A stretch of DNA of 63,688 bases, the filler included. It is 5 parts of 5 records of this genome, joined end to end, with 100 filler letters (N's around TTAATTAATTAA, not from the genome) between each part and the next. Parts side by side here need not be neighbours in the genome. Positions count along the whole stretch, not along the records: positions 20,322 to 35,883 come from SRR20825019_556; 4 more parts are not named here. One strand, 5' to 3'. Of this stretch, positions 1 through 63,688 are shown one piece after another. The notes below the pieces were generated by a model that searched no databases, was not told where the DNA came from, and was given only the letters and a program-made list of their open reading frames with translations. Position numbers and translations under genes: made by a program. Position 1 is the stretch's first letter. The number at the start of each line of letters is the position of its first letter.

Positions 1-18
1 CGATCGTGCGATAGTCTA

Positions 19-330
19 TCACGCGCGCCTCCTGACCGTTTCGACCTTCGTGTAGCGGCTCGAGCCCTTCTGCCTGATGAGCGTCGGGAACAGTGCGTCG
101 GCGGCCGCCTGGTGGCTGGAGATCGTATCCCCGCCGCGCACAAGCTTCAGATCCTCGATCTTGTGCTTGATCCTCCATGCGGCAAGTTCGGCCTCGCCGG
201 CGGTTTCGAAATAGCGGATCTCGCCATCCCGCTTGGTGCGGACGGCAAACGCCTCTGACCGCCAGGCAAGCTGGAAATAGCCCACGAACCCGCGCATGGT
301 CTCTTTGGCAAATGCGTTCGACTGGTTCAT
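19..330 (-). CDS. phage hypothetical protein (103 aa)
   Basis: ORF coupled to the dnaB stop by an ATGA overlap; no recognised family. Confidence 0.65.
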   Translation of the reverse strand: MNQSNAFAKETMRGFVGYFQLAWRSEAFAVRTKRDGEIRYFETAGEAELAAWRIKHKIEDLKLVRGGDTISSHQAAADALFPTLIRQKGSSRYTKVETVRRRA

Positions 331-1754
331 AGCATTGCTTCCTGCAGCTCGGCGTCGTTCTGCCGTTCCGACTTGTAGCGAGTGAAACGGGCCTCAAAGA
401 TCAGGTTGTTCTTCACCGCGGCATTGCCAAAACGCACCTTGATCGCACCGATCTGGGCAATGTCCTCTCCCTCGATGACCGCGGACGGGAAAGCTTTGTG
501 AATCTTCTTCCAGTCAGAATCCGACGCGGCGACGGCCTTCCGCTCCTCAAGGAATTTGATGTAGCGATAGACATAGAAGATCGCATCATAGGCCTGCTTG
601 GCCGGATCGCCGCCAAACAGATCGGCCGAGATAGGCCGTGGATTGTCCCGCTTCATCCCGTAGCTGTTGCGCTGGTTCAGAACGAGCCATGCCGCGCCGG
701 TCTGTTCTGCACCGGCCTTGAACACCTTGTTGATATCCTTGGCCTTTGTGCCTTCATCCGAGCGCCGGTCCTGTGGTGTCACAGCTCCAATGTGGTCAAC
801 CACCACAAGTGGGACATTCCCATTGCCGAAGCGCTTCACGAATGAGCGAGCAAAGGAAAGCAGTTGGGGCGCGGTCTGGTCCGTGCATTTGACGACCTCG
901 AAAGGCTGCCGGTCGATCCAGGTGGCGAAGTCGACCACCTTTCTCATTTCCTTCTCTGAAACGTCTCCGGCCCGTTGGCGCCGCGCTTCGATGTCGTGCT
1001 CCTGAGCGATCATCTGCCGGATGCACTGCTCCCCGGACTGGTCATAGCTCATGAACAGGACCGGGTGCCCGCGTTTCAGGGCATGCGTGATCATCTGGAG
1101 CGTGAGGCTTGTCTTGCCTTCTCCTGAGCTGGAGAGCAGCCCGTAGAGGTTCCCGGCCTCGAAACAGGGTTCGGAGATGACTTCTGCGATTTCATCCAGG
1201 CAGATCGGAACGCCCGCGATGCTCTTGCGCTGTTGGGCGGCGGTCATGGCTTCCAGATACTGGTGTCCAAGATTACCCGAACCACCACCGATGTGGTCGC
1301 CACGAAGCTTGGCAAGATGATCCTCCAGCGCCGCGGAGGCAGAGAAGGGATCCACATCGGGAGACCGGGCATACACGCCGGCAATGGTTTCCTCGCAGCC
1401 GGCGATGATCTGGCGATCGATCCAGTGGTGTAGGACACCAAGAGCATAATCGCGGGCCTGAACCGGTGCCACGGCCTCGACGGCAAGCCGCACAAGGTAC
1501 TCGCCCAGTGTGATCTCGCCGACGCGCTCGCCCTCAGGTAGGTAGCTCTTGACGGTCTTCGGGTCGGCCTTCCGCCCGACAGAGACCATTTTTCCGATCA
1601 CCTCAAACACCTTGCCATGCAGAGGCTCGAAGAAGTGGTGAGGCTGGATCACTTTGGATACGAGGTCAAAGCAGTTGTTGTTGACCAGCACCGCGCCAAG
1701 GATGGCTTGCTCGAGCTCGATGTTGTGAGGGAGTGGCTTTTGGATATCGTTCAT
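327..1754 (-). CDS. dnaB: DnaB-like replicative DNA helicase (phage)
   Basis: N-terminal PHNIELEQAILGAVL DnaB motif, Walker A SSGEGKT, Walker B VVVDHI, RPISADL, KVRFG Arg-finger region. Confidence 0.92.
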   Translation of the reverse strand: MNDIQKPLPHNIELEQAILGAVLVNNNCFDLVSKVIQPHHFFEPLHGKVFEVIGKMVSVGRKADPKTVKSYLPEGERVGEITLGEYLVRLAVEAVAPVQARDYALGVLHHWIDRQIIAGCEETIAGVYARSPDVDPFSASAALEDHLAKLRGDHIGGGSGNLGHQYLEAMTAAQQRKSIAGVPICLDEIAEVISEPCFEAGNLYGLLSSSGEGKTSLTLQMITHALKRGHPVLFMSYDQSGEQCIRQMIAQEHDIEARRQRAGDVSEKEMRKVVDFATWIDRQPFEVVKCTDQTAPQLLSFARSFVKRFGNGNVPLVVVDHIGAVTPQDRRSDEGTKAKDINKVFKAGAEQTGAAWLVLNQRNSYGMKRDNPRPISADLFGGDPAKQAYDAIFYVYRYIKFLEERKAVAASDSDWKKIHKAFPSAVIEGEDIAQIGAIKVRFGNAAVKNNLIFEARFTRYKSERQNDAELQEAML

Positions 1755-2323
1755 GCTGCCTCTCCTGTCCGGCGCGCCTGAACGATCTTGAATGTCTGGC
1801 AGGACGGCCCAGCGAACGCCAATCCAACCGCGTCTGCCTGATCGTCATTGGTGACGGTGATGCGGAGCTGCCGGCAGCGATCCCGCGCCGCCTTCTTCCA
1901 GTCCTTCCGGCTCCAGCCCGGCCGCCGTCCAAATCCAAGGAACTGCTTGCGCCAAGTTTCCGGCGGAACGATCTCGAACGGGATCTGATAGGCCCGAACG
2001 ATGGCTGAGGCCGCACCGGTAAGCTGGTTCAGGAGGAGTGCCGTCCCGGCGTTGATCGTCATCTCTTCATGCTCGCCGGCGAAGTCGTTTGTTTTCTTCC
2101 GATGCTGCATGACGTTTCGTGCCGGACGCTCGATCACCACGAAATCCGGGCGGGTTTGCTTGACCAACTTGATGATGCGCTGGCCCATCTCGCCGGCGCG
2201 GGCCTCGTAGCATTCACCGTCGATCTTGAACGACCCGGGCCTGACAGCTGACAGAGATGCATCTGTGTCGTACCAGGCGAAGCCAGTCGTCGTGGCGATA
2301 TCCAGTCCGAGAATGAGTGCCAT
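1751..2323 (-). CDS. RuvC-like Holliday junction resolvase/nuclease
   Basis: ILGLDIATTTGFA start, VVIERP, PETWRKQFLG, DDQADAVGLA acidic motifs; ATG 2323 overlaps the upstream TGA (TGATG). Confidence 0.8.
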   Translation of the reverse strand: MALILGLDIATTTGFAWYDTDASLSAVRPGSFKIDGECYEARAGEMGQRIIKLVKQTRPDFVVIERPARNVMQHRKKTNDFAGEHEEMTINAGTALLLNQLTGAASAIVRAYQIPFEIVPPETWRKQFLGFGRRPGWSRKDWKKAARDRCRQLRITVTNDDQADAVGLAFAGPSCQTFKIVQARRTGEAA

Positions 2324-3690
2324 CAAGCTGCCTCCTTCCGAATTTTGAGCAGGCCCGTGGGAACATTGGTCCCGGCCTCTGAAAAGCTGCCGACTGGGAG
2401 GTCGCGCCATTCGCCTTTGAGTTCGCCATGGTCGTAGTGGGCAGTAGCCGGGAGGATGGACACCAAGACGCCGCCCGGTTCAAGGAACTCCAGCGCGTGG
2501 CGGACGTGCTTGACATAGTGACGCCCGTAGAATGGCGGGTTCATCACAACCATGTCGTATTCAGGCTTTGCCGGGCATTCGAGGAAATTGGCGGTCAGGA
2601 CGTTGTGGCCTTTGCCTCTCGCCTCGGTAGCGCGGCCCGCATGATACTCGATGCCGAACACGCGGTGCCCGCGCGCCCGTATTGCATCCATGATGCGTCC
2701 ATCTCCGCACGACGGCTCAAGGATGCGTGACGGCTCAGGAGGGTTGTGACGCCATTCGCGCAGATTGTAGACACCCGCGAACTCCAAGGCCCGATCAATC
2801 ACTTCCTGGGGCGACCAGTAGAACTGCAGGTCTTTGGAAACGGCAGTCCCAGCGCGTGGCTTTGCGCCTTCTTCTTCGGCATCTGGCAGCACCTCGCCAT
2901 AGAATTCGGCAAGAGCCCGGTTTATGTCTTTAAGTGTCTCGGGCGCGAAGAACACATGCGCGTTGCCATTGCCGAAGCGGCGGATGGTCATGCCGCGATC
3001 AAGGGTCTGATATTCACCTTCTCGATAGCGATCCTTCCATGGCACTTTGCAGCCGTCGAGAACCGCGTCTTCGCCAGCGCCATGAGCAGCAGCTATAGCC
3101 TGAAATTCCTCGTGCTCCATGAGCGGCTGCCCCCGGTAGGCAGCGAGGGCGTTCACAATGTCGCGGAACTTGTCTTTACCGTATGTGCCGGAATAGCTAC
3201 CCCATCCCGAGAGGATCACCCGCTTGGGCAAACCCTTCACGCCGATCTTGACCTTGCTGTGCGACTTGTAGGCCGGGTCCAGATCAGCAAATGTTTCGGC
3301 CAGACCGCGAAGGATGTGCGAGCGCGGATTCTCCAGATACGGGCCGAATGTCGCCTTGGCATTCTCGAACGTCAGTTCCGGCGGGTTGGCAAGTGTTTTC
3401 TCGAAGAGCTTCTTGTCCTTCGCGCTCGCTATCCGGTCGATCTGGCACCTGTTGTAGAGCGTCTTCCAGCCGGAGGCGCGCAGGTTCTTTTGCATGTCAC
3501 TCGCGTGGACATATGCCCGCCCTCGCAGGATCGGCTCCACATACGTGCCCATGATGGTGCCGGCCATCTCGACGTTGGTGCAAGCCTCTTCATAAGCCTT
3601 GATCGCGGCTTCGACGTTCGCTGTCTTCCGGTCATACTCGTCAATGATGTCGAGGACGGTGCTCTGCTTGGCGATGGCGTTCATGTTCAT
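2323..3690 (-). CDS. DUF4942-type domain + class I SAM-dependent (N6-adenine) DNA methyltransferase
   Basis: RRFGNGNAHVFF...INRALAEFYG segment, then QFYWSP, ILEPSCGDG (motif I), VVMNPPF (motif IV); start placed at ATG 3690 (TGATG overlap). Confidence 0.85.
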   Translation of the reverse strand: MNMNAIAKQSTVLDIIDEYDRKTANVEAAIKAYEEACTNVEMAGTIMGTYVEPILRGRAYVHASDMQKNLRASGWKTLYNRCQIDRIASAKDKKLFEKTLANPPELTFENAKATFGPYLENPRSHILRGLAETFADLDPAYKSHSKVKIGVKGLPKRVILSGWGSYSGTYGKDKFRDIVNALAAYRGQPLMEHEEFQAIAAAHGAGEDAVLDGCKVPWKDRYREGEYQTLDRGMTIRRFGNGNAHVFFAPETLKDINRALAEFYGEVLPDAEEEGAKPRAGTAVSKDLQFYWSPQEVIDRALEFAGVYNLREWRHNPPEPSRILEPSCGDGRIMDAIRARGHRVFGIEYHAGRATEARGKGHNVLTANFLECPAKPEYDMVVMNPPFYGRHYVKHVRHALEFLEPGGVLVSILPATAHYDHGELKGEWRDLPVGSFSEAGTNVPTGLLKIRKEAA

Positions 3691-3920
3691 CACGCAGTCT
3701 CCGTATAGAATAGATCGCGTTGGGCAGGTTTCCGAACTTTGGCGTGATACCCAATTTCGCCAGCTCCGCTTGAGCATTCGAAGCAACGAGCGTGGCCGTC
3801 CTTGTCGCGCGTCCAGCCTTCAAAGGTGTTCATGGCAGCTGGAATGTCAGCTACGGTTGGGCAACTGGAAGAAGCCTTACGACCACATCGGCAAGAAATG
3901 TTGAGAGTTGCATGGAGCAT
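3690..3920 (-). CDS. small putative Zn-binding phage protein
   Basis: CRC...CFEC cysteines, C-terminal QRDLF; TGATG coupling at both ends. Confidence 0.6.
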   Translation of the reverse strand: MLHATLNISCRCGRKASSSCPTVADIPAAMNTFEGWTRDKDGHARCFECSSGAGEIGYHAKVRKPAQRDLFYTETA

Positions 3921-4492
3921 CAAGCGGCCTCCCCGAATTTGCCCGCCTCATCGCCCCACACCGTCCAGCCGGGCCGGTTGGTGCGGCTGAAAAGCTCGAT
4001 CCGGCGCGCGCGGGGCATCAACTGCTCGGCAGCGCGGTAAGCTTCTTCCGGTTTGCGGGAGTGCTCTCTGGCCTGCCCCATGATCAGCGACCGGACGGAT
4101 TTCGTGGTCTTCGGCTCACCGCGCGTTCCGATCAGGATGGGTTCGTGAGCACTGCGGAAGATGTAGCCGGTGCCGAAGGCGAGCTTGCCATTGACCGTCG
4201 TCTTGCCCCACGCTCCGGCTGTCTTGAAGGTGAAGCCCCAGGCATTCAGAACCTCAAGCGCCTGCGGCAGCATTGGATTGGTGGTCCAGAGCCACAGGAG
4301 CGCGTCCGGTGCAGCCAAGTCGAGAACCGGCAGCGCTTTGATCTCATCAAGGCTCTGGCAGCGGTATTGCGCCTGCGCCGACTTCCCCTCGCCCTTCCCC
4401 GAACGCAGTTCGAATGTCCAAGCAGGGTCTGCCATGATCAGATCGAAGGAATGCGGGTTGATGTCGCCAAATGGCCAGTCGAACAATCGCAT
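3920..4492 (-). CDS. MT-A70 family methyltransferase
   Basis: LIMADPAW, LWLWTTNPML, WGFTFKT, GTGYIFRSAHE, REHSRKP, IELFSR...GWTVWGDE. Confidence 0.92.
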   Translation of the reverse strand: MRLFDWPFGDINPHSFDLIMADPAWTFELRSGKGEGKSAQAQYRCQSLDEIKALPVLDLAAPDALLWLWTTNPMLPQALEVLNAWGFTFKTAGAWGKTTVNGKLAFGTGYIFRSAHEPILIGTRGEPKTTKSVRSLIMGQAREHSRKPEEAYRAAEQLMPRARRIELFSRTNRPGWTVWGDEAGKFGEAA

Positions 4493-4584
4493 CACTCCCC
4501 TCCCCACATAGCCGCGCCCATGCAGACAATGCCGGCAATGGCGATGGTCCAAGTCACAATCATGAAACGGGTGCGCTCGGTCAT
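4492..4584 (-). CDS. 30-aa single-TM phage peptide (not in ORF track)
   Basis: MTERTRFMIVTWTIAIAGIVCMGAAMWGGE fills the gap exactly with ATGA and TGATG overlaps. Confidence 0.55.
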   Translation of the reverse strand: MTERTRFMIVTWTIAIAGIVCMGAAMWGGE

Positions 4585-5321
4585 GCTGCGGCCCTTGCCT
4601 TGCTCAGGCTCTCTTCCTTCTCTGCCAGAAAGGCCGGTGAGAACCGGAGATGACCGTTTCGATCACGCTTGAAGAGACCGTCTTCCAGACCGTGGATCGC
4701 AGCCCAGACGGATTGTTCATCGCGGGACCACATGCCGACGAACTTTCCCTGCTGCGCATTCGAGACCTTGACGCTATCGCTTCGCAAAAACCCTGCACTT
4801 CGGTCTTGCGGCTCCACGCATTCGTACTCTTCCAAGACACAGCGGGCGTTTTTGATCGAGAGACCGCCGTAATCCATGTGGTAGCGCAAACCATTGATGA
4901 CCGACGGCTTGTCGGTGAAGTTTCGCGTTGCCAGCATGGCAGTGAAATGTTCGTCTGTGAGCAAATCTATGGCATGCCAAAAAGGGCCGATGTTCCGTTC
5001 GCGTCCAAACTCGTCTAGCGGTTGCCAGACTGGTCGTGTCCCGGTCGCCTCCTCAATCACGTCAAGCTCAGGAAGGCCCTCGAAGTCAGGATGACGCAGC
5101 CAGAGTTTGCTCTGACCGTCCGTCTGCCGCACTCTGTCAACGAACTCGATGGGAAAGTTGAAGAGCCTCGAAGGAAGCTCGCCGAACGAGACCTGAATGG
5201 CGCGGTTAAGGCCCAGAAGATATTCGTTGTGGGCCAAACCCGCATCGACCAGCCGAGCAATCAACGGATCAGGCGGCAGCGGCGCGGGCTTCGGCTCTGC
5301 GAACATGTCAAGCTGTTGCAT
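4581..5321 (-). CDS. phage hypothetical protein (246 aa) with N-terminal QLDMF motif
   Basis: long ORF in operon orientation. Confidence 0.75.
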   Translation of the reverse strand: MQQLDMFAEPKPAPLPPDPLIARLVDAGLAHNEYLLGLNRAIQVSFGELPSRLFNFPIEFVDRVRQTDGQSKLWLRHPDFEGLPELDVIEEATGTRPVWQPLDEFGRERNIGPFWHAIDLLTDEHFTAMLATRNFTDKPSVINGLRYHMDYGGLSIKNARCVLEEYECVEPQDRSAGFLRSDSVKVSNAQQGKFVGMWSRDEQSVWAAIHGLEDGLFKRDRNGHLRFSPAFLAEKEESLSKARAAA

Positions 5322-5377
5322 TCGTCTCTGACCTACATCAGGGTGCGCCGTCTAAGCCGCGGCGCTGGGCACGCGGT

Positions 5378-5611
5378 TCAAAACGGGATTTCGTCTTCGG
5401 TGATGGCTCGCTGTCCCGGCTCAAGTCGGATGGTCTCGACATCGACACGGCGGGAGACCGAGACAGCCTCAAGCACGTAGAACGGCGTTCCCGGCGCGAC
5501 ACGGGCCAAGCGCTCGGCTTCGCCTTGTGCGCTGGCGAACGTCTTGTGGCGCACCGTGGGCTGGCGCTGGCCAAGCCCGTAGACCATCCAGAAGGTTTCC
5601 GGAGCCGCCAT
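5378..5611 (-). CDS. small phage protein (77 aa) ending EDEIPF
   Basis: FWMVY...PTVRH...EAERLA...FYVLEA resembles small proteobacterial phage proteins; operon orientation. Confidence 0.7.
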   Translation of the reverse strand: MAAPETFWMVYGLGQRQPTVRHKTFASAQGEAERLARVAPGTPFYVLEAVSVSRRVDVETIRLEPGQRAITEDEIPF

Positions 5612-5614
5612 TGT

Positions 5615-6151
5615 CTACGCCTCTGCCGCTTCTTCGTCGGGGAACTCGGGGTCGACTTCATCGCCCTTGACCAGCTCGGTTCCGCTGTCTTCGGCCTCAG
5701 CCAGTGCGCGCTCACGGGCACCGTCACCATGGCCTGAGAGCCATTCCTGATACTGCTCGGAACCTGGAGCGTATGGGTTCTCGCCATGACCATCGCCGCG
5801 CAGGCCAGCATTGCGGCCAAGCATGCGGGCTTTCTCGCTGCTCGGCATGGCACCGTTCAGCAGGTAGTCGAACGACATCTGCGCTTCTTCGATGCCATCG
5901 CCGAAGGCATAGAGGTATTCGATCACCTTCTCCGTTTCGGCGAGGTATTCATCCTTCTTGCCGGACTTGATGATCTGGAGTGCGCGGTCGGCAGCCTTGA
6001 GGTGGATGCCCTTCCCTTCGACGTGCTTGCGAGTAGCCCGGTATGAGCCCGTGGCGCTCTCAACGGCTTCTTTCTCTCGCTTCAACTTGCTGAGATTGAG
6101 CGCTACGGCTGCATCGACTGCAGGGCCGTTGTGCGTGGTCTTTTCAGTCAT
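5615..6151 (-). CDS. phage protein, possibly GapR/DUF2312-like N-terminus with NPY...W..G motif
   Basis: ATG 6151 overlaps the upstream stop; helical KREKEAV...KHVEGKGIHLKA segment; C-terminal NPYAPGSEQYQEWLSGH; family assignment tentative. Confidence 0.55.
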   Translation of the reverse strand: MTEKTTHNGPAVDAAVALNLSKLKREKEAVESATGSYRATRKHVEGKGIHLKAADRALQIIKSGKKDEYLAETEKVIEYLYAFGDGIEEAQMSFDYLLNGAMPSSEKARMLGRNAGLRGDGHGENPYAPGSEQYQEWLSGHGDGARERALAEAEDSGTELVKGDEVDPEFPDEEAAEA

Positions 6152-6516
6152 GTCTCTTCCCTTTCCGCGCTTTGCGGCGGCGTCTGAATGCCTTCCAGAG
6201 CCGCTTGATCCCGCGACATAGCCGCATTGCTTTCCTCGATTGATTGGGCTTCCCGCTCGATGCGGTCGGCGGTGTTTTCGATCAGTGCGCAAAGGTGGCC
6301 ATATGTGTTTCGAAGCCCGCGATAGACGTCAGCGTTCATCGATTTCATTTCATGCCAGCGCTTCCACACACGTTCGGCTTGAGCCGGTGTAATCCCGGCT
6401 TTTCTTGCCGCCCTGTCACGCGCCGCGGTCTGGGTGTCACCCCAGCCGCGATACTCTTGTCTCGTTGCAGCGTTCAGCATCCGGAACGCCTCCTGAGCAG
6501 CCATACTCGTACTCAT
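6148..6516 (-). CDS. phage HTH-like regulator (CII-position type)
   Basis: GWGDTQTAARDRAARKAGITPAQAERVW HTH-like segment; start 6516 (ATGA overlap) or 6564. Confidence 0.6.
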   Translation of the reverse strand: MSTSMAAQEAFRMLNAATRQEYRGWGDTQTAARDRAARKAGITPAQAERVWKRWHEMKSMNADVYRGLRNTYGHLCALIENTADRIEREAQSIEESNAAMSRDQAALEGIQTPPQSAEREET

Positions 6517-6725
6517 TGGCTCGTCCTCAATGGGTGCGGATCCGCACCGTTTCGGGTCACACATGACCTCTCTCCGTCGCTACATTCACACTCGTAGCAA
6601 CGGGGATTTCCGGGCCTGTAGGGCTCGATCTCGAAAGGAAGGAAAGGAACGACGAATGAGCAGGACGACGCGCAAACATCAGCCTGGTCAGCTCGATTTG
6701 TTCCCTGAAACATTGCGGAAGTCAT
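6513..6725 (-). CDS. hypothetical Cys-containing protein (70 aa)
   Basis: ATGA overlaps at both ends; otherwise unsupported. Confidence 0.35.
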   Translation of the reverse strand: MTSAMFQGTNRADQADVCASSCSFVVPFLPFEIEPYRPGNPRCYECECSDGERSCVTRNGADPHPLRTSQ

Positions 6726-6889
6726 TTGCGCCTCCGCTGAAACGGGCTCATGGCAATGGCGGCGGCAACCGCCAGAGGCCAGACAATGCAAACTGCCCAT
6801 TCACGGAGGCCCGCGGGCGCTTCCCGCTTTACGGCAGTAACCGCGCCTATGACGCCCAGCCCGTATAGGATGATGGCGAGGATCGTCAT
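6722..6889 (-). CDS. 55-aa two-TM phage membrane protein (not in ORF track)
   Basis: MTILAIILYGLGVIGAV...WAVCIVWPLAVAAAIAMSPFQRRRK with ATGA overlaps. Confidence 0.6.
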   Translation of the reverse strand: MTILAIILYGLGVIGAVTAVKREAPAGLREWAVCIVWPLAVAAAIAMSPFQRRRK

Positions 6890-7083
6890 GCTGAGCTCTC
6901 CAGAACCGCAACACCGGCATTTCTTAGAACGCGCTCAACCTCACAGGGAGCGCAGGGCTTGCCCGTCACATTCCGGACGGTCTTCGCAATTTGAGGGAGA
7001 GACTGACCGCGCCGCGCTGCCGCAAGCATCAGGTCGGTGTCGGCAACGGTCCACTTGAAGTTCCACAAAGGGCGCTGGGTCAT
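6886..7083 (-). CDS. GcrA-like N-terminal HTH protein (65 aa)
   Basis: WTVADTDLMLAAARRGQSLPQIAKTV fits the WT...L...G.S..QIA pattern. Confidence 0.55.
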   Translation of the reverse strand: MTQRPLWNFKWTVADTDLMLAAARRGQSLPQIAKTVRNVTGKPCAPCEVERVLRNAGVAVLESSA

Positions 7084-7673
7084 GCCGCCTCCGAAAGGAT
7101 CGGCGCCAAGCCTTCGGCGGTGCGGAACTCATCAACCAGTTCCAACACCTGCCGCCATGCAACGACCTTGGGGCGCCCGCGCCCGTTGCTGATGCTGTAC
7201 TTGGCCCTCTGGAAATTCAGGCGATAGCCCCACTGCTCCAGATATGCCTTGACTGCGAGATAGTCCGTGCTGTCGCCCTGCTTAAACCTGCGAGGCTCGC
7301 CATGCTTTGCCTTCCAGTCTGCAATCATTTCCTCGAGCGAGTGCGCCGGCCGGACTTCACCACTGCGATTTTCCAATTTGTCATCGAGAGGACGCGAGAT
7401 GCCGGCCGGCTGGCCCTTGGATACCGTCTCGCACCCGAAGATCGTGCTGGAAGCCGAAGCCCCGCCACACCCAAGGGAGTCAGTGAATTCGTTGGCGGCG
7501 CGCAGCGATTTGCGGTGATGGCTAACGCCTTCGGCGTCCCGGCCTCTGAGGGGAATTCCGGTCCCGCCAGATTTTTGCGCCCGCAGAGCATCGCTGCTTG
7601 TTGTGCTCGGTATGCCGCCGGATACCGCCGAAGTGCGCGGGCCGGGGAAATTCATGTCATTGCCGCTCGTCAT
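7080..7673 (-). CDS. phage hypothetical protein (197 aa)
   Basis: ATGA-coupled ORF. Confidence 0.6.
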   Translation of the reverse strand: MTSGNDMNFPGPRTSAVSGGIPSTTSSDALRAQKSGGTGIPLRGRDAEGVSHHRKSLRAANEFTDSLGCGGASASSTIFGCETVSKGQPAGISRPLDDKLENRSGEVRPAHSLEEMIADWKAKHGEPRRFKQGDSTDYLAVKAYLEQWGYRLNFQRAKYSISNGRGRPKVVAWRQVLELVDEFRTAEGLAPILSEAA

Positions 7674-7906
7674 CCCGCCAGCCTCTCAATCCATTCCGCT
7701 ACACCGGAGATCGCCAGGAGCATCACCCACCAGCCTGCGAGGGAGGTGAGAAGAAGCGAGACCAAAAAGGCCCAGACCAGGATGATCTTGCCGGTGCTGA
7801 GATGAAGGGTTGCCGGAGAGGATGCGGGAGGAGGTGCACCCTCCCCGGCTTCCGCCGCGCTGGGGTGGGATGGGACGCGGCGTTCTTGTGTCTGGCGGGA
7901 GGTCAT
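7670..7906 (-). CDS. small membrane protein
   Basis: C-terminal hydrophobic segments; ATGA overlaps. Confidence 0.55.
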   Translation of the reverse strand: MTSRQTQERRVPSHPSAAEAGEGAPPPASSPATLHLSTGKIILVWAFLVSLLLTSLAGWWVMLLAISGVAEWIERLAG

Positions 7907-8469
7907 GCGGCTGCTCCAGTGATGGTGCGCGCGTCGAAACAATCCCATGGAGCAGATTCTTGAACCGCAGCCCGGATCTGATCACGAACAACCAGCTTCT
8001 CGACTACGGGCTTGCTTCCGACTGCCAAGTTGCAGGGCTCGCAGGCGATGCCGAGGTTGAATTCGTGGTTCGGCCCGCCCTTCGAGATCGGAACGAAATG
8101 CTCAAGCGTCGAGCTTTCACGCGTGACAAATTGCCCGCAGTAGCAGCAACAGGCGTAGCCGGTTTCCCGCTCCATCCTGTCGATGATCGAATTGCGCACA
8201 GCCGCGCCGTTCTGCCGGCGCATCTTCTGGATAGCCTGTTCGCCCCCTGCCCCGGTCTCATTGAGGAACCGGCGATAATCAGAGCGCACATGGCTTGGGA
8301 TGGTCAGATTGCCCTTCTTGTTTCGATGGACCACCGAAATAACCCGGTCGGCAAGGCGATACCTGATCACTTCCCATTCGTTCGTGGGCGCATAGACACT
8401 TCCGCCCTGTGCTTCGATCCATTCAGCAAAAGCGCGGAGCTTGAACGTGGTGGGCTGGAGATCGCTCAT
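7903..8469 (-). CDS. HNH endonuclease
   Basis: CCYCG...TLEHFVPISKGGPNHEFNLGIACEPCN. Confidence 0.9.
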   Translation of the reverse strand: MSDLQPTTFKLRAFAEWIEAQGGSVYAPTNEWEVIRYRLADRVISVVHRNKKGNLTIPSHVRSDYRRFLNETGAGGEQAIQKMRRQNGAAVRNSIIDRMERETGYACCCYCGQFVTRESSTLEHFVPISKGGPNHEFNLGIACEPCNLAVGSKPVVEKLVVRDQIRAAVQESAPWDCFDARTITGAAA

Positions 8470-8526
8470 GCCGCGGCCTCGTTGTACCAATCCTCAACCC
8501 CGACCTTTCCGTCGGTCGCACGAAGA

Positions 8527-8626
8527 NNNNNNNNNNNNNNNNNNNNNNNNNNNNNNNNNNNNNNNNNNNNTTAATTAATTAANNNNNNNNNNNNNNNNNN
8601 NNNNNNNNNNNNNNNNNNNNNNNNNN
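8527..8626. other. artificial contig spacer
   Basis: N44-TTAATTAATTAA-N44, stops in all six frames. Confidence 0.99.
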
Positions 8627-8657
8627 TGAGCGTGAGCGTGAGCGTGAGCGTGAGCGG
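8627..8657 (+). repeat. (GAGCGT)n coding microsatellite (Glu-Arg repeats)
   Basis: tandem hexamer at contig start. Confidence 0.85.
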
Positions 8658-11214
8658 GAACGTGAGAAGGAGAGGCGGCGACGGGAAGAAGACGAAGATA
8701 AGGAACGCGAGAGGGAAAGGCGTGAACGGGATCGGAAGGCTCGCGATGCCGAGATTGACGGCATCAGCCGCGGCGATGTTGTAGAGCTGCTCCGCAAGTG
8801 TGAAGATCGCTTCTCTTCAAAAGCAGGTATGTAGTCCATTTGGGTTCAAGAAAACTCCTGCTAATTCCGACAGATATCCACGATATCGCCGATGACTTGT
8901 TCCGGGAAGCCGCTTCTCGTGACGGCCGCGTATCCTTTAAGGAACTGCAGAATGCATTGAGCAAGAACAGACATGTAGCAAAGGTTTAGCTTTCAAAGGG
9001 GTTACTTTCTCTCATCCTAACATTGTCTTCTGCAGTGGATGGACCTTGTCACTTCTCACTTCGAAGATTCCGATTCATTGAAGAAACTGCTTGATGATCG
9101 CAAGGATGCCATATCGTATTCGATGAAGGAGGAAGAGCTTGAGAATAAGCGACTCAGGGACAGAATGAGGGAGATTAGGGAGGAGAGAAGAGATGATGAA
9201 GAACGATTCCGTGGACAGATCGCGCGCTTGCAGGTTGGCAGATTTGTTTGCCTTTTTTTGTCCGATTCTCATGCGCAAATGTATTATACAGAGGCAAATC
9301 GAGGAGCTGAGGATGGAGAAGCGGAAGAAAACACCCGCAGAACTCATGACCCAACTTCAGAAGAAGACCAAACTTGACCAAGTTCTCTTGTCTGATTATT
9401 TAGTCAAATTTCCTAAGAATGTATGTCGGGCTTCTCAGGCATGGTTATGGTTTCTCAGTATCTTTGCAGCACTTTGGTGAGAAAAAAATGGACCGGTATC
9501 AGTTCGAGGACTGGCTTTGGAAAACTCTGCGGATTAACGACAAAGAGTTAACCAAACAGCTCTTCCAACTTTTCGATTGGGACCAAGATGGCACCGTGGA
9601 CTCTCGTGAATTTGCGTATGATCTTTTCTGGTTATCCCAGTATGATTCCAACTGATGGTATTATCAGATCGGCACTGTCCATCCTCTGTGCTGGCACCAA
9701 GGTGGAGAAACTGGAATTCGCTTTCAAGGTATTCGACATCAGCGGAGATGGAGCGCTCAACCGCGCCGAATTTGGACGATTCTATAAGAGCTTCTTCACT
9801 GCATCATTGAAGACTCTCGGTATGTGGACGAAGGGGCCGGGGTCTCGTGTGGGCTTAACGTTCGCAATGTTCAGGATACCTTGCTCATGATTATGACTTT
9901 GTGTTTGGCGGTGAGGATGCCGATGAATATAAGCCGTCATTCCGCGATTTCAGCGAGCAGCTTAAGGCCATGCGACTCCGCTATGAGGACAAGAGGTTCA
10001 TGGAGGACTTGATTGACCAGGTGAGACTTCTCCAAACGGTACCCCTCCTCATGCTAATGGTTATGCAGGCTTTCCTGGACGGAGACAGAGACGGAAATGG
10101 GAGAATCTCTCTCATTGAATTTAAGAAATGGGCTTTGAAGAGCCGCGTGATTAACGAGTGGCTCGACAAAATAGCGGGAGTGATTGAAAAGCCTATTTTG
10201 GAGTCAGGCACAGGAACCACGGACCCTCGCATCCTCGAGAAGATCGAAAAACTCTCTCGTGAAGTTCAGCACCATCGCGAACGTGCAACTGTACTTGAGG
10301 CTATGGCTCGACACCAGAAGGAGCGCGAGGACAAGCTGCGGATTGAGTTGGCGCGGGTACGATTCGAGGCGCAGAGGCTTGGTACCGAACTCCGTAAGCA
10401 CGATCCCTTGGCAGCGATGCCCAAGGGTTTGTTCAACAACCCCAATGACACTTCTGCTATGGGCAACATCGGATATGGCACTAATCTCCCGATCGACCAG
10501 CAGCTGGCTGCGGCCGGTGTGGGTCCTAATGGCATGCCGGGTGGCCCACTTGGGGGGAGTGCCGGCGGTCTTCTGGACCTTGCGCTGATGAACCAACAGC
10601 TTAACGCGGCAATGCTTGGCCAAGCACCTGCAGGGGAAGGTCCCGTGGCAGCACCAACGGCTCAAGATATCTGGAGAAAGAAAGACCCGCTGACTGGAGT
10701 CGGTGTGACAGCGAACTACACTGTTGAAGTAGATGCTGAGACCGAAACATACAAGAAGATACCATATTCAAACCCTTACTCATACGAGCGGTCATTCCGA
10801 TTCCGCACTAACAAGCCAAACTTGATTCGTATCAAGGAAATGGATATGGAGATTGGACCCAATGGCACTAAGAGCATCCGCCTCGTTTTCCTACCAATGG
10901 TAACGTTTTTGTTCGTGGCCTGACTCGATAAATGCTGACGAACATCTTCACAGGGACCCATCTCCAAGCCCATGCCCGTTGATGTATACGTATATGTTGA
11001 GAATGAGGACGGAGGAAACGAAGACACGCTGCACATTCAGGCAACATGGGTACCCTCCAGAACCAACAATGTCGGTGGGCCCAACGACTTCTATGATCTC
11101 ATAATCGACCCAGCTCAACAACCAGGCCCTCAAAGTCATTTCCGTCTGAGTCCCAAGAAAGGCGCCGCTAAGAAATATGTTCGAGACTATGCAACTGAAG
11201 ACTGGCTACCCTAA
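8627..11214 (+). CDS. multi-exon EF-hand (NCS/calcineurin-B-like) protein with C-terminal NPHP4-like beta domain; 5' truncated
   Basis: EF loops DWDQDGTVDSRE, DISGDGALNRAE, DRDGNGRISLIE; GT-AG introns e.g. 8827-8873, 10021-10068. Confidence 0.8.
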
Positions 11215-11401
11215 TTCGTGTATGTAAAGAAAAATCCAGACCTAACCCTTCCAGACCCATCCCTGTAGGGTTTCTATATTACTTGTCGAGGGTCATTCAA
11301 ACCTGCAGCCAATGGCAGACTTGACTGATGGGGATGATCTGATAGACTTTGACACGACTGGGATGGTGTGACCAATCGACCGTTGAACCGACTAAAAGCA
11401 A

Positions 11402-12981
11402 CTAAGCCGAGGTCGCGGGACGATGAACAGACCGCTCAACACCCTCCATATCAGGAGGACAATACGGTGGTCGAGTAGCCACAATGTACGTGTTCTGGAA
11501 GTGACCTGTCTGCACCCGGATATGAGCAAGCTGTTTGTGGTATTCTGATAGAGGGCCGATACCTATTCACCGAGTCAGTTCAGTTGGGCTACAGCCGAGT
11601 CTGCCGAACCTACCCTCGAAGAGCAGTCCACACCACATGTCAAACTTCGGATGGCCAAAAGCACCCGCATCATGCGATCCCATTGATTCGCTAGGACCGT
11701 TTGACGGGCTTGAGTCCTCATCTTTTTCGTTCTTTTCTGCCGCAGTCTTGGGGTGCTGACTGTCAGCTTTGCTCTCTGATCGCGCGGCCGCCCGCAGCTG
11801 ATGCTTGCCGCGAACGGCCTGGAGCTCCTCCGCACTGATCACAACGTTGTTGGCCAAAGGCCATTCTAGTTTCTGCGCCACAATCAGCACCTCGCTCCAC
11901 AACGAGAAACCACACAAACGCACCGCATACGCCATGCGGGATCCGGGAAGGCAGCACGGCTTTAACAGAAGCGTCGAGACGTCATCACACATATTGAACA
12001 GCTCGACTGCACTATGGAACCCATGAATGCAAGAAGCGAAGTCAAAAAGGGAATGCTTACCGTATGCTGAGCTGGTTGCACAAGTGAATGCAACTCAGAA
12101 TGACGGGACCTCCCCCAGACTCCGCACGCATTCGCGATATTCCCCTAGCCAGATTTCTAATCTCTCTGCTTTTTTTCAAGTTGACTTTTCTTGGCTCTAG
12201 AGGAATTGGCCATCCCTCCATAGCAACATGGTCCGTGGTAATATGACCACGCATACTGCGTTTCTTCTTCTTGACTTTCTCAACCTTATCCTCAGTCTCA
12301 CCTTGTGCACTGTGGTCAGCGCTTTGAGAATCCACCTCTCCCTGCTTCACTTCGTCACCGTGGCCAGCGTCATTTGGCAAGTTGGAAATAAACGGCCATT
12401 CCTAGGAATCCAAGATTTATCAGCGAAAACAAATGCTCGTGCTATTCTTGTGTTACCTTGTCGACCATTGCAATTTTATGTACCAGTGCAGGCTCTAGGA
12501 GTTCCGACAGAAACATGGAGAGATATCCAAATCCGCTGCACAGGTCCACCACCGTGATTTTCCCTGCCATTCACTTAAAAACTCAAGTGGCATATGGTGG
12601 CTAGGCAAACTAACCACGTGTTTCACTGTTCTTAACTTGTTCAAAAACCTTCAAGATAATATCAAGAATGGGGACTGACTCGTTCAGTTCCTAGGGAAAG
12701 CACAAGTTGAGAACACCTGTGAATAGACTCACGAAGCTCAGTACCTTGAGAAGACGATTTTTCCTGTTGAGACGGCCATACCAAAACGTCGCAGGAAACT
12801 TTTGGCTCCAAGTCGTAACAATACCACTGAACAGAATCAGAACTTATCTATGCGTTTATATTCACGTTACCCACCTAAGTCTGCTCACGAGTTCTGGATA
12901 TAGCTTAGAACAAGGAAGTTCCGAAAGTCTTTCCAACAGATGTGCAACGCTAGCCTCGTTGACGCCGCCCTCGGTTTCCAT
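11402..12981 (-). CDS. multi-exon SAM-dependent methyltransferase-like protein
   Basis: spliced reading gives VVDLCSGFGYLSMFL (motif I), IHLCNQLS, LKPCCLP, HIRVQTGHFQNTYIVA; boundaries approximate. Confidence 0.7.
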
Positions 12982-13074
12982 AGTTGCAGCCTCCTATCAA
13001 ATCGCTTTCCATTCATGAAGTAAGACCATATTTGAAAGCATCGATGGGATGTAGTGTCGCTCTTCTGAAGGTCC

Positions 13075-13815
13075 GGGGCCCCGCCCTCCGAGTCCGACCG
13101 TCCGGCCACCAGTCGACGCTTGCCGGCGGCCACAGGGACAACGACTGAGGCCCCCCGGCCATTGGCCCTACCGGCCCGGAAGAACCGCGGCCAGTGAGAC
13201 TGACGGAGTTTCGCGAGTACCATGATTGGCGGCTGGTATAGTTTCTAAGTTTAGATCATCATATGCTGTGATTATGATCGTCCTCGAAACAAGCTACGGA
13301 ACGTTACACTCCCCGACCCCCGGCGGCTGCGTCGCACACGCCGAGCACCCACCGGCCCGCGGCGGCCGGACCCGTCGCGCCCGGCCGGCTGCGGCCGTGT
13401 GACTGATGATGAGCGAGCCACGCGCCACCGGGCGGGCCCTGCGCGACGAGCCGGCGGGCCCGGCAGGCCGGCTGGGCCGAGTCACTCAGTCGGAGCGGGT
13501 CCCGTCCGGCGGGCGCCGTCGACAGTGGCCAGGTCCCTCCTGGCCAGGCCGGGCAAGGCCGCGGGCGCGCCGGCCGCGTGGCCCTGAGGCGGCGGCGGTG
13601 GCCGCGGGCCGCTCCCCAGGCGGCGGGCTGCCTGCCGGGGGCGGGGCGGGGCGGGGCGGGGGGCTCTGTCGCCGGGCCAGGGCAGAGCCGAACCGAACCG
13701 CCCGGGCTTTCGTAGCGGCAGTCGACCAGCGCCCCGGGTCCAGGGCCGGGCTCGGCGGCTGAGCCGGACACTGGCGCACGGGACGCGAGCCCTGCGCTGC
13801 TACTTTGCCGTCGGG
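13075..13815. promoter_or_regulatory. GC/CpG-rich island in divergent promoter region
   Basis: very GC-rich non-coding tracts between divergent gene starts 12981 and 14019. Confidence 0.6.
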
Positions 13816-14018
13816 TCACTGCATTCGTCAATACTTGGACCAGTTTTTTGGGAATACCTCAGATCATAAGCTTGGTTGTCCTTCACTCACGCAGATACCT
13901 CTTGGTATAATATCTGTCGCCATTACCTTCACAATATTCAAGCCGTGTCCCATCCTCCTCAAAGACCCCGGCTCATCTGCAAGAGAGCTTTTTTGCAGCT
14001 TTCAGGGTTTTACACACT

Positions 14019-15857
14019 ATGGTGCGAGAAGACATGCCTTCATACGATCCCGCCGGTTTCTCTCCCCGGATCCATAATGTTGTAGGAGTTGGTGAAACGC
14101 CCTCTTGGCAACAGGCCCGTACACCAGCGAGCAATTCGAAGGTGTTTAGAACACCCACGCCCGCGTCTGCCTCTCTGGTGCGGGTGTCTCATGGTGGGAA
14201 GGTTACAGAGGACAATAGGAGTCCTCTCTTTGAGAAAACGCCGAAAGGCAATGTGGAAGGCATGTTCGGACAAAGCCCACAAACCCTCACTAAGGAAGAT
14301 TATGACAATATGGAGCATCTTCTCTCCACCCTCCGTAAGTGATTATCCATGTGCACATTCTGATTCCATGCTTACAACGTTGGGCAGAAACTCCATCTCG
14401 CTCCCCTTCATTGAGCAGTAGTTCTTCGCCAGGCTCGGCGTCACCGTCATCCCAAACGGGACCAGTACTTCCCGAAGAATATCAACACTTACATACCACT
14501 CTCCGAACGAAGGAGGAAGAGCTTGTCGCTGCGGCAGGTAATTACGTTTGAGCCACACTAGATTGCGAAGACCTCTAACCCACCACAGAGCTGGGATTGC
14601 GGTTGCTAGAGGAAAATAGGAGGCTCCAGGCTGAAAGCACCTCTGCAGCGAGATATGCTGAAGATAGTTATATTGCGGTGGATCAGCTCAACCAGCGCAT
14701 TAGCGAGCTTGAGGTATGTAGGCTAGCACCCGGGGCCGAGCATTTCTCACAATCTTTCGCAGAAACAAAATTACAGTGTCCAGTGCCAACTTGATGGGAC
14801 TAACGCAAAATACCAGGCTCTCAGGCATGAGTACGATGTCCTGAGCGATTCTCTATTTGCTGTTGAGAAGGAAAACCACAAGTTGGAATGTGCGGTCGAG
14901 GGACAAAAGGTTGAAATGAAGGAGCATCACCGGCGTTTATCATCGGCTCAAGAGAGTCTCGTGTATGCATCGCAAGTGGAGTATGATGTGGAAACACTGC
15001 GCGGTGAGAACAACACTCTCAAGAAGGAAGTGCGTGAGATGCAAGCTCAGTTGTCTGATGAAGTCAGGGCGCATCAGAAGACCTTAATCGAGTGTGATAC
15101 AAATGCCGGTAAGGTTGAAGAGCTGGCTTCCCGATTGAGACATGCCATGGCCGAAGAGAGGCGGGTAGATGACAACAAAGCTGAAGTGCGAGAGCTGGCA
15201 CGGCAACTCAACTGCGCCTTAGAAGAAAATGATAGGCTTGAGAGAGCGGTTGCATCACTGACTGCGGAGAAGGGCAGATTAGAAGCAGAAAAGGAGTTAT
15301 CCCAGTGTGTGGCGACATCGCTCCTTCAAACCCCAGCCACCCCTGCTACACCTGCTAGTTCCTTTAAGAAAAATGGTAGCGCCAAGAAATTCGTGACGTG
15401 GGATGATAGCACTCCTAAGGGCAGCCCAGCAGATTCATCCTGCGCCGGGCTTCCTCCGATCTTTCTGAGCGAATCCGAGTCATTGTATCGGGCTGTAGAG
15501 GCCGTCATATACGGCGCAAACGCTAGCCTAGGAGATGTGGGTGAGTCTAGTGATGGGGCATGCCTGGATGAGACATCCGAGGTCTTTCAAGAATGGCAGG
15601 CACGGGTGCGCCGGGGGCTTCAGGGTATCATTGGGGGAATGGTGATTACGGGATCGGGGAATCCAGGCTTCGGTTCACCGGCACCTGGATTTCTCAGCCC
15701 TGCGGTGACCGCCAGCACACAATCTCTCCAGAAGCAACAGAATTTATGGAGGATAGCGGTGGTTGCCGCTCTCTTGGCAACGCTGGTTTTTCTTTGTCCT
15801 CTGCAACATTGGAATTGCACAAGTACGCTTATGGAAACAGCAGGTTTCAACGCATAA
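14019..15857 (+). CDS. multi-exon coiled-coil protein with CC1-box-like motif and C-terminal TM anchor
   Basis: removing intron 14538-14588 gives ELVAAAELGLRLLEEN; long coiled coil; IAVVAALLATLVFL near the C-terminus. Confidence 0.75.
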
Positions 15858-16069
15858 GGTACATGATTCATATTGATTATATTCGTTGGGCTGTGCATCT
15901 GAACAGTTTCAAACATTCATAATCTGCAAATGCTGCGGTGGCAATTCCACAGAAAGGTACCCCATTCACTAGAACCGATGACTCGACCATACCATGTAAC
16001 TCGGGACCAGATGTCCGCACAATGACGCAAACAGAAAGCCGCATTCCGTCCAACATAAATCAGAAAGAA

Positions 16070-17882
16070 CTATGCATCTTCCATGATCTGTTCATGTCGT
16101 TTGTCCTTGCTCATGGCGGCCTTTTGACCATTCACCCGCATAACATCCGCCCAATCGAACTTGTCATCAGAGTTCGTATCGAGTTCATCAAACTTTGATT
16201 TTAGCCTACGTAAAATATCGCTGGCTAGACGTTCAGCACATCATATCGAGCGTGAGGTATATAGCACTGGATAGCTACCTGTCTACAAGGCCGAGTCGCA
16301 GGAGACTTAACTGAAGATACTCGGCATAGTCCACGCACGTATCCCCGTCATCCTCGAGCTTCTGGGCGAACTGAAACTCGGCCTCAGTGATGCTCTCTTC
16401 GATTAGTTTGTTGCGCTGCATGCGGGAGTCTTAGACCTTGTAACCAGGTGAGCGCACGCAATTAAAGCTCACAACATACCTTAGCTTCGGAATATCTTTC
16501 GATAAAAATGTTGGCCAATTGACCAAGGGTAAGAGCAAATACTGGCACACCAGTCATCACGAATGTCCCGGAGAATACCGTTGCAAATGTGCTTGTTGAG
16601 GGCGCCTGTAGTCCGCCAGTAGAGAGCGCTGTCACTGAAAATTCGAGCGAACGCATGAAGGACCATTCCTCGTACCAAAGACCATACATCAACCCCGCAC
16701 AGGTCCACACAATGAATGCCGTAAAAATTTTGATCCGAGCTGACCGCGGGCGATACCACCTCTTTAGCTTACGCCAACACGTTCGCTGGCTAATGAGCAT
16801 TTCTTGGAACTGGTCTAGAGTAATACCGTTGTCGGCTTTCCCGCCAACTTTTGTGAAGATTTCTTCTACCCTTTTCGGGGAGAGTCTATTCTCCTTCCGC
16901 AAGGACCTATAATAATCCTGGAGATCAGATAGAGATAACAGCCCATCGCGATCCCTGGAACACAGGTCTTAGATGCCAATTGCGGCGAATTAATGCTTCC
17001 ATACTTGTCAAGTTCAGTCATGTTCAAAATTGCAAGGTATCTCTCCTGGTCAAAGTAGGCTACATTCTTTTCTAATGCCACCTGAGTTTGGTCCCGTGTC
17101 TGTTATGCACATGCCACACCAAAGCTCATCCACACACCTCGACAAAAAGGGCAAGAACTCCTGCAACCATTGAAGCGCCCACCGCGACATGAAAAATGGT
17201 GTATGCGCGGCTCCAATCATTCTCTTCAGATAGAGCACCAAACCCAACACTTAATCCTGCCTGACAGGCGAAGTAGTACCTTATAAAAGTGTCAGGAATA
17301 GTCCTAACCATACCCGCTGCGAATTGGGGGAATTTGAACTCACCCCTGAGCGAAGCTCCATCCATTCAAAAGAGTGTATACTATGGTACCCAACAACAAC
17401 CATATGACAACGATTATCAGAAAAACACATATCCAAAAGTTAGGCAACAGCCACACGATGCAACGTTTTGATTTTTGCCAGAGGCTCTTTGAGCCAGCTT
17501 GCTTCAGTGTGTGCGCTTCCTGAGACGAAGAAGCTGCGTTTGATGCAAGGTCTAGATAAAATTTATCCGCTACGCTAGGACGCCTGTGGGAGCGGGAAAG
17601 ATCCCTTTTCATTTCGGGGCCATTGCCATCAGTGCTTACGTGCCCCCCCACGCGACTACCTGAAACAGAAGAGAACCTGACCAAACTCCGCTGCGAAGCC
17701 AATTTGAAGTCATGTGAAGCTTGCTTGCTATCTCCTTTATCATTATGAGAGTTGGAGCCACGTTGGGGTGAATGCATGGCACGAGAGAGCGGCAGGCAGC
17801 CGAAGACTGCGCAGTCCTCCTTCCCGTCTATCCTTTCATCCCGCTCTAGTGCTGCCCCGCTCTCTGAAGCACACCCTGCCAT
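16070..17882 (-). CDS. multi-exon two-pore-domain K+ channel-like protein with EF hands
   Basis: pore loops GLSVGFG and ALSTGGLQ flanked by TM helices; C-terminal DTNSDDKFDWAD EF-like loop. Confidence 0.8.
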
Positions 17883-17999
17883 TATTACTACCGTTTAATC
17901 TGGTGGCACTTTCAATGGCCCAAGCACGCACAGTTTGTCATTCTGCGGGTGGTGATCCAGCGACTCTCTACACAACCATTCCGTTCTACCAAGTATGTA

Positions 18000-18610
18000 C
18001 ATGTTGGCTGACCCGGCCACGCGCTGACAAGCCCAGCGGTCCGCTGAGGAACGGGGTCTTCCGCGAGCAAAGGCTGGATGAACACACGCTGCCAGTGCAG
18101 TGCCACAACCCCGATCGCCACCGCCGCCCGGCCGGCGCCGGCGGCGCGGGGGCGCGACCCCCCCCGCGGCCCCGCCCCGCGGGGCGGCCGTCCGAGCTCC
18201 CAGTGCCCAGCCGCCGGCGGACCGCCCGACCGGACCGGGCGTGAGCCGTTCAGGTTGACTGCCGCGCCGTGCCCGGTTGAACGGAAGTTTTTTGGCGATT
18301 GATCAGCCGGCCCGGGTGGGGTGCTGGGGTGCTGGGCCGGCGATCCGCCGGGACTCGGGCGCCGCCCCGCGGGTCGCGATCCCCGGCACTGCCAACGATC
18401 GCATCCCAAGTGGGATGATCCGCAGTCCCCCTCACCTCCCACACTCCCTCACTGGAAGAGAGCAGGGCGTCCCGTCAGATCATCCCACGGGACGGAGGAC
18501 GAGTGCCGCGTGCTGAGTCTGGGTAACAACGCGAGCATGAGGTATGTGAGGTGACGATTCAGTGACGGGATTCAGTGAGGGTGGTCGTTGTGGGATGTGA
18601 CTCAAAGTGA
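18000..18610. promoter_or_regulatory. GC/CpG-rich island in divergent promoter region
   Basis: GC-rich tract between 17882(-) and 18807(+); tandem GATTCAGTGA at 18556 and 18569. Confidence 0.6.
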
Positions 18611-18806
18611 ATTATTCCGGCGGAGGCTCAGACGGCTCCCAGGCTAGTGTGTACTAGGCAGGGGCCCCCAGTCCATGGCGGTGAAATGGTCACGCGCTTC
18701 TGCTTCAACCGTTCTTCAGCCCCTCCCCGCCTCAATGCTTTGTTCGATATAACTGTAGTGACTCGAGTTCGACTAGAACATCAGTGGGTGTACATCCTTG
18801 GCACTG

Positions 18807-19774
18807 ATGAGAGTCCTCTTTCCTCTTGTAGTAGTGGTATTATTTGGTGCCGCCAGTGCACACCCTGACGCTCTGGAGTTCTTGGGAAAGGAGCTGGTGG
18901 ACTGCCACAACTTCCCTGAGCCCATGTCATACCACGTTCATGTGACTTACATGCTCTCAAACCCTAAAGAGATTGAGGATGCTGTCCAGTGAGTGTGCAA
19001 GTCCTGTTGTCGCTCGTTTGCTTATGTCCGGCTCGGCAGGCTTCGTGAGGAAGCCTTGAAAGCGTTCAAACCATTGCTGGGAGAAGACCCCTGGTGCCCT
19101 GGCACAGAAAAGGATCCTTCTGGCCGCTACGACAATGGACGTCTGTGCATGATCAATGACCATGACATAACAAACACTCAGGTATAACTCAAGTTTCAGT
19201 GTCGTTGGGCAGATCTTCAACCAAACATAATCTCTACTGCAGCAATCAATTGGCCCATTCCCCATTGGCGAGTGGAGCATGTGGATGCCGGTTCATTACT
19301 ATCACCGCGTGGTGCCTTGGTTTCTGCAGGTGAGTGACCCGGTGGACTAGTTAGTCGCTCTATTCTCATCGTGGGTTGTAGCACCGCGGCCGATTCTCCG
19401 TCCTTGTTCATCCTAACACGGGCTGCGAGTATGAAGGTATAGATATATCCGCCATGACCGAATATGAAGATTCCTTTTGACAACATATTTTTGGCGCAGA
19501 CCATGATGATTGGGCCCAGTGGACAGGAAGCAAGTGGAATCTGGACTTCTCAATATTCAAGCGGTGGACCCAAACTGAGAGTTTCGGGAAAAAGCTTGGC
19601 ACCGCGGAAAACCCCTCATGTCTTCCCACCGGCGGTATCTGTGGAGCCGGGAGTCACACCGCGCCCGGTTTTGGGCCTCAAATATCTTGCTGCAATGGCT
19701 TGAAGTGCAACTGCAGGCCGGGTGAAGACACTTGCAGCTGCGAGGAAGGCAACGAGCCAACAGAGCTTATATGA
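18807..19774 (+). CDS. secreted DOPA 4,5-dioxygenase-family protein with C-terminal 8-Cys knottin-like domain (multi-exon)
   Basis: signal peptide MRVLFPLVVVVLFGAASA; SYHVHV, GPFPIGEW, LVHPNTGCEYEDH motifs after splicing. Confidence 0.78.
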
Positions 19775-20221
19775 ACAGATATTAAATTGTAAACTTGGCC
19801 GAATTTGTTGGTACCATATGCACACTCTCTGTAGAAGTCAAACTGATCGAACTGGAAGCCCCATGATCCCATGCAAGCATGTGAATAAGGTTTGTCCGTA
19901 TGCAGGGACAGAGAACTCCACCAGAGTTAGTACCGGGCAAGAGCCCACGAAGGTGTTAACAAAGGCCCCCTAATTGAAAAAGTCACTTGCATGAGTGGTC
20001 TCGCGAAAGGGAGTATCGGAAGTACGGGTGTCGAGGGGCTCATACACTCGCTTGTTGAAGCGGTATTGGCTTGGTGAGATGGGTTCCATTGAAATGTTGA
20101 CATCAAGACAACGATTCGAAAAAATCTTTTCAGTTAAACATATTTGACCTAACCATTGTCCTGCCCTCTTCCGTCATAGCCCCGTGGCACTGATGCCTCT
20201 CCGACAGCCGTGGTGAGTGAT

Positions 20222-20321
20222 NNNNNNNNNNNNNNNNNNNNNNNNNNNNNNNNNNNNNNNNNNNNTTAATTAATTAANNNNNNNNNNNNNNNNNNNNNNN
20301 NNNNNNNNNNNNNNNNNNNNN
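20222..20321. other. artificial contig spacer
   Basis: N44-TTAATTAATTAA-N44. Confidence 0.99.
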
Positions 20322-22809
20322 CGCCTTTGTGCGCCGGGTGAAGGACAAAACTGTGCTCTTTCGTTTCGATACTGAAACAAATGAGCAAACGCCTGTATTT
20401 GACGGTCTTGATCGTGACCTGCAGGCCGAATTTATCGCGCAGGGCACTTTCTATCCGCAATATGGCTGGTTCCCCGACGGGCGACACGTAGCCATTTGGG
20501 CGGGCGGTAAAATCCAGAAAATAGATATGGAAAAGGGTACGGCTGAGGTGATCCCTTTCACCGCCAGCGCCGAACACCAGTTGGCAAAAGCCCCGCGTGT
20601 TAGCCACGAACTTGCGCCCGATGTGGTAACAGCCAAGGCTGTGCGCCAATTGGCGGCGACAGCAGGCGGTGATGACGTAGTGTTTCATGCCCTTGGGCAG
20701 CTTTGGCGCCAGGGCGCAGGGCAGGCCAAGGCCCGCCGTGTGAGCAGCAATGCAGGCCTCGAGTTTGAACCTGCTTTCGCGGCGGATGGAAAAACCATCG
20801 CCTATGTTCACTGGCGGGACGAGGAAGGCAGCCGCCTAAAGGTGCAGGCGCTGGAGGGGAGCACAAAAACCCTTTTGCATACCCGTGGCATGGTGCGTGA
20901 GCCGGCCTTCTCGCGTGATGGCAAAACATTGCTGTACCGCATTGAAGCAGGCAGCAAATGTATGGGCGGTTATGGCACCGATGTGGGCATCTATGCCTTG
21001 GATCTGGCAGGCGGCAACACCCGCCGGGTGCTGAAAACCGGGGAAGCACCTCAGTTTTCACCTGACGGCCGTCGCATCTATTTCACCACCAGCGAGTGGG
21101 GAGCCTCTGGCCAGATCACCCGTATCGAAAGCGTGAATGCAGCGGGGTTTGAACGCCGGGTGCATGCGGTGGCTTATGGCTCGGATACACTTGAGCTCAG
21201 CATCAGCCCGGACCTGAGCTGGATCGCCTTCAAGGAAAACCGCCAGTATTACGTCATGCCCTATATGGAAACAGGCACGCCTGCCGTGGTGTCATCTTCA
21301 GTAGATGGCGCACGTAAGCTTACCAGCCTCAGCGGCTATGACATCACCTGGACGGCGGATTCAAAAAGCCTTCACTGGGTGCTGGGCCAAAGTCTTTATA
21401 GCGCTGATGTTGGCGGTGGTGCCGCTTCGGTACAGGCCACGTTGGTGGCTGAGGCACCAGCACAAAAACCAAAAGGCATGATTGCCTTTACCGGTGGGCG
21501 TATCCTCACCATGCGCGGTGATGAGGTGATCGAGCGCGGCACGGTGCTTGTGGAAGGTGACCGCATCAAGGCTGTGGGCGCTGATATTGCCGTGCCTGCT
21601 GCGGCGAAAGTGGTTGATGTATCCGGCAAAACGCTGATGCCGGGCTTTGTGAACATGCATGGCCATCTGGAGGATTGTTATTATAGCTCTGTGGGCTTGA
21701 TGCCTGAAAAACAGCCCAGCCATTATGCCTCTCTCGCCTTTGGGGCCACCACCAACTATGACCCTTACGCGACCGAGTTGCCCAGCTACGCCATGAGCGA
21801 AATGCAGGCGGCTGGCAAAATGGTCGGCCCGCGCACCATCAGTGTTGGCGGTGTTGTGTATGGCAGGGCGGGCAAGGGCGACCCGGTGTATGAACCTATT
21901 TTCAGTCTCGGGGATGCAAACGCCCTGATGGCGCGCAAGCGTGCGCTTGGCGGCACCATTATCAAAAGCTATCGCCAGCCTATGCGGTCACAGCGGCAGA
22001 TGCTTGTGCGCGCGGGCCATGACGCCGGGGTGATGGTGGACATAGAAGGCGAGAGCCATTTCTATAACAACATCAGTGCGGTGATTGATGGCCACACGGC
22101 GCTTGAGCACAACTTCCCGGTGGCAACCCTTTATGATGATATCACCCAACTGATGGCGGCGGGCGATACCCCAAATACGCCCACCATTATCGCCACCTTT
22201 GGTGAATTTATGGGTGAAAACTTCCTCTATGCCCAAACACGTCCGTGGGAAGACGCCCGCATTCAGGCTTATGTGCCTGCGGTTACCAGCAGCTACAGCG
22301 CACTTGGTGTGCCCTATTCAGCGCCCGCATATGTGCGCGGCATGACCAGCCTGTCTGTCGCGGATGAGCTATGGGATGTGGGTTTTAAGTCGGTCGCGCG
22401 TTCGGTGGCGAAACTTGATGCCGCAGGTGCCACCATTAACGTGGGCTCGCATTCACAAATACAGGGGCTGGCAGTTCATTGGGAGATGTGGCTGATGGCC
22501 GAAGGCGGTATGGCAAATTCGCGCATTCTCAGGGCTGCCACCATGAGCGGTGCTACAACACTCGGGCTTGACGCGCAGATCGGTAGCCTTGAAGCAGGCA
22601 AGCTGGCCGACCTTATTGTGCTTGAGCGAAACCCGCTCGAGGACATCCGTAACACAGATAGCCTGATCTACACCGTGGTTGGCGGGCGCATCTATGACCC
22701 GGTGACCATGAATGAAGTGATTAGCGCTGAAGTACCACGCAGCAAGTTCTATTGGGAGCTGCCAGACTATCGCGGCATCGACTGGAACGAGGCTTGGGCG
22801 GGGCAATAG
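20322..22809 (+). CDS. amidohydrolase with N-terminal TolB/PD40 beta-propeller repeats; 5' truncated
   Basis: PAFSRDGK/PQFSPDGR repeats; GKTLMPGFVNMHGH; IGSLEAGKLADLIVL. Confidence 0.9.
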
Positions 22810-22923
22810 GGCCGCCGAACAGCCGGTGCATAAGCATCACCACGCGGCGCGTGGTTGGCGTCTCCTCACGGGCAGGTTGCCCCGTCACACTGACCTTCAA
22901 TTCTGTTGAAGTGAGGGGATATC

Positions 22924-23640
22924 ATGTCAGCAAAAGCAACAGGCGGCACAACCGCGCTCGCGCACACATGGGATAATGTGGGCAAGCACAGTTTTGTGCC
23001 CGAGCATTATGAGTTTTCAGACCAGAGCGCCCTGATGGCTTACATCAAAGCCGATCCGGTGGCGCAGATTTTTGCCACCCATGAAGGCGAGATGCACCTG
23101 ACCTCAGCCCCCTTCATTCATGCGCCCAAGCCGGGCAATGATACACGGCTTGCAGGCCATATTGCCGGGCGCAATGCCTATGGAGATGCCATCAAGGCGG
23201 GCGTGGAAGCTGTGGCACAGTTCATCAGCCCTGGTGCCTATATCTCACCGCGCTGGTTCCGAGAAAATATCACAGCACCCACTTTCAGCTATGTATCAGT
23301 GCAGGCGCGTGGACGCTTTGTGCCCATATTGGATGCGGACGAAACCCTGCTGATTTTGGCCAAAACGGTTGACCATATGGAAGCGCTGACAAGTGCCCAT
23401 GATGGTGCTGAACCGTGGTGCATGACCGCGCTCACTGCTGAGCAATTAATGCGTTATATCCCCATGGTGCAGGCGTTTTACTTTGAGGTAACCGCCCTTG
23501 AGGGCATCGCCCGGCTTAATCAGGAAAAAACGAAAGCCGATATGGAAGGCATTATTGAAGGGCTTTCCGGGCAGGGAAACGCAGGTGCCCAGCATATCGC
23601 CAGCCTGATGAATACCAACCTCAAGCGGGTGGCAAATTAA
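22924..23640 (+). CDS. PaiB-like FMN/heme-binding split-barrel protein
   Basis: LAGHIAGRN, AYISPRWF...PTFSYVSVQARG, RLNQEK. Confidence 0.85.
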   Translation: MSAKATGGTTALAHTWDNVGKHSFVPEHYEFSDQSALMAYIKADPVAQIFATHEGEMHLTSAPFIHAPKPGNDTRLAGHIAGRNAYGDAIKAGVEAVAQFISPGAYISPRWFRENITAPTFSYVSVQARGRFVPILDADETLLILAKTVDHMEALTSAHDGAEPWCMTALTAEQLMRYIPMVQAFYFEVTALEGIARLNQEKTKADMEGIIEGLSGQGNAGAQHIASLMNTNLKRVAN

Positions 23641-23879
23641 CCTCTTCCCTTAATACGGTGCGCGATGGTCACCGCTTATGGCTTGCTTCGCACCTTCCCG
23701 AGAAGCGTCGTGTTCCTTACTCATTTCACCATGCCCGTGGCCTCAAAACAGAAGGGGTGGCCACAAGGGGCAAAGTAGAGAGCAGGGGGATGTGAGGGAT
23801 GAAGCATCCAGCCAGGCGCCAGTAGGCCGCAATAAGCCGCAGCCGCGACAGGAACAAAGAAAAAGAATTGGAGTAATCT

Positions 23880-25253
23880 ATGTCTAGCGTTGAGCGAAAT
23901 ACCAAAGAGTGGCAAGACCTGGACGTTGCCCACCATCTGCACCCGTTTACCGACCCAAAGTATTTTGACACCAAGGGCCCGCTGGTGGTGACCCGCGCAG
24001 AAGGGTGCTATGTGTGGGATTCGAACGGCCGCAAGATACTGGACGGCATGGCTGGCCTGTGGTGCGTGAACGTTGGTTATGGCCGAAAGGAACTGATCGA
24101 CGCTTCCCACAAGCAGATGCAGGAACTGGCGTATTATAACGTCTTTTTCCAAAGCTCTACACCACCGCAGATCGAGCTTTCCCGCGTGTTGGCGGAGCTG
24201 ACACCGGGTGACCTCAATCACTTCTTCTTTACCAACTCAGGCTCCGAAGCCAATGACACCATCATCCGTATGGTGCGCCACTTCTGGGAAGTGGAAGGCA
24301 AGCCCGAGAAGCATATTTTCATCGGCCGCACGCTCGGCTACCACGGCAGCACGCTTGCGGCCACCAGCCTTGGCGGCATGCAGGCCATGCACGACATGGG
24401 CAAATCTCTTTTGCCGGGGTTTGAGCACATCATGCACCCCCACCATTTCGCAAATGGCAACGGGCAGACCCGTGAAGCCTTTGGTATCAAGGCGGCACAA
24501 GCGCTTGAAGAAAAAATTCTTGAACTGGGTGCCGAGAATGTTGCCGCCTTTGTTGCAGAACCTGTGCAGGGCGCGGGCGGTGTGATTGAACCACCGGCCA
24601 CCTATTGGCCCGAAATTCAGCGTATCTGTAAAAAATATGATGTACTTCTGGTGGCGGATGAGGTGATTTGCGGTTTTGGTCGGCTGGGGCACTGGTTCGG
24701 CTCTCAGGCATACGGCATTGAGCCTGACCTGATGCCGATGGCCAAGGGCCTGTCGTCTGGTTATCTGCCTATCGCCGCCGTGGCTTATAGCGCCCGCATC
24801 CAGAAGGGCCTGCAAAAGGGCGGTCTGTTCTCGCATGGGTATACCTATTCCGGCCATCCGGTGGCTTGTGCTGTGGCGCTGGCCAACATCAAGCTGATCA
24901 AGGACGATAAGCTCATTGAGCTTGTGCACGATGAGACCGCACCTTATTTCCGCAAACGCCTGAACGAGGCCGTTGCTGGCCACAAGCTGGTGGGTGAAGT
25001 GCGCGGCGCGGGTCTGCTTGCTGGTGTGCAGTTGGTGAAGGACAAGAAAACCGGTGAGCTGTTCGATGCGGCGGAAAATGTGGCGGTGCGTTGCCGTGAC
25101 CGCTGCCTTGAGCGCGGCCTTATCATGCGCGCTGTTGGCCAGTCCATGGTAGCGAGCCCGCCGCTGATTATAACCAAGGGCGAAATCGACGATATGATTG
25201 ATATCCTGATCGCGAGCCTTGACCAAACAGCTAAAGACATGGGGCTGGCATAA
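23880..25253 (+). CDS. class III PLP aminotransferase (putrescine/omega-amino acid:pyruvate, SpuC-like)
   Basis: HLHPFT, DGMAGLWC, NSGSEAND, VADEVICGFGRLG, MAKGLSSGY, HGYTYSGHP. Confidence 0.92.
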   Translation: MSSVERNTKEWQDLDVAHHLHPFTDPKYFDTKGPLVVTRAEGCYVWDSNGRKILDGMAGLWCVNVGYGRKELIDASHKQMQELAYYNVFFQSSTPPQIELSRVLAELTPGDLNHFFFTNSGSEANDTIIRMVRHFWEVEGKPEKHIFIGRTLGYHGSTLAATSLGGMQAMHDMGKSLLPGFEHIMHPHHFANGNGQTREAFGIKAAQALEEKILELGAENVAAFVAEPVQGAGGVIEPPATYWPEIQRICKKYDVLLVADEVICGFGRLGHWFGSQAYGIEPDLMPMAKGLSSGYLPIAAVAYSARIQKGLQKGGLFSHGYTYSGHPVACAVALANIKLIKDDKLIELVHDETAPYFRKRLNEAVAGHKLVGEVRGAGLLAGVQLVKDKKTGELFDAAENVAVRCRDRCLERGLIMRAVGQSMVASPPLIITKGEIDDMIDILIASLDQTAKDMGLA

Positions 25254-26734
25254 TGGCTGCCCCGGCTGATGGTGCCCATGCGCCTGCACGTTCGCTAGCG
25301 CTTTCATCCCCACTGCACAAGGCGGTACTTCGCCGCGCATACAAGAGTGGTGCAAGCTTCCCGGTCCTCAACCCCGCAACGGGCGAGCATCTGGCTGATG
25401 TGGCGGAGATGGGACCGAAAGATGTTAATGCCGCTGTTGCGGGCGCGAAAGCGGCCATGGCTATCTGGTCCCAAAAAACAGCGAAGGAACGGGCCGCAAC
25501 CCTGATGGCGTGGCATGGGCTTATCATGTGCCACCAGGAAGAACTGGCCGAGTTGCTGACGCTTGAGATGGGCAAGCCACTCGCGGAAGCGCGGGGTGAG
25601 GTTGCACACGGCGCATCCTATATCGTGTGGTTCGCGGAAGAAGCCAAACGGTTATACGGTGACATTATCCCGACAAATGACCAGAACCGCCGTCTGCTGG
25701 TGATCAAACAGCCTGTGGGTGTTGTGGCGGCCATCACGCCGTGGAACTTCCCAAGCGCCATGATCACGCGGAAGATAGCACCCGCGCTGGCTGCGGGCTG
25801 CACTGCCGTGGTGAAACCAGCAGAAGATACACCGCTTTCTGCCCTTGCGCTGGCGATCTTGGCCGAGGAAGCAGGCTTCCCTGAAGGGGCCGTGAATGTG
25901 GTGACTTGCAAGAACCCTGCGGATGTTGCCAAGGCGCTCACTGACCATGACGACGTGCGCAAACTTTCCTTCACCGGCTCAACCCGTGTGGGCAAGTTGT
26001 TGATGCGCCAGTGCGCCGATACGGTGAAAAAAATATCGCTGGAGCTGGGCGGCAACGCGCCTTTCATCGTGTTTGATGATGCGGATATTGATGCAGCCGT
26101 GGCGGGTGCCATGATGGCGAAATACCGCAATGCAGGGCAAACCTGTATCAGCGCCAACCGCTTTTATGTGCAAGCCGGGGTGCGGGAAGAATTTGCCTTC
26201 AAGCTGGCTGAAGCTGTCTCAAGGCTCAAGATGGGCAATGGGGCAGAAGACGGCACGACCGTTGGCCCGCTTATCAACCCCGGCGCGGTTGCCAAGGTGG
26301 ACGGTCTCGTGCGCGGCGCGTGTGCAAGTGGTGCCACCATTGTGCTGGGCGGCAAGCCGGGCGTGATGGGGGAAAATTTTTATGAACCCACTGTGCTCAC
26401 AGGGGTAACGCCCGATATGACCATCAGCCAGAATGAGATTTTTGGCCCTGTGGCTGCTATCTACCCGTTTGAGGAAGAAGGCGATGCCATCATCATGGCG
26501 AATGATACACCATACGGCCTTGCGGCCTATGTTTATACCCGCGATATGGGCCGCATCTGGCGCGTATCCGAAGCGCTTGAATACGGCATGGTTGGCATCA
26601 ATGACGGCACCTTCTCAAGCGAGGCTGCCCCCTTTGGCGGGGTCAAACAATCCGGTATCGGGCGTGAAGGTTCAAAATACGGTCTCGATGATTTTGTTGA
26701 GATCAAATACATCAGCATGGCGGGGCTTGCCTGA
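25253..26734 (+). CDS. gabD: NAD(P)-dependent succinate-semialdehyde dehydrogenase
   Basis: ITPWNFP, SFTGST, LELGGNAPF, RNAGQTC, EIFGPV, PFGGVKQSGIGREGS. Confidence 0.92.
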   Translation: MAAPADGAHAPARSLALSSPLHKAVLRRAYKSGASFPVLNPATGEHLADVAEMGPKDVNAAVAGAKAAMAIWSQKTAKERAATLMAWHGLIMCHQEELAELLTLEMGKPLAEARGEVAHGASYIVWFAEEAKRLYGDIIPTNDQNRRLLVIKQPVGVVAAITPWNFPSAMITRKIAPALAAGCTAVVKPAEDTPLSALALAILAEEAGFPEGAVNVVTCKNPADVAKALTDHDDVRKLSFTGSTRVGKLLMRQCADTVKKISLELGGNAPFIVFDDADIDAAVAGAMMAKYRNAGQTCISANRFYVQAGVREEFAFKLAEAVSRLKMGNGAEDGTTVGPLINPGAVAKVDGLVRGACASGATIVLGGKPGVMGENFYEPTVLTGVTPDMTISQNEIFGPVAAIYPFEEEGDAIIMANDTPYGLAAYVYTRDMGRIWRVSEALEYGMVGINDGTFSSEAAPFGGVKQSGIGREGSKYGLDDFVEIKYISMAGLA

Positions 26735-28098
26735 TGGTGGTGAGGTCGCTGGTTATCGCTTCCGCACTGGTCGCTGCTGGCCCCGCCCCCGCACGTGCTG
26801 ATGACGGCCCAGCCTTATCAGAGGTTCTGGCATTGGTGCGTGCTCAGGCTGCGGAGATTGCGGCGTTGAAGGTGCGGCTCGTGGCGCTTGAGGCTGATGA
26901 AGGGGCGCCTGCACCGGTTTTGGTGACAGACCGTGCATCTGGCCGCATATCCGAGCGGGCCACTCCTGCTCTGGCGCCCGCTCCGGTCGCGGATGAAGCG
27001 CTTGCCCCTGTTCCTGCGTCTGTGGGTGAACCCTCTGGTTTTTCCATCAAGCCCCGAGGTCGTATTGAGGCGGACACTGTGGCATACCATAGCCGCGATG
27101 GCCGCGCCTATGATGACGGTGCCGGTTTCCGCCGCGCGCGGCTTGGGGTGCAGGGCACGCTGCCGGGGAGCTTCAAGTATCAGATTGAGGCAGATTTCGC
27201 AGGCGGTGACAAAGCCAAGCTTGATGATACCTACCTGCGCTACAGCGGGATAGAAGGCACCGATATCACCATCGGCTTTCACAAGATTTATCATTCGCTT
27301 GATTCCGCAACCAGTGACCTTGATGTGAGCTTCATGGAGCGCAGCATGGTCTCCAATGCTTTTGAAGTGGGCGCTGGCGGCAAGATGGGCCTGTCTGCGC
27401 TCACCAGCGGGCCTAACTGGTCTGTGCAATATGGTGTGATGCTCTCAAGCCCCAACTCGGGTGATGCGGACAAGGACGGCTGGTCTTTGGCGGGACGTGC
27501 CACTTATGCGCCGGTTATGGCGGAAGGCCGCCTGCTGCATGTGGGCGTGTCTGCTTATGTGCGCCATGAGGATGATGAGTTGGTCAGCTTCTCGGACAGG
27601 CCCGAGATCAGGAACGACAGCTTCAAGCCCTATGACAGTGGCACGGTTGCAGCCTCGCACTACAGCTATCTGGGTGGGGAGGTGGCTACCAGCTATGGGC
27701 CGCTCACCCTGCAGGGCGAGATATCCCGCATGCAGACAAGTGCCAGTACAGGTGACCACAACTTCTGGGGCACCACCCTTCAGGCCAGCTATATGCTGAC
27801 AGGCGAGAGCAAGCCTTACTCAGGCGGTAAAGGTGCCTTTGGCAGGCTGAAGCCTCACCGGGCCATGGGCGAGGGCGGTTTTGGTGCGGTTGAGCTGGCG
27901 CTGCGCTTCAGCCACCTTGATGTGCGTGACGGCGGCACTGGCACAGTGGGGGATACACTCACACTCGGCCTCAACTGGTATATGACAGACGCTGTGCGGC
28001 TGATGATCAACGCGGTTGACTTCGGTGCCAAAGCCAGTGGCGGCATCATCACAGCCAAAGGCCAGGCGTATGGCATGCGTGCGCAGGTACGGTGGTAA
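26734..28098 (+). CDS. OprO/OprP-family anion-selective porin
   Basis: signal peptide, coiled segment, FRRARLG, FMERS, GAVELALRFS, LGLNWY, terminal W. Confidence 0.88.
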   Translation: MVVRSLVIASALVAAGPAPARADDGPALSEVLALVRAQAAEIAALKVRLVALEADEGAPAPVLVTDRASGRISERATPALAPAPVADEALAPVPASVGEPSGFSIKPRGRIEADTVAYHSRDGRAYDDGAGFRRARLGVQGTLPGSFKYQIEADFAGGDKAKLDDTYLRYSGIEGTDITIGFHKIYHSLDSATSDLDVSFMERSMVSNAFEVGAGGKMGLSALTSGPNWSVQYGVMLSSPNSGDADKDGWSLAGRATYAPVMAEGRLLHVGVSAYVRHEDDELVSFSDRPEIRNDSFKPYDSGTVAASHYSYLGGEVATSYGPLTLQGEISRMQTSASTGDHNFWGTTLQASYMLTGESKPYSGGKGAFGRLKPHRAMGEGGFGAVELALRFSHLDVRDGGTGTVGDTLTLGLNWYMTDAVRLMINAVDFGAKASGGIITAKGQAYGMRAQVRW

Positions 28099-28099
28099 G

Positions 28100-29215
28100 A
28101 TGATGATATCTCGCAATACTCTATCCGGGCTGGCGGCCAGCGCTGCAGCCTTTTGTGAAGGTGTGATGGCCGACGACAAGCCCCGGTTTGATATCGGTGC
28201 GGCTTATACGGCGGATTACTGGACCATCGCGCGCGGGGAGGTGCATGACAGCCGCTACCTTGATAACCTTGATCTCACGCTCGGCTGGCAACCTTTGGGC
28301 GAGGACGGCCCCAGCGTTTTCCTCTATGGTCTTTATAATAATGGTACCGGCTTCTCGTCAGAGCTCGCAGGTGATGCCCAGGTGATCAGCAATATCGAGA
28401 CACCGGTGCGGGCAGCCCGGCTGTATGAAGCCTGGGTCGAGCAACCTTTCCTGAAGGGGCGGGGCAGTATCAAGCTCGGGCTTTATGATCTCAATTCGGA
28501 GTTTGATGCGCTGGATAGCGCAGGCCTGTTTATCGCCAGCGCCCACGGCATTGGCACAGACATCAGCCAAACCGGCCAGAATGGCCCGTCGATCTTCCCC
28601 ATCACCTCACTCGCCGCTCGGCTTAGTGTGGATATCCATGATGACATCACCGCGCGTTTTGCTGTGCTGGATGCTGTACCGGGAGATGTGGACCACCCAA
28701 AGCGTACCACCATCAAGCTTGGGGGTGGTGAAGGTGCCCTGATGATCGGAGAGCTGGAATACCGCACAGGTGATGCCAAGTTCCTCCTTGGTCACTGGCG
28801 CTACAGCGCTGACTTTGACGCTCATGACGGCAGCACAGATGGCGGTAACGCGGGCACCTATATCCGCGGGGAGTGGGCTGCGACAGACGACACAACCGTG
28901 TTTGCAAGGCTTGGCCAGGCAGCAGGGCGCTTTAACACCTTCAGCCGCTTCTTTGGTGGTGGCATCAACCACACGGGCATCTGGCAGGAGGCTGACCAGC
29001 TTGGCTTTGCCGTCGCATGGGCGGAATTGTCAGAGGGTTACCAGCAAGGCAACCCCACAGCCAACAGCCGCGAGGTGGCGCTTGAGCTCACCTACAGGGC
29101 TGACCTCACCAACTGGCTCTCTTTCCAGCCTGATATCCAGTATATCATCAACCCGCTGGAAGGCTCCCAAAACGTGCTCGCCATTGGCTTAAGAGCGACG
29201 GCTGAGATAAACTGA
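28100..29215 (+). CDS. OprB-family carbohydrate porin
   Basis: YLDNLDL, RLYEAWVEQ, DLNSEF, GPSIFP, ELTYR, QPDIQYIINP. Confidence 0.88.
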   Translation: MMISRNTLSGLAASAAAFCEGVMADDKPRFDIGAAYTADYWTIARGEVHDSRYLDNLDLTLGWQPLGEDGPSVFLYGLYNNGTGFSSELAGDAQVISNIETPVRAARLYEAWVEQPFLKGRGSIKLGLYDLNSEFDALDSAGLFIASAHGIGTDISQTGQNGPSIFPITSLAARLSVDIHDDITARFAVLDAVPGDVDHPKRTTIKLGGGEGALMIGELEYRTGDAKFLLGHWRYSADFDAHDGSTDGGNAGTYIRGEWAATDDTTVFARLGQAAGRFNTFSRFFGGGINHTGIWQEADQLGFAVAWAELSEGYQQGNPTANSREVALELTYRADLTNWLSFQPDIQYIINPLEGSQNVLAIGLRATAEIN

Positions 29216-29253
29216 AACTGAGGTGATGTAGGCGGATTCTGCCGATTCGATGC

Positions 29254-29277
29254 GGTGTTTTGCCTACATATAACACC
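29254..29277. promoter_or_regulatory. possible second YtrA-type operator
   Basis: GGTGTT-N12-AACACC, same 24-bp geometry as the site at 29386. Confidence 0.45.
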
Positions 29278-29385
29278 CCCGTACAAAAATGCGGTTTTTG
29301 GCGCTAGAAAATAAATCATTTAAAAACAGTACCTTAACTTATTTTTTATGATTTTTATCATCATCAGGCTTGTCAACGGCGATTA

Positions 29386-29409
29386 GGTGTTATACATAAC
29401 TAATACACC
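29386..29409 (+). promoter_or_regulatory. palindromic GntR(YtrA)-type operator overlapping a putative promoter
   Basis: GGTGTTATACATAACTAATACACC palindrome just downstream of TTGTCA (-35-like, 29370). Confidence 0.7.
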
Positions 29410-29780
29410 GGCACGATAAAACGCCCAAACAGACACAAAGCGCCACCCAAGCACGGCGGAATAAGTGAAGAGGGCACAGCGAGGAAACAGCCGGTGACGG
29501 GACACGGTAAAAATACCGGCCCGAGTGACGAGAGCGAGATAAAAATAATACCGCGAGAGACCCGTCACGACAGCGAGGAAGAGAGCAGGGGGCCGGATAA
29601 TAATGGCAAAAGCCGACCGGCCCCCAGGGCTCTCAAGCGAGGACCAGAGTAACAAAGCGAATAAGGCAAAAGCCAACGCTTTATAAAAAACAAACGACAG
29701 CACAAACATGGCGATAAGCCGGGATAACCCGGCAGCCCAAACAAAACAAAAGCCCAATAAAAAGAAGCGAGGAGATAACA
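29410..29780 (+). ncRNA. putative structured U-poor leader RNA
   Basis: about 27 T in 370 nt; several perfect stems; 4x AGCGAGGA; 2x GGCAAAAGCC. Confidence 0.55.
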
Positions 29781-29912
29781 ATGTCAAAACGGTCATATCA
29801 TCATGCAAAACGGTCCCATCGTCGCATTCGCAGGCTTGCCCGCGAAGCGAGCCGTATGGCGCCTCTCGGTGCAGGCCGGGCCGCAGCAACATCAACTGCA
29901 GCTTTTGTTTAA
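29781..29912 (+). CDS. 43-aa Arg/His-rich small protein (not in ORF track)
   Basis: GAGGAG RBS 6 nt before ATG; MSKRSYHHAKRSHRRIRRLAREASRMAPLGAGRAAATSTAAFV; ends 12 nt before gntR. Confidence 0.55.
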   Translation: MSKRSYHHAKRSHRRIRRLAREASRMAPLGAGRAAATSTAAFV

Positions 29913-29924
29913 GGGGAAGAGCAT

Positions 29925-30284
29925 ATGACGCCGGATTGGACGGATGACCAGCCGATCTACCGGCAACTGAAGGACAAGGTAGTTACGGCCATTATGGAAG
30001 GCTCTCTCCGCGAGGGTGAAGCCCTTCCGTCGGTACGTAACGTAGCTGTGGATTTGCAAATAAATCCAATCACTGCCTCAAAAGCCTATCAGGAGCTGGT
30101 AATGGACGGTTTGGTAGAAAAACGACGCGGGCTTGGTATGTTCGTGGTCGATGGCGCACGGGATCGGCTCACAGAAGCCGAGCGTGATCGCTTTCTAAAC
30201 GAAGAATGGCCCCGCGTGCTGGAAACAATCCGCCGCCTTGGGCTCAACACTGAAGAACTGCTGAAAAGCAGCAAGAACCATTAA
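29925..30284 (+). CDS. GntR family (YtrA subfamily) regulator
   Basis: PIYRQL...LPSVR...INPITASKAYQEL...RRGLGMFV; short; followed by ABC genes. Confidence 0.93.
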   Translation: MTPDWTDDQPIYRQLKDKVVTAIMEGSLREGEALPSVRNVAVDLQINPITASKAYQELVMDGLVEKRRGLGMFVVDGARDRLTEAERDRFLNEEWPRVLETIRRLGLNTEELLKSSKNH

Positions 30285-30295
30285 GGGAGGCAGAT

Positions 30296-31171
30296 ATGAC
30301 ACAAGAGAAAAACAACAATCTCGTCGTTGAAGCCAAGGGTCTTGCCAAAAGCTTCGGCAATTTTCATGCCCTCAAGGGCGCAACATTTTCCATCCCGCTT
30401 GGCCGCATTGTGGGCGTTATTGGTGCAAACGGCGCCGGTAAAACCACCATGCTCAACGCGGTTCTTGGCCTTTCATCTTATGATGGGGACCTGAAAGTTC
30501 TCGGGCTTGATCCCTCAAAGGATCGGGACGCGCTGATGAAAGACGTTTGTTTTATTGCAGATGTCGCAACGCTGCCGAAATGGATGAAGGTTGTGGAAGT
30601 GCTGGACTTCGTTGAAGCCGTACATCCGCGGTTTAACCGCGAAAAGGCGATGAATTTCCTCTCCCGCACCAAAGTGCCGCTGGAGCGCAAGGTTCGCGCG
30701 CTTTCAAAAGGTATGACAGTGCAGTTGCACCTGGCTGTTGTTATGGCGATCGACGCCAAGCTGCTGGTGCTGGATGAGCCAACCCTTGGCCTTGATATCA
30801 TCTTCCGTAAACAGTTTTATCAAAGCCTTCTTGAAGAATATTTTGATGAAGACCGCACGGTTATCATCACCACCCACCAGGTGGAAGAGGTGGAGCATAT
30901 CCTCTCTGACGTGATGTTCATCAAGGATGGTGAAATTGTTCTTGAAGCCGATATGGACGAACTTACCCAGCAGTTTATCGAGGTAATGGTCGCGCCCGGC
31001 AAGGAAGAAGAAGCCATGGCACTTGGGCCGATCACAAAAGGATCGACCTTCGGTAAAGCAACGTGCGTCTATAAAAATATTGACCGCGAGAAGCTGGCAA
31101 AACTGGGCGAAACGCGCCGCCTGGGCCTGGCTGATATCTTCGTGGCGACAATGACAGGAGAGGGGCAATGA
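30296..31171 (+). CDS. ABC transporter ATP-binding protein
   Basis: GANGAGKTT, LSKGM, LVLDEPTLGLD, TTH. Confidence 0.95.
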   Translation: MTQEKNNNLVVEAKGLAKSFGNFHALKGATFSIPLGRIVGVIGANGAGKTTMLNAVLGLSSYDGDLKVLGLDPSKDRDALMKDVCFIADVATLPKWMKVVEVLDFVEAVHPRFNREKAMNFLSRTKVPLERKVRALSKGMTVQLHLAVVMAIDAKLLVLDEPTLGLDIIFRKQFYQSLLEEYFDEDRTVIITTHQVEEVEHILSDVMFIKDGEIVLEADMDELTQQFIEVMVAPGKEEEAMALGPITKGSTFGKATCVYKNIDREKLAKLGETRRLGLADIFVATMTGEGQ

Positions 31172-32100
31172 ATACCTTTGTAGCCCTTGTTAAACGCGAG
31201 GTACTGGACGGCAAAAACGGGTATATCCGGGTGCCGGTTATTCTGGCAGGCCTGACTGTGGCGCTTGTTATCCTATCGAGCCTTGGTTTCGGCAACATGC
31301 TGTATTTTGATGGCATGGAGCATGAAGGTATCGAGAATTTGGCTGATGCCATGAACAAGGCGGCGACACGTGAGCCGGAAGAGTTCCCTGCGGCCGTGAC
31401 GATCGGTTACTGGGCCATGAGCATGCTGGCGTGGATTGCGCTGCCGTTCGTGATCTTCTTCTCGCTTCTGGGCGCACTTTATGAAGAGCGTCGTGACCGT
31501 TCGATCCTGTTCTGGAAATCCATGCCGGTTTCTGACTGGGCTGAGGTTCTGGCCAAGTTTTTTGCTCCCATCGTGATCGCGCCCCTGGCCTTTCTCGGGG
31601 TTGCGATTGCCGCGCAGTTGATCATTGCTGTGTTCCTGAGCATTTTGATGGTCTTCCAGGGCGGCCCCGTGCTTGACCTGTGGCCGCTTGGCCTGATGAT
31701 CACCAGCTGGTTTACGGTGATCTCCCACTATCTGATGTGGGCTTTGTGGGCGCTGCCGGTTCTGGCCTGGGTACTGCTGGTTTCGGCTTATGCATCCCGC
31801 ATGCCTTTCCTCTGGGCGATCCTGACACCATTTGTTGCGATCATTGTTGAGGAATTGTTCCTGGATACCCATATGATCGGTCGCTGGTTTGCTATCCACC
31901 TGGGTGGTTGGCAGGACGGTGCGTTCGCGCAAGTGTCAGACAATTTCGATGGCCCGCGTGATGTGTTGATGGCAGTTATGAACGGTATGCAGTGGCACAG
32001 CATAAGCTATAGCCTCACGAGTCCTGCCTTCTGGCTCGGTCTGGTGATTGCAGGCGGGTTGCTCTTCGGAGCGGTAGAGCTTCGCAAGCGCGCTTTCTAA
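31168..32100 (+). CDS. ABC-2 type permease
   Basis: multi-TM; LYEERRDRSILFWKSMPVS motif. Confidence 0.88.
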   Translation: MNTFVALVKREVLDGKNGYIRVPVILAGLTVALVILSSLGFGNMLYFDGMEHEGIENLADAMNKAATREPEEFPAAVTIGYWAMSMLAWIALPFVIFFSLLGALYEERRDRSILFWKSMPVSDWAEVLAKFFAPIVIAPLAFLGVAIAAQLIIAVFLSILMVFQGGPVLDLWPLGLMITSWFTVISHYLMWALWALPVLAWVLLVSAYASRMPFLWAILTPFVAIIVEELFLDTHMIGRWFAIHLGGWQDGAFAQVSDNFDGPRDVLMAVMNGMQWHSISYSLTSPAFWLGLVIAGGLLFGAVELRKRAF

Positions 32101-32125
32101 GCAACGAGCGCTATAAAAGAAAAGC

Positions 32126-32156
32126 ACGGGCTGCCATTTTGGCGGCCCGTTTTTTT
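32126..32156 (+). terminator. intrinsic terminator of the GntR-ABC operon
   Basis: ACGGGCTGCC-loop-GGCGGCCCGT followed by a T run. Confidence 0.8.
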
Positions 32157-32180
32157 GCTTTGGCAGGGTAGGGTGAGAGG

Positions 32181-32210
32181 AAAAAAGGGCCGCACCCTTG
32201 ATGCGGCCCT
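32181..32210 (-). terminator. intrinsic terminator of the MCP gene
   Basis: AGGGCCGCA/TGCGGCCCT stem preceded by an A run on +. Confidence 0.75.
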
Positions 32211-32233
32211 GCATGTTTGCGGGTTGATAAAGC

Positions 32234-33091
32234 CTAGCGCAGTTTGTCTAGGAAAGCCTGAACGCTGCCACGAAGGGCAAGGCCTTGTTCCTGCAGCGCT
32301 TTGATCTGGGCGTTCACGGCTTCAGATGCCTGGCCTGTACGCGCCGTGGCATCCTGCATGCGCGCGAAGTCACCTATCACCCCGCTGGTGCCTTCTGCGG
32401 CCAACGCGGCACTCTGGCTGATCTCCTGGCTGGCCTGCGCCTGCTGGCCCACGGTCGCGGATACTTCTGAGGCAATCTCATCTACCTCGGTGATCCGAGT
32501 GCTGACACGCTCAAACGCGGTAACCGCGTCTTTGGTGGCGTCCTGCAACTCGGCGATCTGCTGGGAAATTTCATCTGTTGCTCGTGCGGTTTGCGTGGCA
32601 AGCGCTTTTACCTCGCTTGCAACCACGGCAAAGCCGCGGCCAGCTTCGCCCGCGCGTGCGGCCTCGATCGTGGCGTTAAGGGCAAGCAGGTTGGTCTGTG
32701 ACGCAATATCATTGATCAGCTTGATCACGTCGCTGATCTTCTTGCCGGATTCGTTCAGGGTGGCGATCAGGCGGGCGGCCTCGGACGCCTCATTAAGCGC
32801 CTGTTGGGTTACCTCTGCCGCGCGGCCCATATGTTCGCTCACATTCGCGACAGACGCCGAAATCTCTTCGGTGGCGCTTGCAACCGCGTTCACGCTGCTG
32901 CCAGCGTTCTGGGCTTTATGGGAAGCCTCAGACATGCCCAGGCTGGTTTCTTCAACCGCGCTCGTCATGGTCTCTGAAGCAGCTTCAAGCTCATCTGTGG
33001 AGCTGCCCATGCGGTCAATTGCCGCCATTACCGATTTTTCAAACTCGATAGAAAGATTGTGAACGTCTAAACCGGCTTCAAAATCTGCCAT
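32234..33091 (-). CDS. soluble methyl-accepting chemotaxis protein (signalling domain only)
   Basis: IASQTNLLALNATIEAARAGEAGRGFAVVASEVK; no TM or sensor domain. Confidence 0.92.
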   Translation of the reverse strand: MADFEAGLDVHNLSIEFEKSVMAAIDRMGSSTDELEAASETMTSAVEETSLGMSEASHKAQNAGSSVNAVASATEEISASVANVSEHMGRAAEVTQQALNEASEAARLIATLNESGKKISDVIKLINDIASQTNLLALNATIEAARAGEAGRGFAVVASEVKALATQTARATDEISQQIAELQDATKDAVTAFERVSTRITEVDEIASEVSATVGQQAQASQEISQSAALAAEGTSGVIGDFARMQDATARTGQASEAVNAQIKALQEQGLALRGSVQAFLDKLR

Positions 33092-33280
33092 TATGGTCCC
33101 CTCCGTGCTGCAGCAGTGCACCTGCTACTGATTATTTTGCCCCGTCAGGCGAGGAGCGAATGCATCCGCCTATGCCCGATTGGATAGTACACTAGGGTAA
33201 AAAATCGAATGACAAAAGAGGGAAGGTGGTGCGTGTGGGTAGTATCTGAATGTATATCAGCGGGCAGTTGTTTTTAGGGC

Positions 33281-33320
33281 TTGCAAATCTTCATTAATTG
33301 TATATATGTACAAATATGAA
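33281..33320 (+). promoter_or_regulatory. arsR promoter/operator, likely leaderless
   Basis: TTGCAA...TATATG about 7 nt before the ATG; imperfect inverted repeat TTCAT..TTGTA/TACAA..ATGAA. Confidence 0.55.
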
Positions 33321-33660
33321 AATAAATGAAGCGATATTGGCGCTCAGCGCACTGGCTCAGGATACCCGGATGCGGGTGTTCAGGCTTCTGGTTCGGCACG
33401 GCAACACAGGGTTGCCAGCGGGGCAGATTGCCCAGGAATTGGGCGTGAATGCGACCACGCTCTCAAGGCATCTGGCGCTGATGGAAGGTGCTGGTCTTGT
33501 TGGTTCAGAGCGGCAGATGCGCTCGATCATCTACCGCGTTGACTTTGGTGCAGCGCGAAGCCTGATGAGCTTTTTGATGGAAGATTGTTGTGCTGGTGAC
33601 CCGCGGATAACGGGCGAGGCGCAACCCGATACAGCAGGCTCACCCTGCTGTGATGCATAG
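33316..33660 (+). CDS. arsR: ArsR/SmtB family repressor
   Basis: LSALAQDTRMRVFRLL, TLSRHL, EDCCAG and terminal PCC. Confidence 0.88.
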   Translation: MKINEAILALSALAQDTRMRVFRLLVRHGNTGLPAGQIAQELGVNATTLSRHLALMEGAGLVGSERQMRSIIYRVDFGAARSLMSFLMEDCCAGDPRITGEAQPDTAGSPCCDA

Positions 33661-33672
33661 AGGAAGACAGAG

Positions 33673-34110
33673 ATGAAACGGTTACATGTGCACGTTGGTG
33701 TAAAAGATATGGATGAGGCAATCGCCTATTATACCGCCATGTTTGGCGCCGAGCCCGTGAAGGTGAAAACGGATTACGCGAAATGGGCACCCGATGATCT
33801 GGGGGTTAATTTTGCGGTCTCAAAATCATGTGGGTGTGGAAGCTCCGGCGGCGGTGTTGGCCACCTGGGTGTTGAGGTGACGGATGATGACGAGCTTGCC
33901 CGCATTGGCATGCGCCTTGACGCGGCCAAAGCCCCCATGCGTGTGGACGGTGACGTAAGCTGTTGTTACGCCAAATCCAAAAAGGCATGGTCCGAAGACC
34001 CCGCTGGCGTGAAGTGGGAATTGTTCCGCACCTACGGGGACGCGGAAGAACTGGCGCCGACGCTGGTGGGTGAACGCGACCTCGAAGGGTTTTCTGACCG
34101 AGCAAGCTAA
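33673..34110 (+). CDS. ArsI/CadI-family VOC protein (C-As lyase-like)
   Basis: KRLHVHV, DYAKW, HLGVEV, CCYAKSKKAW.EDP.GVKWELF. Confidence 0.85.
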   Translation: MKRLHVHVGVKDMDEAIAYYTAMFGAEPVKVKTDYAKWAPDDLGVNFAVSKSCGCGSSGGGVGHLGVEVTDDDELARIGMRLDAAKAPMRVDGDVSCCYAKSKKAWSEDPAGVKWELFRTYGDAEELAPTLVGERDLEGFSDRAS

Positions 34111-34113
34111 GGC

Positions 34114-34542
34114 TTAGCCTTTTGAGGGGTGCCAATCCTTGTCGGCCAACTCATAGCTGAGAAACTCAAAGCCGGGCGAGACTGTGCACCCGCATAAGGT
34201 CCAGTCTCCCTGGCTTGACGCATGCTGCCATAAATTGCCGGGTACCAGAACCTGCGGCCGTTGGCCGATATCAAAGTTTGTCCCCAAGGTGTGCTTGGTG
34301 ATTTCCATGGCAGGGTTGGCGATCTGGAGTGTGAGCGGCGCGCCTGCGTACCAGTGCCAGATTTCGTCACCGTCTGTGCGGTGCCAAAGCGCCGTGTCCT
34401 TGCCCTCAAGCAGATAATAGATCGCGGTACTGAAGCCGCGTTCCGAAGGGCCATCATCATGCTGGTAGGTGCGGCGGTAGAAACCGCCCTCAGGGTGCGG
34501 TTTGAGCGACAAAAGCTCGATCATATCTTGTGCGGTTGTCAT
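34114..34542 (-). CDS. cupin (DUF985/cupin_5) protein
   Basis: PHPEGGFYR, TAIYYLL, EIWHWYAG, CTVSPGFEF. Confidence 0.9.
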   Translation of the reverse strand: MTTAQDMIELLSLKPHPEGGFYRRTYQHDDGPSERGFSTAIYYLLEGKDTALWHRTDGDEIWHWYAGAPLTLQIANPAMEITKHTLGTNFDIGQRPQVLVPGNLWQHASSQGDWTLCGCTVSPGFEFLSYELADKDWHPSKG

Positions 34543-35450
34543 TCAGACCCCAGTTCATAAAGCGCGATAGCGGCGGCAACCGATACGTTCAGGCTTTCCA
34601 CGTTGCCTGACATCGGTATCTTGACAATAGCGTCACATTGGGAGCGGACAAGGGGGCGCAGGCCTTTGCCTTCCGAGCCCATGACGATCACGAGGTTGTC
34701 GCCAAGCGTGACACCGCGCACTGAATTGTCCGTATGGCCATCAAGGCCGATGTGCCAATAGCCCATCTCGCGCAGGCTGCCGAGTGCTTGATTAAGGTTG
34801 GTGACCTGAACCCACGGCAGTATCTCAAGCCCGCCCGAGGACGCCCGCGCGAGAGTGCCGGATTCGCTAGGGCTATTGCGGTCTTGCGTGATAAGGGCGC
34901 GGGCGCCAAAGGCTGCGGCGGTACGGATACAGGCACCTACATTATGCGGGTCAGTCACCTGATCCAGCATCAGGATGATGTTCTTCTGCCCCTCTATGGG
35001 CTCAAGGGTCGCGAGGTCAACGCCGGGCAGGGGGCGAACCTCAAGCAGGATGCCTTGATGAGGGGAATCACCGGGCACAGCGGCTCGAAGCACGGTTTCG
35101 TCTTCAATTCTGTCAACACGCAGGCCTGCGCGGATAGAAGTCAGGTCTGAACTGAGCGCCTTCTCAAGCCCGATCAGGCGCACGCATTCCCGCGCCGGGT
35201 TTTTAAGCGCTGCTTCAACCGCGTGCCGACCAAAGAGGAAAAAACCATCCTTTTTAAGCGGCGCGATGGGTTTATGCGGCGCTGCGGGGCGAAAGTGTGA
35301 CGGTTTGTGTGGCGCAGGTGTGGCAGAGGGCGCGCGCCGGGAGGCCCCCGTATTTGCTGGGCCTGAGGCTTTTTTTCCCGATTTTGGGTGTGGCGCCACA
35401 CCGCGAGGCGAGGTTGCTTTGTTGCTGCGGCCTTTATGTGTTTTTTTCAT
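34539..35450 (-). CDS. rlmB: TrmH/SpoU family 23S rRNA 2'-O-methyltransferase
   Basis: HQGI, LDQVTDPHNVGACIRTA, VMGSEGKG, IPM...ESLNVSVA. Confidence 0.88.
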   Translation of the reverse strand: MKKTHKGRSNKATSPRGVAPHPKSGKKASGPANTGASRRAPSATPAPHKPSHFRPAAPHKPIAPLKKDGFFLFGRHAVEAALKNPARECVRLIGLEKALSSDLTSIRAGLRVDRIEDETVLRAAVPGDSPHQGILLEVRPLPGVDLATLEPIEGQKNIILMLDQVTDPHNVGACIRTAAAFGARALITQDRNSPSESGTLARASSGGLEILPWVQVTNLNQALGSLREMGYWHIGLDGHTDNSVRGVTLGDNLVIVMGSEGKGLRPLVRSQCDAIVKIPMSGNVESLNVSVAAAIALYELGSE

Positions 35451-35689
35451 CCGCCATCTCAGGTGCTGTTGTTCAGAATTGCTCTATTCCCGGCTTACCG
35501 GTCTGTTGTGACATACGCCAAAGCGCCTATGATTTAAAGCTGTTTGAAAAAAATGGAGAAACGTCTGAACTTGATGTTGACATGCTTCCATATATGCGCA
35601 TATTGCGGCCTCACCGCGACGCTGGAACGGAGCGCCCCCGAAGTCGTAAGTTTGGGGTTCAAAATTTCAGCGGTCTATAAATACATAGT

Positions 35690-35774
35690 GGAGGGATTGG
35701 GGAGCGGTCAAACCCATCAGACTGTAAATCTGACGCCTTCGGCTTCGCAGGTTCGAATCCTGCTCCCTCCACCA
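35690..35774 (+). tRNA. tRNA-Tyr(GTA)
   Basis: GGAGGGA/TCCCTCC acceptor stem, TCAGA-CTGTAAA-TCTGA anticodon arm, long variable arm, GGTTCGAATCC, CCA. Confidence 0.96.
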
Positions 35775-35854
35775 CTTACCTTCCTCGACTTGAGCTCGTT
35801 TGCGGGCTTCTGCCCTGGAAGGCTTGTTGTGTTCGAGAGGAGCCGCTGGCTTGT

Positions 35855-35883
35855 GCGGGTGTAGCTCAATGGTAGAGCAGAAG
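35855..35883 (+). tRNA. 5' part of a tRNA, probably Gly, cut by the contig end
   Basis: GCGGGTGTAGCTCAATGGTAGAGC; a Tyr-Gly pair is typical of alphaproteobacteria; anticodon not visible. Confidence 0.7.
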
Positions 35884-35983
35884 NNNNNNNNNNNNNNNNN
35901 NNNNNNNNNNNNNNNNNNNNNNNNNNNTTAATTAATTAANNNNNNNNNNNNNNNNNNNNNNNNNNNNNNNNNNNNNNNNNNNN
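35884..35983. other. artificial contig spacer
   Basis: N44-TTAATTAATTAA-N44. Confidence 0.99.
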
Positions 35984-36160
35984 GGTCTCATGAGCACCGG
36001 CACGAGACCTGAAGGGAAGGCGGTCGTGTGGCATCATTCTGGGGGAGCAGGGTTTATCAGAACAGGCGAGCTTATGAAGTCACCCACACGGGAAATGGTG
36101 GTTGTGTCGAAAGACTAAGTGGTAACGAATTTAATTAATTTCCATTTCTGTTTCCTGTAG

Positions 36161-37630
36161 GAGCTGCCGCGTAAGAGCTTGGAAATCATGGAAAAAGCAA
36201 ACGTTGAGGCTGCAGATGCCCGTCTCAAGAAAATGATTCCTGAGAAGACAGGCCTCCGCTACGCCGTAGTTGGAGGATCTGGTAGTGTTGGGGCCAACAT
36301 TGTCAAGATGCTCCTTCATCGTGGAGAGAAGAGTATTGTCATCATTGATATGGCTGAGACAAAGCGCTTTGTTGACGAACCTAGTGTTACCTTCAAGAAG
36401 GGCGATATCACCAACCTAGCGAGCGTAGAAGAGCTCCTTAAGGGCATTGATGTGGTGTTCCATACTGCCGCCCTCATCCAGGTTTGTATTGGCAGAAGCG
36501 CTGGAAGGGGGGGGAGGAACCTTTTGTTTGAGACTGATGGTTGCTTCAGTGGTGGACTCGCCATCAGTGGCAATACGCTCTGCCACATAAAGTTAACGTT
36601 GTTGGCACCGAGAATATAATTGCAGCTTGCAAAAAGAAGTATGCCGATTTTCATGTGCGAGCGCATGTGCAATGTCTGACCGTGTCCTTCGCAGTGGTGT
36701 AAAGTCGCTCATCGCTACAAGCACCAGCACAGGTAGGTCTATTCCGTATCTCGCGAATGTTGTATTCACTCCGTCATGCTGCAGTGACATTCAGCCGTTT
36801 CAGCAGTGGCCTCACGGATTTCACTGAGGACGCACCATATGCGGAGACACCTCCCAACCACTACATTCGCACTAAGATTCAAGCAGAGAAGGCGGTACGC
36901 GCAGCCAACGATACTAAGGGACTGCATACTGTATCCTTGCGCCCCTGTTCTGCTGTGTTTGGGCCCGATGACAAGTTTATTCTGGAGGGCACTTACAAGA
37001 GCGGCATCATGACAGAATTTGGTAACCTGGGCTGTCACTGTTTCTCTAGATCCGTTCTCACAAGACCCATCACATGCAGGCAACACTCAGCTGATGGACT
37101 ACGTTTATGTGGAGAATGTGGCCGTTGCCCACTTGCTGGCTGAGGCCGGCTTGGCCAAAAACCTTCCGAATGTTGGCGGGAAAGCTTTCAACATCGTCGG
37201 GGATCCGCTTCGTCGTTGGGAGTGGCACCACATGATCGAGACGGTACGGACAACGTTTGAGTCCATTCCAATAGCGCTATTCTTACAATAGCAACAGGCG
37301 GAGCCTAAGCATAAGTGGAACAAAATGTCTGTTCCCCGTCCTATTCAGTTCTGCTTGGGTATTGTGAGCGAGGCAGTGCAGGGGATTTTCCGTGGAAAGG
37401 TTTCCCTTGGTGATCTTGACCTTCTGTCTACCGCCGCCCTTGACCTTCAGTACATTGACTTCACTGCATCGTAAGTCCTGTTCTTGGTGTATGTTTACAC
37501 AGTGGCGTCAATGACTAATGAGCGCATCAGGAACCATATGGCAGAGAAAGTGCTCGGTTACACCCCTCCCTACAGCGTTTATGAAGGAATGCGGAAGACT
37601 TTTGATACTATTAAGAGTAGGCCTCAGTAA
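36161..37630 (+). CDS. 3-beta-hydroxysteroid dehydrogenase/NSDHL-like SDR, multi-exon, likely 5' truncated
   Basis: VVGGSGSVG, VFHTAA, YIRTK (YxxxK), DYVYVENVAVAH. Confidence 0.85.
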
Positions 37631-37699
37631 TAAACGAATACCTTTAATTCTAAATATATCACTTTTAAGACCCCAACAAATAAACAAACGGATGACCAC

Positions 37700-37960
37700 A
37701 CGCCAGTTCCGCGGGGGGGCGGCCGGGCGGGCCCAGCAGGTGCCGATGCCGTGCGGACCCGAGACCAGTGACCGGCCGGGGACCCGCCGTCGATCGGACG
37801 ATGGCGCGGCCGCTGCCCGCGGGCGCGGGTTGGATCCCCGCGCCCGGGCCCCAGGCGCGGCGCCGCGGCCCCGGCCGGCCGGGCCGCCGCCGGCGCTCCG
37901 GCTCCCGCGGGCGCGCTCCCCCGGCACACGCCAGTGCCGCACCGCGCCGCCCGCCAGCCA
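37700..37960. promoter_or_regulatory. GC/CpG-rich island upstream of the COMMD gene
   Basis: extremely GC-rich tract between AATAAA-like 3' signals and ATG 38065. Confidence 0.6.
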
Positions 37961-38064
37961 CTATGGAGCCGCAACCACTCCTAGGCCAGCAGCAATATCA
38001 GCGCAAGCAGTGACTCCAAAGGACCTAGAAGTATTGTGCGCAAATGGTTGTGGCAAAGTGCACA

Positions 38065-38749
38065 ATGGAGCTGGGCCAGGATTCGCTTGCGGGCCTACGC
38101 CTGTTTGGGGAGGAAGGTGTGTTTGGATCAGTACAGCTGAAAGTACTGTGGTCACTCTCCTTCAAGATCTTGTTGCGGAAGGAGAGCGAGGCAGCGCTTT
38201 ATGGTGAGTGTTCTTGACATTTCTCGTCTAGTGCCATCACTGATGGTGCCTCTGCAGAGGCTGGTGAGCTGAAGGATTTGGATGGCGCAAAATTGAGGCT
38301 AGGCTATTCAGCTGCGACCTCAGCAATTATTGAGGGTGTGAGAAAGGACATTCCAGCTAGTGATTTTGGGTATTATACGCTATTCTCGTGCCTACAAGCG
38401 CAGCATTTGACATTTTTGCAGAACATTTTTGGAAGACTGCGGTATTCCGTCAAAAAGAAGTCAGCCTATAGCCACGTTGTACGCAGATGCCTTCGATGGA
38501 CTTCGGGAGATTCTTAAGAGTATTGGTTTTGCCTTCCCAAAAATTGTGGATGTAGAGTGGCGACTGGATTACTATCTGAAAAGCAACACAATGGATAAGA
38601 TCAATGTGCCTTGTTATATAGTGACGCTGAAAACTAACGATCCATCTGGAAAGTCTGACTTGACCTTCCATTGTACTCAAGAACAACTCCATGATCTGAC
38701 GAGCAAGTTCAAGGATGCAACAAAGCAAATAGAAAGAATAGTAGCATAG
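38065..38749 (+). CDS. COMMD3: COMM domain protein (COMMD3-like), multi-exon
   Basis: PKIVDVEWRLDYYLKS...FHCTQEQLHDLTSKFKDA COMM domain. Confidence 0.8.
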
Positions 38750-38914
38750 TAGAATAAACCACAGTTTAATGTAGGCCGGTAAACGCACAATGGCGCAGCA
38801 GGAGAAGGGGCGACAGCAATTCTGTCAACACGGGATTGCACAAACCCATTGCGAACTGATCACGAACTCCAGCCAAGCAGCGCAGACTCTCAAAATACAT
38901 AGAGCAACGGTATA

Positions 38915-39931
38915 TCACACAGTGGCTTGGCCCTTCTTCCGCATCAATGACGACAAAAACATTGCAGTGAAGAAGATATTGGCGGCCTTTGGCCACTTTG
39001 ATTCTTCCGACGACAAGGCAAGATATCCGCTGTACAGCGTCGACACATAGGCTCCAAGTTTCTGCTTCCATGTACCAGCCCGCGACATGAGGTAAATACT
39101 TACAAAGAAAACCCCACTGCGGAAGCTCTTTAACGACTCGGTTTTGGAGGCCGCGGGACCCACAACCTCAACATCAGTCGACGGAAGCAAGGGTTTCAGC
39201 GTGTTGGTCTCCGACGAGGACGCTAAGCGATCTTCATTTTCTTTCCGTCTCAACATTACTGCTTTTAGGATGCGCTCCAGTAGAACCCAGCTACCATAAA
39301 CGGCGTTAGAGCCGATTGCGACATTTTTGAGCCTCTTTAGCTCATTAAACACAGGCTGGGTTGCGCCTTTGGTAGTTTCCATAACGCCGTCAACATTGAA
39401 AAGCTCATCGAAGGAGGGCATCTTGGGAATAGAAACAGATATATTTGGCATCATAAAAGCTTCCGAGGAGCTAATAGGCTCCAGTTCGGCCTCCTCCAAT
39501 AAAGACAGACTGTTCAGCGACGCACTCTTTTTCATCAAGATGGGGCGGGGACTCTTTTTCTTTGCTTCCACAGTCCTTGCGCAGTCGTCCAAACCGCTTA
39601 CCTTCACAGGAGTCTCGTCAGAACAGAAGAGAGTCCGTTCTTCCAAGTTTCTTGCGAAGGAAACATGCTTCCTAACGTCATGACTGTACGACCGTGTGAT
39701 ACGGTGAGGAAGGGGCATATTCCTGTTTCTCTTCATTGATGTCACAGTTCCAAAGTCCTCCTCATCTCTGAAGTCGTAGTCATCATGCGCTTCCATCGCG
39801 ATCATGTCGCTAGCCAACTCTAACCGACTCGTGGCGAAGATGCCACCGTCATCCTCCTCTACAGACACATCACTATGAAGGCGAGGCCTCGCCATTGTTC
39901 CGACAAAGAGTATGAGCACATCTCCTTTCAT
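38915..39931 (-). CDS. hypothetical protein with RVxF-like motif (KHVSF) and C-terminal hydrophobic segments
   Basis: 338-aa ORF; start may be the downstream MARPRL. Confidence 0.6.
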   Translation of the reverse strand: MKGDVLILFVGTMARPRLHSDVSVEEDDGGIFATSRLELASDMIAMEAHDDYDFRDEEDFGTVTSMKRNRNMPLPHRITRSYSHDVRKHVSFARNLEERTLFCSDETPVKVSGLDDCARTVEAKKKSPRPILMKKSASLNSLSLLEEAELEPISSSEAFMMPNISVSIPKMPSFDELFNVDGVMETTKGATQPVFNELKRLKNVAIGSNAVYGSWVLLERILKAVMLRRKENEDRLASSSETNTLKPLLPSTDVEVVGPAASKTESLKSFRSGVFFVSIYLMSRAGTWKQKLGAYVSTLYSGYLALSSEESKWPKAANIFFTAMFLSSLMRKKGQATV

Positions 39932-40129
39932 ATTCGCGCATTTCCCTTATGTAAACAAGAGGCGGACGGCACTAAGGACAGCGTGGCACTTCATCTAGTG
40001 TCGCAAGAGTGCCTGGCCTGTGGTGCCACTGCTTTGGGGGCCACGACTGTGTGAGGGGTGGGCCTGATTGAACTGATGAGACCTTGCAATGGCGTTCCAA
40101 GTGTTCCCTGAGTATCACCCACCAATTCG

Positions 40130-40940
40130 GTGTCATCATCCCGGGCGGTCGGATGGCCCGGCCAGGCCGGGCGGGTCCGGGCGTGCCGGACGGCGCCGAT
40201 CCATTCACTTGATGTTCATAACCCCGCGGGAATGATAACCCCGCGCAGCCGGCGGGGGCTGACGCAAATTGCTTCGTCGTTTGGTGCTTCGTCGGTTCGT
40301 CGTCGGCCAGCAGTGCGCATGGGCACGTGACTGAGGCGATCCCGTCGCCCACGCCTGTCGAGGGGCGCACCAGATCCGGCGTGGCCAGTCACAGCTCATG
40401 GCGCGGCTCGACCGACTGAGGCACGGGACGACCAGCGTGGCGGATCCAGACTCGGCGGCGCCAGCCTACCAGGCAGTGAGCTGTGGTCGACAGCTCTCGC
40501 CAATTCCATGTCAGTCAGCAGTTGTCCGTTTCCAAGGGGTTATCAATAGCTTTCAACCCCCATAACCCAATTTTAACTCGTCTTCTCGGCCACGAGCAAG
40601 GACTCATCGATTTTTCCGTTGTTTCCCGAGAATTCCAAGACAAATCGCCATTTAATGGAAACAGTGTAACCGTATAAACACATTGCAAAATTCAGCGTGG
40701 GGATTCGATTTCTTTAATGAAACATCTCGGTTTAGCGATTGGTACAAAGCAAATGGAGGTGGTTGAGACTACTTACGCACAACAAGCCGGCGGCACCCGG
40801 CGCATCTGACTCGTCAGCTGGTCTCATCCGTCCCGCTGTGACGGGGCGCACATCCGCCGGGAGGGCCAGCCAGGCGCCAGGAACGTGAGGGGTGAAGGTG
40901 TTCAGTGGAGGTTTGCAGTCCACACCGGCCGCCGCAGGTG
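40130..40940. promoter_or_regulatory. GC-rich tracts in divergent promoter region
   Basis: GC-rich 40130-40480 and 40790-40940 with many TCAGT/ACTGA motifs. Confidence 0.5.
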
Positions 40941-61538: not shown

Positions 61539-63688
61539 ATGAGCAGTGAAAACGGTGTAAGCGACGTGCTTCACAACATATCTCGCCTCGAGACCCGTGC
61601 ACGCCACATGGCGGTTGGATCGGGAACCACCCGTGTAGCCCGCAATGCCAAGAGCGTCTACGATGCATCGTGCCGTGTCCTGGCTGGTGTCCAGAGCTCC
61701 TCCACCGACCCCACCTCCAGCTCCGATGCCTTCCTTGCCAACATTATGGGTTTCGATATTGCTGAACAGCAGCGTGTTCTCCACCAAATGTCTAGTAACC
61801 AGGCCCAATTCTCCCCATCCCAAGAGGAGGTCGAGGGCCCAACCACCTCTGCCCAGTCCACCGTGGATTTGGAGGCCTTCCTTGCCCGCCGCAGGATGGA
61901 GGCACTTGAGCGCACTGTGAAGGAGGTGCATTACATGTTTGATCAGGAGCAGCAGCTGGTCAATGATGCCTACGTCACCGAGGCCATCGACGACCGTACC
62001 AATGAGATCGCCGATATGCTGGGCCTTAGCAGCCTTCGCTTGTTGGAGATGCAGCGTCCCCCTGTCGAGCTCACCAGCACCCAGAGCCTAAGCTTGGCTG
62101 CCGAGGAGAAGGTCCGTGCCTTTGCCGATGTAGTTGAGGGAGCTCCCACCCCTGCTTGGCCTGATCTACTCACCAACGTCGCCATCGAGCATGTCGGTGG
62201 TGATCTGGATGACCCCTCCGCGGTGCTGTGGTCCACCGCCCAGGGCATCATTTCGTACCGTGCCGATAACCCAGGGGGTGACCCATCCCCCGTCCTGGCA
62301 GCGGCTTGCAGTCGTGCTGTGCTCGAGGACAAGTACCTCATGCAGATCTTCGCTACCGTCCTCCAGGCCGATGCAGGACACTTCGAGGAGTTGTCTCGTA
62401 TGCACCCCTCCAAAATGAGGGGGTACATTTCCCAATTCTGCTCCGATAAGCGTCAGGACAACATGTGGTTCCACATCTATGTTGCGCTCCGCGCTGGGCG
62501 GTATGAGACCGCTCACCTGATCGCCCTTGAAAACGGAAACCAGACCCTCGCCACAGCCATCAAGCAGGTGTCTTCCCTGCCTGTTATCCACCGTAACTCG
62601 TCTAGGGCAAACGCCGATATCTACGTACTTTGGAACGACGAGCAGACCCGTGATGACGCATACAGGTGTGCCGTGCTGTTGGTCCTTGCCGGATCTAATA
62701 TCAATGCCACCAGAGAGGCTGCGGTCCAACTACTTGATACCCTGTGTGGTCGCATTGCTGTTACACTGGAGGACATCCTCTGGCTTCGACTTGCCGTGGT
62801 CCGCAGCGTAGGTGACAGCGATGAGGGTATCATCCACAACCTCGTCGAGCTCCAGCGGCGAGTCTTGGAGGATAAGCCCCATATTTTGGCTATGGTAGGC
62901 GGTGATCCAATCAAGTATGCCACCACCATGTTGCACTGCCTGCTCCCCTCCACCGCAGTCCGTGTCCTTCTTGACAACCCCCCCACCACCGTTGATGGTA
63001 CTCACATTGGCCTTATGTTCGACGCCTTCAATCAGATCACCTTCACCGTGATGGAGGCCCCCGTCGACGTGCCAACCCTCCTACGCCGTCATTCCCAGCT
63101 GCTCCTTACAGTTCCCACCAGGGAGGGACGTCCCAGTCCTGCCCGTGCCATCTTCGACTACTTCTCCAAGGCCGAGCGTGGTAAGAGCTTCGTGTCATTA
63201 TGTACCTCTGCCCAGATGGTATCCAGGCTGTTCGGCCGCATCGATGATCGCACAGGTAGGGAGGGAGAGCTGCTACGCTCTGTCCCCTCCGTCGACTTAC
63301 TCGACGCCATGGAGCTCATTGCCCGCGAGCTGATCAATACTGGTAGCATCCTTGCCGTGCACGTGCTCATCGTACTAGATCGTTGCTCCTGTGCCCGTAA
63401 GGAGTATACCCGCGGTGCCGCTGCCCTCCACTCGGCCATCCGCTCCATCACCCCCAAGATGTCCCACGCCATCCACAGCGTACGCCAGCACCGCGACCCC
63501 CAGCTCCTGCACACCGTCAACTGCCTGCATGAGGATATCTCCACATCTCGCCACGACCTCCCCAACGACGACGTCGATACCTTCCGCACCCTCCGAGCCC
63601 TGCTGACCGTCCACGTGACATCCATCCAGGGAGATGATGAGACTGCCTTCCGCGTTGTGTCCGCCATCCCCTTCATACCCCACACCCC
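61539..63688 (+). CDS. NUP93: Nup93/Nic96-family nucleoporin; 3' truncated, absent from ORF track
   Basis: open frame from ATG 61539; DLEAFL, WFHIYVALRAG, DAYRCAV, TLEDILWLRL motifs. Confidence 0.8.
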   Translation, partial: MSSENGVSDVLHNISRLETRARHMAVGSGTTRVARNAKSVYDASCRVLAGVQSSSTDPTSSSDAFLANIMGFDIAEQQRVLHQMSSNQAQFSPSQEEVEGPTTSAQSTVDLEAFLARRRMEALERTVKEVHYMFDQEQQLVNDAYVTEAIDDRTNEIADMLGLSSLRLLEMQRPPVELTSTQSLSLAAEEKVRAFADVVEGAPTPAWPDLLTNVAIEHVGGDLDDPSAVLWSTAQGIISYRADNPGGDPSPVLAAACSRAVLEDKYLMQIFATVLQADAGHFEELSRMHPSKMRGYISQFCSDKRQDNMWFHIYVALRAGRYETAHLIALENGNQTLATAIKQVSSLPVIHRNSSRANADIYVLWNDEQTRDDAYRCAVLLVLAGSNINATREAAVQLLDTLCGRIAVTLEDILWLRLAVVRSVGDSDEGIIHNLVELQRRVLEDKPHILAMVGGDPIKYATTMLHCLLPSTAVRVLLDNPPTTVDGTHIGLMFDAFNQITFTVMEAPVDVPTLLRRHSQLLLTVPTREGRPSPARAIFDYFSKAERGKSFVSLCTSAQMVSRLFGRIDDRTGREGELLRSVPSVDLLDAMELIARELINTGSILAVHVLIVLDRCSCARKEYTRGAAALHSAIRSITPKMSHAIHSVRQHRDPQLLHTVNCLHEDISTSRHDLPNDDVDTFRTLRALLTVHVTSIQGDDETAFRVVSAIPFIPHT

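Follow-up and report, generated by a model that had tools for sequence, protein, structure and literature searches.

The T-poor stretch ahead of gntR is best read as the 5′ leader of a four-gene operon coding for an Arg-rich micropeptide, a YtrA-like GntR regulator, an ABC ATPase and a membrane protein. The motif repeated in this leader exactly mirrors a conserved small regulatory RNA (sRNA) encoded in trans. We therefore take the leader to be, most likely, a landing pad or trap that offers this sRNA several sites. We consider it probable that the leader is a multivalent target or sponge of this trans-encoded sRNA, made of antisense-like copies of its 3′ half and placed on a YtrA-like operon. 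The analysis is computational, except for one cDNA contig. Positions refer to the window, the whole stretch of 63,688 bases analysed, and the features are:

29334–29361, + strand: promoter-like TTAACT-16-TATCAT (promoter scan), poorly kept in relatives
29370–29398, + strand: genus-conserved promoter-like TTGTCA-17-TACATA (sequence, alignment), with a predicted start near 29405
29386–29409, no strand assigned: imperfect palindrome GGTGTTATACATAACTAATACACC, presumed YtrA-type operator (sequence, conservation)
29410–29780, + strand: T-poor, A-rich modular leader RNA (composition, fold, cDNA contig)
29476–29485, + strand: site 1, ACAGCGAGGA, 10-nt seed complement, -23.4 kcal/mol
29490–29520, + strand: A-rich-loop hairpin GCCGGU...ACCGGC, extending into site 2 with its 3′ arm (sequence; CUGGU/ACCAG variant in L003)
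29511–29541, + strand: site 2, AAATACCGGCCCGAGTGACGAGAGCGAGATA, -34.1 kcal/mol, aligned with the antisense of the sRNA terminator arm and seed
29564–29579, + strand: site 3, GTCACGACAGCGAGGA, 16-nt perfect seed complement, -36.9 kcal/mol, the best duplex of the window (duplex scan, alignment)
29580–29633, + strand: central hairpin GAGAGC-GGGGGCCGG ... CCGGCCCCC-GCTCTC with apical GGCAAAAGCC (repeat search, consensus fold)
29636–29643, + strand: site 4, AGCGAGGA, 8 nt, -18.2 kcal/mol
29654–29682, + strand: hairpin AAAGCG...CGCTTT with apical GGCAAAAGCC (minimum-energy fold)
29694–29701, + strand: site 5, ACGACAGC, 8 nt, -14.8 kcal/mol (seed-complement scan)
29718–29733, + strand: hairpin GCCGGG-AUAA-CCCGGC, resembling the terminator hairpin of the sRNA read in antisense (minimum-energy fold, alignment)
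29766–29773, + strand: site 6, AGCGAGGA, ribosome-binding site of the small ORF, -15.2 kcal/mol (sequence, duplex scan)
29781–29912, + strand: Arg-rich ORF of 43 aa (MSKRSYHHAKRSHRRIRRLAREA...) (ORF call, conservation)
29925–30284, + strand: GntR-family regulator of 119 aa with a short C-terminal part, YtrA-like (PF00392, E 1.5e-12, residues 12–74)
30296–31171, + strand: ABC transporter ATPase (PF00005, E 5.5e-19)
31168–32100, + strand: hydrophobic protein of 310 aa, presumed permease partner (ORF call)
32126–32150, + strand: terminator-like hairpin and T run, end of the operon (terminator scan)

The leader (29410–29780) contains 40.4% A, 25.1% C, 27.2% G and 7.3% T, close to the 7% T given in the preliminary description; the lowest-T frame of 371 nt in the window begins at 29405, and the AT skew is 0.6–0.73 over 29400–29800. 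The motif AGCGAGGA occurs in the window four times (at 29478, 29572, 29636 and 29766, exactly where it had been reported), always inside the leader, against an expectation of ~0.03 from local composition, and GTGACG is found twice. The fold of 29405–29800 reaches -111 kcal/mol, compared with -82.7 ± 5.7 for 100 shuffled sequences, none of which was as good (z = -5.0), and is organized as ~5 hairpin-plus-linker modules. All the stems previously listed exist: the repeat search found GTGACGGG/CCCGTCAC at 29494/29561 and imperfect 17-nt arms at 29580–29596/29617–29633, AAAGCG/CGCTTT and GCCGGG-ATAA-CCCGGC are both present in the minimum-energy fold, and the apical hairpin described as common to two of the stems lies at 29605 and 29665. 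However, the pair that covaries across relatives is GCCGGU (29490–95)/ACCGGC (29515–20), and not necessarily GTGACGGG/CCCGTCAC. The central hairpin has eight consensus pairs, four of them with compensatory changes. The T-poor leader with its repeated GCGAGGA appears again in 23 of the 24 orthologous loci of the genus examined for motif conservation and is kept across Kordiimonas and related genera, with multi-site T-poor leaders in Kordiimonas, Pseudokordiimonas, Yunchengibacter and Eilatimonas.

That the region might lie outside any transcript is contradicted by a 416-nt contig from run X1 that spans 29366–29751. Two loose ends identify it as a cDNA of the + strand: GTATCAACGCAGAGTACATGGG on the 5′ side, which we take for the tail of a SMART template-switch oligo, and A8 on the 3′ side. 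Its depth is 70.8 in the leader vs 3.5 downstream, in the small ORF, a 20-fold difference; oligo-dT priming in an A-rich tract could explain both this difference and the A tail, and the depth is no evidence of a discrete sponge RNA. The cDNA starts 5 nt past the TTAACT-16-TATCAT element, and the TTGTCA/TTGCCA box and the block downstream of it are those kept in the genus alignment. The 5′ end of the cDNA maps upstream of both the operator and the genus-conserved promoter and may stem from processing, so that either promoter is a candidate only.

Regulators of the YtrA subfamily have an N-terminal GntR winged helix and a short C-terminal part, neighbour ABC genes and bind a palindromic operator in their own promoter. 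The operon under study agrees with this pattern in the extent of the PF00392 match, in the ABC ATPase directly downstream and in the predicted operator: of 80 loci, ranging from Kordiimonas to Stenotrophomonas, 76 have a GTGT-N12-16-ACAC element ahead of gntR. The best NCBIfam matches were PmtR for the regulator (60 bits, cut-off 200) and PmtA for the ATPase (141 bits, cut-off 350), both under the cut-off, and searches of Pfam and NCBIfam found no family for the 310-aa protein. The 43-aa ORF begins 7 nt after AGCGAGGA, in agreement with the proposal that the last copy of the motif is its ribosome-binding site, and stops 12 nt ahead of the gntR ATG. Its start, its RRxRRLAR core and its non-polar C-terminus are kept across the genus and in other families, as is, within the genus, the (C)AGCGAGGAG that precedes the ATG; the peptide had no match in Pfam, NCBIfam or Atlas. 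Overall, these data support the preliminary description of a transcribed, structured, modular multi-site leader on a YtrA-type gntR-ABC operon.

The partner of the leader is an sRNA of ~110 nt encoded in trans, adjoining oxyR, with oxyR and tadC as neighbours (+ strand sequence of the locus: GGCCGGGTAAATACCCGGCCCGAGTCACGACAGCGAGGA). Its gene was seen in the near relative G001 (GntR 100% identical, 28% shared 31-mers), not within the window, and was found in 25 of 25 genomes of the genus and in 60 of the 151 genomes of the order. A single-stranded, invariant seed of ~27 nt, AUCCUCGCUGUCGUGACUCGGG, is identical in the 30 extracted loci except for one G/A position. The consensus fold, built from 22 of these 30 loci after eight near-duplicates were left out, contains 32 pairs, half of which (16) show compensatory changes, and includes the terminator with its U tract; a single sequence folds at z = -4.65, and a terminator with U6-9 is present in the 30 loci. 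Judged by these sequence features, the sRNA is a real gene. Since Hfq is encoded in G001 (PF17209, 112.6 bits), the terminator hairpin and U tract further predict an Hfq-type sRNA. Scores against Rfam stayed below the gathering thresholds, both for SorX (RF02784; 29.5 bits in L031 and 28.7 and 25.0 in two other lineages, vs 46.6) and for SorY (RF02651; 33.5 bits, and 28.8–32.8 in four loci, vs 111), although this sub-threshold likeness recurs in several lineages. G001 also has other candidate targets: CAGCGAGGA occurs there 39 times, vs 12 for the reversed control, and 12 of 36 other sites have, 2–14 nt further on, a start codon with a frame that stays open for 60 codons or more.

The leader repeats, (CCCGAGU)CACGACAGCGAGGA, show perfect complementarity to the invariant seed, and the conserved unit consists of 13–21 nt that match the seed exactly, not of GGA alone. 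There are six copies, with 8 to 16 nt of perfect and up to ~31 nt of imperfect complementarity: site 3 matches at 16 of 16 positions, and site 2 was aligned over 33 columns. Local-alignment scores of the leader with the sRNA were 42 (site 2) and 32, whereas the best score from each of 300 shuffled leaders averaged 17.8, with a maximum of 28. In a scan of the 24-nt seed against 25,460 frames of 40 nt, covering the window on either strand, sites 3 and 2 gave the strongest duplexes; the next best reached -28.3 kcal/mol, and the 0.1-percentile was -27.3. Only these two of the six sites exceed the window-wide energy background; taken singly, sites 4–6 (-18 to -15 kcal/mol) are no better than chance, and neither are local-alignment scores up to 20, such as that of hairpin 29718–29733 with the terminator antisense (score 17, within the shuffle range). 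Seed-complementary runs of at least 8 nt number at least three in 22 of 24 genus leaders, and two and one in the other leaders (L024 and L014), while shuffled leaders of the genus gave means of 0.12–0.32 and maxima of 2–3. The leader shows the extended, beyond-chance complementarity to the seed of a trans sRNA that is expected of a base-pairing sponge or decoy of the ChiZ/SroC kind.

The base content of the two RNAs is likewise mirrored, with 7% U, 40% A, 27% G and 25% C in the leader and 10% A, 36% U, 30% C and 24% G in the A-poor 3′ half of the sRNA. We attribute the extreme depletion of U to the make-up of the leader, a series of degenerate antisense copies of this A-poor sRNA; the same composition would also leave the A-rich linkers unpaired. 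Across 76 loci, which include related and hence non-independent genomes, the T fraction drops as the number of sites grows (Spearman -0.72).

The sites also co-occur with the sRNA, a pattern that involves few independent lineages. The sRNA was present in 38 of 38 genomes of family f1, 9 of 9 of f2, 10 of 12 of f4 and 2 of 2 of f6; the search did not find it in f3, f5, f7, f9 and f10, and gave only a terminator-like match in f8. Outside the genus, leaders of five of six sRNA-bearing genomes (G026, G028, G035, G037 and G038) contain sites of at least 8 nt, and the sixth (G030) has only a split match. The four genomes lacking the sRNA (G029, G033, G040, G041) all keep the operator and have no leader sites, and families without it generally retain operon and operator in the same site-less form. 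In Iodidimonas and several metagenome-assembled genomes, the site covers small-ORF codons 2–6 (ATGGTCACGACAGCGAGGA) or stops ~20 nt short of the ATG.

We propose that the sRNA, probably with Hfq, base-pairs with the leader, and that the ancestral site was the ribosome-binding site or the first codons of the micropeptide ORF. Pairing there would block translation of this ORF and, by translational coupling, that of gntR and the ABC genes. Amplification of sites upstream would have given a multivalent leader transcript, in which they may either set a threshold for repression or, once the GntR repressor permits transcription of the operon, titrate the sRNA off its other targets, as a sponge would.

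A more specific version, which we advance tentatively and hold to be possible rather than probable, is that of a dedicated natural multivalent sponge, for which the antisense of the sRNA 3′ half (seed, terminator arm and loop) was repeatedly copied into the 5′ UTR of the ancestral target, with the micropeptide as a cofactor of the circuit. Each leader transcript would then absorb several copies of the OxyR-linked sRNA upon release of the YtrA-type repressor, and the short-lived Arg-rich micropeptide, whose first codons would be the original pairing site, could bind RNA or the regulator. If so, an exporter/envelope operon would be coupled in a switch-like manner to the whole sRNA regulon.

The functional site might, on the other hand, be only that at the micropeptide ribosome-binding site, the upstream modules being debris of target-site duplication or of antisense insertions of the sRNA gene, with no sponge or cooperative role. 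One or two sites near the start of the small ORF suffice in families outside Kordiimonadaceae, several upstream sites are short and energetically unremarkable, and the modules look like degenerate copies of a single unit. Yet the strongest sites are upstream and are held at fixed positions (~-400 and ~-310) amid diverged, indel-rich sequence, multi-site T-poor leaders recur in several genera, and the sites remain in unpaired linkers of the minimum-energy fold (sites 1, 4, 5 and 6 and most of site 3). We thus regard this alternative as unlikely, although it is the likeliest of the rival readings.

The preliminary description had proposed a multi-site protein-binding RNA with GGA motifs as CsrA/RsmA targets. 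Repeated GGA, 40% A with many AAN-type runs, and G+C stems with A-rich loops would suit the titration of an RNA-binding protein, be it CsrA-like, Hfq (encoded in G001) as with CrcZ, or the neighbouring peptide, whose RRxRRLAR core could act like a lambda-N-type arginine-rich motif. However, a PF02599 search did not find CsrA in G001, the nearest complete genome (100% complete), whereas it gave matches in the control species (E. coli, B. subtilis, T. maritima), and the minimum-energy fold places all four copies of AGCGAGGA in the stretches that link hairpins, not in hairpin loops; a CsrA sponge of the CsrB/RsmZ type was accordingly rejected. A protein-site model does not predict the exact seed match of the conserved unit, the A-rich runs are presumably no more than composition gives, nothing ties the micropeptide, itself of no matched family, to RNA, and Hfq binding is compatible with sRNA pairing instead of competing with it. 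A protein platform is therefore improbable, more so than a single functional site, and a CsrA/RsmA-type protein is probably not the ligand. The multi-site platform itself stands, and since the motif is an exact seed complement, so does the idea of a sponge or of translation control, with an RNA as the partner.

Long leaders are often sites of premature termination, and this one, being long, structured and conserved, could be a self-contained cis element (riboswitch, attenuator or Rho-dependent element) with only an incidental likeness to the sRNA. Against this, no Rfam family reached its gathering score over 28800–30400, as anticipated when the leader was first described (the best match, MicL, has 20.8 bits vs 56 and spans only a terminator-like hairpin within the small ORF), the terminator scan found no + strand intrinsic terminator inside the leader, C and G are balanced, unlike in a C-rich, G-poor Rho-loading site, and the best-conserved elements are exactly the seed complements, so that we give this reading very little weight. 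Function of the minus strand, as an array of sRNA paralogues or as a 170-aa ORF (29383–29895), is the least credible: the modules do read there as seed-like, hairpin and U-rich, with several lenient terminator-like sites and an open frame, but the cDNA is of the + strand, the G-U pairs of the central hairpin fit that strand only, the hairpins are not followed by proper U tracts, and the stop-free frames (73 to 169 codons) are 35–45% identical between species with 92–96% identical GntR and give no match in L002 (GntR 98%), as expected of an artefact of an A-poor strand.

To our knowledge, most sponges and decoys described for sRNAs in bacteria have just one pairing site, and it was interactome work on a small number of model species that brought them to light. 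In the present case, comparing sequences alone points to a leader that holds six sites for the same sRNA and is conserved throughout a family of marine alphaproteobacteria, and its near-absence of U is a compositional signature that could help to find similar traps elsewhere. The comparison also defines a previously uncatalogued sRNA with a clear primary target, sampled across an order, and a conserved gene for an Arg-rich micropeptide, of a kind that is likely to be overlooked in automatic annotation, and it offers a directly testable case of cross-talk in which an operon under transcription-factor control would be linked to an sRNA regulon.

Among known systems, PmtR-PmtABCD and other YtrA-type operons share the short GntR, the palindromic operator in its own promoter and the downstream ABC genes, and differ in that the PmtR and PmtA matches to this operon are far below equivalog cut-offs; we know of no described YtrA-type system that includes a micropeptide cistron and an sRNA-pairing leader. 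CsrB/RsmZ and CrcZ are RNAs of several hundred nt built of repeated hairpin/linker modules, with short motifs that titrate a regulator. Their ligands are proteins (CsrA; Hfq/Crc), whereas the unit described here matches an RNA seed.

SorX and SorY are stress-induced sRNAs of Rhodobacter sphaeroides, and SorY, together with Hfq, targets a transporter mRNA through base-pairing at positions -44 to -7 (PMC4615379). They share with our sRNA a layout of 5′ hairpin, single-stranded CCUC-CUGU-G-GAC seed, G+C terminator and U tract; our sRNA differs in host order, in its place beside oxyR and tadC and in seed sequence. The closest precedents for the leader in E. coli are the 5′ UTR-derived sponges of ChiZ-ChiX-chiP and IspZ-OxyS, IspZ sponging an oxidative-stress sRNA (PMC7815308). 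An mRNA leader with a pairing site for a trans sRNA can there sequester that sRNA in a reciprocal loop but, in the excerpt available, through one pairing region per RNA and fragments of 60–90 nt produced by termination, in contrast to the ~370–390 nt and six sites found here and to the extreme U depletion of our leader and its antisense likeness to the sRNA terminator hairpin. In R. sphaeroides, the long dcw 5′ UTR and the derived UpsM are the main partner of StsR, a stress-induced trans sRNA (PMC8266604), which likewise makes an alphaproteobacterial 5′ UTR an sRNA partner; pairing leads there to RNase E cleavage of a single site, and the accessible part of that article describes neither repeated sites nor a composition bias. 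Finally, SroC, a sponge of GcvB from an ABC-transporter operon mRNA, sequesters an Hfq-dependent sRNA and establishes mRNA cross-talk (PMC4474525), but it comes from within the operon transcript and not from a leader, and the sections of that paper at hand describe no multivalency on the scale seen in this six-site leader.

The T-poor leader lies in an intergenic region bounded by a porin gene and a regulator-transporter operon, with the following features:

Gene ending at 29215, upstream of the leader: OprB-type porin, followed by weak terminator-like hairpins
29781-29912, plus strand: 43-aa micropeptide ORF, with its stop 12 nt before the gntR start
Downstream of the leader: GntR regulator of 119 aa with a short C-terminal part (PF00392)
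Downstream of the leader: ABC ATPase (PF00005)
Downstream of the leader: hydrophobic protein of 310 aa, without a family
32126-32150, downstream of the ABC genes: strong terminator

The top NCBIfam names were PmtR and PmtA, both with scores far under the cut-offs. The preliminary description had pointed to a T-poor stretch with a four-copy motif, and both traits were recovered by a composition count and a motif search of the window. The leader (29410-29780) contains 40.4% A, 25.1% C, 27.2% G and 7.3% T, with an AT skew of 0.6-0.73 throughout, and the lowest-T frame of 371 nt in the whole 63.7 kb starts at 29405. The other low-T frames are G+C-rich stretches or an N run with a Glu/Arg-rich repeat. 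At 8527-8626, TTAATTAATTAA is placed between two N runs and looks like an artificial contig linker, indicating that here the window is a concatenated scaffold; a GAGCGT-repeat stretch immediately past it encodes a Glu/Arg-rich sequence. All four copies of AGCGAGGA in the window are in the leader (29478, 29572, 29636 and 29766), against an expectation of ca. 0.03 by simple arithmetic from local composition. The last one was correctly placed ahead of the 43-aa ORF, being 7 nt 5′ of its ATG, and the stems listed earlier are present in the leader sequence and fold. The predicted fold of a 396-nt leader RNA has -111 kcal/mol, compared to -82.7 ± 5.7 for shuffled sequences (z = -5.0). An Rfam search with the leader gave no genuine match, in agreement with its supposed position outside known families. 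Additionally, the 10-mer ACGACAGCGA was not enriched genome-wide in G001, the nearest complete genome, or in two further genomes (G016 and G028), with counts not exceeding those of the reversed control, so the motif is not a dispersed repeat. Matches to the pattern CCCGAGNNACGASAG were limited to the leader, the sRNA locus described below and one more exact match.

Conservation in relatives, on which the preliminary description had made its proposal depend, is extensive: G001 encodes a GntR 100% identical to that of the window, with the same motif spacing, and 23 of 24 same-genus orthologous loci have a T-poor upstream region with GCGAGGA repeated near -400, -310 and -160. Conserved in the alignment are TTGTCA, the palindrome GGTGTTATACATAACTAATACACC, a near-invariant block ending in ...CCCAAACAG, several hairpins with compensatory stem changes, the repeated single-stranded motif and the small ORF. 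Four of the eight consensus pairs of the central hairpin show compensatory changes, and its G-U pairs work only on the plus strand. The plus-strand ORFs within the leader, such as one of 52 aa at 29494, were rejected as not conserved, because the alignment is rich in indels with lengths not divisible by three and the K/R-rich frames differ between species. A minus-strand ORF of 170 aa was likewise discarded as a compositional artefact with an unconserved frame.

The leader is also transcribed, which contradicts the earlier reservation that it might lie outside the transcript, with a start just upstream of gntR. Contigs assembled from sequencing runs were the basis for examining transcription, with the strand deduced only from the adaptor-bearing contig of run X1. 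This contig (416 nt, depth 70.8) spans 29366-29751 and has loose ends consisting of GTATCAACGCAGAGTACATGGG at the 5′ side, which we take to be the 3′ portion of the SMART template-switch oligo, and A8 at the 3′ side. The adaptor identifies the contig as cDNA and sets its orientation, indicating a plus-strand RNA. A second contig, with a depth of 3.5, spans 29759-29926, and run X2 yielded a single low-depth contig (29415-29623); no contig from runs X15 and X5 matched the leader stretch. The 5′ end at 29366 is 5 nt past a promoter-like TTAACT-16-TATCAT that is unconserved in relatives, and the conserved TTGTCA-17-TACATA predicts a transcription start near 29405; transcription may thus begin from two promoters, or the end at 29366 may result from processing. 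The A tail may come from oligo-dT priming in an A-rich tract or from polyadenylation and, since it is possibly a priming artefact, the depth ratio is no evidence for a discrete leader RNA.

An extended-motif search of G001 identified a second ACGACAGCGAGGA locus, extracted as L031, in the intergenic spacer that separates an OxyR-like LysR gene (with a GHCLRD motif) from a TadC-like gene. It contains a predicted, uncatalogued sRNA gene of ca. 110 nt on the minus strand (L031 1161-1275, corresponding to about 2800960-2801074 in G001:C1), with homologues in loci L033-L062. Reading along this strand there are two hairpins, the single-stranded AUCCUCGCUGUCGUGACUCGGG, the terminator GGCCGGGUAUUUACCCGGCC and U7. 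All 25 genomes of the genus have the gene, as do 60 of 151 sampled genomes of the order. Within 1.5-kb flanks, oxyR and/or tadC adjoin it in the majority of genus loci and also in several further families. Its seed (ca. 27 nt) is identical in the 30 extracted loci except for one G/A position, and the 5′ hairpins covary, with compensatory changes in 16 of 32 consensus pairs among 22 of the 30 loci, after omitting eight near-duplicates. With Rfam, the minus strand of L031 scored 33.5 bits for SorY (gathering threshold 111) and 29.5 bits for SorX (46.6), and comparable sub-threshold matches were found in four other lineages. A possible oxidative-stress input to the sRNA is hinted at by its oxyR neighbour and its similarity to SorX/SorY; G001 also encodes Hfq. 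Outside the Kordiimonadaceae, the spacer before hairpin 2 of the sRNA is CCUCCUC, a second anti-Shine-Dalgarno-like motif. In one Kordiimonas genome, another match of 27 nt (96%) to the seed region occurs elsewhere (G016:C1:356863-356889, minus strand), and two other genomes, G147 and G057, have two such matches each; the extra matches could represent duplication of the sRNA or a further long target site.

The leader motif is exactly complementary to the sRNA seed, and six sites can be distinguished in the leader:

Leader sites complementary to the sRNA, with predicted duplex energies
Site 1, 29476-85: 10 nt match to the seed, -23.4 kcal/mol
Site 2, 29511-41: 33 alignment columns, continuing into sequence complementary to the terminator arm and loop, -34.1 kcal/mol
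Site 3, 29564-79: 16/16 match to the seed, -36.9 kcal/mol
Site 4, 29636-43: 8 nt match to the seed, -18.2 kcal/mol
Site 5, 29694-701: 8 nt match to the seed, -14.8 kcal/mol
Site 6, 29766-73, at the ribosome-binding site: 8 nt match to the seed, -15.2 kcal/mol

Sites 3 and 2 give the two best predicted duplexes among 25,460 frames from both strands of the window, where the next best has -28.3 kcal/mol and the 0.1-percentile is -27.3 kcal/mol. The top local-alignment scores, 42 and 32, exceed those of all 300 shuffles (maximum 28), with the others (20 to 16) not individually above them. At least three complementary runs of at least 8 nt occur in 22 of the 24 genus leaders, versus shuffle means of 0.12-0.32. 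Allowing up to three mismatches, a 19-nt seed pattern matches the window only at site 3, so the sRNA gene itself is absent from the window. According to the predicted fold, the leader sites are mainly in linkers separating G+C hairpins. The hairpin at 29718-33 and the one preceding site 2 look like antisense versions of the sRNA terminator, and in base composition the leader is a mirror of the 3′ half of the sRNA. The leader thus reads like a series of degenerate antisense images of this half, and this accounts for its U depletion with no need of a separate cause. A search of the available literature for the seed or its complement gave five matches, all to unrelated primers.

The operator and operon range from Kordiimonadales to Xanthomonadales, with the palindrome in 76 of 80 loci, and leader length and T content vary with the number of sites:

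Upstream regions grouped by number of sites of at least 8 nt
At least three sites: 37 loci, median T fraction 0.11, median leader 479 nt
One or two sites: 14 loci, median T fraction 0.16, median leader 291 nt
No sites: 25 loci, median T fraction 0.19, median leader 282 nt

The zero-site loci include a short-leader MAG group and the Xanthomonadales loci, except for L172 and L180, which have chance CCCGGCCC(G) matches. In Stenotrophomonas, Dokdonella and Pseudoxanthomonas (L171-L184) there is an operator of the type GTGTTATAGTT...ACAACAC and a ca. 300-nt spacer before gntR homologues of ca. 61% identity, without sRNA sites or the Arg-rich ORF. The sRNA is restricted to four families (38 of 38 genomes in f1, 9 of 9 in f2, 10 of 12 in f4 and 2 of 2 in f6). 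Outside the genus, leaders contain sites in five of six sRNA-bearing genomes and in none of four sRNA-less ones, a co-occurrence that involves few independent lineages; the leaders of all four sRNA-less genomes retain the operator. Where a lineage has a single site, this covers codons 2-6 in the small ORF (Iodidimonas with ATGGTCACGACAGCGAGGA; similarly L150, L158 and L174) or ends ca. 20 nt before its ATG (L151, L159 and L165). Pairing of an sRNA at either position can block initiation.

The predicted micropeptide gave no lead in Pfam, NCBIfam or Atlas. Its start is conserved and it has an RRxRRLAR core, followed by a middle that varies and a C-terminus that is non-polar. The last residues, including those of the orthologues, are nearly always small and non-polar (LAA, FAA, AAA, TFA, ATA, AFV) and resemble C-terminal degradation tags, which suggests a short-lived peptide. 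Arg-rich small ORFs were recognized in 38 of the 80 loci by a crude regular expression (two RR pairs, zero to two residues apart, in an ATG ORF of 25-80 aa); a further match, in L180, looks spurious, and some true cases, e.g. L143, were missed. The 716-nt leader of Eilatimonas milleporae (L144) has the Arg-rich ORF in two tandem copies before gntR, and a GACAGCGA-type site stands ahead of each copy.

Comparative and thermodynamic evidence, together with one cDNA contig, makes it likely that the leader is a multi-site sRNA-pairing region, both a target and a probable sponge. We regard the operon mRNA as the primary and ancestral target of this sRNA, which, by pairing with the ribosome-binding site or initial codons of the micropeptide ORF, would repress this ORF and, via coupling, the downstream genes. 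In Kordiimonas and close relatives the site would have been amplified into a multivalent leader, plausibly acting as a repression threshold or cooperative device, or as a sponge that titrates the sRNA once the GntR repressor is released, two uses that are compatible. Judging from seed complementarity, the sRNA probably has further targets: CAGCGAGGA has 39 copies in G001 versus 12 for its reversed control, and 12 of 36 other such sites fetched precede a start codon and open frame, some with 12-nt complementarity. The 12-nt seed complement CGACAGCGAGGAG is found at the ribosome-binding sites of genes in L084 and L097 (about 1736430 and 3261847 in G001:C1), which are candidate targets; the product of one of these genes is a membrane protein beginning MPKTMTAIDEF....

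The preliminary description had envisaged a multi-site, protein-binding leader, with CsrA/RsmA mentioned as the known binder of repeated GGA motifs; the multi-site regulatory leader stands, but its partner does not, the sites being complements of an sRNA seed. The analogy with CsrB/RsmZ fails, since CsrA was not found in a search of G001. The sRNA would act like SorX/SorY (PMC4615379), yet it is under the Rfam membership thresholds. The leader would be functionally similar to ChiZ and IspZ, sponges that derive from 5′ UTRs (PMC7815308), to the mRNA-derived sponge SroC (PMC4474525) and to the StsR-UpsM leader pair of an alphaproteobacterium (PMC8266604), differing from these, as described, in its six sites, its compositional signature and its mimicry of the sRNA past the seed.
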